Shown: positions 1 to 64,000 of the stretch, piece by piece | How the letters are laid out: the number at the start of each line of letters is the position of its first letter | Position numbering within the stretch: the first letter of the stretch is position 1 | DNA from: a virus | Virus record (IMG/VR): IMGVR_UViG_3300027741_002766 | Coordinates: 32,001-96,000 of that record | Length of the DNA: 64,000 bases | Reading direction: 5' to 3' (one strand) | The notes under the pieces: model-generated | Told to the model about the DNA's origin: nothing | The model's database searches: none | Seen by the model: only the letters and a program-made list of their open reading frames with translations | Program-made: the position numbers and the translations under genes

Positions 1-624
1 TTGTTCTACTTCGTATTCTGGGGGTAACAGTCGTATCAGGCTGGGTCTCTCAAACAAGTCGGTGTCATAGGTGTGATGATATACCGGAGTGATATCAAGG
101 TTTGTCCAAAGCGCATGATCCAACAATCCTGTGTCACGCATTTTTTCTATCATGTATTTTCTGTGTGGCCTTGTGCGCCCATTCAAGAACAAGAATCGGT
201 AGGGCTTGTGTGATTTGCTATAGATTTCATCTGCTCTAACACCCTGTTCTGTGTTGCTTTCATAGCACGTGGCTCTATAAGCATAATGATCATACACCAT
301 GCAGTTGAGTTCAGGTTCCATATCCCCACAGCCAACCAACAGCAATCTCTTTTGTCGAATTAGATCTATCAGTCCTAGGCGTTGACATTGCAGTTTGAGT
401 GTGATTGACCCTTCCGACGGATTGGCCAGCACAGGCAAGCAAGTTTCAGAGATTTGTTTTACACGATCTGCGTGACGATTTACAGTCTGCCTAGCAAGTA
501 CCACAATGTCATTGGGCCTGGATGCGTATTGTTCAAAGTCCCAAAATGTATCATCCACAAGATGTTCGATTTCAGGATAGATTTCGCAAGAAGTATCACA
601 TACAAGTCTGTGACTACCTAGCAT
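1..624 (-). CDS. Hypothetical glycan-modification-cluster protein, truncated by the window edge
   Basis: Hand translation from ATG at 624 (MLGSHRLVCDTSCEIYPE...) stays open to position 1. Contains FLFLNGRTRPHR, similar to SFLSGIPRYHR in 57654..58673. Absent from the ORF track because it has no stop in the window. Confidence 0.75.
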   Translation of the reverse strand, partial: MLGSHRLVCDTSCEIYPEIEHLVDDTFWDFEQYASRPNDIVVLARQTVNRHADRVKQISETCLPVLANPSEGSITLKLQCQRLGLIDLIRQKRLLLVGCGDMEPELNCMVYDHYAYRATCYESNTEQGVRADEIYSKSHKPYRFLFLNGRTRPHRKYMIEKMRDTGLLDHALWTNLDITPVYHHTYDTDLFERPSLIRLLPPEYEVEQ

Positions 625-2026
625 GATATTCACATTCTCGCCACCACGATGCCATTTCTGGAAAGGCCGTCAAGAAATCAGTGCCGCGACGTCGATCGTG
701 TTCTGCAAAAAATCTGTAAAAGTCTGCACGTGCCTGTGAATGATCTTGTGTCTGCGCACTGCGCATCCAGGCAATGTCTCTGTCTAATCTTGCCACTTCG
801 TAGTCCTTGAATCCTTGATGTGGATATCTAGGATCTTCCAGGTGTTCCAACATAAATGCTTTGACTTCTTCCAATTTGGCAGTATAACTCTCGGGCAAGA
901 TTTGTAGACTTTGCCAGGTGGGGGTGCGTAACACAGGAGTATCGAACCATATGCGTTGATAGGTTCTGCTGTGTGTTCGTCTCAAAAACAAGATCCAGCC
1001 CAACAAAGATTTCAATCCTGTTACTGAAAGATTGTTCATGGTAATGATAAATGTGAGACTGTTGTAATTGGGTACTTGGGTCAAATAGCGATTGACATTG
1101 TCAAACATTCGCATGTAGTCAAGTCCATGACGTATGTACTCGGCTTGAGCAGGTATACCTGAATCCACACTTACATACTGCATGAAGTGTTCAATGCGTC
1201 CATCACAGATGTTTTTCACATAGCCAAGATATCGTTTGAACAATTCGGGCTCTACTGAAAAGTTCGATGTCACATTCAAGTGTAGTTTTTTGCTGGGATT
1301 GGCCATGACATAATCAAACACCCTGTATGTGTTTTTATCCATCAACGGTTCGCCACCAGTCATACGGAAGTGTTCCAGTTGAGGATATAACTCAGGCCAC
1401 CATGACCAAAATGCATCTACGTAAGGGTTATGGTCCTTTACCGGAATAGGGCGACGATGTCCGGTAAAGTGACTAGGATCGTTATGAACACGGCTAGTCG
1501 GATAGCCGCCCCATCGATCAACTTCCGCTTGCCAAGTGCTGGAGAACTGCGGACTACAATAACTACAAGCAAGATTGCAAGCGTGATTGAAATTAACTTC
1601 GACGTAACTAGGGACAACATCTTCTTCTCCTGAGGAATTCTTTATAGTTTCAAAATCTACTGCGGCCCAGGGCTCCCCTGAACGATAGTGTCTATCACTG
1701 AGTTTGCCTTGGTCTTCCATATTCCAACAGTAAGAGCATTCTGAGGGACGCTCCTGACGTAACATGATCTTCCTTTGTTGTTTTTTGTAGGGCGTGTTGT
1801 GCAGACTGCTGGGGTTGGCCGCCAGCATCTCTTGAGGAATAGGGTGCAAGGGCGGATGATAACATGAGTTATTGAGCCCGGTGGGCAAGTGCAAACTCAC
1901 CTGTTTCCATTTAGCCAAGCATAATGCCGGCCCTAATTCAGACTGCATGTGTTGGGCACTGCTCAAAAATTTTGATTGCAAGTTGTCATTGACATCGTGT
2001 TGGTTGTTTGTTGTGGTTTTGTCCAT
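614..2026 (-). CDS. Radical SAM protein with N-terminal Cys-rich (twitch/SPASM-like) region
   Basis: CNLACSYC (CxxxCxxC), TGGEP motif, VTSN, SVDS; extra Cys cluster CLAKW...SCYHP...ECSYCW. Confidence 0.9.
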   Translation of the reverse strand: MDKTTTNNQHDVNDNLQSKFLSSAQHMQSELGPALCLAKWKQVSLHLPTGLNNSCYHPPLHPIPQEMLAANPSSLHNTPYKKQQRKIMLRQERPSECSYCWNMEDQGKLSDRHYRSGEPWAAVDFETIKNSSGEEDVVPSYVEVNFNHACNLACSYCSPQFSSTWQAEVDRWGGYPTSRVHNDPSHFTGHRRPIPVKDHNPYVDAFWSWWPELYPQLEHFRMTGGEPLMDKNTYRVFDYVMANPSKKLHLNVTSNFSVEPELFKRYLGYVKNICDGRIEHFMQYVSVDSGIPAQAEYIRHGLDYMRMFDNVNRYLTQVPNYNSLTFIITMNNLSVTGLKSLLGWILFLRRTHSRTYQRIWFDTPVLRTPTWQSLQILPESYTAKLEEVKAFMLEHLEDPRYPHQGFKDYEVARLDRDIAWMRSAQTQDHSQARADFYRFFAEHDRRRGTDFLTAFPEMASWWRECEYHAR

Positions 2027-2028
2027 GT

Positions 2029-2913
2029 CTATAATCTTTTAATCTTTTGATTTTGTGCAAATTTAAATTTATCACCTAATTTGTATTTTTCAAGCCAAAG
2101 CACGGTATACTCAGAAATCACAATTTCTGGGGCAACTTTTTGCAAATACTCCAGGTGTTCAACAGGTGTTGGATGATAATTTCTTTCAATTTCAAAAAAA
2201 TCAAAAGGAAATATCTCTTTGATTTCTTGAAGTATTTTGTCTTTGTGTTTTGTATACCAATTTATATCACATGCTTGTTCAAAAGTTGGCCAATCGGGTC
2301 CGGCACATGATTCATATCTTTTTTTAAATTCTTTGTTCTTGGGCCCAACTAATTTTTTAGAGAAATCACTCTTTCTGCTGGTCCATTCATAATCAAAAAT
2401 AATTTCCAAGTAACTGGGGCATATTTTATCTAGCACATCCGAATACAACTCAATCACATCCGGGTGCTCGGTCTGATTCAGACCGAGCATGTTGAACTCA
2501 ATTGGTACTACAGAGAAAAAGTTATATTTGCATCCAATGTTTTTTAGTATTACATCAGTTGCTTTCATCATTGCCAGATCTCTGATCAAACAGCCGCGTT
2601 CAGTGACAAATTCATTGACCCAGGATTTGGGGTAAATTGTTGAGGTAAAAATATTTCCTGGTCTCAACCACGAATCATTTAGGTAACGATCTTCTCTTGT
2701 GACATTTGCCCAACATATCATCACAGTATCATCTTTGTTGATGTGATTTCTCTGATGGCACTCTATTAGACTGTTGAATATATAATGATTCCCGGTTCCG
2801 GGTTTGCCCCAATTTTCAAAATAGTCATATTCTCGTGCCACAATGTCGGCCCAGGTGGGCCACTGATACTCAGTAAAACTACATCCAAAGGCAAAAAATC
2901 TTTTGTTGTTCAT
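2029..2913 (-). CDS. SGNH/GDSL-like hydrolase or acyltransferase, tandem copy A (294 aa)
   Basis: GCSFT (block I-like), GTGN, C-terminal YHP. Start moved to the ATG at 2913, which makes it exactly the length of the paralog at 2934..3818. Confidence 0.65.
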   Translation of the reverse strand: MNNKRFFAFGCSFTEYQWPTWADIVAREYDYFENWGKPGTGNHYIFNSLIECHQRNHINKDDTVMICWANVTREDRYLNDSWLRPGNIFTSTIYPKSWVNEFVTERGCLIRDLAMMKATDVILKNIGCKYNFFSVVPIEFNMLGLNQTEHPDVIELYSDVLDKICPSYLEIIFDYEWTSRKSDFSKKLVGPKNKEFKKRYESCAGPDWPTFEQACDINWYTKHKDKILQEIKEIFPFDFFEIERNYHPTPVEHLEYLQKVAPEIVISEYTVLWLEKYKLGDKFKFAQNQKIKRL

Positions 2914-2933
2914 ATTGTTCGCTATCATTTGCA

Positions 2934-3818
2934 TTATAATCTTTTGACTTTTTGATTGTGTGCAAACTTAAAATTATCACCTAATTTGTAATCATTGATC
3001 CAGTTCACAGTGTCTCTAGAAATAGAGATTTTGGGTGCAACTTTTTGCAAGTACTCCAGGTGTTCAACAGGTGTTGGATGATAATCTCTTTCAACTTCAA
3101 AAAAATCAAAAGGAAATATCTCTTTGATTTCTCGTATTATACTGTGTTTATGCCCGACATACCAATTTATATCACATGCTTGTTCAAAAGTTGGCCAATC
3201 GGGTCCGGCACATGATTCATATCTTTTTTTCAAGTTCTGGTGTTTGGACTCAATTAGTTTTTTGGAAAAATCACTCTTTCTGCTGCCCCAATTGTAATCA
3301 AAAATAATTTCCAAGTAACTGGGGCATATTTTATCTAGCACATCCGAATACAACTCAATCACATCCGGGTGCTCGGTCTGATTTTTATTGGTCATGTTGA
3401 ACTCAATTGGTACTACAGAGAAAAAGTTATATTTGCATCCAATGTTTTTTAGCAATAGATCAGTTGCTGTCATGAATGCTAAATCTCTGATCAAGCAGCC
3501 ACGGTCAGTGACAAATTCATTGACCCAGGATTTGGGGTAGACTGCTGTGGTAAAGATATTTCCGGCTGCCAACCACGAATCATTTAGGTAACGATCTTCT
3601 CTTGTGACATTTGACCAACATATCATCACAATATCATCTTTGTTGATGTGATTTCTCTGATGGCACTCAATGAGGCTATTGAATATATAATGATTTCCAC
3701 TTCCAGCATTGCCCCAATTTTCAAAATAGTCATACTCTCGTGCCACGATGTCGGCCCAGGTAGGCCACTGGTACTCAGTAAAACTACATCCAAATGCAAA
3801 AAATCTTTTGTTGTTCAT
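2934..3818 (-). CDS. SGNH/GDSL-like hydrolase or acyltransferase, tandem copy B (294 aa)
   Basis: GCSFT, GSGN, DYHP; near-identical to 2029..2913. Confidence 0.65.
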   Translation of the reverse strand: MNNKRFFAFGCSFTEYQWPTWADIVAREYDYFENWGNAGSGNHYIFNSLIECHQRNHINKDDIVMICWSNVTREDRYLNDSWLAAGNIFTTAVYPKSWVNEFVTDRGCLIRDLAFMTATDLLLKNIGCKYNFFSVVPIEFNMTNKNQTEHPDVIELYSDVLDKICPSYLEIIFDYNWGSRKSDFSKKLIESKHQNLKKRYESCAGPDWPTFEQACDINWYVGHKHSIIREIKEIFPFDFFEVERDYHPTPVEHLEYLQKVAPKISISRDTVNWINDYKLGDNFKFAHNQKVKRL

Positions 3819-3821
3819 GAT

Positions 3822-4691
3822 TCATTGATTCTTGTCTATGTCTAGTTCATACTGTGTTAACATATTTTCAACAGTATTTCTATCAAATCCAATCTCATTG
3901 AGAAAATAAATAAATTCAGTCAAATCTTTGCCCAGTCTGCAGACATCCCTATGTATGCCAAACGTTCTCATATTTGGCCAAGTATGGACGTCGGTCAATG
4001 TTGATTTGTCCAAATTTCTTTCAGTATTCCAAAAAGTTACATTGGGCACTGATCGAGATTGCAATTGATTTCCTGCATATTGTGAGAAAATAGAGTATAA
4101 GAAAATTTCACTAGACCACCACTCTTTTTTGTCAAAAAACAAAGCCAGGATGTCATGCTTGACAATTTCTCGAACGATGGCAGTATCAACCATAAACGGG
4201 GTTGACGAATTATATACCTTTTTGGGAATAGGTATGTTATTTGAAATACAAAATTTATCAATCTCAACCCAACCTCTATTATCGTAGTCTTCAACAATGC
4301 CGTTGCCATCTGTTATTGGCCAATCATCCAACAACTGCGGATGCACAAAAAAGTTTTTGCTGTCCAGCATGAGATATTTCTCTGATTGAACTTTGGTGGC
4401 GGCCAACAGTTTCAGCACTGCCGATCGGTGCCAGCCATTTTTTCTACGGGAATCATTTGCATAACAGTCCGGCGGTAACAAAGAGTTGCCTGCTATCAAG
4501 TGCAGCCGATGATGTGTGTAGTAAGGACTCAAGGTATCATACCAGGCCTGTAAACCAAGTTGATTGTCCTCAATGAGGATATAATGATCGCAAGGCGCTG
4601 TCAACATCAAATCTATGCTGTAAGATTGCAACTGTTGTATGCCACGATCTCTTGTGCAGGTCACTGTGACTAAATCTATATTGTTATGCAT
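3822..4691 (-). CDS. Putative GT-A-fold glycosyltransferase-like protein (DUF6492-like)
   Basis: LVTVT..RD start, GW....LKL motif, YLMLDSKNFF (DxD-like position), SEIFLY. Confidence 0.55.
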   Translation of the reverse strand: MHNNIDLVTVTCTRDRGIQQLQSYSIDLMLTAPCDHYILIEDNQLGLQAWYDTLSPYYTHHRLHLIAGNSLLPPDCYANDSRRKNGWHRSAVLKLLAATKVQSEKYLMLDSKNFFVHPQLLDDWPITDGNGIVEDYDNRGWVEIDKFCISNNIPIPKKVYNSSTPFMVDTAIVREIVKHDILALFFDKKEWWSSEIFLYSIFSQYAGNQLQSRSVPNVTFWNTERNLDKSTLTDVHTWPNMRTFGIHRDVCRLGKDLTEFIYFLNEIGFDRNTVENMLTQYELDIDKNQ

Positions 4692-4784
4692 ATAATTTGA
4701 TAGAGGTATTATAATTTTGTTTTATTATTTAAATATGATTATGATCCAATTTGGGTTTCATTGCCTGATTCATATCAGATAATA

Positions 4785-5759
4785 TCAGTCATAAAATACA
4801 TCAAAAGATGTATCTGTCATTTCTATCAGAACATTATAATTGTGTTCTAATATTGGTTTCATGTCATGATACATGGATTCCAACTCCACTGTGGACATTT
4901 TGCTTAGACTATTGATATTTCTTAAAATAGTGTTGATTCCTAATAGACCGCCATCTTCGTCATAACTTTCATCCCACCATTTGTCAAAAGTTTTAAATCC
5001 CAGTCGGTGTAGATTTTTTAAAAAATTCACTGGCCCCTGTATCATAAAAGGTGTTTGGCAGGCAAAAGGTCGCCAGGTTTTTTCGGTTGGATAAAAAGTA
5101 CGTCCTGCAGAATATGTTTCACAAACAATTTCTAAGAAAAATTTAGGATAATGTTTGTTTATTTCAAATTGAAGATCCGCAAAAACCGGCACTGTTGCAA
5201 CTGGTTCAATTTCAATCGGTGAGCAATTTAGCAATTGAACTATAGAGGAGAAATTGCACTGGCCGTTCAACTCGGTACACAATCTATCCATACCCAGATG
5301 CGATCTAAGAAAATCGTTTGTGGGATCGTACAAAAAGGTCTGTAGTGTTTTGTCTCTATATTCAGCAAACATCTCTGCTGAGATCCAAAGGCGTTGCCAA
5401 TTTGATCTTCTTATAAACAGTCCAAAATGTTTTATTTGATCAAAATCTTTTTTTATATAATTATGAGATTTGACAAATTGCTGAATTTGAGACACGTACA
5501 ATGGGGTAAGTTTTGTCACCTGATAGTGAGGATGTTTTTCCAATAGATTTCTTGTTTGTATAGTGACCAACTGTTTGTTTATATTGAATTTGTCGCACAC
5601 ATAATCCAACACCGAGTATAGTCCCAGTTCTGTGGCGTCGGGTCCTTCATCATTTAGATCAATTACAATTTTGCCCTGTGTTTGAAATTCATGTATGATG
5701 TCGGCTATCAAGAACTGTAAATTCCAGATATGTTGATCAATGTTTGGCATGTTAATCAT
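4785..5759 (-). CDS. Hypothetical glycosyltransferase-like protein (E-T...TEKT family)
   Basis: EIVCETY...FYPTEKTWRP...GFKTF..WWDESYD...ILEHN; related to 57654..58673 (GET...SEKTWK...IEHN). Confidence 0.55.
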   Translation of the reverse strand: MINMPNIDQHIWNLQFLIADIIHEFQTQGKIVIDLNDEGPDATELGLYSVLDYVCDKFNINKQLVTIQTRNLLEKHPHYQVTKLTPLYVSQIQQFVKSHNYIKKDFDQIKHFGLFIRRSNWQRLWISAEMFAEYRDKTLQTFLYDPTNDFLRSHLGMDRLCTELNGQCNFSSIVQLLNCSPIEIEPVATVPVFADLQFEINKHYPKFFLEIVCETYSAGRTFYPTEKTWRPFACQTPFMIQGPVNFLKNLHRLGFKTFDKWWDESYDEDGGLLGINTILRNINSLSKMSTVELESMYHDMKPILEHNYNVLIEMTDTSFDVFYD

Positions 5760-6463
5760 AGTAATTGTTTGATCGGTGGCAGTATTAGATCAGCAAATTC
5801 TTGGTAAACCTCTCTACTGGGATGTGTTTTGTCTTCGTCCCAAGAGTTGCGTTTTTCAGCAAGATCCAGTATGTAATGATCGGTATAAGCCCGGCTCCAG
5901 TCCACAAGATTACGTAAATGACTGTAACGATCCAGTATGCGAAATGGGCGACCAAACACAAACAAGTAGGGTATTCTTTTGATTTGCAAAAAACTTTGTA
6001 GACTTATCAATTTCATAGTGGCATGATACATGTGTTCACTGGGCCCAGCATAACGATAAAATCCTCCAAAGGCATCATTGAGTGCAGTGTCTTGGTCGCC
6101 ACAGGTTGATATGCCGCAGCCAAATATCCAGTTGCGTTCAACATAATCTTGATCGTTTATGGGCTCTACAATTTTTTCAGGCCAATCGTTTTGTCGATGT
6201 TGATGTTCACTGGTGAATATAGTTCCAGCAAATTGTGAGATATCTTGAACTTTGTAATCAAAACGTATGAATGGTGTCCATTGTATCAGTACCAAGTCAT
6301 AGTGTCTTTGCGCCAGTTCGGCAATGGTGGTTTCATGTACGTAATTATTGCCTGCACCACTTTGACTTAGATTAACCAAGTTGGCTTGCAATTCAGACTC
6401 AATGAAATAGGGCCATGATCCTGGTCCTCGGCTTAGACTTCCACCATTGGCTAGTATTTTCAT
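5756..6463 (-). CDS. SGNH-like hydrolase or acyltransferase (235 aa)
   Basis: Start at 6463 overlaps the upstream stop (ATGA). MKILANGGSLS (GxS), NLSQSGAGN, DKTHP (DxxH). Confidence 0.65.
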   Translation of the reverse strand: MKILANGGSLSRGPGSWPYFIESELQANLVNLSQSGAGNNYVHETTIAELAQRHYDLVLIQWTPFIRFDYKVQDISQFAGTIFTSEHQHRQNDWPEKIVEPINDQDYVERNWIFGCGISTCGDQDTALNDAFGGFYRYAGPSEHMYHATMKLISLQSFLQIKRIPYLFVFGRPFRILDRYSHLRNLVDWSRAYTDHYILDLAEKRNSWDEDKTHPSREVYQEFADLILPPIKQLL

Positions 6464-7539
6464 TGATAAAATTCCGTTAACATACTGCGTGATATTTTGC
6501 CTGCGCTGTTCACTGGTATTGTATCTACTTGTAAGACCAGTTTGGGACTGCAATGCGAATCGATGTCATTGATGGCTTGTCGCACCTGTTGTTCAGTGGC
6601 TGTGCCAGTGTACACACACATCACGCGATTTTTTCCAAAAACTGCCGCTTGCGCAATGCCTGGCACATTGTTGTACAATTGATTTTCAATACTGAGAGGA
6701 TCTATCTTGTAACCACGAATGTCAATTCTGTCTTTTTGTCGTCCAATGATTTTGTAGTAGCCTGCTGAATCTTGATCAGCAATATCTCCTGTGGCAAACC
6801 AACCGGTTATATGAACACTCGGGCCTTGTATTTCTAGTTCTCCGTTGACAATCCTTGCTTGTATGCCTGACGGCAAGCCCACTGTACCAATTCGCTGTTC
6901 TCCGTGCAATGGATTGGTGAAACAGTGACTACAGGCTTCTGTCATGCCAAATGCTTCAATTACCGGACGTTTGCTCCAGGCTTTTAAATCATTGTACAAT
7001 TGATCTGGTAACGCACTGGATGCTGACCTAACAAAACGCAAGTCAGGAAAATGTTGTCGCATGAACAGTCTTAAAAAATCTGGTATAGCACTAATTATAG
7101 TAGGGCTAAAATCAATCGAACTGCGTAAGTCATGTGGCTTGATATAGGTCACTTCGCATTTGGCTTGTTGTGCGGCCCAGTACATGCCTAAGCCGTGTGC
7201 ATGCCATAGCGGCATGATGCTTAGGTAACGATCATTATGATCAATTTCGTAGGCAGTACAAATTGTTCTAGCCAGTGCATCCAACTGCGTTTGAGAGAAA
7301 CTACAAAACTTACTGTCTCCAGTGGTGCCCGATGTATACCACAGCGCCGAATCTGAATAATCCCCACCCGAGCGTTGTGTTGTACCTGTGTCAGTGACCA
7401 ATAATGAATAATCAGAGTTGTCTAGTAAGTACTTTAATCTGTCTGTAGTTGTAGACGGATTGACAATCATGATACTATAATTTCGATATTGGGGAATATA
7501 CAGTTCAGGATTTTCTACGCATAAAACCACTCTTTTCAT
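6460..7539 (-). CDS. AMP-dependent acyl-CoA/acyl-adenylate ligase (ANL superfamily), compact
   Basis: YTSGTTGDSK loop, EAFGMTEA, GWFATGD, GRQKDRI, PVNSAGKISR. Confidence 0.9.
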   Translation of the reverse strand: MKRVVLCVENPELYIPQYRNYSIMIVNPSTTTDRLKYLLDNSDYSLLVTDTGTTQRSGGDYSDSALWYTSGTTGDSKFCSFSQTQLDALARTICTAYEIDHNDRYLSIMPLWHAHGLGMYWAAQQAKCEVTYIKPHDLRSSIDFSPTIISAIPDFLRLFMRQHFPDLRFVRSASSALPDQLYNDLKAWSKRPVIEAFGMTEACSHCFTNPLHGEQRIGTVGLPSGIQARIVNGELEIQGPSVHITGWFATGDIADQDSAGYYKIIGRQKDRIDIRGYKIDPLSIENQLYNNVPGIAQAAVFGKNRVMCVYTGTATEQQVRQAINDIDSHCSPKLVLQVDTIPVNSAGKISRSMLTEFYQ

Positions 7540-7542
7540 GTG

Positions 7543-7776
7543 TTATTGATCAGTTGCTGTCTTTTCAGAGGTTTTGCCCCACATGATACGATTCCATGCT
7601 CGTTCATGAAAGTAATACATCACACTGTTGACCACAAGAGCAAAACTTACTACACCTAGTCCTACCCATGGATTACCACTGGCGATCCAGCCGCCAAAGA
7701 AATTAGTAATTGTTACTAATATTCTCCAGGTAACTACCTTACCTAAAGATCTTATTGTGTTTTCTAACCAATTCAT
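7543..7776 (-). CDS. Small membrane protein, DUF2061-like
   Basis: RSLGKVVTWR...YYFHERAWNRI.WG pattern with two hydrophobic helices. Confidence 0.75.
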   Translation of the reverse strand: MNWLENTIRSLGKVVTWRILVTITNFFGGWIASGNPWVGLGVVSFALVVNSVMYYFHERAWNRIMWGKTSEKTATDQ

Positions 7777-7777
7777 A

Positions 7778-8704
7778 TTACCATCCTTCTTGTGTTCTAA
7801 TTACATCAATCTCCCGAACCATGACACCTTGATTATGCCAGTTGCTACGATAGTGATGTTTAAAAAATCTGCTGGCTTCGGCTGTGAGCATGTGCATGGG
7901 CAAGTCAAGTTGTATGGCCAGATCATCTGCCAAGCGATTAGCAATAATTTCAGGTTGATCGTTCTCCACTGTCTTGAAAAGTTCAGCCAAGGCCTCAAAG
8001 TTTTGTACCTGTGTGTAATCCCAGTTGGTGAGCATGGTCATGTATGTGCCTTGACGTGCGCCAGCAATGGCCCAGTAGCCATAGTCTACATCACCGCCCA
8101 CATTGTGCCATATGGTCAAGTGATCTAGATTTCTCTGATGTACACGATCACGAAATTCACTTGCAGTGGGCCGTGCTCCGCGATTCAAACACATTTTGAC
8201 ACCTTCGCGGAATCCGGCACGCCAGGCCTGGAATGCTGAACCATTGGGATAGGTTACACTATAACAGTCATGCATGCTCCAGTAAAGCGGATCAAAACAA
8301 AATTCCACTTGTGTTTCTGTTGTGCCATCTGTGTTTTCATGTGTGCGCATGTTCATCACGTGCTCACGAGTCCATGAACTCAAGCCACCATTGCCATACA
8401 TCAATCCGTTGACATGATTACGTGCTCGCCAGCGGAACACAGCCTTTTCATATTCAGGTGTAGAAAGATCAAGCGTTTGGTTAAAAAACGCTGGGTCGGG
8501 GAGATTATCTCCATCCACGAGGATAAATCGCTCGGTGTCAGAAGCCCGGGCTGCGGCTTTATGTGCCGCATCGCTTCCACGTATATTGCTGACCCGTCGG
8601 GCCCAAGGCACCATGTTCTTAATCTTGACCCAAAATTCTTCTTGTTGCGGTTCATCATAACTTAGGTAAATGCAGTCCAAATCTGCTATGTCAATCTTGC
8701 TCAT
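7778..8704 (-). CDS. Glycosyltransferase-like protein (GT-A-type DxD)
   Basis: YLSYDEP, GSDAAHK, FILVDGDN, NGLMYGNGG, QAWRAGFREGVK; start taken at MSKIDI (8704). Confidence 0.6.
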   Translation of the reverse strand: MSKIDIADLDCIYLSYDEPQQEEFWVKIKNMVPWARRVSNIRGSDAAHKAAARASDTERFILVDGDNLPDPAFFNQTLDLSTPEYEKAVFRWRARNHVNGLMYGNGGLSSWTREHVMNMRTHENTDGTTETQVEFCFDPLYWSMHDCYSVTYPNGSAFQAWRAGFREGVKMCLNRGARPTASEFRDRVHQRNLDHLTIWHNVGGDVDYGYWAIAGARQGTYMTMLTNWDYTQVQNFEALAELFKTVENDQPEIIANRLADDLAIQLDLPMHMLTAEASRFFKHHYRSNWHNQGVMVREIDVIRTQEGW

Positions 8705-9032
8705 GTTGTTTTGGTTTCCATCTTTGATGAAGTTCTCCTGGACCAACTACCACAGCCGCATCATTGATGTGGCAAGGTGTTCCTTGATCACTGGGTACCA
8801 GTTTAGGTGGCATGGGTCGGGCACGTGGTTTTAACACACCATCAATCACACGCACCTGCAGGTCCTGTAGTGCAAACTGTTCAGGGGAGACTTCAATATA
8901 CTTACCGGGCTGATCCTCGTGGCTGTAAAACAATGCTCGGCCCAAATCATCATAGTACAGTCTGTAGTAAACGGTCTTCTCTCGGGGCCACTCAATGGCC
9001 TTCCAAAAATCCAAAAACTCTTGTTCATTCAT
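8691..9032 (-). CDS. Hypothetical protein (113 aa)
   Basis: In-operon ORF overlapping both neighbours. Confidence 0.7.
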   Translation of the reverse strand: MNEQEFLDFWKAIEWPREKTVYYRLYYDDLGRALFYSHEDQPGKYIEVSPEQFALQDLQVRVIDGVLKPRARPMPPKLVPSDQGTPCHINDAAVVVGPGELHQRWKPKQHEQD

Positions 9033-9759
9033 GTCGCCAATCCTTCACATGATAGTGTACTGCACCCCATTGGGTCACTGTGTTAAATCTTAGCGGATTG
9101 TTTTCCCACACCAATTCCTGCGTCCAGTTGTATGTTTGAGTTGGGATCATATGGCGTTTCATGTGTACTATTCTTGGATACGTGGCAAATGGCAAGGTAA
9201 CCAGTTCAGGTCCTATGATCTGTGCGGCCATGGCATACACTAGATCGGTAGAAGCCTCTTCATCTGGAAACTTCAACAAGGTTCGGTACTCAGTCCAATT
9301 TTCAAATATATTACGCACCAGTCGAAAGAAGTCTTGTGCTGTTGGGCTCACACGCCAGTATGTGATAGCATTGTACACGTCGGGCAGGTGATTGGCATCG
9401 AACACTTTTCTATAGAACCTACTTTCAGCAGGTTGGTCATAAAAGTCCCTAGCACCTGTGGATATCACAAGGTCTCTGTGTTCGAGCATGGTCCACCAAT
9501 GATCAACGGGACTGGCTATGATCATGTCTGCTTCTAGTTTGATAGTTTGTCTGTAGGGACTGGCCGCAAAGCACTGCCAATCATTAGCAAACCCACCTTG
9601 ATCTCCATTGGGTAACTGTTCCTTGGTTAGTATGGTTATGTTGGCTTCAGGATGATGTTGGCGTATGCTGGCAGCCAACTGATCAGCACAGGACACATAG
9701 TCTGTTGTGTCAGTGTTGACAGCCGGTATGAGGTAACCACGTTCAGCGAGAATTGGCAA
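9025..9759 (-). CDS. Nucleotide-diphospho-sugar transferase-like protein (GT8-like)
   Basis: SPYRQTIKLEADM (DxD equivalent), STDLVYA, VHMK, HYH. Confidence 0.6.
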   Translation of the reverse strand: MPILAERGYLIPAVNTDTTDYVSCADQLAASIRQHHPEANITILTKEQLPNGDQGGFANDWQCFAASPYRQTIKLEADMIIASPVDHWWTMLEHRDLVISTGARDFYDQPAESRFYRKVFDANHLPDVYNAITYWRVSPTAQDFFRLVRNIFENWTEYRTLLKFPDEEASTDLVYAMAAQIIGPELVTLPFATYPRIVHMKRHMIPTQTYNWTQELVWENNPLRFNTVTQWGAVHYHVKDWRHE

Positions 9760-10549
9760 CTATGTCTCCCAAGTGCTTTTTGCCCATGGCATGAAAAGAT
9801 GTGCCGGCCCAGGCTATCTTTTTGGGACGTTTGTCATCTATATATTCAATTTGAAAGAAGTCTTCATCCAGTTGAGTAAGTGTGTGCTCGGGCATGACAC
9901 TGGCCAGGCGGAATGGTATGTTGTCTACTTGTAAAGTATGACCACTCACAATGCCCAAGGCAATACTGAGTGCATAGTCATTGCGATAGTTAGAGCCAGT
10001 AATGTGATAGAGATCTTTGTAGTGGCGCCAGTTGTTTTTGATCATGTTCATTGAATCAAAAATGTATTGTGCTGTGTTTGATTTTCTAAACATCATCACA
10101 GTAGCCCACCACATGGGCATGCGATTGGCACCAAACCAGTTGAGACCATCAAAGTCATTCATGCTGGTCATGTCCCAGGCAAGTCTATGGCACATGAAAT
10201 CTTGTGGGCTTTCGATTACAGTCTTTAACTCCGTGCCGCACACCACATAGTCAGCGTCTAATACTAGAGTTTGGTCCCAAGGCGAGAGTCGATATGCATC
10301 AGTTCTACCTGCGTTGTGCCAAGACACAGTCGCTTGATAATCCTCAAACCAACGTGTTCCTCCGGAAACTGGCGCCGCATTAATGACTTGATCTGCACCG
10401 ACAAGTCGTGGATCTGTTGGATCTGCGTCTGTGACGATGGCCACTGGAATGTTGAGGTGCCTATGAATTCGTTTAGCACTCCACCCAGCCATAGCAACGT
10501 AGTCGGTTTGTTCATTGTCAAACGCAAATATCAATGCGCCTGTGGTCAT
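9743..10549 (-). CDS. Nucleotide-diphospho-sugar transferase-like protein (GT8-like)
   Basis: SPWDQTLVLDADY (DxD), RNDYALSIA, FHAMGK; distant paralog of 9025..9759. Confidence 0.65.
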   Translation of the reverse strand: MTTGALIFAFDNEQTDYVAMAGWSAKRIHRHLNIPVAIVTDADPTDPRLVGADQVINAAPVSGGTRWFEDYQATVSWHNAGRTDAYRLSPWDQTLVLDADYVVCGTELKTVIESPQDFMCHRLAWDMTSMNDFDGLNWFGANRMPMWWATVMMFRKSNTAQYIFDSMNMIKNNWRHYKDLYHITGSNYRNDYALSIALGIVSGHTLQVDNIPFRLASVMPEHTLTQLDEDFFQIEYIDDKRPKKIAWAGTSFHAMGKKHLGDIVANSR

Positions 10550-10854
10550 CGCTTGCGACTCTGTTCTTCATATTCTACCAGCCAGGCATTCATTTGTTCT
10601 TGCCAATGGCCATGTGCCCGAGCAAATAGTTCAGGCACATTCACACGCACGGGAGTCTCATACAAGTCTAACAACACAACATCCGTGTCTTGAGCACAAC
10701 TAAGTAGAGTACATTGTAAGTCAGGGCCTGCTCGCCACATGCCACCGCCATGAGCAAACAACATCCGGGCTTCGTACTTTTCTTTTAGTACACGTCGTGC
10801 GGCCACATGATCAAAACGTGCTCGTGCATGAGCAATTAGTGCATCGGTATTCAT
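10546..10854 (-). CDS. Hypothetical protein (102 aa), first gene of the enzyme operon
   Basis: ORF directly downstream of a sigma70-type promoter; stop overlaps the next ATG. Confidence 0.75.
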   Translation of the reverse strand: MNTDALIAHARARFDHVAARRVLKEKYEARMLFAHGGGMWRAGPDLQCTLLSCAQDTDVVLLDLYETPVRVNVPELFARAHGHWQEQMNAWLVEYEEQSRKR

Positions 10855-10860
10855 TGTGCG

Positions 10861-10889
10861 ATTATAAAAGAAAAAGAGGTAGAAGTCTA
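10861..10889 (-). promoter_or_regulatory. Sigma70-type promoter TAGACT-N17-TATAAT
   Basis: -35 at 10889-10884, -10 at 10866-10861, 6 nt before the ATG at 10854. Confidence 0.7.
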
Positions 10890-10894
10890 CCTCT
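10865..10894 (-). terminator. Intrinsic terminator ending the tail/baseplate operon
   Basis: 8-bp stem agaggtag/ctacctct (10875-10894) followed on the minus strand by TTTTCTTTT. Confidence 0.75.
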
Positions 10895-10913
10895 CAAATA
10901 CCCAAATGTAATT

Positions 10914-11897
10914 TTAAGGACCGCTGGAGTTGATAGTTGGTGTGCCCCAGGTGTTACTCAAGTATGTTGTCGATGGTGGAATATAGGTACACAACACTGT
11001 AGGTGCTGTGCCTGTAATTGTGGTTGAGGGGCTGTTTGTTGCAGTGCCACCTGAAATGTTATTTGTTTGTCCTGCACCCGAAACTGCTGGTTGGCTCCAG
11101 GTGATAGCCAGTGTCAAATCGGTTGCACTGCCCGCTGCCGCAGTGACTGTAATAGTTTCACCAGTGTACGGAGAGGTGTCATTGGCCAACAAGAATATGG
11201 TCACTGGGGTTGATGTCAACGCATAATATCCTGTGGATGTGGCCAAGGTGGTTTGTGTGCCGCCTGTGCCGCCAATTCTGGTTGTGCCTGTGTAAGCAGT
11301 GCCGGCAATGGTTTTGCTGGCCGCCGCTCCAGTAATATAAATTGATCCAACTTTGGCAACAAAAGCATTCCAATCTGGGTCAATGTCAGTGCCAGTTGAT
11401 GTTTTACTCATTTGCAGTCTAATACGACCACCGGCATTAAAGAAATAACGTGTCTGTGCGGCACTAGGAAATGTTATGGTCTGGTTCCAAGTAAAGGACC
11501 AGGATGTGGTGCCCCCACCGGTACCAGTGGTTTTAGAAACAGTGCCAGTCCATGTTCCGTATTCTGTGCCCACTGCCACGGCATTGTTACGGTTGGTTGT
11601 ACAGTTGTTGATGTCGGTTTGCACATTGGCCAAAATACCAACTATGTTGCCGGTAACAGGTGCTGTTCTTGATGTTATGGTGGTATTGGTTTGACTGCCT
11701 GATGTGGCCAAGTTGTTGACCAAGGTGGCCCATTGTGTGGCTGCCACAGTATTGCCTGTGGTTTGTGCTACAAAAGCAGTTTGTCCCCAGCCTTTGTCAC
11801 CTGAGCCTGTTGACCAAATGTCATTCAAACCACCTGCTGTGGTGGTAAATGTGTTGTAGTCTGCGGCAAGTATTTGTGATCCTGATGAGTAAGTCAT
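10914..11897 (-). CDS. Thr/Gly-rich virion (tail/fibre) structural protein
   Basis: MTYSSG..ILAADYN N-terminus, RYFFNAGG motif, very Thr-rich; last gene of the structural operon. Confidence 0.6.
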   Translation of the reverse strand: MTYSSGSQILAADYNTFTTTAGGLNDIWSTGSGDKGWGQTAFVAQTTGNTVAATQWATLVNNLATSGSQTNTTITSRTAPVTGNIVGILANVQTDINNCTTNRNNAVAVGTEYGTWTGTVSKTTGTGGGTTSWSFTWNQTITFPSAAQTRYFFNAGGRIRLQMSKTSTGTDIDPDWNAFVAKVGSIYITGAAASKTIAGTAYTGTTRIGGTGGTQTTLATSTGYYALTSTPVTIFLLANDTSPYTGETITVTAAAGSATDLTLAITWSQPAVSGAGQTNNISGGTATNSPSTTITGTAPTVLCTYIPPSTTYLSNTWGTPTINSSGP

Positions 11898-11909
11898 TGT
11901 TATATCCTG

Positions 11910-13112
11910 TTATTTGATTGTGACAATGGCTTCTACTGTGCCAAGTCCTGTGTCTGTTTTATTTACCAAGGCGCGACCAATTACGTTAAAAGCAGTGGCC
12001 TCTTCGGGTGCAGCCGCTCTGGCAATGCCATCGCCTGCTGAAATCAATCTATCGCCCTTGTATACCACTCCTGTCACACGCACAGGCACACGACCTGTCA
12101 TGGCCACTGGAGGATGAGTGTCGTCCTCCCCAGCACCACCGTTCATGGTAAATGCAGGTCTGGTACTGATCACCCCAAAAACTGCACTGCTGGCGTCTGT
12201 TTTGACCTTGGTAATTTCAGCAGATCCGCCTAGTTCAACCACTGTGCCCGGAGTGTACACATCGTCTGCGGCAAAACGCTCGGCCACGTCGGCGTAGAGT
12301 GCTGTGGTTGCTTGAGCAAAGATTCGGTTGAAGTAACTGCCCGATGATCCAATGTTGCCAATTGCGTTGCCTGCACCATTGATGATAGCAGTGGCATAAC
12401 CACTGGTGTTCACAGTGATTGTACCGGCAGCACTGGTGTTGGCATCCGAACGCATGAACTGACTGCTGGTCAATCCGTTTAGGGCCAGTGTATTTGTCAC
12501 ATTACCCCAAACAGCATTGTTAGCAATGCCTGTGGCCATGGTAAGACCGGGATTGACTGCTTGTACGCCCCATCCGCCAGTGACTGCGGTACCAGGAGTA
12601 AAAGTTTGATCTTTGCTGATAATACCCACAATGGTATTGTTGGAGTACAGTTCAATTACAAAGTGTGAAGTTGCTGTGTTGTCTACTATTGTGGCCACAA
12701 TAGCACCTGTTGTGCCTGTGCCTGGAGTATATGCAGGACCTACCACAATCCAGGCCGAGCCTGTCCACACATTCAACTGTTGATTTGTTGTGTCATACCA
12801 TAAATCTCCGATGGTATTATTACTTGGTGCAGAAGCGGCAGAGGTTGCGCCTCCAAGAGTTTTGAATCCAGTACCATTGTACACTTGCATGGTGCCGGCA
12901 GTCTTGTTCCACCAAAGTTGACCAGTTAACGGTGCGCCAGGAGCAGTGGTATTGGCACCATTTTCTAATAGGCGAATAAAGTTATCGCCTAAGAATTGTC
13001 CATAACCTGCCCAGTTTTTTCCCACCAGGGTCATGCTGGAACTAGTATTAACGGTACCATCTGCTACTACAGCATAGATTGCGCCATCAGTTAGTGTGAT
13101 TGTATATGACAT
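11910..13112 (-). CDS. Tail fibre/baseplate protein with C-terminal intramolecular-chaperone (autocleavage-type) domain
   Basis: TLVGKNWAGYG..NFIRLLEN, GQLWW and GDLWYD repeats; ALYADVAERF...PVAMTGRVPVRV..KGDRL C-terminus. Confidence 0.7.
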   Translation of the reverse strand: MSYTITLTDGAIYAVVADGTVNTSSSMTLVGKNWAGYGQFLGDNFIRLLENGANTTAPGAPLTGQLWWNKTAGTMQVYNGTGFKTLGGATSAASAPSNNTIGDLWYDTTNQQLNVWTGSAWIVVGPAYTPGTGTTGAIVATIVDNTATSHFVIELYSNNTIVGIISKDQTFTPGTAVTGGWGVQAVNPGLTMATGIANNAVWGNVTNTLALNGLTSSQFMRSDANTSAAGTITVNTSGYATAIINGAGNAIGNIGSSGSYFNRIFAQATTALYADVAERFAADDVYTPGTVVELGGSAEITKVKTDASSAVFGVISTRPAFTMNGGAGEDDTHPPVAMTGRVPVRVTGVVYKGDRLISAGDGIARAAAPEEATAFNVIGRALVNKTDTGLGTVEAIVTIK

Positions 13113-13136
13113 GTGTTACTCCGAATGTTCTATTTG

Positions 13137-13144
13137 TATTTATG
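13137..13144 (-). promoter_or_regulatory. T4-type late promoter CATAAATA
   Basis: Upstream of the ATG at 13112, with a GGAG SD in the leader. Confidence 0.65.
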
Positions 13145-13757
13145 CTGTAGTCAGGTTGGTAAGGGTCTGTATACGCACAGTATAGTCAATTTGTATTTGA
13201 CGGTTCAAACTCTTCTGTACCGGGTGAAAAATCACGTGGGTCAGCAGTCGTAGATTACTTGCGCTGGTAGTAAAGGCTTTTAGGCCCAGTTCGTCAAACA
13301 CATATTCGCCATTAAAATTGGTCGAATTGTCAAAGGCTTGTTGTCCTGGCGGTTCGCCGTAGTCCAGCAAGCAACTGACCAAGATATCAGTATAGGGCTT
13401 GCCCGATGTGTGTAGCACTTCCATGTAGTTGTTGGCAGGATCTGAGTCGGCTACTGAGTTATCATCAACTACTTTGGCGTAGGTTTCGTTGTAGAGATCT
13501 GCGTTTTGTCCGGTTGTGTTTGGGGGTAAGTAGGTGATAATCCCAGTGGGATCCACACTAGATCCGCCGTTGCCAAATGCCATTTCGTATATCCAGCCGC
13601 CGCCCTGGGCACTGGTTCTGTTGCTGAGTGTTTCAGCCAGGCTGATACTCATGTTTTCATAATGGATAGCATTCTTTTTGTCCACAAAGACTTCGCCCGA
13701 ATTGGGATCAAATATTTTGACAAATCCTTCAATTTTTACCAATCCAGAAGAAATCAT
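13140..13757 (-). CDS. Conserved virion/baseplate protein (205 aa)
   Basis: NAIHYEN, MAFGNGG, FDELGL, LLTHVIFHPVQKSLNR; located in the baseplate module. Confidence 0.65.
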   Translation of the reverse strand: MISSGLVKIEGFVKIFDPNSGEVFVDKKNAIHYENMSISLAETLSNRTSAQGGGWIYEMAFGNGGSSVDPTGIITYLPPNTTGQNADLYNETYAKVVDDNSVADSDPANNYMEVLHTSGKPYTDILVSCLLDYGEPPGQQAFDNSTNFNGEYVFDELGLKAFTTSASNLRLLTHVIFHPVQKSLNRQIQIDYTVRIQTLTNLTTA

Positions 13758-13900
13758 GCTCGTGTCTCCACAAAAGTTTCCTGGGTTTTTGGATCAAAAA
13801 TCTTTACAAAACCCACAACCGAAACTGATCCAGTTTCATTGGGTCGTTTGGGCTGTGCCGCGGAATTGGTTTGTTGTGTAACAGGTTGACTATTTTGCAT
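13754..13900 (-). CDS. 48-aa microprotein paralogous to the N-terminus of the downstream gene
   Basis: Hand translation MQNSQPVTQQTNSAAQPKRPNETGSVSVVGFVKIFDPKTQETFVETRA*. It has a late promoter 6 nt upstream and an ATGA overlap with 13757. Below the ORF-track cut-off. Confidence 0.8.
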   Translation of the reverse strand: MQNSQPVTQQTNSAAQPKRPNETGSVSVVGFVKIFDPKTQETFVETRA

Positions 13901-13906
13901 ATGACT

Positions 13907-13913
13907 TATTTAC
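13907..13913 (-). promoter_or_regulatory. Late promoter GTAAATA
   Basis: TAAATA core 6 nt upstream of the ATG at 13900. Confidence 0.65.
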
Positions 13914-13921
13914 CTTGTGAT

Positions 13922-16900
13922 TTAGCCTCTAAAAAACTCGGCCGCTGGTGTGGTAGAGTCTTGCAAAGGTGTGCCAGTTGTGGGATAGACTCCAGCACCG
14001 TACCAGCCCAGTCCTTGACGAACTTGTATCGACACTTGATAGCCCTGAGCAGGTGCTGTGTCAAATTCCACAGTTACCGGATTGTCAACGGTCACAGTGT
14101 AACCACTGGTTTGTAACAGTCCGCCCACATATACCAACACACATTTCTGGGCAAAACTCAGTCCTGGTGAACTAAGATCAACATCTGCTGTGAACACTGT
14201 GGTTGCACCATCTGCCAAGGTGTTAGATCCCACGTAGTGATCTTGGTACAACACCGGTGCTAGATTGTCGCGATTTAGATTGTAAACCACAGCATCAGTT
14301 ACGTGTGCGGCTGCGGCCGTTCCGGCAGTACCTCTCAGGAGACTGCTCACAGTATTGGCGATCAAATCTCGTTCACGATACATGATGCGCTCACCGTTTA
14401 CAGTCAACACACCCCATATATTGTTGGCCAAGTCTGGTTCAGCAAGAGCACCAGCATTGTCCACATACGCTACGTCATCATCAATTGCAAGATCTTGAGT
14501 TAGTATGGTAGTAGTGGCTGTGGTCATTCTGTAAGAGGCCTGTACTCCACGCATGTCTTGGAAGATACGTAATTCAATACCAGGATTGGGCTCGTTCTCA
14601 AGGATAACAATCACAGCACCGTTGGCAGGCGCAGTATTAAAAGTGACTGATGATCCAGCAAAAGTATAAGTGCTTGCGGCAACCACAATATTATTAATCG
14701 CCACCTCTACATCAGTAGCACCTGCAGGAACAGCATATGGTCCAGTGGTAGCGCCATTACCGGTATAATAAGTTATTTCACGTGAGTATACCCGCAAGTC
14801 CAAGGTGTCAAATATTGCACCCGGTACTAGTTCTTCTGGTGCATGACTTTCATAAGGGCCCACAAACTCTCCGCCCACAACATTGATGTCGGTGGCTCGG
14901 GTTCCTAGGTAAGGATCCAAGAAAGAACTTTCATATGTGGCATCCAGGATGCCTAGATCGTATGTGGGCTGGCCATCAGGACCATAAGAAATATTATCAA
15001 ACGGGCTGACATCAAAGTTACCTACGTCAAATCCAGTGTTTTGTGCAAAAGAGGGAGCAGCCACTTGTACTCCAGGATAGTCAACTCCGTCAATCAATAG
15101 TGGCAGGTCCAACCCTGGTTCGTTAGGACCTGGTACATAGAAGCCCATGGTGCGATCAACGCCACTCAATGAACTGGCTGCCACTGTGGTCCAGTTGGCA
15201 GGATCAAATGTGGATGACGTCACAGTTGTGTTGGCTGACCAGACACGATTTACGTAACGTACCTGTTTACCAGTTGTGTAAGTAACATTAGGCTCCCAAG
15301 GCACAATAGTAGTTGCGTATTGATAGCGATCATACTTGATGGTGGTGTTGATACTACGCACCAATTTGTTGCCCATCACAGCCACAATCTGCCCACCTGT
15401 GCCATTGCCACCTGTGATTGTGACTGTGGCAGTGGTAGTATATCCCGATCCTGGATCGGTAATGATCACTTGATTGATATGTCCTGCACTATTCACTGTG
15501 GCCGTCATCTGGGCCGGAGTGGTACAAACACCCGAGACTGTGAGTTGTGGTGCCACAGTATATCCTGAGCCACCGTCCACAATGATCACATCTTGTATGC
15601 TGAGAGCATAGTTTTCGAACCAAAAACTATAAGGTTGTGTTTGCCACAGTGTGCTTGAAGGTGCAACATCACTATAGATACTGGCGTGTCCGGTACCTTG
15701 TGCAGTGCTTAGATCGTAGGGAGTCAAAATAGGACTCATGTACTGATTGGGCACTTGTGAGTTGTTGTAGAACGCTGGCAAATCAAAGTCGGCCATACTA
15801 CCTTGATACGCATCAAAACCATTGTAGATCAAATTAAAAGCCCGGATACTCACATGATAAGGTTTGACTTCTTTGATATAATTCAACACAAAGTCTTGAT
15901 TGTCCTGTTGATAGGTTTGATATGGCAGCAGTTGTCTAACCTTGTGATCAACATCAATCAAACTGGTCATGTTCAACCATCCGGGTGCTTCAAATTCGCT
16001 GAGTACAAAATTAAACATCAAGATCAAGGCACGATTGCGTTCAATCAATAGTTCATCAATCAACAGTTGTTCATTGATGGCCTGTATGATTTTGCGTGTT
16101 TCGGTCACAGGTTCCTGGTCAAAGTGCTGTGCATCAAAAACTTCAACATCAAATCCAAAACGTCCCAGTGCGTAATCCCACAGTTCAGTCCGGAACTGTA
16201 TGGTACCATCTTGTAGACCCACGCGATCCCATCCAACATCTGTTCTTAGATAGATTTCAAATTTACCCTGGCTGTTGGCAGTGACCTTGACACTACTGCC
16301 CACAGGCGCCTGAGCCACACTCAGCGTGGCAAGATCAGCATAGTTGGCCACCTGGGCAATGATCTTGGTACTGGAATTGTATCCTGGGCGATACCAGGTC
16401 ACATATTGCCAGTAATTTCTAGTGTCATAGTTTTGCACACGAGTCAAGAACAAGGTATCAAAAGTTTTGGCGGCTGTCACAGCATAAATGGTCCACAAAC
16501 CATTTTGAGTACTGTCGCTGGCCACTAGGTATAGATAGCCCACTGGCACCTGGGCTAGGTCTTGATAACTCAATTGTTCAATATTGGCCACACGTTTGTT
16601 CCAGGCACCCAACCCGGCTGCTGGCTCAGGATCACTGCTGTTCAACAGTGCAAAGTTGCGAATTTCCGATATGGGATACTGCAACAACACAGCATTCACA
16701 TACTCTAGATAGTTTTGTAAAGCCAAGAATCTATCAGCAAACATGCTCTGGCGCGGACGGAATTGCACACCGTAGCGCAGGGCTGGACTCAGTGTAGGGT
16801 CAGGCACTAGATTGCCCTGTGGATCTGCGCCGCAAAAACTGTCTTGAAATTTCTGATAGAGATTGGCGGGCAGGAAGGCTTCGGCACGGTCTTGTGGTAG

Positions 16901-19900
16901 AAGATCATACTGCACATGCACATTGTCGTCTGTGAGTTGTCTATCAAATTCAATACTGAGCACTGTGTCTTGGGCACTGATCAAGTCAGTGGCATTGTAG
17001 ATGGCAGTGGCACTGGCGCTGACAAAGGCCACATAAGGAATACCGCTGGCACGGGGGTCAGCGATATATCTGGCTATGCCAGTGGGACTAAGAGTTTTTC
17101 CTGCTGTGCTATTGATTGTGGTAATATTTTTTACCCAGAAATAATATGTAGTTCCAAAAACTCCTGTTGTGGTGAGACCAGTGGTCACGCTGTAATTGGT
17201 AGTGGTTCTAGGTGTGCCAGGACCTGTGTAGTTGCCTGGTGGCACAGAACTTGCAGTCCACTGATAAACATCCACACTACTACCTGGGAATATTTGACCC
17301 CATCTGCGAGCCGCGTATACAATGTCATCTTGATTGGGATCAATGAATCTCACGGAATTGGTATCCCACCAGATTTGTCCTACCTGTCCGACAGCCCAGA
17401 TTCGTCCATTGTTGTTTTTGGCACCCACGTTGTAGGCTGCAGGATCCACAGCACCAGTGTAGTCAATATTTTGTTGCGCGGCACCTAGAATTTTGCCTTG
17501 TAATGGGTCAAAGAAATCAAAGAATGCAGTCTTGGCTCCAGTGATGCGATCATATGAGAACACTCCGTTGATCAAGGCCACATCTACCACTGGTTGTTGA
17601 ACATGTGTGACTCGCCAGGCAGGAGAAAGATCTGGATTGTTGAAAATGGACACTTGACCTGCATTTGAGTTGCCAGTAGGACTGCCTGCCAACAGTATAC
17701 CATTGGTATAGTCAACTGATGCGCCATATTGATACAACTGCTGAATAGATTGATCGTATACCTGTTGACCAAATGCAAATTTGCCAGGATTGCTGACTGA
17801 ACTGTTGGTGCTGGCAAAATAATCATATGTGTATACAGCGCCACTTTGTACCAATGGCCCACTGAACGTTGTGGTTTTGCTGTCAAAGTATGTGTTGCCA
17901 CCGTCAAACGTGTTGGGGCGATACAGGTTGCCACGTGGGGCACCCACAGTAAGAGTCAACGCACTGGTATCTATTTTCACAGCACTGCCAAAGGCAGCAT
18001 AGGCCGCTGGATAGGGACTCTCAATGGTTTGAGTGTAAACAAAAGTTTCAAATCCCATGCTGGAGAAAATGTTTCCAACTAGGCCAGGTAGCACAGTCAA
18101 TTTATTACCTGCTACCGCGGCATCCAAGTTCTTGACACTTATTGTAAGCAGACCAAATGTCTGTGTTCCTGCGACCCCAGCATAGGCCATCACATTGGGC
18201 ACTGTGCTAGAATTGATATTGTAGGCCAACTGTGCGGCCCAACTACTGGGTTGCCAATATGTGGTATCGCCCAGCGATGTGCCTGTTGGTACTGCTCTGA
18301 CGGCCACATATAGACTTGAACTGTTGATAACTATGGTTCCGACTGTGTAGGCCGAACCAACTAACCAGGCAGCAGGTGCGGTCAAAGCCACTTCCTGGTT
18401 GTTGATTCTGATAGTATCGCCTGGAGTCAATGTGGCATTGATAGTTGATGTTGTGATACCATACACACGACTTTGATTTACTTGACGTTCTACCAAGCCT
18501 GCGCCCGGTAACACGCTGCCATCCTGAGGTGCTCCCACATACAGGCTACAGTTGTAACGACAGAGGTCCACTGCCTGTCCGTAGTTGGCGCTGGAAGTAG
18601 GAGCATCGGATCCAATCTGTTGAATCTGATTGAATGTGTTGACTTCGACTACCAGGATGTCTCCTACCGCAGCCGGAGTGGTCAAGGTGATCTGATTGCT
18701 TCCAGTCACTGTGTATTGGCCATCAGGGTTTCCCGCAGTGTTGATCAGGAATTGATTGTTCAATGAAACTGATGTAGGAGCAACCAATGAAGCATCCGTT
18801 TGATATACAGTTTGTGTGGCACTGGTCACAATAAATTGTTGCACTGATCTATCATAGACGTAAACCGATCCTGCATAAGTTACACCATTGTAAGTGTTGT
18901 TGGAGCAACCAATCATGACTTGTCTGCCGTCGGTGCCGCAACTGACTGACTGACCAAATCTTGCATCGGCTGCAAGTCCGCCTGGTGCAAGTGATGTGAC
19001 ATAGTTATAATAACTTTGAGTTGTTACACCGATTGTGCCAGTTGGAGCCGCTGTGAATGTTATATCTCTAGTGGAATTGCTGAATGTATAATCAATTGTG
19101 GGTCTTTGAACAATTCCGTTTACTGTTACATTGAAACTGTAAATGTTTAGAGCAGAGTACAAATATTCATTCAACGAAAACACCTGAGTGATGCCATTGC
19201 CTGTGAATGTTTGAGCCACACGACGACCAATCTTCAGTTGAAGATCTTTGACCGGAGTTGAATTCAAAACCACACTGTCTGCAGTCACAGTGTAGTCAGT
19301 TGAATAAGTCAACAGTTGATTGTTTAGCACCACAAATAGTTGTTGATATGCTCCAGAATCAATCACTATGTTGTCGCTGTAGTTGTAGGAATAGGAAACT
19401 CCGTCAGTGATATAAGTTTCCAGTTGAGTTTCAACTGGCACCAATCCGTAAGCAAACACTTGATTGATTCCTGGTGCACCAATGTACATCCAGTTTTCAT
19501 CTGCGCTGATAGCAATGCTGGTACCAAATTCACTGGCTGAATTTATATAACTGGCATTGGGCACTGTCAACAGATTTGAAATAGCAAAACTTGGGCTGTT
19601 AGGGAATCTGTAGATCACAGCCACATAGCCAGAGTTAGCACTTGAGTCGGCACCAAGGCTGGCTGGGGCACCCACTGCGCCCCAGGTTTGATTGCCCACA
19701 CTGACTGCGGTGCCAAGGCCATACACTCCTACTGCATTGGATTGTAACAAACTGTTTTGTGTGAACGGATTGGTTGATGTTCTCACATAGGTATAAAGTG
19801 CACCAGCACCAGAATTGTAGCCTGGGCTACCTACAAATGCAAACACATTGTCTCGGGCCTGTGCGACACCAGCGCCAAATTTATTGCTGGCCACTGACGG

Positions 19901-22900
19901 AACCACGGTGAGTTGTCCACTGGTATGGAATACCTCTTGTTTTTGCACAACCTCCCACAAACCTGCACCGTTGTTGTCGATCCAGGCACGATCTCCTGGT
20001 ATCAAGTCATTGGCATACGGCAAGGTAATAATGTCACTGCCCTGAGCCACTCGCTGACTTTGTAGAGTAAATGCTGTTCCTGTTCCTGTAGCAACGATTT
20101 GATCTTGTTGCAAGAATGAGAATGACACAGTGACTTGATTGATACCAGGCACATTCAGCACAGTGTATACACCATCTGCACCTGATCCAAAGTACTTGAG
20201 CAACAGTATGTTGTCTGCAACCAAGCCGTGTGCTCGATTAAATCGGATTACCGACGTACCATTCAAGTTGCTGTTGATTTGCGTGACTTGCGCAGGTATC
20301 TGGGCAGTTCTGTAAATTCCCCAATCATAGTCATTGATCTTGGCCACCCATATTATGGTACCCACATTCACGTTGTTGAGTTCGGCAGCCAAACTAGCAG
20401 TGTTGTTAATGTTGAACACAGTGATGTCAACATCGTCTACATTGACATATCCTGCTGACGGCAATGCTGTGTCAGTTTTCTTGACCAAGGTTGTGGTCAA
20501 AATATCGGGTGTGGTTATTCGATAACTTTCAGCCCAGAGATTATCAACATAAACGGTTTGTTGTGCAAGACTTGGTTCGTCAGGTATGGTCACTTGAATC
20601 AAACTGGGATTTGAAGTTAGCAATGCTTCGTTCAATCTCAATTCATAAAAACTCTTGTTGGCATTGGCCCCGTACGTGCCGCGTTGTATGGCCCAGTTTT
20701 CGTAGATATTGTATTCAGATACTCCGCGACCAAGATCAGCAAAAGTAAAAATTTCTGCGGCACGAACAGTGCCCTTGGTGCCAAGAAATTGCCTATAGAG
20801 ATTTACTTGACTGGTGCTGTCAAGATTCAGTGCCACCATGTACTCTCTGGGCTTGAACCCAATCAAGTTGTAGGCAAACAGATCTTGGTTGATTTCAAGA
20901 TTGGCCTGATACACATCATAACTGTTGGCCAACTGATCACTCTTGTTGGACAAATTGGGCAATAGGCCTTGTTGTATCTTGGTATAGTCACTGCGTGTCC
21001 AGTAGTTGAAGTTGAATTCTGGGCTGGGTTGCACAATATCAACTGCACTGTAGTAGAAGTTTTTGTACAACACAATCTCGCCGCGAGCATACTTGCGCAA
21101 GGGATCCCACTCTTTCACATTGTTTTGATTGAGTATAAATCCAGGAGCGTTCAATTGACCGTTCCAATTTTGTGAGGTTGAACCTATCAGTCGCACTCGA
21201 TTTTGTCTAGCACCTGTAGCAGGATAATAGATCAAATCCGCAAAGATACTTTGATTGTCCAACACTACCATGTTTTCGTATGACGTAAACTTGATGTGAA
21301 AATAGTTTATAGTATCGGCTGTTAAACTTTTCAATGTAAATGTATTGTCCAGTCTTTCCACCACAAGATCTCTTGTGGCAAAAGGAGTACGTTCTGCATT
21401 GAGTACCATGTTTTCTGTGGTCTGTAGTGCAATACTGTCCACAATGGCTCCTGGGCGCTCTACTATGACCTGTGTGGCTCCAGGATTCAAATTGATAATA
21501 CTGCCTTCGGCCCAGCCTTGACCGCTCCAGTACAAGAATTCGCTGACCATCTGATTCCAGTCCAGCATGTAACCGTTTTCCAGTTGGGTAAACAACATGC
21601 CTTGCTGTTGCAATAATGCACCATAACTCAACAAGAAATCGGCTACCAAGGTTCTGTTGGTAAACACATAGCCATAAGGAACTTGTACCACCCGGTTGGT
21701 GTAGGTCACAGGCACACGCACTTCATATCCACCGGCATTAATAGTGCTTAACACTCCATTGACACGACTGACCAAGATATTAAAGTAAGGTTGTGTGGTG
21801 CTGTACCCATACACTGCCCAGCCATTGGCAGTTGATTGTACAATTATACTGCTGTAGGTCAACTGATCAAATGGCACATTCTTGTAGAACAACAAGTTGT
21901 AACTTTCGTCGGGCAACAACAAACTCGAATTTAGACTGTTGGGACTGGATTTTTCAGTGTAGATCTGCAGGAGATTTTTGCCCGAAAATGCTGCCATTCG
22001 GTAGCACAGTCGCACATCAAGATTTTTAAGATCTGCTGTGAGAGTGTCAGTTGAGTTGATTCCGCTGATTCGATTGTAGTCCACAATCCAGTCAATGTAA
22101 CTGGCCTTGCTGACTCCATTGCCATACACTTCAATGCCATTGGCATCCAGTCTATAACGACCATTATAAAGATATTGTCCCAGTTCTGGATCATAGCGAT
22201 ACAAATCACGATCAGCAAACAAACTAAAGAATTCAGCAGGACGTGTGAGTGCCAACAAGCGCATGATAGCAAAGGGGTATGCACTACTGGTTCGCCAGGC
22301 ATTTTCGACAGGAGCATCATCGCCTACTGCCCAATTTCTTTGGAAATTGTTGCTGTTGAAATTGCCCACCATGACTTCAATTGGAGCCAGTAACAGGCCT
22401 TCACTTGAGGAAGGAATCACTTGTGTCAGTTGAGGTCTAGCATACTGAGGCAACACATAAGGTGCAATCGGATCTCGAACTAGACCAGCAGCCAAGTCGT
22501 CCCACAGCACCAAGTTGCCTGAGGTGTAGGGAGCAGGACCATACTCGGCTTCCCACCATGAGGGCATTACTGTAAATCCCAACATCTCCCAAGGTCTTGT
22601 GTTGGGACTTGTGGTATCATAAAAGTAGTTGTAGATACCGCGCCAGGCGCCCACAGCCAATGGTTCATTGTTGTTGAGTTTGTTACCGGCTGTGCTGTAG
22701 TTCCAGGTAAATGCATTGGCAGCCCGGTAATCTTGAGATTTGTAATCCAATTTGTTCCAGCCCACCCAGGTCAAGAAGTCTTGACTTTCTATTTGGGTGA
22801 TTTCTCCCAGTGTATAATCTGTTGTACGGAACTGTCCTGGCACAACTTCTGTTGCTGTGAGCGGCACAGGGTTGCCATCCAGTTTCAAGTTGTTGTAGAT

Positions 22901-25900
22901 TCTGGTTTCAAATTCCAACAACAACTGATCTCGATAGTCATCAAACGCCACAGTGATAGAACCATCGTGTCCTCGAATCACTCGTCTAGGCTCAATGTAG
23001 GTTGTGTCCAAATATATCTCTGGAACAAATGCTGGATACAGTCCCAATTTGGTGGGTGTGTTGGGTATGAATGTACCGTAGGTTTCGGAGTATTCTTGTA
23101 TGACCACTTGATCGCCCACTACCAGTGGTAGCAACACAGTGAGTGTGGGTGCATCTGTTGAAACTACATATTCAATACCTCTTGTGAGCAAACGCCCATT
23201 CAAGTATACCAGCAGTCCAAGATAGTTGGCTGAGGTGTAGTTGTAGACCTGCGTGGTGTCAAATCTCTGCGTGGTAATTGCAGTGACCACTGTGGTTGAT
23301 TCAGTGTAGGTATTACTGGCCGGTATCATGTCCGACCAATAGAAAGGATTGGAACTGGTACGACCCGCAATGAGATCAGTAATGATTGTGGTCAATATTT
23401 CAGACACCGTCATGTTCATATAGTCGCCAGTGACAGCGGCATTCAGCAACTGTGCTTTGTATTTTTCGTATTCTCTTGAATTGTATTCCAGACTGGCAAA
23501 TATATTATAATCCGCGCTACGCAGAAAGTAACCAGCCATGGTCATTGGTGCGCTTTGTTGTAAAATGTTCAAGCCAAATGGCACAATATTGCCAAGGTCA
23601 CGCGAGTTGTTGGCACCATTGATTTTTCCCGTTAGACCCACAAGATTTTGTCCTATCGAATCATAATGACTTCTAATAGTGCCCAAGGTAAGATTGTTGG
23701 CATTTTGATTCAACGGATTATTTTCAAGATTCACAGGCACTTGATAAAACGCCACTGCACTCACTTGGTTGCTCAAGACCAAGACCTCAATCACTTGCCC
23801 TGGTACAATCACTGTGTTGGCAGGAAATGTGATGGTTGTGGTATTATCGCTGGTTACATAGGTATATGAGCCCGGGTCTTGGAACGTGCTGTCGACATAG
23901 ACTTTGACTGTTGGAATGGTAGTCACCGGCAAGGCAGCCACATCCAACAACAATGGTGTGTTGGCCGCATAAGTGAAACTAAACTGTTGATAGATTTTGC
24001 TCTTGACTGCGGCAGTTTGCCAACCAATTTCTCGTTGGTAAACTGTACGGTCAGCATATTGTCTTACAAAACCTGTACTGACATTTTTTGTATAACTTAC
24101 ATTGTCCTTGACATAAAGAAATGTATCTGCATAAAGATTGTTGTCAAACACAATATCGCCAATGTTATTGATACTTAGGTATTGCAGAGGAAAGCCCAAT
24201 ACTGTGTCATTTGCGCCCGGACCAACTGCATAACTAAACAATTTGGATCCTGCAAATGTACTACTAGGGTATGCCACAGGGTTGCTTAGACTATAACCAT
24301 TGCTGTCATAGACGTCAAATAAAGGTGCTTGATTCACTCCTGTTTTTTGTTGTGCTTGAACCCACTGTGATCCATCGTAATAAAAACTTATGCCTTGCAA
24401 TGTGTTGCCGCTGAGACTGACCACTGTTTGATCAACCAAGACATCAGCATCGCTTGCTGGTACTAGATCAATAACTGGAGTATCACCTTCCACCAAGGTA
24501 ACAAAATTGACCACATAGATTTTATCTCTTACATTGGGATCTGTGTCTTTGGCAAAAATAACTCGGGTGCCATTTATGAAATTGTAACCATCCACCCCAT
24601 ATCCCACAGTTCCATTGACAGTGCTAAAGGCATCGGTTGTGACAAAATCAAGTATGTCCACAGGTTGTTTGCCCTGTGTACCCATTTGATACAGTCGTGT
24701 GCCACCGCGGAATTCCAAGATAGGACGCCGTGCTCTGAAAGCATTGTCCAGTACAGGGGTGGTATTGTTGTATGTGGCCGAGGCTGTGATCACATCCACA
24801 TGGAACCAACGGTTACTGCGTGTCCAGGCATTGAGGTCTGGACTATCTAATGCTATGGTTAGATAATCTGGCACCAGGGGTTGATTTAGTTCAGCATCAA
24901 AGTTGGTTGAATCAAAGGATGTTGAATCAAACGGTATTGTTGCGCTTTTGGTATATGTCTCCGGAGTGACATAATTGGTCACTGGCAGCAGTTGAATAGC
25001 AGTACCAACTCCAGCCACGTAGTAGTCACCATTGGCATAACTGGCCGGCACCACAGGTGCAAGAAACTGCACCTTGAGATTGTTGGTAAACACCACGCCA
25101 TTGGGACTGGTATAATTTTTCTTGCCCAGGATATCAGTTGCCACATTAATCACCGTGCTACTGACCTGATCAATCAGTCGGATTTGACCAAAAATATCTG
25201 GATTTGTTCCATCCTGATACCACAGTACATCTTTGGCTGCTGTGAGTAATGGAATCTCTGCAAAATAGCCGTCAGCATCACGATACCACGATGTGCTGGC
25301 CCATTGTGTACCAAACAGCACAGTGAATTTGTTTAGGTTAGGACAAGGTCTTTGAACACTAAGTTGTAGAATTGGCTGGCCATTGTTGTCATATTGATAA
25401 GTGATCAGCCACACGCTGTAACGTGTGTCAGGATCTGTGATTGGCACAGTCTGATCAAACACTAAACTATCAAAACTGCCTGGAAGACCATTGTTGGCAG
25501 ATGCCTGCTCTAAAGGATCAAATTGCGAAGTTATCAACCAACCACCATCCTGTGCATCGGCGATTTGATTGGTGAATACCACTGTGCGATTGTTGAGACT
25601 TGTGATGCCATCAATGCCACCGTACTCGGCCAAGAAGTCCGACAGATACACATTGTTGATTTGGTCAAATTGTAGATTGGTCAACAAATCTACTGTGCCG
25701 ATGCTGTTGAGATCGTAATAGAACTGCTGAGCATTTTTAAATGGCACATCAAAAGAAACAGTACCAAGGTCTTCACCATTGTTGGTCACTCCCAGCACAT
25801 CTCTACTGGAGATGTTGGGAGCATAAGGAAGTCGACCATTCACGCCCGGATCTGACTGTATCCAGAAATTATTGCCTGTTTGACTCACGTCGAATGTGTA

Positions 25901-26449
25901 ATTGCCGCCACGCACCAGAGTGATCACAGGATTGTCACCGGGTATGGTACTGAATTTATAGGCTGTGCTGGTTCGAGTGACTGTGAAGTTCTCGGTCAAG
26001 GGAATGGCCGTGGCATAAACATTCACAGCATTTGGTCCGCCAGGCAACCAGTAGTATTGACTGTAGTTTACAAATTTGTCAAAATTAACAAACGGATCCC
26101 AGGTATAGTATTCACTGGTATAAAGCCTATCACTGTTGTTGACAACCGCGCCTTGCACTGCCAAGGCATCTGTGATACCAGGATAGGTAATGGCATCTTT
26201 TATTTCGTTGGTATCTGGCTTGAGACTGATGACACCTGGCTCCAACTGATAGTTGGCTCGAGTGGCTGTGGGCTCCAGCACATAGTAGTCATTGGGATTG
26301 ACGCCGGGTCCGACTCTGCGACCCACATAGCCCTGTGTTTTCTTGAATGCAGGTTCCTGAACCAATTGATCCAGTGTGGCATTCAAAAATTGCTTGTTGG
26401 GAGTGGTCTGAAATATATCAGGTAAAAAATCAACAGTGCGGATGGCCAT
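13922..26449 (-). CDS. Giant (4175 aa) baseplate wedge / receptor-binding structural protein
   Basis: Directly downstream of gp6. Has FG-GAP-like repeats (FGAGVA..VGSPG, FGTSIA..IGAPG, YGQAVD..VGAPQ), Ig-like V.VNG..Q..DY repeats, FD-repeat segments and the motif YIKEVKPYHV. Confidence 0.7.
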   Translation of the reverse strand: MAIRTVDFLPDIFQTTPNKQFLNATLDQLVQEPAFKKTQGYVGRRVGPGVNPNDYYVLEPTATRANYQLEPGVISLKPDTNEIKDAITYPGITDALAVQGAVVNNSDRLYTSEYYTWDPFVNFDKFVNYSQYYWLPGGPNAVNVYATAIPLTENFTVTRTSTAYKFSTIPGDNPVITLVRGGNYTFDVSQTGNNFWIQSDPGVNGRLPYAPNISSRDVLGVTNNGEDLGTVSFDVPFKNAQQFYYDLNSIGTVDLLTNLQFDQINNVYLSDFLAEYGGIDGITSLNNRTVVFTNQIADAQDGGWLITSQFDPLEQASANNGLPGSFDSLVFDQTVPITDPDTRYSVWLITYQYDNNGQPILQLSVQRPCPNLNKFTVLFGTQWASTSWYRDADGYFAEIPLLTAAKDVLWYQDGTNPDIFGQIRLIDQVSSTVINVATDILGKKNYTSPNGVVFTNNLKVQFLAPVVPASYANGDYYVAGVGTAIQLLPVTNYVTPETYTKSATIPFDSTSFDSTNFDAELNQPLVPDYLTIALDSPDLNAWTRSNRWFHVDVITASATYNNTTPVLDNAFRARRPILEFRGGTRLYQMGTQGKQPVDILDFVTTDAFSTVNGTVGYGVDGYNFINGTRVIFAKDTDPNVRDKIYVVNFVTLVEGDTPVIDLVPASDADVLVDQTVVSLSGNTLQGISFYYDGSQWVQAQQKTGVNQAPLFDVYDSNGYSLSNPVAYPSSTFAGSKLFSYAVGPGANDTVLGFPLQYLSINNIGDIVFDNNLYADTFLYVKDNVSYTKNVSTGFVRQYADRTVYQREIGWQTAAVKSKIYQQFSFTYAANTPLLLDVAALPVTTIPTVKVYVDSTFQDPGSYTYVTSDNTTTITFPANTVIVPGQVIEVLVLSNQVSAVAFYQVPVNLENNPLNQNANNLTLGTIRSHYDSIGQNLVGLTGKINGANNSRDLGNIVPFGLNILQQSAPMTMAGYFLRSADYNIFASLEYNSREYEKYKAQLLNAAVTGDYMNMTVSEILTTIITDLIAGRTSSNPFYWSDMIPASNTYTESTTVVTAITTQRFDTTQVYNYTSANYLGLLVYLNGRLLTRGIEYVVSTDAPTLTVLLPLVVGDQVVIQEYSETYGTFIPNTPTKLGLYPAFVPEIYLDTTYIEPRRVIRGHDGSITVAFDDYRDQLLLEFETRIYNNLKLDGNPVPLTATEVVPGQFRTTDYTLGEITQIESQDFLTWVGWNKLDYKSQDYRAANAFTWNYSTAGNKLNNNEPLAVGAWRGIYNYFYDTTSPNTRPWEMLGFTVMPSWWEAEYGPAPYTSGNLVLWDDLAAGLVRDPIAPYVLPQYARPQLTQVIPSSSEGLLLAPIEVMVGNFNSNNFQRNWAVGDDAPVENAWRTSSAYPFAIMRLLALTRPAEFFSLFADRDLYRYDPELGQYLYNGRYRLDANGIEVYGNGVSKASYIDWIVDYNRISGINSTDTLTADLKNLDVRLCYRMAAFSGKNLLQIYTEKSSPNSLNSSLLLPDESYNLLFYKNVPFDQLTYSSIIVQSTANGWAVYGYSTTQPYFNILVSRVNGVLSTINAGGYEVRVPVTYTNRVVQVPYGYVFTNRTLVADFLLSYGALLQQQGMLFTQLENGYMLDWNQMVSEFLYWSGQGWAEGSIINLNPGATQVIVERPGAIVDSIALQTTENMVLNAERTPFATRDLVVERLDNTFTLKSLTADTINYFHIKFTSYENMVVLDNQSIFADLIYYPATGARQNRVRLIGSTSQNWNGQLNAPGFILNQNNVKEWDPLRKYARGEIVLYKNFYYSAVDIVQPSPEFNFNYWTRSDYTKIQQGLLPNLSNKSDQLANSYDVYQANLEINQDLFAYNLIGFKPREYMVALNLDSTSQVNLYRQFLGTKGTVRAAEIFTFADLGRGVSEYNIYENWAIQRGTYGANANKSFYELRLNEALLTSNPSLIQVTIPDEPSLAQQTVYVDNLWAESYRITTPDILTTTLVKKTDTALPSAGYVNVDDVDITVFNINNTASLAAELNNVNVGTIIWVAKINDYDWGIYRTAQIPAQVTQINSNLNGTSVIRFNRAHGLVADNILLLKYFGSGADGVYTVLNVPGINQVTVSFSFLQQDQIVATGTGTAFTLQSQRVAQGSDIITLPYANDLIPGDRAWIDNNGAGLWEVVQKQEVFHTSGQLTVVPSVASNKFGAGVAQARDNVFAFVGSPGYNSGAGALYTYVRTSTNPFTQNSLLQSNAVGVYGLGTAVSVGNQTWGAVGAPASLGADSSANSGYVAVIYRFPNSPSFAISNLLTVPNASYINSASEFGTSIAISADENWMYIGAPGINQVFAYGLVPVETQLETYITDGVSYSYNYSDNIVIDSGAYQQLFVVLNNQLLTYSTDYTVTADSVVLNSTPVKDLQLKIGRRVAQTFTGNGITQVFSLNEYLYSALNIYSFNVTVNGIVQRPTIDYTFSNSTRDITFTAAPTGTIGVTTQSYYNYVTSLAPGGLAADARFGQSVSCGTDGRQVMIGCSNNTYNGVTYAGSVYVYDRSVQQFIVTSATQTVYQTDASLVAPTSVSLNNQFLINTAGNPDGQYTVTGSNQITLTTPAAVGDILVVEVNTFNQIQQIGSDAPTSSANYGQAVDLCRYNCSLYVGAPQDGSVLPGAGLVERQVNQSRVYGITTSTINATLTPGDTIRINNQEVALTAPAAWLVGSAYTVGTIVINSSSLYVAVRAVPTGTSLGDTTYWQPSSWAAQLAYNINSSTVPNVMAYAGVAGTQTFGLLTISVKNLDAAVAGNKLTVLPGLVGNIFSSMGFETFVYTQTIESPYPAAYAAFGSAVKIDTSALTLTVGAPRGNLYRPNTFDGGNTYFDSKTTTFSGPLVQSGAVYTYDYFASTNSSVSNPGKFAFGQQVYDQSIQQLYQYGASVDYTNGILLAGSPTGNSNAGQVSIFNNPDLSPAWRVTHVQQPVVDVALINGVFSYDRITGAKTAFFDFFDPLQGKILGAAQQNIDYTGAVDPAAYNVGAKNNNGRIWAVGQVGQIWWDTNSVRFIDPNQDDIVYAARRWGQIFPGSSVDVYQWTASSVPPGNYTGPGTPRTTTNYSVTTGLTTTGVFGTTYYFWVKNITTINSTAGKTLSPTGIARYIADPRASGIPYVAFVSASATAIYNATDLISAQDTVLSIEFDRQLTDDNVHVQYDLLPQDRAEAFLPANLYQKFQDSFCGADPQGNLVPDPTLSPALRYGVQFRPRQSMFADRFLALQNYLEYVNAVLLQYPISEIRNFALLNSSDPEPAAGLGAWNKRVANIEQLSYQDLAQVPVGYLYLVASDSTQNGLWTIYAVTAAKTFDTLFLTRVQNYDTRNYWQYVTWYRPGYNSSTKIIAQVANYADLATLSVAQAPVGSSVKVTANSQGKFEIYLRTDVGWDRVGLQDGTIQFRTELWDYALGRFGFDVEVFDAQHFDQEPVTETRKIIQAINEQLLIDELLIERNRALILMFNFVLSEFEAPGWLNMTSLIDVDHKVRQLLPYQTYQQDNQDFVLNYIKEVKPYHVSIRAFNLIYNGFDAYQGSMADFDLPAFYNNSQVPNQYMSPILTPYDLSTAQGTGHASIYSDVAPSSTLWQTQPYSFWFENYALSIQDVIIVDGGSGYTVAPQLTVSGVCTTPAQMTATVNSAGHINQVIITDPGSGYTTTATVTITGGNGTGGQIVAVMGNKLVRSINTTIKYDRYQYATTIVPWEPNVTYTTGKQVRYVNRVWSANTTVTSSTFDPANWTTVAASSLSGVDRTMGFYVPGPNEPGLDLPLLIDGVDYPGVQVAAPSFAQNTGFDVGNFDVSPFDNISYGPDGQPTYDLGILDATYESSFLDPYLGTRATDINVVGGEFVGPYESHAPEELVPGAIFDTLDLRVYSREITYYTGNGATTGPYAVPAGATDVEVAINNIVVAASTYTFAGSSVTFNTAPANGAVIVILENEPNPGIELRIFQDMRGVQASYRMTTATTTILTQDLAIDDDVAYVDNAGALAEPDLANNIWGVLTVNGERIMYRERDLIANTVSSLLRGTAGTAAAAHVTDAVVYNLNRDNLAPVLYQDHYVGSNTLADGATTVFTADVDLSSPGLSFAQKCVLVYVGGLLQTSGYTVTVDNPVTVEFDTAPAQGYQVSIQVRQGLGWYGAGVYPTTGTPLQDSTTPAAEFFRG

Positions 26450-29400
26450 TAAATTACTCCACTGCCGGGTGCAGTTCTAATATTGGTACTGGTCAGGGCA
26501 GTGATTACTTCAATGTTGCTGACCAAGGCGCCGTTGACAAATATTTCACTGGGGCCACTACGTATTTCGTACAAGTCACCAAAACTCTTCAGCGGGTCCA
26601 ATGGCACTAGTACCACTGAACTGACCACGCCACCCATGTTGGCATGAATGTAGGCAGCCAGTTCTGAAAAATAGAATGTCTGTCCAAAATCCCATTTGTC
26701 AATGCTGAAATAACTGTTGAGGTTGGCCAGCACAAGATTCTTGATTTCACTTTCACTGGCAGTGCTGTCAGCGGCACGGATAACTTTGATGGTGGCCTGC
26801 AACTCTTTGGCTGCTTTGGGTCCAAACAATGGCTTGAATACCACGCTGTTCACAATCACATTGTCGCTGATCATTTTGTAATCATTGAGTCCTTGATAGG
26901 CTGTACTCAGTTGATCTATTGTGGGCACAGCAGGTTTGGGCACTGTGCCGGTGGTATCTCGCAGCCAATTCTGATAGGCAGTATAGTAGGCCTGATTGAC
27001 CACATACAAGTCGATGATGTTGGTGGTGCCTGGATCAATTCTGCTGGTCAGCGAGGCATTGTGTCTGTATTGATAGTAAAGACTTTGTCGACCAACACGA
27101 GCCTGCCATTGATCTGACACTTCTACAAGACTGCGCACACCAGTTACACTGATGGCCAACAGGTAGAAGGCTCCCAGTTGACCGGCCAAGGGTCCAATGG
27201 CAATGGTCTGATTGTAAGCGTAGAATACCTGTCCCGGAACGTACTGTGTCAAGACCACTTCAATGGCATCTTTGGTAGCATAGTCTGAATTAACGCGACC
27301 TGGTTCTACCAAGAGATAACGCTGGAGGTTGTCAAAGTCCACTGTCTTTTCAAAGAATACCAATTTGGTAGTGGGGTTCACAGCAGGCGCTACTATTTCA
27401 TTAAAGAAGTCTGGATCAATTGGGGCACCATTACCGGGGGAATATTCATAACTGACAAATACTTCAAAGTCATCCACAAAACCATCACTGGCCACTGGTT
27501 GTCCAACAATGCTCATGCGGATGTCGCCAGGCAGTGGAATATGTGTGTCAGGTCTTGAATTGGTCTTTAATACATTCACAAAATCACTGATCACTGAGCC
27601 TGTGCGACTATCGTAGATGCGTTGTCCTGTTTCAAAGAAAAATCTTGTTTGCAGTACTGAGCCAAACAGGTAAAACAGCGCACGGCTGGTCACTGTGTAA
27701 CTGCTGCCGTTGGTCACAAATTGAATCAGCCATGAAGCATCTTGATTGGTGCCTGTGGTACTGCCTGCGTACTGTTGACTCCAGGCAGCATTGGTGGCCA
27801 AGTTAGTGCTGGTGATCACATACCACGTGTAAGGTGTGCCTGTGATTGTGCCTGTGCTGTCATAGCCAAGACCAAAGTTTCGATACAATAAAATTTGATC
27901 AGTTATACTGGTCACCGTGGTGCTGGGCAAGTCTGTCACAAACAGGGGAATAACCGACACAGGAATAGCACCAGTAGGAACAAAATTGTTCAGTATGACA
28001 GGACCAGCGCCTGTGGTAAAATTGCCTTGGCCTTGGTTGGTGCCATCCAACACAATGGCTGTGGGGCTGGCCCAGATAATCAATCGGTCGTTGTCCTGAG
28101 TGGGCGATCCCAACTTCAATTCATTGTTGCTGTTAAAATAGTAGCCCTGTGGTGGCACAAATTGTACCAGTGAACCCACCTGTATGAACTTGCTCACAGT
28201 ACTGCTGTAGGTTCCAATGGCAGCAGGGTAACCCAACGAATTTACAAAGTAACCAGTGGTCTCGTTGGACAATGTTGTGCTTTGATGCCAGGTAAAACCC
28301 AGTGGCACAAGATCAGGTCTTGGAAAGTTGTCATAGTAAAATTGATCTAGACCTGTGGAAATCAACAGAGGTTGAATTTGATTGGTGATCACGGTGGCCA
28401 CATCATTGCGTGTGAGCCAGGTGAAGTTGAATGTGGGCAGTTGATTTTCTTCCCACAAGGCACCATCACTGCCAAAGGTGTTGGTTGAAGAGTATTTGCC
28501 GGTATTGTCAACTAGATCAAGATATCTTGACGTGCCAATGGATGCACGATTCAAGGCCTTGCTCTTGATAATCGAATTGTACAGTGTGAATGGGAAGTTG
28601 TTGTAGTCTTCGCCATTGACCATGCGGTTCTGTGTGTAGTACCTAGCAGGCGCACGTTGCTTGATTTCGTCCAAGGTCTCACGAGGTTGTGCGTTGCTCA
28701 CCGGCTGTGTAATACCGCAGGTGAATGTGATTGTTTCTATGTTTCCAGTGCGGCTCACATAACTGATAGGTATGATCACACTCTGCATTTCTTCTGGATT
28801 GATAATGTAGGCCAGTCCGTTTGAAGCGCGAACATAACAACGGAAGGTGCCCACCGGAATAGTGCTGAACACACCGTCGCCAAATGTCAGTGTGATTTGA
28901 TCATTGGTTCTACTGACCACTGAAAACAATTTGCGTTGATCTGGAGCCAGTTGCTCGGTGGCAGCCGCGTACACACTCTGCACGTACTGCCATTCATATT
29001 GTACATTGCCCACTGTGTCTAGTTGAAACAGCCAACGGTCTTCGTTGTTGACACCTTCAATGTTGATGGGCACTGTCTGGTTGGCCACACGCTCACCAAG
29101 ATTGAAATCTTGATTTTGTAGTACACCTTGCTTGAAATAAAAGAAATAGCCGGTGTTGGCGCTGGCAAATCCCAATTGATCGTTGCGGAACAACACATTG
29201 AATATACCGTTGGGCAAGGGACTGGGTTCGTACACATAGTCTCGTCCCACCGATGTTGAATTTACTGCTTCAAATGGCATGTTGACGCCGTCTACTGTGG
29301 CAGTGTAAGGAATCACTGGCAGGTATCCTGGCACCAAGTTGATGCTGTATTCGCTTGTGTCAACTCCCACTATGGTCTGTTTGGCCCCTGGACGACCAAC

Positions 29401-29907
29401 TCGTTGTGTATTGACCAATGCCGCATTGATAATAGCAGTGAATTGTTCTACCCAGTTGAAATTGGTAGGATCATTCCAGTTGATTGTGACATTGGCCAAA
29501 TTGACGCCATTGAAATCTGTGACATTTTCGGTGGTTTGTACGCTGAATACTTTGAGATAACCTTGTGAGGCCTGATTGCGTTTGGGAGTGTAACTGACCA
29601 GTTCAGCCAGTTTGACCACGCTGTCTCTGCGCTCGGCTGTGCCTAGATAATTTTCTCTAGTGTTTAGATCATTGCGGAAACTCATGGCCTGACCCATGAA
29701 CGCAATCACATCCAGCATGGCAATAAATTCTGAACTTTCAATGTAGTCATTGAAACTTTCAGGATAGTATTGGCGTATGTAGTCTACAAAACTCTTGCGC
29801 AAGGCTTCAAAGTTGTAACTTTGAAAGTCTGCCTCTCTATAGGTTTCGTAGATGCGTTTCCAATCCTCAACGCCAAATACAACTGTTTGTCTAGTGGTTC
29901 TTGCCAT
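26449..29907 (-). CDS. gp6: Baseplate wedge subunit, T4 gp6-like
   Basis: FNDYIESSE..LDVIAF, ENYLGTAERRDSV.KLA.LVSY.P, FGDGVF, ETLDEIKQRAP..YYTQNRMVNGEDY. Confidence 0.85.
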   Translation of the reverse strand: MARTTRQTVVFGVEDWKRIYETYREADFQSYNFEALRKSFVDYIRQYYPESFNDYIESSEFIAMLDVIAFMGQAMSFRNDLNTRENYLGTAERRDSVVKLAELVSYTPKRNQASQGYLKVFSVQTTENVTDFNGVNLANVTINWNDPTNFNWVEQFTAIINAALVNTQRVGRPGAKQTIVGVDTSEYSINLVPGYLPVIPYTATVDGVNMPFEAVNSTSVGRDYVYEPSPLPNGIFNVLFRNDQLGFASANTGYFFYFKQGVLQNQDFNLGERVANQTVPINIEGVNNEDRWLFQLDTVGNVQYEWQYVQSVYAAATEQLAPDQRKLFSVVSRTNDQITLTFGDGVFSTIPVGTFRCYVRASNGLAYIINPEEMQSVIIPISYVSRTGNIETITFTCGITQPVSNAQPRETLDEIKQRAPARYYTQNRMVNGEDYNNFPFTLYNSIIKSKALNRASIGTSRYLDLVDNTGKYSSTNTFGSDGALWEENQLPTFNFTWLTRNDVATVITNQIQPLLISTGLDQFYYDNFPRPDLVPLGFTWHQSTTLSNETTGYFVNSLGYPAAIGTYSSTVSKFIQVGSLVQFVPPQGYYFNSNNELKLGSPTQDNDRLIIWASPTAIVLDGTNQGQGNFTTGAGPVILNNFVPTGAIPVSVIPLFVTDLPSTTVTSITDQILLYRNFGLGYDSTGTITGTPYTWYVITSTNLATNAAWSQQYAGSTTGTNQDASWLIQFVTNGSSYTVTSRALFYLFGSVLQTRFFFETGQRIYDSRTGSVISDFVNVLKTNSRPDTHIPLPGDIRMSIVGQPVASDGFVDDFEVFVSYEYSPGNGAPIDPDFFNEIVAPAVNPTTKLVFFEKTVDFDNLQRYLLVEPGRVNSDYATKDAIEVVLTQYVPGQVFYAYNQTIAIGPLAGQLGAFYLLAISVTGVRSLVEVSDQWQARVGRQSLYYQYRHNASLTSRIDPGTTNIIDLYVVNQAYYTAYQNWLRDTTGTVPKPAVPTIDQLSTAYQGLNDYKMISDNVIVNSVVFKPLFGPKAAKELQATIKVIRAADSTASESEIKNLVLANLNSYFSIDKWDFGQTFYFSELAAYIHANMGGVVSSVVLVPLDPLKSFGDLYEIRSGPSEIFVNGALVSNIEVITALTSTNIRTAPGSGVI

Positions 29908-29923
29908 AATAGTCCGTTTCTTT

Positions 29924-29930
29924 TATTTAT
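29924..29930 (-). promoter_or_regulatory. Late promoter ATAAATA
   Basis: Upstream of the gp6 ATG at 29907. Confidence 0.55.
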
Positions 29931-29950
29931 TGCAAAAATAAACGGCGTAG

Positions 29951-30325
29951 TTATACGTAACTGGCACGTCGGGTTTCTTGATTTAAAAATATACTCAGCA
30001 ATTCTGTAGTCTGGCTTGGTACCAACTGTACCTGCAATTCTATCAACACACCGTTTTGTTGTGGATAGTAGTTGACATCACTGAGATATACTCTTGGATC
30101 GCCACCAGCAATTCTTTGTATTTCGGCCAGAATAGCAGTTTCTGTGGTGTTGTCTTGATTTTCAAAGATTGCATCTGCCAAGGTAGATCCATACGCAGGA
30201 CGGCCGGGCAAGGTTCCTTGACGAATGTTGAAAGCATTCAAGAGGTCACGCTTGATCAACTCACCGTCAGTGAGTGTGAATTTTTTGTATTGATTAATTG
30301 TGCTATAGCCTACAAATGTGGTCAT
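29951..30325 (-). CDS. gp25: Baseplate wedge subunit, gp25-like
   Basis: LIKRDLLNAFNIRQG..PGRPAYGS...DPRV; size and position next to gp6. Confidence 0.8.
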   Translation of the reverse strand: MTTFVGYSTINQYKKFTLTDGELIKRDLLNAFNIRQGTLPGRPAYGSTLADAIFENQDNTTETAILAEIQRIAGGDPRVYLSDVNYYPQQNGVLIELQVQLVPSQTTELLSIFLNQETRRASYV

Positions 30326-30330
30326 AAAGG

Positions 30331-30338
30331 TATTTATG
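30331..30338 (-). promoter_or_regulatory. Late promoter CATAAATA
   Basis: 5 nt upstream of the gp25 ATG at 30325. Confidence 0.7.
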
Positions 30339-30345
30339 TGTGCAG

Positions 30346-31902
30346 TTACCAGAAACTAGCAATGTACTCAATTGCTTCTGCGGCATACTCTTGTGCGCCA
30401 GCAATAATTTCCTCTGCACCAGTTGTCAAAGCGGATACATCAAAATTGGACAGTGCTGATGAGTCCAGTCCCAAGGCGTCAAGTCCTGTTTCCAGTAATT
30501 CTTTTCCATAGGTCTGCAGTTCTGCCAATACTTCTTTTGATCCGGGTATGTCTTTCAACAACTCTCCAACTCCTGGCAGACTTTTTGCTTGATCCAGCAA
30601 TTGTGCGGCTCCTTTTACTTCTGTCAAAAGGCCCTGCCCTGATTGTAACAAACTGATTATGGGATTGGCTCCGGGCACTTGACTCAGTGCCGCCACACCG
30701 GCTGCGGTCGAAGCCAATCTAGTGAGCAGGATTGATGCCGACTGATTTACTGTGCTCAGTTGCGTGGCCTGTGCTCGTATGTCAATACCCAGTACAGGGT
30801 TGGCAAATATATTGCGAGGTATCTTATCAGTACCTATGATGCTGTTGAAAGCAGTGTCTACCACTGAGCGATTGACTGTGTGAGAATAGCCCTTGGGGGA
30901 TTGAACTCCTGTCTGTAAAGGATTTCCGCCTCCACTGACTGATTGGTTTACTGAGCCAAAATTTTGACCAAATATTGAATTAATAGTCGATGTGGTCAAT
31001 TGACCAATATCGCTGCCGCCTAGTGTGTTGTTCAACCAACCCAGGGTAGGTCCTAGACCAAAGTTGGCAGCATTGTTCACAAGAGGCCCAACAGTTGATG
31101 CAGTGTCGGCCAATGCTGGCAGTCCCAATCTGTAACGAATAATAGGGTCAGTGGGATCGGCGTTGCCCAACGATTGCAGTTGTTCTGCTGTGAGTCCGGC
31201 ATATGGATCTGCCAAACTGCTTGTGGTATCATTAACCACTCCCAACTCTGACAAGTTGCTGTAACTGCTGGCCAAACAACTTTGTTGGGCCACGCTCTGT
31301 AATGTGGGGTTGGTCAGCACAGCGTCCAAACTGTCAGCACCACCTAGACCAGTCCACACTGTGGGACTGCTGAGAGTACTGACCAGGTTGGCAGGATCTT
31401 GGTTGACCAACTCTGCTGTGCCAGGTTTGATTAAACCAGCCTGTTGCAGTTGATCGGCTGAAAGCCCAAATGTACCAAGACCTTTTTCGTTAGTGACTTC
31501 AGCGGCTGTTTGATTTGTGGCCGCAGCCGTGGAAGACATAAGCCCTTGAACCTGTGTGGTTGTGAGTGGGCCCACAGGGCTGCCAGCCAACACTGTGGTA
31601 TTGACAAATGTAGATATCGAGGTTGGGTTAGGTGCTGGGAGATTGGGTATCTTGGTCAAGATTCCAGCAATAGTTGCTAGGTTGCCAGTGCTCACAGCCG
31701 ATGTGACCTGACTCAAGGCCGTCACAAGGCCTCCTTTGGCCTGTACTAGGCTGTTCAATACATCACCGGCTCGCAGTCCTGATAGGCTGCCGGTAGCATA
31801 CTGTTGATTGAATATGGCCTGTGCTTGGTCGTAGGTAGATCCTGCTGGTCCAGTCATTTCTACTGTTTGACCTGTAGGGGTGACAAATTTAAATACGTTC
31901 AT
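30346..31902 (-). CDS. Baseplate-associated hypothetical protein
   Basis: Start at 31902 overlaps the gp5 stop (ATGA). GLGTFGLSADQLQQAGLIKPG segment; carries one DPY..DPTDP..RLG module. Confidence 0.65.
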   Translation of the reverse strand: MNVFKFVTPTGQTVEMTGPAGSTYDQAQAIFNQQYATGSLSGLRAGDVLNSLVQAKGGLVTALSQVTSAVSTGNLATIAGILTKIPNLPAPNPTSISTFVNTTVLAGSPVGPLTTTQVQGLMSSTAAATNQTAAEVTNEKGLGTFGLSADQLQQAGLIKPGTAELVNQDPANLVSTLSSPTVWTGLGGADSLDAVLTNPTLQSVAQQSCLASSYSNLSELGVVNDTTSSLADPYAGLTAEQLQSLGNADPTDPIIRYRLGLPALADTASTVGPLVNNAANFGLGPTLGWLNNTLGGSDIGQLTTSTINSIFGQNFGSVNQSVSGGGNPLQTGVQSPKGYSHTVNRSVVDTAFNSIIGTDKIPRNIFANPVLGIDIRAQATQLSTVNQSASILLTRLASTAAGVAALSQVPGANPIISLLQSGQGLLTEVKGAAQLLDQAKSLPGVGELLKDIPGSKEVLAELQTYGKELLETGLDALGLDSSALSNFDVSALTTGAEEIIAGAQEYAAEAIEYIASFW

Positions 31903-33404
31903 TTGACTTGTAGATTCCATCCTGCTGGCACAGGTACAGCCGTGGGCGGTGGTGTGGGTTGGCCATTCACAAAATCCACCACCACACTCACACCTTGGTT
32001 GTGATATTTATAGGGTTCATGTGTGGGTGCTCGTGTGACAATACTTTCTAGTGCACCGGCCTTGACCTGCCAACCCTTGCTGTTGTTGAACACAGTGTCG
32101 TCCAAGGTGCGTTTGGGATACAGTTTGGGTGGTGTCACTGTCTTGGCTGATCCGCCATTGAGATCAATTCTGCCTGCTTTGAGACTCAGTTTTGTTCCAC
32201 CTTTCCACGAACTTGTTTCGCCCTGTAGGCTCAAACTTCCGTCACTGCGAATACCAATCTTGGCTGTGCTGTACAAGGTCATGCCTGTTTCGGCTGCTAG
32301 ATTCATGGTAGTCACTGCACCAATGTTGGTGGCTGCACCACTCTTCATGCTGATGTTGCCACCAGCATACATGTTGATGTCTTTGTCAGCATGCAGATTG
32401 ATAGTGCCTTCTGTACGCACGTTCACACTGTTGGTACTATACACATCCACTGTGCCTTCCACTCCCAGTTCAATCCAGGTTTGCCCATTGGCATGTGCTA
32501 TATAGATAAAATCGCCCGAATCGTTCATCATAACCTGATGGCCCTTGGCCGATCTCATGCGGAACAAGGCATTGTTGCCGTCAAGGTCTCCATCATCCAT
32601 CACAAGAGTGTGCCCGCCATAGCGACCAATTATCTTGACATCTTGTGGATTTACTGTGGTAGTGCTCAATTGCTTTCTTATGGCAGCAGGATCCTGCCCG
32701 CCAGCATACACAGGCTTGCCTGGTGTTGATATACCATACACTGTGCTGGGGCTTTCTCTTTGTGCAGTGGAACCAATGGGTCCGCGTTCGGTGTCGTTGC
32801 TGAGCCCTTGTTGAAAGTATATGGCCGCCTGTACCGAGTGTACTGGCTTGGGTTGATCAAAGAATCTAGGATTCTGTTCAGTTTGCTTATTTTCTGTGTT
32901 GATCTCAGTGACTGGCAGTTGCGCCGAATTGGCAAAGTACGCGGCCTGTGCCTTGTTGTCTGTTACGTATTGACCTTTGACGGATGCTCCTATGGCTGGC
33001 AACATGTGATTGAGACCTGGTTCAGGTATACAACCCACATAGTATCCCAAGTTAGGGTCGCCATTCACAAAGAAACACAGTACTCGAGTACCAATATCCG
33101 GAGGCGTAAACCACATGCCATAACTTTGCTGATTTCCAGGATAGGTGCCTGCACCTGTGCTGGTACTGTCCTTGGGTGTGAGTCCATAGAATGGCGGCAG
33201 GTAGTTGACTGTTCGCCAGGTGCTGGGATTGTCTTCGCCGCCTTGGTTGAACTGTTCAATAAAAACTTTGAGTTGGCCGCCACGAGCATCGTCCACATTG
33301 TTCTTGACCGTGCCCACAAATGGGCCTACGTCAGCAATTTGTCCCCCGCGGTCAAATTTGAAATTTTCTGATCTGCCTGAACTTCGTTCTAGATTTTCTG
33401 CCAT
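31899..33404 (-). CDS. gp5: Baseplate hub/central spike, gp5/VgrG-like (no lysozyme domain seen)
   Basis: OB-fold region GTVKNNVD..R.GQLKV...SYGMWFTPPD.GT.VLC.F, beta-helix INLHADKDINMYAG, RAPTHEP. Confidence 0.8.
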   Translation of the reverse strand: MAENLERSSGRSENFKFDRGGQIADVGPFVGTVKNNVDDARGGQLKVFIEQFNQGGEDNPSTWRTVNYLPPFYGLTPKDSTSTGAGTYPGNQQSYGMWFTPPDIGTRVLCFFVNGDPNLGYYVGCIPEPGLNHMLPAIGASVKGQYVTDNKAQAAYFANSAQLPVTEINTENKQTEQNPRFFDQPKPVHSVQAAIYFQQGLSNDTERGPIGSTAQRESPSTVYGISTPGKPVYAGGQDPAAIRKQLSTTTVNPQDVKIIGRYGGHTLVMDDGDLDGNNALFRMRSAKGHQVMMNDSGDFIYIAHANGQTWIELGVEGTVDVYSTNSVNVRTEGTINLHADKDINMYAGGNISMKSGAATNIGAVTTMNLAAETGMTLYSTAKIGIRSDGSLSLQGETSSWKGGTKLSLKAGRIDLNGGSAKTVTPPKLYPKRTLDDTVFNNSKGWQVKAGALESIVTRAPTHEPYKYHNQGVSVVVDFVNGQPTPPPTAVPVPAGWNLQVK

Positions 33405-33413
33405 TGCTGTTCC

Positions 33414-35042
33414 TTATCCTGGTCCGCCATCTTTGGCTATGGTTTGTGGTGCTGTGGGTGTACCCGATTTTGAGGTGCTGTTTGCAATATTTGTCAGGTA
33501 TGCACGACCTCCTAGGGCCTGTATGTCTCGTTCACTACCATTGGCCAATACGGCCTGTGCTTCAGCCACGCCTATTCTACCTGACGCCACTTCGTTGTTG
33601 GCTGGGCCAACAGTTTGTGTGGTGAGTGCAGTAATGCCATCTCGACGGGTGTTTTCCCATGCATTCTTACCTGTATTAGAACCACTGCCAGGATCAAATG
33701 GCGGAAGTCTTGATTGATTGTCTGTTGGTGTTTTTACAGGACGACCAGCATCTATGGCCGCAGTATCGCTATTGTATTGTGCCCACTGGCCTTCAATTTC
33801 CTGGGTAAATTTTCCACCCCGGAACATGTGTGTGATCTTGGTGGCCACATAGGTGGTGGCTTCTCTTGATAGACCGGCGATGCCTTTGGATCTGTCGGCA
33901 AAATAATTTTGGGTGCCTGGATCTAGTAGTCCTGTTTGCAAGTCATAGTCTGTGGGTCGATTCCAGGCCACGCTGAAATATGCACCGCTGGCTTGAGTGT
34001 TTATGGTACCATCTGGAAAAAAGGCCGAAGTTGTAAACGACTGCTCCACAGTGTCCATAAGTGGACTGGGCATCCAGGCAGGATCACCTACCACGGTGAG
34101 TTTGACTGATGCAAGATCTGAACTGTAGAGAAAATCTGCGGCATTGGCTCCTGACTCGTACACTCGCTGTTCTGCGCCTTGACTGCTTTGCCCACTCACT
34201 GCAAAGGTTTGAATTTTCCATTGCTCTCTGGTGTTTACTTTTCTTGCGTTATCTTGTTGTGTAGGAACATCTGCGGTTTTGGCCTGTGTCCATTGATGAT
34301 TAAAACTTTGTTCAAATTGTAAAACCTGAGTATTCTGCCCTGTAAACCAATAGTTGTAATTTTTATGTACTCCTCTGAATTTTCCTGCCGGAAAAAACAC
34401 ACTCAGCATGGGAGTTTCATAAGGTACAACAACAAAAGTCATGCGATAGGCATGATCCTGGCGTTTGCGATCGTATCCCAAGGCCTGAACTTGTACAACA
34501 ATATTGTACCAGGCAAATTGTTGTGCAGGTTTTCCGTTTGATTCCCACTGTTGCGTTTGAGTATTCCAGACCACATTGGCCTGACCAATGATATAGTTAC
34601 TGCTACGGATCACTTGATCAATAAACTGCACAATTTGTTGTCCGGCTCTGGCTGCACGAGTTCTAACTGTGGGATCAATGCTTTGTTTGTTTGGTAACAA
34701 CTGTTGCGCGGCTGTGAGGTTGCTGGAGCCTCCGGCCAGGGTTTTGTCAAAGTCTCCTGCGGGTACCATGCCGGCAGTGGCAATGATGTCATCCACAAAT
34801 TTTATTTCATAAATGTCGGCAATTTCTATTAGAGGATTGGGTTTGCCGTTGGCATCTCTGTTGTTGAGCAATCTCAACTGTTCAGCATTCAATGCTGTTA
34901 TCAGGCCTGTGCCTATTGTGTTGACTGATGGCTTGGGAGCATTGTTGGCCTTGGTAGGCGCTTTTGTAGTAGTAGGCGGCCCTTGGGGCTTCATGCCTTC
35001 TCTGTACTGGGCTATCAATCGCGCTCTGTTGTCGTCGGCCAT
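33414..35042 (-). CDS. Baseplate hub-like protein (C-terminal gp27-like portion)
   Basis: YNYWFTGQN, KLTVVGDP, KITHMFRGGKFTQEIEG; lies just upstream of gp5. Confidence 0.5.
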   Translation of the reverse strand: MADDNRARLIAQYREGMKPQGPPTTTKAPTKANNAPKPSVNTIGTGLITALNAEQLRLLNNRDANGKPNPLIEIADIYEIKFVDDIIATAGMVPAGDFDKTLAGGSSNLTAAQQLLPNKQSIDPTVRTRAARAGQQIVQFIDQVIRSSNYIIGQANVVWNTQTQQWESNGKPAQQFAWYNIVVQVQALGYDRKRQDHAYRMTFVVVPYETPMLSVFFPAGKFRGVHKNYNYWFTGQNTQVLQFEQSFNHQWTQAKTADVPTQQDNARKVNTREQWKIQTFAVSGQSSQGAEQRVYESGANAADFLYSSDLASVKLTVVGDPAWMPSPLMDTVEQSFTTSAFFPDGTINTQASGAYFSVAWNRPTDYDLQTGLLDPGTQNYFADRSKGIAGLSREATTYVATKITHMFRGGKFTQEIEGQWAQYNSDTAAIDAGRPVKTPTDNQSRLPPFDPGSGSNTGKNAWENTRRDGITALTTQTVGPANNEVASGRIGVAEAQAVLANGSERDIQALGGRAYLTNIANSTSKSGTPTAPQTIAKDGGPG

Positions 35043-36535
35043 TATAGTCCTCCTCCGCCAAAGGCCATGCCACTATCATTTACTGTGTTGGGGTCTGTTC
35101 CGGCGGCAATAGCAGCCTGCTCGCGCATGGACAAATCGCCCACCTTGACCGGAGGAGCCGATTTGATTGGCGTGTCATTTCTAGTTTTGTCACCTGCTGC
35201 CTGTGATGCGGTTTGTTGTTGTATTTGTCCTACTAGGATATCACGCACAGTGGCTCCTGAAAACTGATAGTCAGCAGGTATACTGCCGCGATTGGTTGAT
35301 TGTCCTGTGTTAGTACTAGGATGCGAACCTGTGATTCTGTACTCAACCAGTTTGGATCCCACTGAGTATTTCAAATCAGTCATGGCAAAAAATATGTATT
35401 TTTCCACAGCGGCTCTGCTGTCTGTAGCACCAATGTTTCTAGCAATGGGTTGAATCAATTGACCTTTTTCATCGTATCCGTAAAAACGCACAATCATACA
35501 GAACAAGCCTGATGCGTAGTTGGCTTGATCAGCAGGAGGTATAAATCCTTTGCTTTTGTAAAGATCATTCATGGCTGCATACAAATTCGAAGGTAGACTG
35601 ATGCCATTGGGTTCGCTGATGGTAAATTCCAAAGTTGTGTATTCTGCTGGGCCGCCAGAATCAAGTTTTGCACTATAGGCTGTGTTGACAGAAAAATTGT
35701 CAATATAGTAATCCAAATTGAAATACGGACTGCGGCCAGCAGTTCCTGCTAGTGGTCCCGACTCGCCTGGGTTGTACACACCAGTTGTCAAGGGTGCGCC
35801 TCCTGATTGCGCCAGTAGATAATAGCCGTTGAGATCTTTTTTGATACTGGTTTGAATTTGATTGTAGGCTTCAGGATCCATGAGATACCAACTGAGTGAG
35901 TAGGTATAACTAGGGTACTGGTCTAGAATGTTATCTTGTGACAGAATTGCATTGGTTGGTCCTGCGTATAGTTGATCTAGTCTGTTTCTCAATGCATTTG
36001 TGCCCATGGGACCGCCACCTGATCCGCGTTGATCATCTCCGGGCGCCGCGCCGCCAGGACCGCCAGCAGGTGCTGTTATACCAATCACATTGGTTGTAAA
36101 AGGATTGGTCTGAGGCACTGCCTGCGTCTGTGAAATCGTTCTAACAGCGGCATCGGTGCCTACAGTAGGTGTATTTTCTGTGGTGGGTGTTGGATTGGCA
36201 TTGGTACCTGAGCCCGAGCCTTCGGGCACAATTCTGCCAGCAGGGGTGAGTACTTCAACAGCCGCAGGTGGTCGCGTGGAGTTGGCGTTGTTGTCTCTGG
36301 CCTGGTTGGCATTGCCTACTACTGCGCCAGCACTGGCCGGGGCAAGCACAGATTTTAATTCTGCTTCCAGTGCCAGGATCTGTCCCGGAATGTTTGCAAC
36401 CTCGTCTCTGTATCTGGCCAAGATGGCCTGGTTACTTTGTAAATTTGGATTGAGATCTTTTAGGCCATTGCGAGCAATTCGCAATCTATCTCTTAACCGA
36501 GCAATTTCGTCGGTGATTTCTTGTGCTGTGGCCAT
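35042..36535 (-). CDS. Baseplate hub-associated protein (N-terminal hub-like portion)
   Basis: NILDQYPSYTY, FTISEPNG, RFYGYD; TAATG overlap with 33414..35042. Confidence 0.5.
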   Translation of the reverse strand: MATAQEITDEIARLRDRLRIARNGLKDLNPNLQSNQAILARYRDEVANIPGQILALEAELKSVLAPASAGAVVGNANQARDNNANSTRPPAAVEVLTPAGRIVPEGSGSGTNANPTPTTENTPTVGTDAAVRTISQTQAVPQTNPFTTNVIGITAPAGGPGGAAPGDDQRGSGGGPMGTNALRNRLDQLYAGPTNAILSQDNILDQYPSYTYSLSWYLMDPEAYNQIQTSIKKDLNGYYLLAQSGGAPLTTGVYNPGESGPLAGTAGRSPYFNLDYYIDNFSVNTAYSAKLDSGGPAEYTTLEFTISEPNGISLPSNLYAAMNDLYKSKGFIPPADQANYASGLFCMIVRFYGYDEKGQLIQPIARNIGATDSRAAVEKYIFFAMTDLKYSVGSKLVEYRITGSHPSTNTGQSTNRGSIPADYQFSGATVRDILVGQIQQQTASQAAGDKTRNDTPIKSAPPVKVGDLSMREQAAIAAGTDPNTVNDSGMAFGGGGL

Positions 36536-36537
36536 AT

Positions 36538-36837
36538 TTAAAATCCTAGTACATTACGTAGCGTAGAGATCTTGGGCAAGTAAATTTGTACGCCTGCACG
36601 GAAATCCAAAGGCGGTTTGGTCAAGGTATTGGGATTGCGTTGGTAAAACACCCACCACAATGTGGGTGTGTCATAGAGATCATAGGCCAGGAGATCAGGT
36701 CTGTACTGATAGGTTTGATTTATTATCAAAATTCTATCGTCACCTTGCTTGGGTATGCTACGGTTCTGCCAAGTATCCAAAAAGAACTGGCTGTAGCCTG
36801 TGTTGTAGTAGGCAGTGGTTGAATCGTAATCGGCCAT
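36538..36837 (-). CDS. gp53: Baseplate wedge protein, gp53-like (LysM-like)
   Basis: YRPDLLAYDLY....LWWVF..RN motif. Confidence 0.8.
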   Translation of the reverse strand: MADYDSTTAYYNTGYSQFFLDTWQNRSIPKQGDDRILIINQTYQYRPDLLAYDLYDTPTLWWVFYQRNPNTLTKPPLDFRAGVQIYLPKISTLRNVLGF

Positions 36838-39101
36838 TACCAGAATCCTCCTTTGAGTAGATCGCCACGAGCATACTGCTGTAGGCTGAATACCCGGCTG
36901 ACCTGCTGACGACTTTGCACAGGCAGTAGTGAAATGACCATTTGCATGCGAGTGGGCACGTAAGTAGGTTGATTTTGTCCCAGAGTAGGCGGTGGTGGTC
37001 TGCAGGTCTCGGCGCCCTTGCTGATGCCTTGACTGTTGAACAGATTCTGCAGTCGACCCACAGCGCCCGATATGGGATCAGTGGCAGTGGTCTGTCGGTC
37101 TCTACGTGTGAGCATGTTGGATCCATTGATGTTGGTTGATCTGGTGCGAATATAGTCCACGTCGGCTGGCAAACTGTAATTGAAACTGGAGACCAAACAT
37201 GGGTGTGCCGCAAATTGGTACTCGCCTAGTCCGGTAAGGTATACCAAAGGAGGTGGTGCTCCACGTTGAGCATCTTGACCGTAGAACATCTTGGTAACCG
37301 AACGGAAAAAATGTATCACTGCCAGCAGGTAGTTGGCCTCTGCGGTGTCTTGCGCAGTAAACACCGCAGTCATATTTACTGCATCTGTATAACTGCTCTT
37401 GTAAAAGTATCCCTTGTAGTTGCTGTGTGTGAGTGCATATGAATCATAGTCAGCCTTGTAACTGGTTTCAATTTGCGGCATGTAAGGAAATATCACTCCA
37501 CTGGTCAAGGCCAAAGGATTCAAAATTCCATTGCCTGGATCGTTGTAAAGATAGTTGGCTCCTGGGGCCAGGCTCAGGCGCACACGCCAGTCGCCGTTGT
37601 TGACTGCTCGCTTTTGTGCGGCATACACTGCCTGTTGTTGTGCCAGTGCGCGGCCCACTTGAGTTTGAATTGCTGATGCTTCTGCGGCTGTGACATTGGC
37701 AGTGGTTGCGCCAACCACAGTTGTTACCACATTGGCCAGGCTGGCTGTGTTAGCATCAACTGCTGTGGCCGATTTGGTTAAAAAATTCCCAAGATCGGCC
37801 TGCTGGGTTGTCAATGGCGAATCCGGCAGTTGTGGGATACCCAGTCTTGCACGAATATAAGGGTCTGTGGGATCTGCATTGCCCAATGCTTGTCTCTGCT
37901 CAGGTGTTAGTCCTGCATAAGGATCAGATACTGGAGCCGGAGAATTTGATTCCCCAGTAGAGGCTCTATAACCGGCTGAGTTGGTGTCAATGGTAGCCTC
38001 GTTAAACTTGATTGTTTCTTGTGTGGTAGCAATATAGGCTTGATTTTCAGTGATGCTTTGATTCTGATCAAAAATGTTCTGTGCCTGTGCGGCATTTGCG
38101 GCTTCAAGTTCTGCACGTCTGGCAGCAGTTAAAGATTCAGAATTGGCCAATTCGGCATTGTTCTGTGCGATAATGCTTTCGCTGTCTGAAATTTTTTGTT
38201 GTGCTGACTGAATGGTCTGCGTGGCAGTGGCTATTCCTTCCTGACCTTTTGCAATTTCTGTACCAGCCTGATCGATGTTTGTTAGATAAGGATTTGGATT
38301 TTCTGAGTATGCGTTGAGTCTTGCCGCATCAATCACTGCCTGCTGATTGGCTGCGGCGATTGCGGCGCCAGCACCTGTATCAACCGCGGTTGCAGATTTG
38401 TTCACAGCATTGGTTTCTGTCAGTGCCTGCGGCGAGTTGGGATCCACAAGGCTGTTGATAAATCCTGGTGTGATATTTCTTGTGAGTTGCGCGGTTTGTG
38501 CGGCATCAAGAATAGTTAAACCAAATTCATCTTTGGTAGAGGCTGGATTAGATGTCAATGCCGATAAAGATTTTTGAACAGTGGCTGATTGAGCATAAGG
38601 ACTAGCCGCTGGTGTTCGAGAGGTCAATGCTGACAAGGATCTTTGTACAGTGCCGACCGCTGATGTTGCTACATCCTTGACAGAATTGAAAAAGTTGCTG
38701 GCACTGGGCAGGCTGTTGAGTTCTGAACCTGGCAACTGGGGAATACCCAGTCTGGCACGGATATAGGGATCAGTGGGATCTGCCGTTCCTAAGGCTTTTA
38801 ATTGCTCAGGAGTCAGTCCGTTATACGGGTCTAATGATACTGTGGTCGACGTTCCTGCCGCGCCTTCACCTGTTGGTGCACCGTAGTCACCGTAGTCTGT
38901 GGTGTTTGACACTGTGTTAGGATCGTTGGTAGTTTGATTAGGCCTAGTAGCATCGTTAAAGGCGGCATCACCTGCTAGACTTTGATTTTGTTCCCCAGTG
39001 TTGTCCAAGATTTCTTGGCCATACTCGTCACCATACTTGGTCACAGATGCGGGTACGTCACTGGGAAAATCTAGCGGTATTCCTTCAAAGTCATCAGACA
39101 T
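36837..39101 (-). CDS. Tail tube initiator/cap-like protein (gp48/gp54-like C-terminus) with long low-complexity and coiled-coil N-terminus
   Basis: DWRVRL, GVIFPYMP, LTHSNY, GAPPPLVYL.G.G, YSLPADVDYI; carries two DPY..DPTDP..RLG modules. Confidence 0.55.
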   Translation of the reverse strand: MSDDFEGIPLDFPSDVPASVTKYGDEYGQEILDNTGEQNQSLAGDAAFNDATRPNQTTNDPNTVSNTTDYGDYGAPTGEGAAGTSTTVSLDPYNGLTPEQLKALGTADPTDPYIRARLGIPQLPGSELNSLPSASNFFNSVKDVATSAVGTVQRSLSALTSRTPAASPYAQSATVQKSLSALTSNPASTKDEFGLTILDAAQTAQLTRNITPGFINSLVDPNSPQALTETNAVNKSATAVDTGAGAAIAAANQQAVIDAARLNAYSENPNPYLTNIDQAGTEIAKGQEGIATATQTIQSAQQKISDSESIIAQNNAELANSESLTAARRAELEAANAAQAQNIFDQNQSITENQAYIATTQETIKFNEATIDTNSAGYRASTGESNSPAPVSDPYAGLTPEQRQALGNADPTDPYIRARLGIPQLPDSPLTTQQADLGNFLTKSATAVDANTASLANVVTTVVGATTANVTAAEASAIQTQVGRALAQQQAVYAAQKRAVNNGDWRVRLSLAPGANYLYNDPGNGILNPLALTSGVIFPYMPQIETSYKADYDSYALTHSNYKGYFYKSSYTDAVNMTAVFTAQDTAEANYLLAVIHFFRSVTKMFYGQDAQRGAPPPLVYLTGLGEYQFAAHPCLVSSFNYSLPADVDYIRTRSTNINGSNMLTRRDRQTTATDPISGAVGRLQNLFNSQGISKGAETCRPPPPTLGQNQPTYVPTRMQMVISLLPVQSRQQVSRVFSLQQYARGDLLKGGFW

Positions 39102-39120
39102 GTTTTATTCCTTGAACATG

Positions 39121-39127
39121 TATTTAA
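39121..39127 (-). promoter_or_regulatory. Late promoter TTAAATA driving the baseplate operon
   Basis: Followed by an AAGGA SD and the ATG at 39101. Confidence 0.65.
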
Positions 39128-39158
39128 CCAAAAAATTAACTGGTCCGTTTATAAAAGG

Positions 39159-39186
39159 TTGACAACTAGTACAAATGTGTTACACT
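39159..39186 (+). promoter_or_regulatory. Sigma70-type promoter TTGACA-N16-TACACT with extended -10 TG
   Basis: Perfect -35 at 39159-39164, TG at 39178-39179, -10 at 39181-39186; upstream of gp55. Confidence 0.7.
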
Positions 39187-39216
39187 AAGTACATATCTGA
39201 AAGGAATCCCCAGTCA

Positions 39217-40110
39217 ATGACTGCAACTATCCGTGCCACACCCAAAACCAACTATCTCAACAATAGAGATATCCTCAAAGAAATACATCTCAGCAAAAAT
39301 TCTTATTGTGCCTTCCGAGATCCTGTGATCGATCATCAGTTTGACATAATCTTGCCCTCCGTCAGCAAGATCAATCAAAAGACCATAGCAGAAGCACGCC
39401 GCAATCGTGCTGACCGTCTCAAACGTGAAGGCACTATAGTAGATCCTAAAAAAATCCCCAACACAGACGTTGTGTTCCGTATCACCTGCTGGGAACATAT
39501 ACCAATGGCGCCCAAAAAGATCACCAAGGCCGAAGCCAAAAAGCGCAAGTTAGAAGACATCCTGGAACTGGATGATGTCGCAGAAGATCCTCTAGCAGAC
39601 CTTGTAGAGGAGCCAATCTTGGATCCTACCCACATGCGAGTGAACTTTCCTCCGTTCTGGCACTATCGAATTGACGAAAATAAAGTGCCTTTTGTGGTGG
39701 GTAAAAGCCATTGGCGGGGTACACTAGATGCGGGCGAGTTCTGTAAAGATCATGGCAAAATGACCCGAACTTTGGCCAACATGTTTATGAAGTTGTGCGA
39801 AAGATATGCTACAAGGAGTAACTGGCGTGGATACACATACAACGAAGAAATGCGGGGACAAGCCCTGCTACAACTGTCTCAAATCGGACTCCAGTTCGAT
39901 GAATCAAAATCGCAGAACCCTTTTGCGTATTATACTGCCGCTATCACTAATAGTTTCACTCGTATCCTAAACATTGAGAAAAAGAATCAAAACATACGTG
40001 ATGACATCCTGGAAATGAACGGACTCAATCCGTCATGGACACGCCAGAACTCGGGCAAACACAGCATGGCTGCCATGTCCGGACCGGTTGTTTCTAGTCT
40101 TGATGAGTAG
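39217..40110 (+). CDS. gp55: Late-transcription sigma factor, gp55-like
   Basis: NYLNNRDIL, RSNWRGYTYNEEM, FDESKSQNPFAYYT; SD AAGGA at 39201; cognate TAAATA promoters occur throughout the window. Confidence 0.9.
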   Translation: MTATIRATPKTNYLNNRDILKEIHLSKNSYCAFRDPVIDHQFDIILPSVSKINQKTIAEARRNRADRLKREGTIVDPKKIPNTDVVFRITCWEHIPMAPKKITKAEAKKRKLEDILELDDVAEDPLADLVEEPILDPTHMRVNFPPFWHYRIDENKVPFVVGKSHWRGTLDAGEFCKDHGKMTRTLANMFMKLCERYATRSNWRGYTYNEEMRGQALLQLSQIGLQFDESKSQNPFAYYTAAITNSFTRILNIEKKNQNIRDDILEMNGLNPSWTRQNSGKHSMAAMSGPVVSSLDE

Positions 40111-40116
40111 TATAAT
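40088..40116 (+). promoter_or_regulatory. Sigma70-type promoter TTGTTT-N17-TATAAT
   Basis: -10 at 40111-40116, 6 nt upstream of the ATG at 40123. Confidence 0.65.
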
Positions 40117-40122
40117 AGGTTG

Positions 40123-41139
40123 ATGACTAACCTATTTCGCAAAGCCGCGGTCTTTACAGACATTCACTTTGGCCTAAAAAGCAACAGTGTTCAACACAAC
40201 GAGGATTGCCTAAACTTTGTCAAGTGGGCCGTTGCTAAAGCCAAATCAGAAGGTTGTGAGACCTGTTTGTTTCTCGGCGACTGGCACAACAACCGTGCCA
40301 GCCTGAACATTGTTACCCTAAACTACAGCCTGCGGGCACTGGAGCATATGAATGACAACTTCGAGCATGTTTTTTTCATTCCTGGTAATCATGACTTGTA
40401 TTATCGCGACAAACGTGATATACAAAGCGTGGAATGGGCCCGTCATCTTCCGAATGTTACTATATGTAACGATTGGTTTAGTAGCGGCGATGTCGTTATT
40501 GCACCTTGGCTTTGCGGAGATGATCACAAACGCATTCCTAAACTAAAAGGTCGGTACATGTTTGGGCACTTTGAATTGCCTGGTTACTTGATGAACGCCA
40601 TGGTAGAGATGCCGGATCACGGCGAAGTACGCAGAGAAGACTTTGGAAACTTTGAACATGTGTTCACTGGACACTTTCACAAACGACAGACCAAAAAGAA
40701 CATTACCTATATTGGCAATTGTTTCCCGCACAACTACGCCGATGCCGGAGACGATGAACGTGGCCTGACCATTATTGAGTGGGGGCAGGAGCCAGTGTAT
40801 CATGCCTGGCCCGATCAACCCAGATATCGTGTGTTAGGCTTGGCCAATATCATCGACAACGCACCCAACTTACTTGCTCGAGACATGCATGTGCGTGTGC
40901 AGTTGGACATTGAGATATCATATGAAGAGGCCAACTTCATCAAAGAAACTTACATCCGGGATTATGGCTTGCGAGAGATGGCCTTGATACCCAACAAAAA
41001 TAGTTCGGTGGACACTGACATGGCGCCCGGCGAAGTCAAATTTGAATCGGTGGATCAAATTGTTACTGATCAGATTACCAACATTGAATCAGAATTTTAC
41101 GACAATAAATTGTTGTTAAAGATATACCAGACTCTATGA
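40123..41139 (+). CDS. gp47: Recombination nuclease subunit, Mre11/SbcD-like
   Basis: Metallophosphoesterase motifs DIHFG, LGD, GNHD, GHFE, GHFH. Confidence 0.93.
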   Translation: MTNLFRKAAVFTDIHFGLKSNSVQHNEDCLNFVKWAVAKAKSEGCETCLFLGDWHNNRASLNIVTLNYSLRALEHMNDNFEHVFFIPGNHDLYYRDKRDIQSVEWARHLPNVTICNDWFSSGDVVIAPWLCGDDHKRIPKLKGRYMFGHFELPGYLMNAMVEMPDHGEVRREDFGNFEHVFTGHFHKRQTKKNITYIGNCFPHNYADAGDDERGLTIIEWGQEPVYHAWPDQPRYRVLGLANIIDNAPNLLARDMHVRVQLDIEISYEEANFIKETYIRDYGLREMALIPNKNSSVDTDMAPGEVKFESVDQIVTDQITNIESEFYDNKLLLKIYQTL

Positions 41140-41600
41140 CATGGAGACACACACAATTAGGTCAGTCATTGTGTGATCAAGACCAACTGATTTTACAACT
41201 GTTTGAACATCACACGGTAAAGTATGTGGGTCAAGACTGGGAATTTGCCAAGTGCTTGAATCAAGACATTCAGTCTGATAATTTGATTCTAATACTAAAT
41301 CAACCAATCTGGTGTTCGGAATTGATCTCCTTATGCAAAACTCACTTGTCTGAGTCTATCAAAACTTTCTACATCGGGATCAATAGATACTGTATCAAAG
41401 GAAACGACACTACCAAAGATTTCGAAATATCTCAACACCAAGGCCAAGACATAGTTGACTTTGTTGGCGATCAACTTCATGAGCATGGATATTCTGTCAC
41501 AAAGTCAGGCTCATTTGATCAAGACCTTGGCAGATATTTCAACTTTGTGCAACCATTGACATGGCTATATGGATACAAAACAAAAAACACAGATAACTGA
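41136..41600 (+). CDS. Hypothetical protein (154 aa)
   Basis: ATGA-coupled to gp47. Confidence 0.7.
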   Translation: MTWRHTQLGQSLCDQDQLILQLFEHHTVKYVGQDWEFAKCLNQDIQSDNLILILNQPIWCSELISLCKTHLSESIKTFYIGINRYCIKGNDTTKDFEISQHQGQDIVDFVGDQLHEHGYSVTKSGSFDQDLGRYFNFVQPLTWLYGYKTKNTDN

Positions 41601-42144
41601 TCAAAATCGAGATAGTTTTTTCCGTCATGTGTACCATCATCAGACTGACGCCAAAGATCAGTTGGTAGACCTTGATGGTTTAGAAGAATCCACAGTTATT
41701 TGCGTTGACTGCTGTGGATGGTATTATAAAACTTTGTTCCCACATAAATCCATCCAGAGTCTGGAAACAATAAAAACCGTAAAAAATTTCAATCTAGATC
41801 GTGCCTATTTTGATCGACTGATCGACAACCAGTCTGATGATCGACTTGGCTGGCCATCTATATCTGCCGAGCAGTGTGCTGTGATATTTGACAGATCTCC
41901 TTTGCTCAAATATCAAACATTAGATCAGATATCTAGTGTGTTGAACACAGTGGCACACAAGTATACTCCTGCTACGATATTGTTAGAACAAGCATTGAAA
42001 TTTATTGACGACACAAGATTGGTTGACCGATTTTACCATGTATCGGCCCTCAAGATCAACGGATATGTTGTAACCAAGTTCGTGTATGATCTTGATGCAG
42101 ATCGTCTCGGTATTTCTTTCCGCAAAAAAGTTCAACTGCCATGA
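41569..42144 (+). CDS. Hypothetical protein (191 aa)
   Basis: In-operon ORF; VICVDCCGWYY. Confidence 0.7.
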   Translation: MDTKQKTQITDQNRDSFFRHVYHHQTDAKDQLVDLDGLEESTVICVDCCGWYYKTLFPHKSIQSLETIKTVKNFNLDRAYFDRLIDNQSDDRLGWPSISAEQCAVIFDRSPLLKYQTLDQISSVLNTVAHKYTPATILLEQALKFIDDTRLVDRFYHVSALKINGYVVTKFVYDLDADRLGISFRKKVQLP

Positions 42145-43022
42145 CAGATACAATTGCCATTGATTTTGTAGCAGGGACTCATGGTCATTTTCTTGAGACC
42201 ACCCTGAATCGATTTTTTCGCATCACCCCTGACATGACTGAATCTTTTACTGCAACAGGAACCAGTCATCTCAAAACCAATGAGTACCAACAAAACAAAT
42301 TGTTTTGGGCCAGGCATTGGTTTGAACTTGAGCCTGTGCATCTAGCAAATTTACAAAAGATCATATCTATTAGATTCACGCAGGACGACTTGCTACTGGT
42401 ATCTACAGCAAGTTTGTTACGGACTGCGGACTTCAATATCAACAATGATGATCTCGAAATTGACACAGTCAACAAGTTGAGCAACAATTTTTATCAGACA
42501 ACTTTGGAACAGATTTATGCGGCATATCCGTTTTTGGATCGAGCACAAGTATCCATACCCAGACATGTGCTGAGAGAATTTTATAAATTTGGTTTTAGAA
42601 ATCCCCACATCAACGGCTATTGGTTGAAACAACAAGCCATGACATATCCCACACACTGCGACATTTGTTTTTTTGATTTTTCTGCTTTTTACGACCTAGA
42701 CCAGTTGGTTCAAAATATCAAGAAAGTGGAAAAATTTATAGACAAAAAATTTGATTTTTCCCAAGAGTTCTATCAACAGCATGAAAAATTTTTGAGTTTC
42801 ATAACCTACCACCAGCACAAACAACAGTGCGACCATGTGATAGAATGTGTCAAACACGGCATGGATATCTCTATTCCAAGGCTCACATTGTTTCAAGAGA
42901 GTTACATCAATGGCTGTTTGGAAAATATCTACCACAAAGAAATGCCGTTTGATCAGGATAGGTACTTTACTTCTACTAAAGATATGCTATACTATATTAC
43001 TAACCTTGCTCCAAATTTATGA
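42141..43022 (+). CDS. Hypothetical protein (293 aa), possible P-loop/sulfotransferase-like fold
   Basis: N-terminal IAIDFVAGTHGHFL strand-loop-helix; ATGA-coupled on both sides. Confidence 0.6.
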   Translation: MTDTIAIDFVAGTHGHFLETTLNRFFRITPDMTESFTATGTSHLKTNEYQQNKLFWARHWFELEPVHLANLQKIISIRFTQDDLLLVSTASLLRTADFNINNDDLEIDTVNKLSNNFYQTTLEQIYAAYPFLDRAQVSIPRHVLREFYKFGFRNPHINGYWLKQQAMTYPTHCDICFFDFSAFYDLDQLVQNIKKVEKFIDKKFDFSQEFYQQHEKFLSFITYHQHKQQCDHVIECVKHGMDISIPRLTLFQESYINGCLENIYHKEMPFDQDRYFTSTKDMLYYITNLAPNL

Positions 43023-44782
43023 TCCAAATTAAAAATTTAACTGTTCGAAACTTCATGAGTGTGGGTGCGGCCACGCAAGGCATTGACTTTGACCGTAGTG
43101 ACCTTACACTTGTGCTGGGCGAGAACTTGGACCTGGGCGGTGATGGCTCACGCAACGGCACAGGCAAGACCACAATCATCAATGCACTAAGTTATGCCTT
43201 GTATGGTCAAGCACTTTCAAACATTCGCAAGGACAATCTAGTAAACAAGACCAATGGCAAGAACATGTTGGTCAGTTTGGACTTTAGTGTCAACAGCCAA
43301 GAGTACAGAATTGAGCGTGGACGAAAGCCAAATGTATTGCGTTTCTACGTCAACAACGAACACAAGGCAGCCGAAGACGAAGCACAAGGTGACTCAAGAG
43401 AAACACAGGATGCCATAGAACGTGTGATGAACATGAGTCATGACATGTTCAAACATGTGCTGGCGCTGAACACTTATACTGAACCGTTTCTAAGTTTAAA
43501 AGCCAATGATCAAAGAACTATCATTGAACAGTTGTTGGGTATTACACTATTGAGTGAACGTGCTGATGCAATCAAAGAACTTAACAGACAGACCAAAGAT
43601 GCTATACAGGTAGAAGAGTTTCGCATTCGTGCTGTGCAAGAGGCCAACAAGCGCATCGAAGAACAGATTGAAAGTCTGCGTAAGCGTCAACGTCTTTGGA
43701 TTACCAAACGTGATGAAGATGTGGGCAAACTAGGACAGGCTATTCAAGATCTCGAACATATAGACATTGATGCCGAAGTACAGGCACATAGAGATCTAGA
43801 AGCATTCCATGTCAAGAAGAAAGCCATAGACGATGCCACGCGATACATTCGTCAGATTGATGCAGATGATGCCAAACTTACCAAACTGTTAGACAAACTC
43901 AAACGAGAAATTGAAGCACTGGATGCTCACAAGTGTCACAGTTGCGGGCAAGACCTACATGATGACAAACAAGATGAGTTGAAGCAGGCCAAACAAGCCT
44001 TGGTACAAGAAACTGCATTACAACTCCTGGCCAACGATACTCAACGAATTGAGCATACTGATACCTTGGAAAAACTAGGTGAACTAGGCTCTGCTCCTAC
44101 TGTGTTTTATGATACATTAGAACAGGCGTTGAATCATCGCAATACTGTAGAAACCTTACGCAAGGATTTGACCACAAGGCAAGCAGATGTGGATCCCTAC
44201 GAAGAACAAATCACAGACATGCAAGGACAAGCATTACAAACAGTATCATATGATACCTTGAACGAACTCACTAGAGTGCAGGATCATCAAGACTTCCTAC
44301 TCAAACTGCTGACGTCAAAAGATTCGTTCGTACGCAAAAAGATTATTGATCAGAATTTGAGTTATTTGAACGCAAGACTCACACACTATCTGGATCGTAT
44401 TGGATTGCCACACACAGTGAAGTTCCAGAACGATCTCACAGTGAGCATCGAAGAACTGGGCCGTGAACTGGACTTTGACAACCTGAGCCGTGGCGAACGC
44501 AATCGATTGATACTATCAATGTCATGGGCGTTCCGAGATGTTTGGGAAAGTTTATACTCACCAATCAACTTGTTGTTTATTGATGAACTGATCGACAACG
44601 GTCTAGACACACAAGGTGTAGAGAATGCTTTGGCTCTGCTGAAGAAAATGAGTAGAGAGCGTCACAAATCAATTTGGTTAGTATCACATCGTGATGAACT
44701 GGCTGGGCGTGTGGAGAACATACTCAAAGTCATAAAAGAAAACGGATTTACCAGTTACAACACTGACGTAGATCTTGCATAA
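43019..44782 (+). CDS. gp46: Recombination ATPase subunit, Rad50/SbcC-like
   Basis: Walker A NGTGKTT, coiled coil with CHSC zinc hook, LSRGE signature, Walker B LLFIDE, SH switch. Confidence 0.95.
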   Translation: MIQIKNLTVRNFMSVGAATQGIDFDRSDLTLVLGENLDLGGDGSRNGTGKTTIINALSYALYGQALSNIRKDNLVNKTNGKNMLVSLDFSVNSQEYRIERGRKPNVLRFYVNNEHKAAEDEAQGDSRETQDAIERVMNMSHDMFKHVLALNTYTEPFLSLKANDQRTIIEQLLGITLLSERADAIKELNRQTKDAIQVEEFRIRAVQEANKRIEEQIESLRKRQRLWITKRDEDVGKLGQAIQDLEHIDIDAEVQAHRDLEAFHVKKKAIDDATRYIRQIDADDAKLTKLLDKLKREIEALDAHKCHSCGQDLHDDKQDELKQAKQALVQETALQLLANDTQRIEHTDTLEKLGELGSAPTVFYDTLEQALNHRNTVETLRKDLTTRQADVDPYEEQITDMQGQALQTVSYDTLNELTRVQDHQDFLLKLLTSKDSFVRKKIIDQNLSYLNARLTHYLDRIGLPHTVKFQNDLTVSIEELGRELDFDNLSRGERNRLILSMSWAFRDVWESLYSPINLLFIDELIDNGLDTQGVENALALLKKMSRERHKSIWLVSHRDELAGRVENILKVIKENGFTSYNTDVDLA

Positions 44783-44859
44783 TTTCATATTGTAGGCATA
44801 TTTTTAGATCAATCAATCAAGAGGCATAACTATATCGCAAGGACAAATCTTACACTTTT

Positions 44860-45288
44860 ATGACATGGCAATATCAAAACACTCCTGTAGAGACGTTGCC
44901 CGAAGACTGTGTAGGGTTTGTTTACTTGATCACAAATAATCTTTCTGGACGCAAGTACATAGGCAAAAAATTAGCAAAATTCGCAAAAACCACATACAAA
45001 ACTGTAAAACAAAAAAACGGCACAAAAAAGCGGAAGAAGATACGCTCTAAAATCGATTCAGATTGGAGAGAGTACTATGGGTCAAGCCCAGAATTGACCG
45101 CAGACGTAATCACACTAGGCACCGAAAACTTTACCAGAGAAATACTTTACTATTGCAAAAGCAAGTCTGAATGCTCGTACATTGAGGCCCGTGAACAATT
45201 TGCAAGGCGAGTATTGGAATCACAAGATTATTACAATGGCCACATCCAGGTGCGGGTGCATGGCTCACACATAATAAACAAAATTTAA
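44860..45288 (+). CDS. Stand-alone GIY-YIG nuclease (142 aa) with a basic insertion
   Basis: GFVYLITN...KYIGKK, W..YYGSS, FTREIL, YIEARE, YYN; basic loop KQKNGTKKRKKIRSK; no NUMOD DNA-binding tail. Confidence 0.8.
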   Translation: MTWQYQNTPVETLPEDCVGFVYLITNNLSGRKYIGKKLAKFAKTTYKTVKQKNGTKKRKKIRSKIDSDWREYYGSSPELTADVITLGTENFTREILYYCKSKSECSYIEAREQFARRVLESQDYYNGHIQVRVHGSHIINKI

Positions 45289-45640
45289 CAGGCAGCGATC
45301 ACGACTCTGTGCTGAGTGTTTGGGCTCAGCCCCATTGAAGAACGGTGAGATACCCGGTCTGGACTTGGGCGTCAAAGGCAAATTGCTAACTTAAGGCAAC
45401 AAATGGTTTGGGCTCCGTTGAAAAAGATACGACCCATGCTTATAGGACTTGGATCTATATCGGGTTACTAGGGTTCCGTTGATATGTGAAGCGTGAGTAG
45501 GGGGTACCGGTCAACCGCCTCCGTGTGTGCAAACACAATCTCATTAGTATAGATGACTGCTGTCACTCGGATGATGCGCTCTCATTTTCACCGTGCATAC
45601 GGTGAATTATGACCACGTAATCTGGATGATACTTAATCAG
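45289..45640 (+). ncRNA. Candidate large structured non-coding RNA
   Basis: Largest ORF-free gap in the window. Has many helices, including a GCAA-tetraloop hairpin (45524-45537), a long hairpin (45582-45612), a possible pseudoknot (45453-45460/45547-45554) and a closing helix (45288-45295/45557-45563). Boundaries are approximate. Confidence 0.6.
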
Positions 45641-45663
45641 TAACAGTGTTTATGAAACAATCC

Positions 45664-45705
45664 ATTGATGAACGAAGTGAATCAATAGACTTGCGTAGCA
45701 AGTCT
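45664..45705 (+). other. Tandem GNA-triloop hairpins (ssDNA-type structure or bidirectional stop signal)
   Basis: attgat-GA-ac-GAA-gt-GA-atcaat followed directly by agacttgc-GTA-gcaagtct. Confidence 0.6.
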
Positions 45706-46245
45706 CTAAAGTAACTGTAACTGTTTCAACTTTGAGATATAGTATGGTTGTCCTTGAGCAACTGATTGACGCCAATCATCATGTGCATCTTGATTGGCTT
45801 GATCGCTGATGTATTTCCAACACTCAAATTCAACTCCATACTTTGCACAGGCTTTGGCAATGGCATAGGCTTCCATATCTACTATGTCTGCTGGTATTTC
45901 TAGTTGGGGATTCATCACAAAGTTATCACCGGTACTGCAAGTCAGTCCAATTGTGTTGCCAATATGTACGTTGGTTTCAAAAGGCGTTTGTCCAGGCACA
46001 CATCCCAAGGCTTCGCAGATCATGTCACGTTGTACAAACTGGGTACACTGATAGAATCCTGGTGCAACAGTGATGCCTCCGGCTGTGCCAAAGTTGATGA
46101 TGCGTCGGGGACGATACTTGGCTATGACTTCGGCGGTGACCATGGCAGCATTGACCTTGCCCACACCTGTGTAAAACAAGTTCATCATGTGGCCAAGATC
46201 CGGTGCCTCTTCAGGCAAGGCTATTAGAATAACAGTGTCATACAT
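45706..46245 (-). CDS. mtnN: 5'-methylthioadenosine/S-adenosylhomocysteine nucleosidase
   Basis: GVGKVNAA, IINFGTAG, TGDNF, VDMEAYA, KYISD. Confidence 0.85.
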   Translation of the reverse strand: MYDTVILIALPEEAPDLGHMMNLFYTGVGKVNAAMVTAEVIAKYRPRRIINFGTAGGITVAPGFYQCTQFVQRDMICEALGCVPGQTPFETNVHIGNTIGLTCSTGDNFVMNPQLEIPADIVDMEAYAIAKACAKYGVEFECWKYISDQANQDAHDDWRQSVAQGQPYYISKLKQLQLL

Positions 46246-46759
46246 AATCTTCTAGTGAGAACAATTGAATCGAGTTTTGCTTTAGCACAGACTCACCTGG
46301 CAAGAACTTAAGATTTACAATCACTGCGGCTGACACTTGTTCAATGCCAAAATCACAGGTTAGCAGTTCGCTCACAGCCTGTATGGTACCGCCAGTGGCC
46401 AGGAGATCATCCACCACAAGAGGTTGAGTACCCACAGGCGCTGATATTTTGATTTCCACTGTGTCTGTACTGTACTCTGTAGCATAGTTTTTTGCATATA
46501 CTGGTCTTGGCAGTTTGTTGGGTTTACGTGCTAGGATCAAGGGCAGATTGGTTTGATATGCCACAGCAGCCGCAAAAGGGAATCCTCTGCTTTCCATGGC
46601 CACTAGACTGGTTGCTTTGGTTGTTTGCGCACACTGGGCTAACCATTCAACACAATGCGCAAAGGCTGCAGGAGTTTCCAGTACAGGAGTTATGTCAAGA
46701 AAATCGACTCCTGTTCTGGGCCAGTCAGGAATGGTTGGAATAATTAGTTTGAGATTCAT
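46238..46759 (-). CDS. apt: Adenine phosphoribosyltransferase
   Basis: PDWP..GV.FLDITP, ESRGF, RKPNKLP, Y.TEY, PRPP motif VDDLLATGGT. Confidence 0.93.
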   Translation of the reverse strand: MNLKLIIPTIPDWPRTGVDFLDITPVLETPAAFAHCVEWLAQCAQTTKATSLVAMESRGFPFAAAVAYQTNLPLILARKPNKLPRPVYAKNYATEYSTDTVEIKISAPVGTQPLVVDDLLATGGTIQAVSELLTCDFGIEQVSAAVIVNLKFLPGESVLKQNSIQLFSLEDYV

Positions 46760-46765
46760 AATGGT

Positions 46766-46996
46766 TTAAAAGAATGGTAATCCAGATTTCTTGGTTGTCT
46801 CTAGATTCTCTTTGATTAGATCGCCCACTATTGTGCGATCACTGTGACTCATGGCCATGGCCTGATCAAAAGTTAATCCGCCTCTCATGTACCAACTGAG
46901 TTTGACTGCCTCGTTTCTGATCTGATGACATTCTTTGTCCATGGTCTCGATCAGTTGGTTGATCTGCTCAGGGCTAGAGATCAGGAGGCGTTCTCG
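46766..46996 (-). CDS. Tail/baseplate assembly chaperone extension (gp51-like), probably reached by -1 frameshift from the gp26-like gene
   Basis: The -1 frame is open across the slippery site (FFRERLL...WYMRGG....AM.MS..DR). An alternative independent ATG lies at 46942. Confidence 0.65.
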   Translation of the reverse strand, partial: RERLLISSPEQINQLIETMDKECHQIRNEAVKLSWYMRGGLTFDQAMAMSHSDRTIVGDLIKENLETTKKSGLPFF

Positions 46997-47820
46997 AAAA
47001 AACTTGCAAGATCCAGAGTAAACTGTTGCAGGTATTGGTGGTGGCATTCGGGGCATGCAAGATCCAATGGTTTTACTTCACTTGATTGTTTGAGGGCAAT
47101 CACATGATCTCGCAACTGATTGAATATTTGACTAGGGCAGTTGTTGAGGTATTCCATGATAAAATTCTGTTCCGTGACCATGGCATCGGTGCTCTTGATG
47201 GCACTGATACTTTGTGCGATAGTGCTCACAGTGAGGTCGTTGACAATCTTCATGCTCTTTTTCAACTGTTCCATTTTGACAGATTCTTCCACTGAATCGT
47301 CATCGAGCAATCGCAATGCCTGTTGTTGCTCAAATTGAATTTGATTGTTTTGGTTGATTTCGTGATAACTCATAGGACGGAAGTAAAAGTCCAAATTGCC
47401 AATGGTCAAACTTTGATCATAGTTGCCGGGCTTGATTCGATCATTGATCATGCGAAGATCTACCTTGATTTCTTCTTTATGATTGCAACTGGGACAAGTG
47501 CTGTCCATGTCCATGCCATGACCAAAACTAGCAATTCTAATGGCTACAAGAACAGCATCAATGTCTGTACTGGGCATGGCCCAGGCATTACGAATGCCTG
47601 GGATACAACTCTGTATCACTGACACAATGGCGGTTCCGTTAAACAAAGCGTCGGGTGTTCGATAGGTTATTTCGTCTACCGCTGTCATGGGCAACACAGC
47701 CAGTTCCTGGTTGGGAGGCATGTTCAAAGCACCTGTAGGGTAGAATTTGCCGCCTGATGGCAAACGTATATAGATTGCAGGCTGTCTAAAAAATTGGCTG
47801 AGTGGGTTTGATTGTTGCAT
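46981..47820 (-). CDS. gp26: Baseplate hub assembly chaperone, gp26-like
   Basis: NPL..FFRQP.IYI.LPS.G, PMTA.DE, D.D..L.AIR.AS.G, two CxxC motifs, ends LASFF; SD GGAG. Confidence 0.8.
   Translation of the reverse strand: MQQSNPLSQFFRQPAIYIRLPSGGKFYPTGALNMPPNQELAVLPMTAVDEITYRTPDALFNGTAIVSVIQSCIPGIRNAWAMPSTDIDAVLVAIRIASFGHGMDMDSTCPSCNHKEEIKVDLRMINDRIKPGNYDQSLTIGNLDFYFRPMSYHEINQNNQIQFEQQQALRLLDDDSVEESVKMEQLKKSMKIVNDLTVSTIAQSISAIKSTDAMVTEQNFIMEYLNNCPSQIFNQLRDHVIALKQSSEVKPLDLACPECHHQYLQQFTLDLASFFENAS
46996..47002 (-). promoter_or_regulatory. Slippery heptamer T TTT TTC (candidate -1 ribosomal frameshift site)
   Basis: In-frame X XXY YYZ pattern, AGT TTT TTC, 4 codons before the gp26 stop. Confidence 0.65.
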
Positions 47821-47831
47821 ATTTTGCTCCG

Positions 47832-47838
47832 GTAAATA
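47832..47838 (+). promoter_or_regulatory. Late promoter GTAAATA
   Basis: 5 nt upstream of the ATG at 47844. Confidence 0.65.
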
Positions 47839-47843
47839 TAATT

Positions 47844-50081
47844 ATGGCTACATCACTAACCCCTGAAGAAATCCAAGCCGCATTTGATGCGTACAATGAC
47901 GAACTGCTGAGAACTGGCAAAGTCACTGCTGAAACAGCCGAGGCATTTGCGGATGCCAAAGCAGGAGTCAAAAACTACACCTATCAACTGAATCTCAGTC
48001 TCAAGCAACTGGGCAATTCCATGCTGGACCTGGGGGAAGCATTCAAAGATGGTAAACAAGGCGCTTCAGTCTACAACAACAGCATCAAGGCTGGTGCTGA
48101 TGCAATAGATTCATTTGCTAGTAAATTTGGTATACTGGGTCGAATCATTGGTGGCCTGATCACAGCCGGTGCCAAGTATGCTGTAGCGGTCAACGAGCAG
48201 AGCGACAAACTGTTTGAGAGTTATCAACAACTCAGCAGAACAGGTGCCGCTGGTGCTTCGGGCATGAAGGGTGTGTTCCAAAGCATGCAGGACTTTGGCT
48301 ACAACATTGAACAACTGGGTGACTTTGGCAATCTAATCAAACAAAATGCAGAGTCCTTGGCTCAGTTTGGTGGCACTGTGGCACAAGGTACTCAGACGTT
48401 TGGAGCCGTGGCCAAAGGAATTCAACGTAGCGGATTGCAAACAGAATTCATGCGCATGGGCATGAAAGTGGATGATATCAATCAAGGCATGGCCGGCTAT
48501 CTACGTATTACAACTCTTACCGGAACAGCACAACGTAAATCCAACTCCGAATTAACACAAGGTGCGGCCGAATACATTAGAAACTTAGACACACTGACCA
48601 AACTCACAGGCGAAAACGCTGCCACTATTCAGCAAGAGCGTGAGGCCAGAATGAACGAACAGCGATTTATTGCTGTTCAAACTGAACTAGAAGACAAGGC
48701 CATGCAGGCTAGAATGCACGGTGATGAAGCACAGGCCAAGGCATTTGAAAAACAAATGGACAACAATCAAAGATTGTTGGATATGGCTCCTAAAGAATTG
48801 AGATCAGGCTTGATTGGCGCCATGACAGGATTTGTGGGCTCTAGCAAAGAAGCCGAAGCCTTGTATAGAACCATGCCCCAACTGTTTCAAAAGGTAGCCA
48901 GTCAGAGTTTTGAAGCAGGAAAAACGCTAGACATTGGAGCAAAAGAAGCCTCAGGAGCAATCAGAGGATTTAGAGTACTGGGTAAAGTAGGTGGATTTGA
49001 CGATACTTTTTCTAGTATGGCTGGATTGAATAAACTCAAAGTAAAATCACTCAAAGAATCCTATGCTGATCAAGAAAGAATAGCCAACGAACAACAACGA
49101 GATCAAGTGGAAAACTTAGACGAGGCTACAGAAGCACAAGTGGGCATGCGTCAGGAACAGATGGAAGTTACTCGTGCCATGCAGACCATGATCAACAAGG
49201 GCATTGTGCCTGTGACCAAGAGCATGGAAAAACTCAGTGGTGCTGTGGAAAGTGTGGCCAGCAATACTCCAGGTTCAGGAGCAGAAACAGGCACAGCAGG
49301 CAAAGGCCGCGGCGCCGAAGCATCAGGCAGTTGGTGGTCTAGCATATTTGGTGGTAGCAAAGCAGCCGGAGCACCTGCAGGCAAAACAGCCAATGCTCAA
49401 AAGGCCATGGCCTATTTTATTTCGCAAGGCTACACTCCTGAACAGGCAGCCGGTCTAGTTGGTAATTTGCAGGTAGAGTCAGGTGCTAATCTCAACACCA
49501 TGGCTGTGGGCGACTCAGGCAAGGCCAAGGGTATTGCGCAATGGCATCCAGATCGTCAGGCCAACTTTGCCAGATTCTCTGGAAAATCTCTAGAAAAAAG
49601 CACACTAGAAGAACAACTAGCATTTATTGCTCACGAACTAAAAACCTCCGAGGGTGCGGCTGGTAGCAAACTCAAGGGAGCCAAATCGGCCAGAGAAGCC
49701 GCAGCCATCGTTGACAAAATGTATGAACGTAGTTCAGGAGAGGCAAGAAATCAACGCATGGCCAATGCTGATGCATTACTGGGTGGTATGGGTGCTGTGT
49801 CAGGAACTACGGCCACTGGTGCAACTGCACCCAGTGGATCATTTGGATCTTTGTATGGTGTACCGCTTGGTGGGCCTAATGATCGATACAAGGCCACAGT
49901 AACAGGAGTTGGACCCGATGGCACCAAAACAGGATCAGCGTCTGCTCAATCTGCGGCAGCGGCGCCTCAAAATGCAAATGATCTGTTGGCTACGCTCATA
50001 ACCAAAACAGATGAAACGAATGCGCTGATGAAAACCAACAACGCCCAAAATCAAAAGTTACTGCAAGTAGCACGTAACTAA
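47844..50081 (+). CDS. Tape-measure-like protein with C-terminal phage tail lysozyme domain
   Basis: Long Ala/Gln-rich helical region, then GYTPEQAAGLVGNLQVESG...GIAQW...R...EQLAFIAHEL...YER. Confidence 0.75.
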   Translation: MATSLTPEEIQAAFDAYNDELLRTGKVTAETAEAFADAKAGVKNYTYQLNLSLKQLGNSMLDLGEAFKDGKQGASVYNNSIKAGADAIDSFASKFGILGRIIGGLITAGAKYAVAVNEQSDKLFESYQQLSRTGAAGASGMKGVFQSMQDFGYNIEQLGDFGNLIKQNAESLAQFGGTVAQGTQTFGAVAKGIQRSGLQTEFMRMGMKVDDINQGMAGYLRITTLTGTAQRKSNSELTQGAAEYIRNLDTLTKLTGENAATIQQEREARMNEQRFIAVQTELEDKAMQARMHGDEAQAKAFEKQMDNNQRLLDMAPKELRSGLIGAMTGFVGSSKEAEALYRTMPQLFQKVASQSFEAGKTLDIGAKEASGAIRGFRVLGKVGGFDDTFSSMAGLNKLKVKSLKESYADQERIANEQQRDQVENLDEATEAQVGMRQEQMEVTRAMQTMINKGIVPVTKSMEKLSGAVESVASNTPGSGAETGTAGKGRGAEASGSWWSSIFGGSKAAGAPAGKTANAQKAMAYFISQGYTPEQAAGLVGNLQVESGANLNTMAVGDSGKAKGIAQWHPDRQANFARFSGKSLEKSTLEEQLAFIAHELKTSEGAAGSKLKGAKSAREAAAIVDKMYERSSGEARNQRMANADALLGGMGAVSGTTATGATAPSGSFGSLYGVPLGGPNDRYKATVTGVGPDGTKTGSASAQSAAAAPQNANDLLATLITKTDETNALMKTNNAQNQKLLQVARN

Positions 50082-50082
50082 C

Positions 50083-50090
50083 GATAAATA
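50083..50090 (+). promoter_or_regulatory. Late promoter GATAAATA
   Basis: 7 nt upstream of the portal ATG. Confidence 0.7.
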
Positions 50091-50097
50091 ATACACT

Positions 50098-51876
50098 ATG
50101 GCTGGATGGCGAAAATATTTTAAAGTGGCTGACCTCTCAGGTCAGATGAGCCCTATTTCGGGTGGTAGAGATGCGGGCTTGCCCGGATATCCACGAAACG
50201 ATGGTCGTGGATCAAATCTAGCACAGACTGATTTTGCATTCCGTAACTATGCCAGCCGACTGCCAGAAGTGTATTCTGGGCACCCTAATCGAATTGAACG
50301 CTACAATCAATATGAAAACATGGACGCTGACTCAGAAGTCAATGCATGTTTAGATATTATCGCCGAGTTCTCCACACAACTCAATGACGACAACAACACT
50401 CCATTTGAGATACAGTATTCAGATGAACCCACTGACCACGAAATTGAGATCATCCGCAAGCAGATGCAACAGTGGACCAAACTCAACAAACTAGATCAGC
50501 GCATCTTCAAACTGTTCCGTAACACCATCAAGTACGGTGATCAAATCTTTGTGCGTGATCCAGAAACATTTGAAATGTACTGGGTAGACATGTCAAAAGT
50601 CAGCCGAGTAATTGTAAACGAATCGGAAGGCAAGCGTCCTGAGCAGTACATCATTAGAGATATCAATCCCAACTTTCAAAACTTGACAGTGGCAGCCAAG
50701 ACCACCACAGATTTCATGGTTAATCCGCCCACAGGTGGTGGTTATCAGCAGGGTTCGGGCTATACCATGCCCAACACTGCCATGACAGGAACCAGTAGAT
50801 TTAGCCGTGCTGTGAACGAGACCTGTATTGATGCCAAACACGTGGTGCATCTTTCCATGAATGAAGGCTTAGACACGTTTTGGCCCTTTGGCAAGTCAAT
50901 CCTGGAAAACATTTTCAAAGTATTCAAGCAGAAAGAACTGCTGGAAGATGCGTTACTAATCTATCGTGTGCAACGTGCTCCTGAGCGCAGAGTGTTCAAG
51001 ATTGACGTGGGCAACATGCCATCACACCTGGCCATGCAATTTGTGGAACGTGTGAAAAATGAAATGCACCAACGCAGAATACCCACATACGGTGGCGGTG
51101 GTGGCAACATCATGGATTCAAGTTACAATCCATTGAGTATCAACGAAGACTTCTTTTTCCCCACAGGTGCTGATGGACGTGGCTCTAGTGTAGATGTATT
51201 ACCGGGCGGTCAAAATCTAGGCGAAATCGACGATTTAAAGTACTTCAACAACAAAATGGCTCGTGGTTTACGTGTGCCGTCAAGTTACTTGCCCACTGCG
51301 CCTGACGACTCCGAGCGCACCATGCAGGACGGCAAAGTGGGTACGGCCTTGATTCAAGAGTATAGATTCAACCAGTATTGCGAGCGACTGCAAGCACTTA
51401 TCATGCAGAAACTTGATGATGAATTTAAGATGTTCCTGCGCTGGAGAGGCTTCAACATTGATGCTGGCCTGTTCCAACTCAAGTTCAACCCACCACAAAA
51501 CTTTGCCAGTTATCGTCAGGCTGAGATGGACACAGCACGTATCAGCAGTTTTACCAGTCTGGAGCAGTTGCCTTACATGAGCAAACGTTTTATGCTAGAG
51601 CGTTTCTTGGGTCTCAGCAAGGACGAAATTGAAAGAAACGAAACAATGTGGCGTGAAGAACGTGACCGACCTGAACTGCAAACCACACAAGGGCAGGACC
51701 TACGCTCAATTGGTATTACTCCAGCAGGTATGGAAACTGATATTGCCACAGGTGAAGAAATGGCCAATCTACAGGCACCTGCCGCAGAAGGTGGCTTGCC
51801 AGCCGCACCTGCAGGCGGTGTAGGTGGTACTATACCGGGCGTTCAAGCACCGGCGGCCGCACCGGCGGGATTATAA
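50098..51876 (+). CDS. gp20: Portal vertex protein
   Basis: LLEDALLIYRVQRAPERRVFKIDVGNMP, EDFFFP, LPGGQNLGEIDDLKYF. Confidence 0.95.
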   Translation: MAGWRKYFKVADLSGQMSPISGGRDAGLPGYPRNDGRGSNLAQTDFAFRNYASRLPEVYSGHPNRIERYNQYENMDADSEVNACLDIIAEFSTQLNDDNNTPFEIQYSDEPTDHEIEIIRKQMQQWTKLNKLDQRIFKLFRNTIKYGDQIFVRDPETFEMYWVDMSKVSRVIVNESEGKRPEQYIIRDINPNFQNLTVAAKTTTDFMVNPPTGGGYQQGSGYTMPNTAMTGTSRFSRAVNETCIDAKHVVHLSMNEGLDTFWPFGKSILENIFKVFKQKELLEDALLIYRVQRAPERRVFKIDVGNMPSHLAMQFVERVKNEMHQRRIPTYGGGGGNIMDSSYNPLSINEDFFFPTGADGRGSSVDVLPGGQNLGEIDDLKYFNNKMARGLRVPSSYLPTAPDDSERTMQDGKVGTALIQEYRFNQYCERLQALIMQKLDDEFKMFLRWRGFNIDAGLFQLKFNPPQNFASYRQAEMDTARISSFTSLEQLPYMSKRFMLERFLGLSKDEIERNETMWREERDRPELQTTQGQDLRSIGITPAGMETDIATGEEMANLQAPAAEGGLPAAPAGGVGGTIPGVQAPAAAPAGL

Positions 51877-51879
51877 ATA
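51872..51879 (+). promoter_or_regulatory. Perfect T4 late promoter TATAAATA overlapping the portal stop codon
   Basis: 4 nt upstream of the ATG at 51884. Confidence 0.8.
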
Positions 51880-51883
51880 CAGC

Positions 51884-52543
51884 ATGAACAATTATCGTAA
51901 GATATACAAAAATCATTATGGTAAAATTCCAACTGATGAAACCGGAAGATCTTACGAAATTCATCACATTGACGGTAATCATACCAACAACAATATTAGT
52001 AATCTTAAATTAGTTACAATTCAAGAACATTACAATATTCATTATTCTCAGCAAGATTGGGGAGCCTGTCAAGCAATAGCAATTCGCATGGAAATTGATC
52101 ATGCTACTATTTCTGACATGGCAAGAAAATCCAGTTTGGCTAGAGTTGCTAAAGGGACTCATCCATTTTCTGGACCAGCACAGAATCTTAAAAAAGTAGC
52201 GAATGGAACGCACCCATCAAAAATTAGGATGGAAAACAGAACACATAATTTTTTGGGTGAGAATCACCCAATGAAAGTGGCTTCGGCAAACGGAACCCAT
52301 CATTTTAGTAGTAAAAAACTTGAAGAGTTAAAACAAACCAATCCTGACAAATTTGCAAAAATTTGTAAACAACGATCAGATACTGCGTTTCAACGAATAG
52401 CAAATGGAACCCATGCTGGTGTTAAAATATTTTCTACCTACCACACTTGTCCACATTGTGGCAAACAGGGAAAAGGTGCTATTATGTATAGATTTCATTA
52501 TGATAATTGTAAAACAATAAAGAAACTAAATATTGAATTATGA
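51884..52543 (+). mobile_element. Free-standing HNH homing endonuclease
   Basis: EIHHIDGNHTNNNISNL...EHYNIH, GTH(P/H) repeats, C-terminal CPHC...H..NC; visibly AT-richer than its flanks; inserted in the head operon. Confidence 0.85.
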
Positions 52544-52758
52544 TCCTGAATGAAATTTACGACCGAGCGCCAGCAGGCTATCAAGATGTTGCAGCCGACA
52601 ACACACAGCCCCACCTGGGTCAATTGCGTAAAACCAAACTCACTCTCAAGCAGTTGAACAAACTGCGCAGAATGCAGGATACTCGTACCTATGAGTATGC
52701 GGAAAAACTCAAACTAATCCGCAAACAGTATGCACCGCCAGCACAGCCTGCCCTGTAA
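52540..52758 (+). CDS. Small conserved head-module protein (72 aa)
   Basis: LRKTKLTLKQLNKLR; own late promoter CTAAATA at 52526-52532. Confidence 0.7.
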   Translation: MILNEIYDRAPAGYQDVAADNTQPHLGQLRKTKLTLKQLNKLRRMQDTRTYEYAEKLKLIRKQYAPPAQPAL

Positions 52759-52816
52759 AAAAACTGTCATTTCTGACAAAAAACCCACCATAAACCGCTA
52801 AGTTTTTGCCTTCTAA

Positions 52817-52823
52817 GTAAATA
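52817..52823 (+). promoter_or_regulatory. Late promoter GTAAATA for the prohead/capsid operon
   Basis: Followed by a hairpin leader and an AGGAG SD before the ATG at 52880. Confidence 0.65.
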
Positions 52824-52879
52824 TAGGTATAGATCTGCCATGAGGGCAGAACTACCCAACATACCCTTTAGGAGCCATA

Positions 52880-53704
52880 ATGAGCAAAAACCGTTTTGAA
52901 CAATTGATCGAATACGTGATCAATGATGAAGAAGCCAAAGCAAAAGAACTTTTCCACCAAATCGTTGTGGAAAAGAGCCGCGCTATCTATGAAGACCTCA
53001 TGGATGAAGACGAGTCCAAAGACGATCTCGAAGAAGACAATGCCATGGGCGAAGAGCCCACTGAAGTTGACACAGACATGAGCGAAAGCCTTGGTGGCAG
53101 CCAAGCCCAAGACATGATCGACGATGTGGAAATGGAAGAGCAAGGCATGAGCGAAGGCGAAGACGACGTTGAGTTTGACGACAAGGCTGAAAAAGCCGGC
53201 CATGAAATGACTCACGACATTGAAGATATGCATGATGACGGCGAACTTGAAAATCGCGTGGTTGACCTGGAAGACAAATTAGACGAACTCATGGCCGAAT
53301 TTGAAGCCATGATGGACGGTGGTGATGCTAAAGACATGGGCGACACACCCGACATGACTGACATCGAAGTCCAAAACGACGAGTTTGAAACTGAAGGCAT
53401 GATGCCAATGGAAGAAGCCATTAACCTCAAGCAAGTACACCCCAAAGTTACCACACAGGAAGCACCTGGTACCAACTCTAAGTCTACTATCGCTGCCAAT
53501 TCAGGCGCACGTGGCGCAATGGCACAACCAGTCAAAATGACTGGTGATACAGCACAAGGTCGTCCTGCTCCAACTGCCAAGGACTTGATTGGCAAAGTAG
53601 GTAACTCACCTGCTCAAGGCACACAAAGTCCCAAGGCAGCACCCAAGGCAGTGACCACACAAGCCGCAGGTGTAAACACACGCACACCGTTTCCCAAGGG
53701 CTAA
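52880..53704 (+). CDS. Acidic prohead core protein
   Basis: Very Asp/Glu-rich; lies between the portal and the protease. Confidence 0.65.
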   Translation: MSKNRFEQLIEYVINDEEAKAKELFHQIVVEKSRAIYEDLMDEDESKDDLEEDNAMGEEPTEVDTDMSESLGGSQAQDMIDDVEMEEQGMSEGEDDVEFDDKAEKAGHEMTHDIEDMHDDGELENRVVDLEDKLDELMAEFEAMMDGGDAKDMGDTPDMTDIEVQNDEFETEGMMPMEEAINLKQVHPKVTTQEAPGTNSKSTIAANSGARGAMAQPVKMTGDTAQGRPAPTAKDLIGKVGNSPAQGTQSPKAAPKAVTTQAAGVNTRTPFPKG

Positions 53705-53710
53705 TCTGTC

Positions 53711-54358
53711 ATGAGATACCTACAAGAGCATTTGAACTTTAATCAGGCCAAGATTCGCGTCTTGGTCGAAGATGCTCCTGACGGCAAAGGCCCTTTCAAT
53801 GGCAAGAACTTGTACATGGAAGGCATCTGTATCGAAGGCGGAGTAAAAAACGCCAACGAACGGGTGTATCCTGTGCATGAAATTGCCAAGGCCGTGGACA
53901 CTATCAACAAACAAGTGGTAGAAGGCTACAGCGTGATGGGCGAAGTAGATCACCCAGAAGATCTCAAAATCAACTTGGATCGCGTGAGTCATACCATTGA
54001 CAAAATGTGGATGGATGGCCCTTGCGGTTATGGCAAGTTGAGAATTATTCCAACGCCAATGGGACAACTGGTCAAGACCATGTTGGACTCAGGTGTCAAA
54101 CTAGGAGTTTCGAGCCGTGGTTCCGGTAACGTGAACGACGGCAACGGACATGTCAGTGACTTTGAAATTGTCACTGTCGATGTTGTTGCTCAACCCAGCG
54201 CCCCACATGCTTATCCCAAGGCCATCTATGAAGGACTTCTCAACATGAAGTACGGACATAGAGTCATGGAAGTGGCGAGAGATGCCGGCAAGGACAGCAA
54301 GGTACAGAGATATTTGCAGAACGAGGTAACTCGTTTGATCAAAGATCTCAAAATATAA
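53711..54358 (+). CDS. gp21: Prohead protease
   Basis: NANERVYP, GEVDHP, INLDRVSH, LGVSSRGSG, DVVAQPSAP. Confidence 0.95.
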   Translation: MRYLQEHLNFNQAKIRVLVEDAPDGKGPFNGKNLYMEGICIEGGVKNANERVYPVHEIAKAVDTINKQVVEGYSVMGEVDHPEDLKINLDRVSHTIDKMWMDGPCGYGKLRIIPTPMGQLVKTMLDSGVKLGVSSRGSGNVNDGNGHVSDFEIVTVDVVAQPSAPHAYPKAIYEGLLNMKYGHRVMEVARDAGKDSKVQRYLQNEVTRLIKDLKI

Positions 54359-54369
54359 GGAGTAAAAGC

Positions 54370-55470
54370 ATGCTAGATGCTATTAAACCATTGCTTGATA
54401 GTGAACTGATCAACGAGGAAACTCGCAGTGCTATTAGTGAGGCTTGGGAAGCCAAGTTAACTGAAGCACGTGAACAAGTTCGCGCAGAACTCCGCGAGGA
54501 ATTTGCGCAACGCTATGAGCATGACAAATCAGTAATGGTGGAAGCCTTAGACAAAATGGTAACAGAAGGTCTTGCCGCAGAAGTTCAAGCCGTGGCTGCT
54601 GAAAAGCAGGCGCTGGCCGAAGACCGCGTTAAGTTCCAAGTCAAGATCAAAGAAGATGCAACTAAATTCAACAGTTTCATGGTCACAAAATTGGCAGAAG
54701 AAATTAGCGAACTGCGCAGAGATCGCAAGATGCACACAGAAGGACTGGGTAAACTGGAAAACTTTGTGGTACATGCATTGGCCCGTGAAATTCAAGAATT
54801 TGCAACAGACAAACGTGACGTGGTGGAAACCAAGGTTCGTTTGGTGCGTGAAGCACGTGGTCAACTGGAAGGTCTCAAAGCACGTTTCGTCAAGGAAAGT
54901 GCCGAGAAGATGAGCCAGGCTGTTAGCCGTCACCTCAAGGCAGAACTCACACAATTACATGAAGACATCCAAATTGCTCGCGAGAACAATTTTGGTCGTC
55001 GTATCTTTGAAGCATACGCAGCCGAATTTGGTGCTACTCATCTCAATGAGAAAGCCGAAGTTCGTAAACTGCACGATATGATTGCCAACAAAGATCATCA
55101 ATTGAGTGAAGCCATCCGACTCACACAGAGAGCAAAAACTCTGGTTGAGTCCAAAGAACGTGAAATACGTATTATCAAGGAATCCAATGTGCGTCAAAAC
55201 ACTCTGGACGATTTGCTTGCACCTCTCAACGAAGAGAAGCGTGAGACAATGCGTAATTTACTCGAAAGCGTACAAACAGCCCGTCTGAATGCCGCATTTG
55301 AAAAGTATCTACCAGCCGTACTGGCCGAAGGCCGTTCAACAAGTAGCCGCAAAGTGATTGTTGAAAATGTGTCGGAAGTAACTGGTGATAAAACTGCCCG
55401 AAGCCACGTAGAAGATAATGTTGAAGACAACAGCAACGTTATTGCTATCAAGCGCCTGGCAGGCCTCTAA
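54370..55470 (+). CDS. gp22: Prohead scaffolding/core protein
   Basis: Coiled coil located between the protease and the major capsid protein; SD AAGGAG. Confidence 0.8.
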   Translation: MLDAIKPLLDSELINEETRSAISEAWEAKLTEAREQVRAELREEFAQRYEHDKSVMVEALDKMVTEGLAAEVQAVAAEKQALAEDRVKFQVKIKEDATKFNSFMVTKLAEEISELRRDRKMHTEGLGKLENFVVHALAREIQEFATDKRDVVETKVRLVREARGQLEGLKARFVKESAEKMSQAVSRHLKAELTQLHEDIQIARENNFGRRIFEAYAAEFGATHLNEKAEVRKLHDMIANKDHQLSEAIRLTQRAKTLVESKEREIRIIKESNVRQNTLDDLLAPLNEEKRETMRNLLESVQTARLNAAFEKYLPAVLAEGRSTSSRKVIVENVSEVTGDKTARSHVEDNVEDNSNVIAIKRLAGL

Positions 55471-55491
55471 ACAAAGAAAAAGGAGACAGAA

Positions 55492-56703
55492 ATGTCAGAA
55501 CAATTATTAGAAAGCCGCTGGGGCGAAACCAAAGAAGCATTGCTTGAAGGTTTGAACGGTTCCAAGCGCAACAGCATGAGTGTTATCCTCGAAAACACTC
55601 GCAAGTACTTGAAGGAAAACGCAAGTGGTGGTTCAACAGGCTCTGGTAACATTGCCACATTGAACCGCGTGATTTTGCCAGTGATCCGTCGTGTGATGCC
55701 AACAGTTATTGCTAACGAGTTGGTGGGCGTTCAGCCAATGACAGGCCCAGTTGGTCAAATCCACACATTACGTGTGCGTTATGCCAACTCAATGACTGAC
55801 AACAGTCCAGCGCAGACCAGCACTGCGGCCGGTCAAGAAGCATTGAGCCCATTCTTGATTGCTCAAGCATATTCTTCAGCATCTAGCGTTACTGCTGGTG
55901 TTGTTGACCCAACACAGAACATCTACTCTGGTGCTAACACATCAGTTCTAGAAGGTTCTGGTGGTCGTCAAATTTCCGTGCAAATCTTGAAGCAGGCTGT
56001 TGAAGCCAAGACTCGCAAGTTGCAAGCACGTTGGACTTTTGAAGCCGCTCAAGACGCACAAGCAATGCATGGTATCGACGTAGAAGCCGAAATCATGGCC
56101 GCTTTGGCTCAAGAGATCACTGCTGAAATCGACCAAGAGATTCTTTTGAGTCTCCGTAGTTTGGCTTCAACTGAGTACACATACAACCAAGCAACTGTTT
56201 CAGGTACTGCTACATTCGTTGGTGACGAGCATGCCGCATTGGCAGTTTTGATCAACCGTGTTGCTAACTTGATCGCCCAACGCACACGTCGTGGCGCAGG
56301 TAACTACGCTGTTGTGTCTTCAGCAAGTTTGACAGTGTTGCAATCTGCAACTACTTCTGCTTTTGCACGTACTACAGAAGGTACATTCGAAGCACCTACA
56401 AACACCAAGTTTGTTGGTACATTGAACGGCGCAATGCGTGTGTTCGTTGACTCTTATGCAAGTGACACAACTCCTGTGTTGGTTGGTTACAAGGGTTCTT
56501 CAGAAGCAGACGCTCCAGCATTCTACTGCCCATACATTCCTTTGATGTCAAGTGGTGTTGTGTTGGATCCCACAACCTTTGAACCAGTTGTGTCATTCAT
56601 GACACGCTACGGGTTTATCGAACTCACTAACACCGCATCGTCTTTTGGCAATGCTGGCGATTATGTGGGAGAGATAGCCGTTTCGAATCTGAGTTTCTCC
56701 TAA
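55492..56703 (+). CDS. gp23: Major capsid protein
   Basis: VIRRVMP..IANELVGVQPMTGP, VEAKTRKLQARWT.E.AQD, EITAEID, FYCPYIPL, FMTRYG. Confidence 0.97.
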   Translation: MSEQLLESRWGETKEALLEGLNGSKRNSMSVILENTRKYLKENASGGSTGSGNIATLNRVILPVIRRVMPTVIANELVGVQPMTGPVGQIHTLRVRYANSMTDNSPAQTSTAAGQEALSPFLIAQAYSSASSVTAGVVDPTQNIYSGANTSVLEGSGGRQISVQILKQAVEAKTRKLQARWTFEAAQDAQAMHGIDVEAEIMAALAQEITAEIDQEILLSLRSLASTEYTYNQATVSGTATFVGDEHAALAVLINRVANLIAQRTRRGAGNYAVVSSASLTVLQSATTSAFARTTEGTFEAPTNTKFVGTLNGAMRVFVDSYASDTTPVLVGYKGSSEADAPAFYCPYIPLMSSGVVLDPTTFEPVVSFMTRYGFIELTNTASSFGNAGDYVGEIAVSNLSFS

Positions 56704-56730
56704 GATTTACTCAGTTCGCAAATGCAACTC

Positions 56731-56757
56731 AAAAAAAGCACCTTCGGGTGCTTTTTT
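56731..56757 (+). terminator. Intrinsic terminator with UUCG loop
   Basis: A7-gcacc-TTCG-ggtgc-T6. Confidence 0.9.
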
Positions 56758-56824
56758 GTTGACTTTTCTTTCTAAAAATGTTATTGTTACAAGGCGAAAT
56801 TGCGGTGAGAAACTAAATAACAAT

Positions 56825-57580
56825 ATGAAACCATACACCTATCTAATAAAACATCGTCCTACAAGCAAAGTCTATTATGGATATCGTTCTGCTAACCAAG
56901 TAAATCCGTGTGATGATCTTTGGAAACATTATTTTACCAGTAGTCATGGTGTACAACAGTTGATTGATGAAACCGGCGCAGATAGTTTTGATGTGGAAAT
57001 ACGCAGAATATTTGAAACCAAAGAACAGGCAAGCAACTGGGAAACCCGAGTATTACGTCGCTGCCGAGTATTAGAAGACGAGCGTTGGCTTAATCAAAAC
57101 ATTGCCGGTTATATTGTGCCCACCAAAGAAAGCCGAAAAAAGATCAGTGACTACCACAAAGGAAAACCTAAGAGTGATCAACACAAACAAAATCTAAGTA
57201 AATCACAAAAAGGTAAATCAAAAAATTATGTACAAACAGAAGAACACAAAAGAAAAAATTCTTTAGCAAACAGTGGGAAAAATAATCCGATGTACGGTAC
57301 TTGTACACCTGAACGTGCGGCAAATATAAGTGCCGCTAAAAAAGGTAAACCTGCCGCAAACAAAGGTGTTCCGATGAGTGAAGAGCAAAAAGCAAAGATT
57401 CGTGCTACTAAAGCCATTAGTCCAACTAAGATGAGTGCGGAGTCAATCGCTCGCCGGATAGCCAAACAAACTGGCCAAAAACGACAAAAACTACACTGCC
57501 CACATTGTGAACGAGACATAGCAGTCGGGTGGTATAATCGGCACGGTGATCAATGCCGCGCCCGACTAAATACCTTGTGA
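56825..57580 (+). mobile_element. Free-standing GIY-YIG-like (Seg-type) homing endonuclease with NUMOD3-like repeats
   Basis: PYTYLI...YYGYR, YFTSS, WLNQN; KGKPKSDQHKQNLS, NKGVPMSEEQKAKI; C-terminal CPHC...H...C. Late promoter CTAAATA at 56813-56819. Confidence 0.8.
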
Positions 57581-57612
57581 CAAAAATTCTCAATGAGATG
57601 GGAAGGAAAAAC

Positions 57613-57637
57613 AAAAAGGCTCTTCGGAGCCTTTTTT
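57613..57637 (+). terminator. Intrinsic terminator with UUCG loop
   Basis: A5-ggctc-TTCG-gagcc-T6. Confidence 0.9.
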
Positions 57638-57653
57638 CATGGCTAAATAGACC

Positions 57654-58673
57654 ATGCTAGAAAATTACTGGAGTACCAATTTTGTTTACGATCACAGCCA
57701 TAGAAATCATTTTGATTATGTAGATCAAAGCACATTGTCCAAACATTTGTGCTTTGTGTCCGACACCATGTTAAAAATCCATCAAATGGATGTGGCACAT
57801 GATGCTGAACTTATTCATCTGTGTCAGACAGAAACCAATCGCATGCCGGTGTTGTGTTTGGACAGCAACCCCTACGATGTTGAATCCTATCTCAGTGAAT
57901 TAGAGAAGCACGTAGACCCTCAAACTTTCTTTGTGTTTAATCCAGATATTAGACAGGAGCAAAGCACACGCTCAAATCTTGCACCCTGGCCGTCTTGGTT
58001 GATCAATCAACATTTACAAAAAAATATGCAAGTAGGACAAGTAAAAACTCATAGAATAAGTTTTTTGTCTGGCATACCTAGGTACCATAGAATATATTTG
58101 TTTAGACAAATCCGACCCTGGATACAGCACAATGATGTTGTGGTTGTTAACTGTTTCAGTCGGGAACAATTTTTAAACACAGTGCCTAGAGGAATAAGAG
58201 TTGATGCTGATAGTTGGCTGAATGATTTGCCCTGGAGCAACAAGTTGGAATATATTGACACTGATCAGACATGTACCAATGCCAATCTACCCTCATTGAA
58301 TCAGCATCCTGCTTACACAGCATGTGTTAATATCACGGGTGAAACCTTGGGCTACGGAACACAAGTTTTGCCTAGTGAAAAAACTTGGAAAGCCTATAGA
58401 TCAGGTTGTTTGGTCGTGAACTATGGAATACAAGATATGCCACTGGCACTGAAAAATCTTGGCATCGAAATTTGGAAAGAATATGATACCTCTCAACCAG
58501 CCGAAGTCAAATGTGATAAAATTGTAGAATTATTCCAGCGTGATGATATTGAACAGTTATACGCAAAACATCGCACTATGATTGAACACAATCAAAATTT
58601 AATTAACAGCAAGAGTTTTGTAAAAAAATTAGCACAACCTGCTATAAACAAACTACAAAAACATTTACGTTAG
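57654..58673 (+). CDS. Glycosyltransferase-like protein (SEKT family), late-expressed
   Basis: FLSGIPRYHR, VNITGET, SEKTWK, IEHN; late promoter CTAAATA at 57643-57649. Confidence 0.55.
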   Translation: MLENYWSTNFVYDHSHRNHFDYVDQSTLSKHLCFVSDTMLKIHQMDVAHDAELIHLCQTETNRMPVLCLDSNPYDVESYLSELEKHVDPQTFFVFNPDIRQEQSTRSNLAPWPSWLINQHLQKNMQVGQVKTHRISFLSGIPRYHRIYLFRQIRPWIQHNDVVVVNCFSREQFLNTVPRGIRVDADSWLNDLPWSNKLEYIDTDQTCTNANLPSLNQHPAYTACVNITGETLGYGTQVLPSEKTWKAYRSGCLVVNYGIQDMPLALKNLGIEIWKEYDTSQPAEVKCDKIVELFQRDDIEQLYAKHRTMIEHNQNLINSKSFVKKLAQPAINKLQKHLR

Positions 58674-59827
58674 ATCTTGAACCAGCCCAAGAACTTTTCC
58701 ATCCGGGCCAGGGGGGCTGACCAATCACCGTAGGTTTCTTGACGGAACAATCGGGCAGTGGTATACCAAGGAGAATCATCACGATTCTGCATCCAGCGCC
58801 AGCAAGCACCATACGCATTGAGTGGAATCCATAGAGGCCGACCTATAGCACCTGCTAGGTGTGCGGCTGCGGTGTCTACCGATATTACCAGATCCATGTG
58901 ATGCATCAGGGCGGCTGTGTCAGCAAAATCATTAATGGTACCTGGATAGCATTCGGCACCTGCGGCCCGGATAACAGCAGTATCTTCGTCACTGGCATCC
59001 ACCTGTAGGCTTACCCATTGATGTTCGGGAAATTTACGAACCAACTCAGCCATGGTCTCTACCGGCATGCTTTTGTGTTGATTGATCCAGGAGTCTCTGC
59101 GCCCAGACCAGGTAATACCAATTCTCATGCGATTCTTGGGAATACCCAGGCGTTGAGCCCAGGCCCGCGCACGTTCCGCATCTACCTGTACATACTGCAG
59201 ATAGTGCTGAACATTTTCCAGTCGCATGTTTAGGATTCGAGGCAGACTCATCATGGCCACCCAGTAGTCAAAAGGACCAATTTGATCTTCTGTGTTGCAG
59301 GTAATGCCCACAATGGCGTCGGGGGTATTGATCAACAAAGGCTTGATACCTGGACTCACATGCAGGCGAATCTTGGCACCCATATCTTGCAAGTTACCAC
59401 AAAATCGCAAAAACTGAATTTGATCACCAAGACCTTGTTCGCCAATGACCAGAATAGTTTTGCCACGCAGGTCCTCGCCAGACCATTCGGGAGCAGGCAG
59501 GTTGGGTTTGGTACCCGACAAGTGCTCATAGCGCCAGCGACTTTCGTACTGCCGCCAGCCCTGTTCATAATTGCCCAGCATCAAATTGGCCACGGCCAGA
59601 TTGAACTCAGCAGTGACACTGGCAGGATCCAGTGCTCGTGCAGCCTCCAGGAAAGGCACAGCACGACGGGTGTGTCCCATCTCTCTCAATACATTGCCAT
59701 AGTTGTTGAAGGCAGCGGAACTTTCAGGGTCCTGCACAAATGCCTGTGCATAAAATGCAATGGCCTGATCGGGTTGGTGTTTTTCTCTGGCCAGGTTACC
59801 GCTGGCAATCAAGTCGTTTGTGTTCAT
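58670..59827 (-). CDS. TPR-repeat glycosyltransferase (GT-B, GT9-like)
   Basis: TPRs (AFNNYGNVLREMG, AEFNLA), YE.RW, EQGLGDQIQFLRF, DLVISVDTAAAHLAGA.G.P, WRW..R.DSPWY. Late promoter GTAAATA at 59839-59833; start taken at MNTNDL. Confidence 0.85.
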   Translation of the reverse strand: MNTNDLIASGNLAREKHQPDQAIAFYAQAFVQDPESSAAFNNYGNVLREMGHTRRAVPFLEAARALDPASVTAEFNLAVANLMLGNYEQGWRQYESRWRYEHLSGTKPNLPAPEWSGEDLRGKTILVIGEQGLGDQIQFLRFCGNLQDMGAKIRLHVSPGIKPLLINTPDAIVGITCNTEDQIGPFDYWVAMMSLPRILNMRLENVQHYLQYVQVDAERARAWAQRLGIPKNRMRIGITWSGRRDSWINQHKSMPVETMAELVRKFPEHQWVSLQVDASDEDTAVIRAAGAECYPGTINDFADTAALMHHMDLVISVDTAAAHLAGAIGRPLWIPLNAYGACWRWMQNRDDSPWYTTARLFRQETYGDWSAPLARMEKFLGWFKI

Positions 59828-59875
59828 GAAGATATTTACTAACACCGGCACACTGGGCAAAATAAACTAGATTTA

Positions 59876-59883
59876 CATAAATA
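59876..59883 (+). promoter_or_regulatory. Late promoter CATAAATA
   Basis: Precedes a structured 5' leader. Confidence 0.7.
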
Positions 59884-59889
59884 CTTGTC

Positions 59890-59966
59890 AACGCAATTCT
59901 GCGTTTTATGCGGCGATTAACCCCACCGCGTAGCGGCTAGAACCCGCATTGGGCTTCTACTAGGAG
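59890..59966 (+). promoter_or_regulatory. Structured 5'-UTR (three hairpins plus possible pseudoknot) abutting the SD
   Basis: aacgca/tgcgtt; tatgcgg/ccgcgta; gcgg/ccgc with loop TAGAA complementary to TTCTA at 59955-59959; SD AGGAG at 59962-59966. Confidence 0.55.
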
Positions 59967-59973
59967 AAATCAA

Positions 59974-60798
59974 ATGGGAAGATCACTTAAAATACAAAAA
60001 ACAAACATTGGATCTGGATCCACTGTAACAGGCAATCCACCTGTAACCGCCTACAATCAAAACGTGCTTACAGATGCAGGCTTCACATCCTTTGGCAACT
60101 TGATTGATCCTGATGCTGGCAGCGGTACAGGACTCACTAACAGTCAGTTCCTGGGTGTGGTAGGCGGTGTACCTGCCACCAGTAATCCCAGTGCTACTTT
60201 TCCAGAAGTGTTGACTCAAGCCAATATCTTGCTGGCTGATGGCACAAATACTGCTTACGGTAACAGTCAAATTCTACGACAAAAAGGCGCACACAAGTTT
60301 ATGGTTGCTAACTTAGATAGCATAACCAGTGATGGTAGTTTTATTGTAGGTCAAGCATACCAAATTGCCTCATTGGGTAATACTGCCTGGACCAGTTATG
60401 GTGCTCCTACTACCGTGGCAGTGGGTGACGTTTTCACCGCAACTTCGGTAGGCGGCGCAGGCACAGGAACTGCTTATCCAGTGGGCACTTGTGTGTTGCA
60501 AAACTCAGCCACACCAACTGCTGGTTTTATGAGTGTGGGCTACACGTTCAATGGTGGTAGCACTACCTATGCTAGTTATATCACTAACAAGTGGGTGCGT
60601 GACTGGAACGGCATGACATATGGCAACTATAACAATGGCAATGATGGTGAAAATATCTATTCCAACGAAAACTACTATGTGACCAACTTCTTTAGCAATG
60701 TGGGCACAGTGACATTGAGTGGTGCAGACGTGATCAACAGCGCACCAGGCAACAACGGTTCTGTGTATATTGCACAGATCGACAACGTTACAAGTTAA
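59974..60798 (+). CDS. Virion structural protein (possible capsid decoration protein)
   Basis: MGRSLK start, ILRQKG..KF motif, strong SD, own late promoter and terminator. Confidence 0.55.
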   Translation: MGRSLKIQKTNIGSGSTVTGNPPVTAYNQNVLTDAGFTSFGNLIDPDAGSGTGLTNSQFLGVVGGVPATSNPSATFPEVLTQANILLADGTNTAYGNSQILRQKGAHKFMVANLDSITSDGSFIVGQAYQIASLGNTAWTSYGAPTTVAVGDVFTATSVGGAGTGTAYPVGTCVLQNSATPTAGFMSVGYTFNGGSTTYASYITNKWVRDWNGMTYGNYNNGNDGENIYSNENYYVTNFFSNVGTVTLSGADVINSAPGNNGSVYIAQIDNVTS

Positions 60799-60813
60799 TT
60801 TGTAGATTAATTC

Positions 60814-60852
60814 AATCCTCCAGGTGGCCCTGCGCCACGGGAGGATTTTTTT
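60814..60852 (+). terminator. Intrinsic terminator
   Basis: aatcctcc..gtggc/gccac..ggaggatt ending in a T run. Confidence 0.75.
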
Positions 60853-60908
60853 ATGGTCAGTTTGAGGTTTGCTAAGTTTCGGTAAATACACCCAGAGACT
60901 CTATTTTT

Positions 60909-63902
60909 ATGACACAGTATATCATTGACACCGGCACTGTACCCAATGATGGGCAAGGTGATCCGTTACGAACTGCGTTTACCTATACCAACGACAACTT
61001 TACTCAGATTTTTCTAGCCGGGCCTGTAGGTAGCAATGTTCGAATTGGTAATAATACCATTACTACCACAGTTCTCAACAGTAACTTAGTGTTGAGCCCA
61101 TCGGGCATTGGACGCATACAACTCAACAACACGCTGTTTCCCAGGGTAAACAATGTTTATGATATTGGAACTCCCAGTTTGCGTTTTAACAGCATTTACC
61201 TGGGCGATGGCGGAATTGACGTCACAGGTGGTATCACAACTGCTGGCAACATCACTGCCGACTATTTCATTGGCAATGGCAGTCAACTGACTGGTATTGT
61301 GGCCAGTACTGGCAGTGAAGTTGTCAATGGCAACAGCACAATCAGCATACCCTCATCAGGCTCCAATATCTATGTCACAGTGAATGGTACTGGTAATGTG
61401 ACAACATTTGCCAACTCTGGCGTGTATGTGGCAGGCGAAGTCAGTGCCACAGGTAACATCTCAGGCAACTATATTTTAGGTAACGGTGCATTACTAACCG
61501 GTATCAATATTGGCTACAGCAACGCCAACGTGGCAGCCTTCTTGCCCACATACACCGGCAATTTGGTCAGTTTAACTGGTCCTGTGGTGACCACAGCCAA
61601 TGTTGTGGCAGGAAACTTACTGACCAGCGGCGCTATTTCTGCCACTGGCAACATCACTGGTGGCAACATCAACACCGGTAGACTCAACGCAGGCTATATC
61701 ACCACAGGCACAACCATAAGTGCATTAGGAAATATCACTACCAATTCCTACTTTATCGGTGATGGTAGCCTGCTGACAGGACTCAATCTCAATTACAGCA
61801 ATGCCAATGTGGCTGCCTTTTTGCCCACATACACCGGCAACTTGGTTAGCCTAACCGGTCCTGTAATAACCACTGCCAACATCACGGGTGGCAATCTATT
61901 GACTTCGGGCTTGATTTCGGCCGCTGGATTGATCACTGGTGGCAATGTACGCACAGGAAATATCACTGCTGGTAATGTAGTAACTCCAGGATCTGTCAGC
62001 GCCACAGGCAATGTGATCACCACTGGATATTTTGTCGGTGACGGTAGTCAACTGACAAACTTGCCAGTTGGAAATTATAGCAATGCCAATGTGGCTGCCT
62101 TTTTGCCCACATACACAGGTAACTTGTCAAGTTTAACAGGCCCAGTCACAACCACTGCCAACATCACAGGTGGCAACATACTCACTGGTGGCCTGATATC
62201 CGCCGCTGGATTTATCACAGGCGGCAACGTCAACACTAACAGACTCAATGCTGCCAACATCACTTCCAGTGGTTCAATATCGGCTGTGGGCAATGTCACC
62301 GGCAACAACTTGATTGGTGCAACAGTCACAGTCACAACTGTTTCGGCTCTGGGCAACATCACAGGCAGTAACATTCAGATCAGTGGTCAGATATCTGCGG
62401 CAGGTAATATTCGTGGTGGCAATCTTTCTGCGCCTGGCGGCACAGTTGATGCTTACATTGTTAGTGCCACTGGTCAAATACAAGGCAACAGTTTTGTAAC
62501 CACAGGCATTATAACTGCCACAGGCAATATCACAGGCGGCAATGTTACCACTGGCAACCTACAAGCAGCCAATGTCAACGCTGATGCCAACATATCAGCC
62601 GCTGGCAATGTAACGGCCAAGAATTTCCTGGGCAATGTAATTTCAGTTGGCCTGATCAGTACCACCGGCAATGTTGCAGGCAATTATTTTATTGGTAATG
62701 GCGCATTACTGACGGGCATCACAGTCAATGCAGGCACAAGTATCACCAACGGCAACAGCAATGTTGTGGTCAGTGCCAATGCCAATGTTGACATTGGTGT
62801 GAGAGGTGTAGGCAATGTTGCAACATTTGCCAACACAGGTGCATACATCACTGGTGAAGCCAGTGTAACTGGCAATGTTACCGGCAACTATTTCATTGGT
62901 AATGGCAGTCAGTTGACAGGCGTGGTGGCCACTGCAATTGGCACTCTGGGCAATCTCAGTGTGACTGGCAATATTGCCACTGGTGGCATACTTTCAGACA
63001 ACTATTACTATGCCAATGGTCAGCCAGTGCCTGCTGGCATAACCTACACTGCCAACACAGCCCCGCCACCATTCCCTAACATAGCAGATCAATGGTGGGA
63101 CACAGACAATGATGTGCTGTATGAATTTATTTCGGATGGTGTCAGTACCTACTGGGTAGACACTACCAGTCCAGCCTTTGCCAGTGGTATCATTGCTAAC
63201 GTGGCCATTACAGGCAGTTTGTTGCCCATAGCCAATGTGACCTATGACGTAGGCAGTCCGGGCAGTTACTTCAACAGAGGCTTTTTCCAAACAGTCACAG
63301 TGGGCGGCAACACCAGTGTTGCTGGCAATGTCATAGCCGGAAAAGTGGTCAGTGATCTAGTGGTAGCCAGTGTGCTGGCCAATGCGTCAGCCATCAACCT
63401 ACAGACCAATGGCACCAATGCACTTAGTATTGACAGCAGTCAAAACATCACCACTGCTCGTAGATTGCCTGCTGCCAGCATGCCTGCAGGTGCTGTGGTA
63501 CAAACGGTGATGAGTTCCGCCGTGGGTGGTAGCATAACCAACAGTACCAGTTACGTGGATATCTCATCAGCCTCGGTCACTATCACTCCCAGCAACAGCA
63601 CCAGCAAGATTGTGGTCATAGCCACAGGCACCAGTGCATTCAGTGCTGTGTCTGGTACCAATATCAATGCTGACACTCAGTTGATTCGTAGTCCCACTAC
63701 CAGTCTACAGACTCAAAACATTGGCGGCTTGTTTGGAGCCTTTGGCGGAGTCGGGCTGTCAGGCACAGTGGCCTACAGTTACACAGACAGTCCAGCCACT
63801 ACCAGTCCAATAACTTACAAACTGCAACAGCGAGTATCTAATTCGGCCAGTACCTTGACCAGTTCAAACATCTGGTTGATAGCCATGGAGATCACAGCAT
63901 GA
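60909..63902 (+). CDS. Long fibre protein with Gly-Asn-Ile-Thr repeats
   Basis: N-terminal IDTG..PNDGQGDPLRTAF (gp9/gp10-type attachment motif), GNIT/GNVT repeats, YFIGNGSQLTG repeats, C-terminal VVQTV...ITP....SKI.V domain; late promoter GTAAATA at 60882-60888. Confidence 0.75.
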   Translation: MTQYIIDTGTVPNDGQGDPLRTAFTYTNDNFTQIFLAGPVGSNVRIGNNTITTTVLNSNLVLSPSGIGRIQLNNTLFPRVNNVYDIGTPSLRFNSIYLGDGGIDVTGGITTAGNITADYFIGNGSQLTGIVASTGSEVVNGNSTISIPSSGSNIYVTVNGTGNVTTFANSGVYVAGEVSATGNISGNYILGNGALLTGINIGYSNANVAAFLPTYTGNLVSLTGPVVTTANVVAGNLLTSGAISATGNITGGNINTGRLNAGYITTGTTISALGNITTNSYFIGDGSLLTGLNLNYSNANVAAFLPTYTGNLVSLTGPVITTANITGGNLLTSGLISAAGLITGGNVRTGNITAGNVVTPGSVSATGNVITTGYFVGDGSQLTNLPVGNYSNANVAAFLPTYTGNLSSLTGPVTTTANITGGNILTGGLISAAGFITGGNVNTNRLNAANITSSGSISAVGNVTGNNLIGATVTVTTVSALGNITGSNIQISGQISAAGNIRGGNLSAPGGTVDAYIVSATGQIQGNSFVTTGIITATGNITGGNVTTGNLQAANVNADANISAAGNVTAKNFLGNVISVGLISTTGNVAGNYFIGNGALLTGITVNAGTSITNGNSNVVVSANANVDIGVRGVGNVATFANTGAYITGEASVTGNVTGNYFIGNGSQLTGVVATAIGTLGNLSVTGNIATGGILSDNYYYANGQPVPAGITYTANTAPPPFPNIADQWWDTDNDVLYEFISDGVSTYWVDTTSPAFASGIIANVAITGSLLPIANVTYDVGSPGSYFNRGFFQTVTVGGNTSVAGNVIAGKVVSDLVVASVLANASAINLQTNGTNALSIDSSQNITTARRLPAASMPAGAVVQTVMSSAVGGSITNSTSYVDISSASVTITPSNSTSKIVVIATGTSAFSAVSGTNINADTQLIRSPTTSLQTQNIGGLFGAFGGVGLSGTVAYSYTDSPATTSPITYKLQQRVSNSASTLTSSNIWLIAMEITA
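61515..62230 (+). repeat. Three ~93-94-codon internal repeats in the fibre gene
   Basis: YSNANVAAFLPTYTGNL(V/S)SLTGPV starts at 61515, 61794 and 62076 (spacing 279 and 282 nt), with near-identical DNA. Confidence 0.9.
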
Positions 63903-64000
63903 TCACAATGATTCAAGCCATACAAAGCCTAGTACCCGGCGCAGAAGTCAGTGTGGGCATATACAATCAAGAAATAACCTGGGTCAACCCCACAGTGGCT
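63899..64000 (+). CDS. Probable fibre-associated (assembly chaperone-like) protein, truncated by the window edge
   Basis: ATGA overlap with the fibre stop; MITMIQAIQSLVPGAEVSV...ITW, open to the edge. Confidence 0.55.
   Translation, partial: MITMIQAIQSLVPGAEVSVGIYNQEITWVNPTVA

What the first reader, a model, noticed from the sequence alone, without database searches (positions are those of the whole stretch)
44860..45640. Minimal GIY-YIG nuclease followed immediately by a large, densely structured RNA: candidate RNA-associated nuclease system
Seen: genes in this window mostly overlap or abut, yet 417 nt (45289-45705) carry no ORF of 60 aa or more on either strand, starting at the stop codon of a 142-aa GIY-YIG protein. 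Helices read by eye: acaggcag 45288-95 with ctgctgt 45557-63 (closing helix, one bulge); gctgagt/gctcagc 45311-30; ccatt 45332-36 with aatgg 45402-06, enclosing cgg/ccg and ttgc/gcaa hairpins; tggg..cgt/acg..ccca 45409-36; a tgag/ctca junction holding ggggg/cctcc, cgg-TCAA-ccg and tgtgt-GCAA-acaca (GNRA tetraloop); atctatat 45453-60, in a probable loop, complementary to gtatagat 45547-54 (pseudoknot); tcat.ttcaccgt-GCAT-acggtgaa..atga 45582-612, flanked by two GGATGAT copies (45569, 45624). The G-U wobbles and the GNRA loop favour a plus-strand RNA co-transcribed with the nuclease. The protein has only the catalytic domain plus a highly basic arm (KQKNGTKKRKKIRSK) and lacks the NUMOD3/Zn tail seen in the homing endonuclease at 56825. 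Known: IscB/TnpB nucleases get specificity from adjacent structured RNAs. Inference: this may be a GIY-YIG ribonucleoprotein (RNA-guided or RNA-scaffolded), or a new large phage ncRNA or ribozyme, placed next to gp46/47 in recombination or host-DNA degradation. I do not recognise it as a named RNA family.
Basis: partly seen in the sequence, partly recalled or inferred. Interest (0 to 1): 0.9.

Follow-up and report, generated by a model that had tools for sequence, protein, structure and literature searches.

The report
Twin-box folded RNA of lake phages
The gene-free gap behind a small nuclease gene of this uncultured freshwater T4-like phage encodes a real, doubly knotted non-coding RNA of about 340 bases, a divergent relative of the little-studied Polynucleobacter-1 RNA; its job is unknown and nothing shows that it guides the nuclease.

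Summary
The gap 45289-45705 is non-coding and holds a real plus-strand structured RNA (core 45299-45633). The window copy alone folds no better than shuffles. However, 117 distinct homologues from IMG/VR phage contigs show strong covariation: 92% of cells paired, and 40 of 69 pairs compensated, against 26 in shuffles. Two pseudoknots are supported.

Rfam has no hit on the window copy. In sister loci a Polynucleobacter-1 RNA (RF01718) replaces the 5' domain and the 3' half is shared. Weinberg et al. (2010) already placed that motif behind this gene family (PSSM2_218 homologues).

The 3' module has two direct-repeat units. Their 7-nt boxes are identical to each other in 114 of 117 RNAs although ten box types exist. 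This is unexplained.

The RNA-guided nuclease idea is not supported. The protein family occurs in 459 cultured-phage records; none of the four I inspected has a large non-coding region after it. The RNA occurs without the gene in two contigs. The protein does not track box type, and no long guide-like segment exists.

This scan reached the same reading on other genomes. Function remains unknown.

The parts
44860..45288 (+). 142-aa catalytic-domain-only GIY-YIG protein (PF19835; PHROG 447; T4-GC 213; homologue of P-SSM2 PSSM2_218)
45289..45298 (+).
   Evidence: alignment
45299..45633 (+). conserved core of the structured RNA (type A)
   Evidence: 77-95% nt identity in 156 loci, 120 distinct copies; covariation
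45303..45373 (+). 5' three-way junction: Ha 45303-05/45371-73; Hb 45311-17/45324-30; Hc 45331-34/45366-69 enclosing Hd 45339-60
   Evidence: 2, 6, 3 and 5 pairs with changes on both sides
45383..45399 (+). hairpin He with nearly invariant 7-nt loop AACUUAA
   Evidence: 4 of 5 pairs compensated
45409..45436 (+). hairpin Hf
   Evidence: UA 60 / GC 41 / CG 11 at the closing pair
45446..45466 (+). hairpin Hg; its loop 45453-58 is the 5' strand of pseudoknot PK1
45549..45554 (+). 3' strand of PK1 (AUAGAU)
   Evidence: helix 10: CG 57 / UA 52 at 45455-45552; matched insertions seen
45478..45483 (+). 5' strand of pseudoknot PK2 (GUUGAU); pairs with the Hi loop 45510-15 (GUCAAC)
   Evidence: GUUGA/UCAAC in type A, GUUGU/ACAAC in type B, GUUGUG/CACAAC in L030 and L016
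45494..45543 (+). central three-way junction: Hh 45494-97/45540-43; Hi 45500-05/45517-22; Hj 45525-36 (GNRA loop, variable length)
   Evidence: AU 61 / UA 56; GC 88 / AU 29; four pair types in Hj; 41-nt Hj insertions in L086, L054, L074
45553..45575 (+). repeat unit 1: ATGAC - N11 - CTC - box 1 (GGATGAT, 45569-75)
45587..45606 (+). 8-bp hairpin Hk, extended by TCA(T) 45582-85 pairing with (A)TGA 45609-12
   Evidence: entirely different but still complementary sequences in types B and C
45609..45630 (+). repeat unit 2: ATGAC - N10 - TCT - box 2 (GGATGAT, 45624-30)
   Evidence: box 1 = box 2 in 114 of 117 RNAs, ten box types
45664..45705 (.). two hairpins without a U-tract between the RNA and the stop codon of the convergent PNP-family gene; probably a two-way terminator
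   Evidence: compensatory variants; no consensus terminator found

Best explanation
What it is (shown). This is an independently folding plus-strand non-coding RNA of about 335 nt. It has two three-way junctions, about twelve helices and two pseudoknots. It sits at the very end of the rightward gp47-gp46-GIY-YIG gene run, just before the convergent leftward genes.

It is one of at least three interchangeable versions (types A, B, C) found at this locus in a clade of uncultured freshwater T4-like phages. Type B carries the catalogued Polynucleobacter-1 motif as its 5' domain. All three share a 3' module of two direct-repeat units around a hairpin.

How it most likely works (inferred). The RNA is transcribed with the nuclease mRNA, or processed from its 3' end. 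It then acts through its fold as a stable RNA, not as a guide for the neighbouring nuclease. The two boxes are identical within each RNA but differ between RNAs. I read them as two equivalent docking sites for two copies of one unidentified partner, either a dimeric protein or a repeated nucleic-acid sequence, which co-evolves with them. On this reading the variable 5' domains are alternative functional heads on a common handle.
For: Structure. On 117 distinct RNAs, 92.2% of cells are paired against 83.3% in shuffles. 40 pairs have changes on both sides against 26.4 +/- 2.1, and 729 cells against 181; none of 500 shuffles reached the observed value on any measure. Slid controls give 34-48% paired. 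RNAalifold independently recovers the helices, with 31 of 63 pairs compensated. PK1 and PK2 are compensated.

Strand. Abundant G-U pairs lie on the plus strand only.

Non-coding..

Position. In all loci the RNA ends a plus-strand gene run and is mostly followed by minus-strand genes, whatever those genes are.

Linkage within the clade. All 64 GIY-YIG-anchored loci with enough downstream sequence carry a type A, B or C RNA.

Shared 3' half. nhmmer E-values are 1e-8 to 4e-16 for type B loci, and RF01718 scores 98-120 bits in the same loci.

Boxes. They are identical in 114 of 117 RNAs with ten types, against a shuffled mean of 25.7 and maximum of 42. In 9 independent supported contrasts, 8-9 go the same way and none the opposite way.

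Expression. Contigs in four freshwater metatranscriptomes from four studies cover 44890-45637. Two of them bridge ORF and RNA, and there is little cover on the flanking genes.

Not a guide..
Against: - No partner has been found. No sequence inside the RNA co-varies with the boxes. The box motif is not enriched elsewhere in the 108.7-kb genome fragment.
- The two boxes lie 55 nt apart, so part of their association is shared history. The argument for selection rests on the rarity of intermediates across ten box types.
- The expression data are assembled contigs only. They give no ends, no strand and no level, and DNA carry-over is not excluded.
- A purely cis-acting role at the mRNA 3' end is not excluded.
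- Within this clade the RNA and the GIY-YIG gene are almost always neighbours, which would also fit a functional link.
Confidence: 0.5

Rival explanations
1. Cis-acting 3'-end element. The fold protects the gp47-gp46-GIY-YIG transcript from 3' exonucleases, or insulates convergent transcription at the border between the replication/recombination genes and the leftward baseplate and accessory genes. It has no role in trans.
For: The RNA always lies at the 3' end of the plus-strand gene run, directly after a stop codon (spacing -15 to about 30 nt). This holds even when other ORFs are inserted between it and the GIY-YIG gene. Two conserved hairpins follow it. Contigs bridge ORF and RNA.
Against: Two pseudoknots, long invariant unpaired stretches and three alternative 5' domains on one 3' module are far more than a stabiliser or terminator needs. 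The concerted boxes have no place in this model. No consensus terminator was found.
Confidence: 0.2
2. Ribozyme. The large fold catalyses cleavage, ligation or another reaction. The two identical boxes are two equivalent substrate sites, for example for release or circularisation of the roughly 55-nt segment between them.
For: The size, the double pseudoknot, GNRA loops and invariant junction nucleotides resemble large ribozymes. Two identical sites flanking a conserved hairpin would suit paired processing.
Against: There is no match to any Rfam ribozyme, even at E <= 10. No internal sequence is complementary to the boxes or co-varies with them. RNA contigs run through both boxes (records 7 and 30), although contigs cannot show cleavage.
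Confidence: 0.1
3. First reader's model. The RNA is the guide or scaffold of the adjacent catalytic-domain-only GIY-YIG nuclease, forming an RNA-directed DNA endonuclease.
For: The protein has only the catalytic domain. All 64 clade members with enough downstream sequence are followed by an RNA carrying the common 3' module. ORF and RNA lie on the same contigs in RNA libraries. Weinberg et al. 2010 also saw Polynucleobacter-1 RNAs behind this gene family.
Against: The family is about 145 aa and stands alone in 459 cultured-phage records. In the four inspected no RNA-sized gap follows it. The RNA occurs without the gene in L136 and L171. Proteins are 92-94% identical next to different RNA types and boxes, and no residue tracks the boxes. 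The variable segments are only 5-7 nt. Neither the boxes nor their complements mark other sites in the genome fragment.
Confidence: 0.07
4. DNA-level element. The 3' module (two direct repeats on the same helical face around a perfect palindrome) acts as DNA. The repeats would be iteron-like binding sites of an origin, or a recombination or nuclease target site, kept identical by a co-evolving DNA-binding protein.
For: Direct repeats that differ between genomes but match within one are typical of iterons (established knowledge of plasmid, geminivirus and phage origins). The hairpin Hk is a perfect palindrome in all three types.
Against: The module is continuous with an RNA whose pairs include plus-strand-only G-U. 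One of its strands (45549-54) forms PK1 with a hairpin loop 95 nt upstream. The region is present in RNA libraries. No cognate DNA-binding gene travels with it.
Confidence: 0.07

Closest known systems
Polynucleobacter-1 RNA motif (Rfam RF01718; Weinberg et al. 2010, PMC2864571)
   Same: Both come from freshwater sequence data. Both lie directly downstream of PSSM2_218-type genes: this is stated in the paper's supplement, and the window gene is a homologue at 38% identity, E 4e-21. In sister loci RF01718 sits 8 nt after the same GIY-YIG stop codon and is followed by the same central and 3' domains as the window RNA. By eye, the first roughly 100 nt share an architecture: an ACGAC leader, hairpin, CC(C), hairpin, GGAC...GUC, then a 5-bp hairpin with a 7-nt loop.
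   Different: The Rfam model gives no hit on the window, even at E <= 10. The catalogued motif is 141 nt and covers only a 5' domain. The pseudoknots, the central junction and the twin-box module are not part of it. Its function is also unknown.
OMEGA guide RNAs (IscB HEARO/omega RNA, TnpB reRNA)
   Same: A large structured RNA encoded next to a small nuclease gene on the same strand.
   Different: Those nucleases are RuvC/HNH proteins with RNA-binding domains, and the RNA carries a 15-20-nt variable guide at one end and is obligate. Here the nuclease is GIY-YIG only, no long variable segment exists, and gene and RNA occur apart.
Free-standing Seg endonuclease genes beside RNA genes in T4 (segB in the tRNA cluster). 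From my own knowledge of the T4 literature; not checked here.
   Same: A GIY-YIG gene is a chromosomal neighbour of non-coding RNA genes in a T4-like phage, without the RNA being its cofactor. The adjacent region is mosaic between related phages.
   Different: This GIY-YIG gene is fixed, single-copy and widely conserved rather than sporadic. The RNA is not a tRNA.
Box C/D sRNAs and TIGR tigRNAs (two-site RNAs). From my own knowledge.
   Same: Both have two-fold pseudo-symmetry: two short conserved elements, each next to a roughly 10-nt variable segment, arranged around a central hairpin.
   Different: The boxes do not keep the RUGAUGA/CUGA consensus (GGAUAAU, AGACGAA, AGAUCAA). One 'C-like' element is engaged in PK1. 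No Nop or L7Ae-type gene was seen among the neighbours examined.
Large ornate phage-associated RNAs of unknown function (ROOL, GOLLD). From my own knowledge.
   Same: Large, phage-borne, heavily structured, with no known function.
   Different: No Rfam match to either. This RNA is smaller and has a different architecture.

Membership tests
Polynucleobacter-1 RNA (RF01718) | Scores at or above the Rfam gathering threshold (37 bits) against the covariance model | tested here: not met
   No hit on window 44600-45900 even at E <= 10 nor at gathering threshold on the whole window. Sister loci score 98-120 bits.
Polynucleobacter-1 RNA (RF01718) | Lies downstream of a GOS11034 / PSSM2_218-type gene | tested here: met
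   Paper supplement. Window GIY-YIG against PSSM2_218: 38% identity, E 4e-21. The RNA starts 11 nt after the stop codon.
Polynucleobacter-1 RNA (RF01718) | Homology with RNAs that contain the motif | tested here: met
   A type A profile matches type B loci over model positions 131/205-338 at E 1e-8 to 4e-16. PK2 and the twin-box module are shared.
Polynucleobacter-1 RNA (RF01718) | Same 5' hairpin arrangement as the model consensus | tested here: inconclusive
   Compared by eye only, between the consensus and helices Ha-He. No model-based alignment was made.
Guide or scaffold RNA of an RNA-guided nuclease (OMEGA-like) | A hypervariable guide segment of about 12 nt or more at a fixed place | tested here: not met
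   The only variable stretches inside the conserved fold are 5-7 nt in the N10/N11 spacers, the linker and the Hj tip.
Guide or scaffold RNA of an RNA-guided nuclease (OMEGA-like) | Obligate co-occurrence of the nuclease family and the RNA | tested here: not met
   The gene occurs without the RNA in Melnitz, ACP17, P-HM1 and P-SSM2. The RNA occurs without the gene in L136 and L171.
Guide or scaffold RNA of an RNA-guided nuclease (OMEGA-like) | The protein co-evolves with the RNA elements it reads | tested here: not met
   Maximum mutual information is 0.29 (box position 1) and 0.53 (position 5, diffuse). Proteins are 92-94% identical next to type C RNAs with box ACATGAA.
Guide or scaffold RNA of an RNA-guided nuclease (OMEGA-like) | Physical binding and RNA-dependent cleavage | not testable with these tools
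   Needs EMSA or RIP and cleavage assays.
Group I intron (with or beside a homing endonuclease gene) | Interrupts a gene, with exons on both sides on the same strand | tested here: not met
   gp46 and the GIY-YIG ORF end with stop codons, and the next gene is convergent. The same holds in related loci.
Group I intron (with or beside a homing endonuclease gene) | Match to the group I core | tested here: not met
   No Rfam hit of any kind at E <= 10.
SegE-type GIY-YIG domain (PF19835) | Profile match above the curated cut-off | tested here: met
   115 bits against a cut-off of 25, E 3.2e-33, covering profile positions 1-123 of 123. Also PHROG 447 at E 5e-37.
Box C/D-type RNA | Conserved C (RUGAUGA) and D (CUGA) boxes | tested here: not met
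   Ten box types, several without UGA. Part of unit 1 is Watson-Crick paired in PK1.

The most novel reading that the evidence does not exclude
The twin boxes, together with the adjacent 10-11-nt spacers, form a two-site recognition module. It is read by, or reads, an unidentified partner that differs from phage to phage. This would make these RNAs a family of programmable two-site adaptors: alternative functional heads on a common handle, used by T4-like phages against a host or a competitor target. That would be a new kind of phage RNA device, independent of the neighbouring GIY-YIG nuclease.
Probability: 0.15. Interest if true: 0.85.

Novelty: new variant of a known kind. Interest (0 to 1): 0.6.

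Why it matters
Large, conserved, pseudoknotted RNAs with no known function are rare. Past examples (RNase P RNA, riboswitches, the omega RNAs once called HEARO) turned out to mark new biochemistry.

This RNA is abundant: it occurs in more than 150 freshwater phage contigs. It comes in three modular versions on one handle, appears in lake metatranscriptomes, and carries two boxes that change in evolution yet stay identical to each other. That last feature points to a specific partner still to be found.

This work also corrects two records. The catalogued 141-nt Polynucleobacter-1 motif is only the 5' domain of a much larger RNA. The neighbouring gene family, annotated 'NAD synthetase' in many phage genomes, is a GIY-YIG nuclease domain protein.

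The attractive RNA-guided GIY-YIG idea finds no support.

Tried and rejected
- **Rfam.** Gathering and E <= 10 thresholds on the window gave nothing in the region.
- **Single-sequence folding.** Not better than shuffles on either strand.
- **blastn of 44700-45800 against 50,697 cultured-phage records.** No match.
- **Pattern scan of genome contigs.** My pattern had only 15 fixed bases. All 120 rows returned were chance matches by nhmmer, so this says nothing about bacteria.
- **RF01718 in bacterial genomes.** Not found in 3 plus 151 sampled Burkholderiaceae-type genomes. The control genomes did not ring either, so this is uninformative.
- **Own-genome search for the box, its complement or the unit motif.** No enrichment and no second site.
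- **Mutual information between GIY-YIG residues and box states.** Nothing specific.
- **Search for an internal partner of the boxes.** No column co-varies with them except the other box. Hand-tested registers failed on several variants: box with TGAC element, box 1 with AUCU before box 2, and spacer X with spacer Y.
- **K-turn or C/D reading and CsrA-site (GGA) reading of the boxes.** Rejected, because half of the RNAs have AGAU... or ...UAAU boxes.
- **Kissing-dimer reading of the CUUAAG loop in He.** Five variants break the palindrome without compensation.
- **Regex hunts for the module.** Noisy or too strict.
- **Promoter and terminator consensus scan.** Nothing beyond chance.
- **tRNA and tmRNA search.** None.
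- **Pfam on the ORFs inserted between gene and RNA and on downstream genes.** No informative domains.
- **Absence of RNA-contig cover at 45640-45780.** Cannot be read as a 3' end, because that stretch is also too variable to match at 85%.
Full report
**Setting.** The window is bases 32001-96000 of a 108.7-kb IMG/VR virus record. It is a T4-like phage. The gp46-like SMC/AAA_23 ATPase lies at 43019-44782 (+). A 142-aa GIY-YIG protein lies at 44860-45288 (+). A convergent PNP_UDP_1-family gene lies at 45706-46245 (-), followed by a phosphoribosyltransferase, a T4 baseplate protein and a gp5-like lysozyme.

The picture changes with relatives. Searching IMG/VR with the GIY-YIG protein, with the PNP protein, and with an invariant RNA motif brought in 231 loci. 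Of these, 156 carry a homologue of the gap at 77-95% nucleotide identity, giving 120 distinct sequences.
- None has an ORF longer than 87 aa.
- Column variability shows no codon periodicity (0.53/0.52/0.50), while the adjacent ORF shows 0.41/0.29/0.98.
- Length differences are spread evenly mod 3.

**Structure.** A mutual-information scan and a helix search pointed to a set of helices. I then tested these formally on a tool-made alignment of 117 distinct RNAs (A1).
- 92.2% of cells are paired, against 83.3 +/- 0.2 in shuffles.
- 40 of 69 pairs have changes on both sides, against 26.4 +/- 2.1.
- 729 cells are doubly changed, against 181.
- None of 500 shuffles reached the observed value on any measure.
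- Sliding the 3' partners by 1-3 columns drops pairing to 34-48%, and pairs with changes on both sides to 11-18.
- RNAalifold recovers the same helices on its own, with 31 of 63 pairs compensated.

The fold, in window coordinates checked:
- A 5' three-way junction: Ha 45303-05/45371-73, Hb 45311-17/45324-30, and Hc 45331-34/45366-69 enclosing Hd 45339-60.
- Hairpins He 45383-99 and Hf 45409-36.
- Hairpin Hg 45446-66. Its loop 45453-58 pairs with 45549-54 to form pseudoknot PK1. The pair 45455-45552 is C-G in 57 sequences and U-A in 52, and matched one-base insertions occur on both strands.
- A central junction: Hh 45494-97/45540-43, Hi 45500-05/45517-22, and Hj 45525-36. Hj has a GNRA loop, and three loci carry a 41-nt insertion in it.
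- A second pseudoknot, PK2, between GUUGAU 45478-83 and the Hi loop GUCAAC 45510-15. It is invariant within type A. It changes to GUUGU/ACAAC in type B and to GUUGUG/CACAAC in two divergent copies.

G-U pairs are frequent and lie on the plus strand only; several pairs are G-U in 115-117 of 117 sequences. The functional strand is therefore the one that also encodes the nuclease.

Two are wrong: ccatt/aatgg and cgg-TCAA-ccg. The 'closing helix' needs a 10-nt insert (45289-98) that only a subclade has.

**The 3' module.** From 45553 to 45630 there are two direct-repeat units, each of the form ATGAC - N10/11 - YTC/TCT - 7-nt box. They flank an 8-bp hairpin (45587-606). That hairpin is extended by TCA(T) 45582-85 pairing with (A)TGA 45609-12.

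The two boxes (45569-75 and 45624-30) are identical to each other in 114 of 117 distinct RNAs, yet ten box types exist: AGATGAT 36, GGATAAT 29, AGATAAT 21, GGATGAT 19, AGATGAA 4, ACATGAA 2, and one or two RNAs each for GGATGAG, AGACGAA, AGATCAA and AGCTGAG/AGCTGAA. Shuffling gives 25.7 identical pairs on average and at most 42. On a tree built without the module, box position 1 changes 27 and 26 times in the two boxes. Of 9 independent supported contrasts, 8-9 go the same way and none the other way. The ATGAC parts also change together in rare variants (CGAC/CGAC, TGTC/TGTC, TGGA/TGGA).

The boxes are only 55 nt apart, so shared history explains part of this. But each of the ten types needs parallel changes in both boxes, and intermediates are almost absent. 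That points to selection for identity.

I found no internal sequence that is complementary to the boxes or co-varies with them. I found no second site in the genome fragment, and no pairing register that survives all variants. This remains unexplained.

**A modular family; link to a catalogued motif.** A profile search found divergent copies. In several loci only the central and 3' parts match, at E 1e-8 to 4e-16. In those loci Rfam finds a Polynucleobacter-1 RNA (RF01718, 98-120 bits) starting 8 nt after the GIY-YIG stop codon. This is type B: the catalogued 141-nt motif serves as the 5' domain, followed by the same PK1 and PK2 arrangement, Hi loop and twin-box module, with a different but still complementary central hairpin.

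A third version, type C (for example L025 3430-3850), has an unrelated 5' part with no Rfam hit and the same twin-box module with box ACATGAA.

Among the 80 loci fetched through the protein alone, 64 have at least 450 nt downstream. Of these, 36 are type A, 21 type C, 5 type B and 2 divergent type A. So 64 of 64 carry one of these RNAs.

The supplement of Weinberg et al. 2010 (PMC2864571) states that most Polynucleobacter-1 RNAs lie downstream of genes of family GOS11034, with possible homology to PSSM2_218 of cyanophage P-SSM2. The window GIY-YIG protein is a homologue of PSSM2_218 at 38% identity, E 4e-21. The gene-RNA neighbourhood was therefore partly noted in 2010, without the nuclease being named and for the 5' motif only.

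A full-text search found no later description.

**Is it a nuclease-RNA system?** The evidence goes against an obligate pair.
1. The protein belongs to a stand-alone family of about 145 aa (PHROG 447, profile length 148; T4-GC 213). It is present once per genome in 459 cultured-phage records, mostly T4-like cyanophages. The closest is Methylophilales phage Melnitz at 51% identity.
2. No large non-coding region follows the gene in any of the four records inspected. Melnitz has a 148-nt gap with a late-promoter-like TATAAATA and no module. In ACP17, P-HM1 and P-SSM2 the gene abuts or overlaps the next ORF.
3. Two contigs carry a type A RNA with no GIY-YIG homologue anywhere in 12.4 kb and 15 kb (L136, L171).
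4. In about 10% of loci one or two unrelated ORFs lie between gene and RNA. The RNA keeps its place at the end of the plus-strand run, directly after whichever stop codon comes last.
5. GIY-YIG proteins next to type C RNAs are 92-94% identical to the window protein, and no residue tracks box state.
6. No segment behaves like a guide. The variable stretches are 5-7 nt.

What stays in favour of a link is the perfect neighbourhood within this clade and the lack of any DNA-binding domain in the protein.

**Expression.** Contigs from four freshwater metatranscriptomes, from four studies, cover 44890-45637. Two of them bridge the ORF-RNA boundary (45209-45369, and 44941-45496 with a diverged stretch). 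There is little cover on gp46 or the PNP gene. This is consistent with co-transcription and with higher abundance than the neighbours. Contigs give no strand, ends or level, and DNA carry-over is not excluded.

**Best reading.** This is a stable, independently folding phage RNA made from the 3' end of the gp47-gp46-GIY-YIG transcription unit. It is one of three modular versions, and it acts through its fold. The twin boxes are most simply two equivalent docking sites for two copies of one co-evolving partner that is still unknown. I rate the identity part at about 0.9, the mechanistic part at about 0.35, and the combined statement at 0.5.

Rivals and their probabilities:
- a purely cis-acting 3'-end element, 0.2
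- a ribozyme with two equivalent substrate sites, 0.1
- a DNA-level iteron or origin-like site, 0.07

**Relation to earlier notes of this scan.** After I had reached the Polynucleobacter-1 link, a look-up by sequence showed that follow-up agents had examined homologous stretches in at least six other genomes. They came to the same reading: a real folded RNA, a relative of RF01718, twin boxes, and not a shown partner of the nuclease. I re-tested these points here.

- compensation of PK2 across types
- the count of 64 of 64 loci over three RNA types sharing one module
- the lack of protein-box co-evolution
- the direct match to PSSM2_218
- the metatranscriptome contigs

Noticed in passing
window 59889-59976 (+): Rfam hit to the freshwater-2 RNA (RF02980), 66.7 bits against a gathering score of 49.9. 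The same phage therefore carries a second catalogued metagenome-derived RNA motif.
   Followed up: no
window 45664-45705: Two adjacent hairpins (ATTGAT..ATCAAT and GACTTGC-GTA-GCAAGTC) without a U-tract lie between the RNA and the stop codon of the convergent gene. Both show compensatory variants in related loci, for example GTTGTT..AACAAC and GATGTAC..GTACATC. They look like a two-way terminator.
   Followed up: partly
L025 3430-3850 (also L003, L012, L023, L053, L057, L072): 'Type C': another conserved non-coding element of about 420 nt after the same GIY-YIG gene, seen in 21 of 64 loci. It has no Rfam hit. Its 5' part is unrelated, but it has the same twin-box module with box ACATGAA.
   Followed up: partly
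L086, L054, L074 (the position equivalent to window 45525-36): A 41-nt insertion turns the short GNRA hairpin Hj into a long hairpin. This marks Hj as a tolerated, solvent-exposed expansion site.
   Followed up: no
window 44860-45288 and cultured-phage records (P-SSM2 PSSM2_218, P-HM1 PHM1_182, ACP17, phiM12 and others): This GIY-YIG domain family is annotated 'NAD synthetase' in PHROG 447 and in many GenBank phage records. The Pfam match (PF19835, E 3e-33) and the GIY/YIG motifs indicate a nuclease domain, so the name looks like a propagated misannotation.
   Followed up: partly
L165 3617-4645, L214 8761-9681, L051 3953-5068, L216 1416-2249, L033 4790-5182: In some contigs ORFs of 130-370 aa without any Pfam domain are inserted exactly between the GIY-YIG stop codon and the 5' end of the RNA. 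That boundary appears to be an insertion hotspot.
   Followed up: partly
window 45388-45395: The nearly invariant He loop contains the palindrome CUUAAG, which could allow loop-loop dimerisation. Five variants break it without compensation, so I did not adopt this idea.
   Followed up: partly
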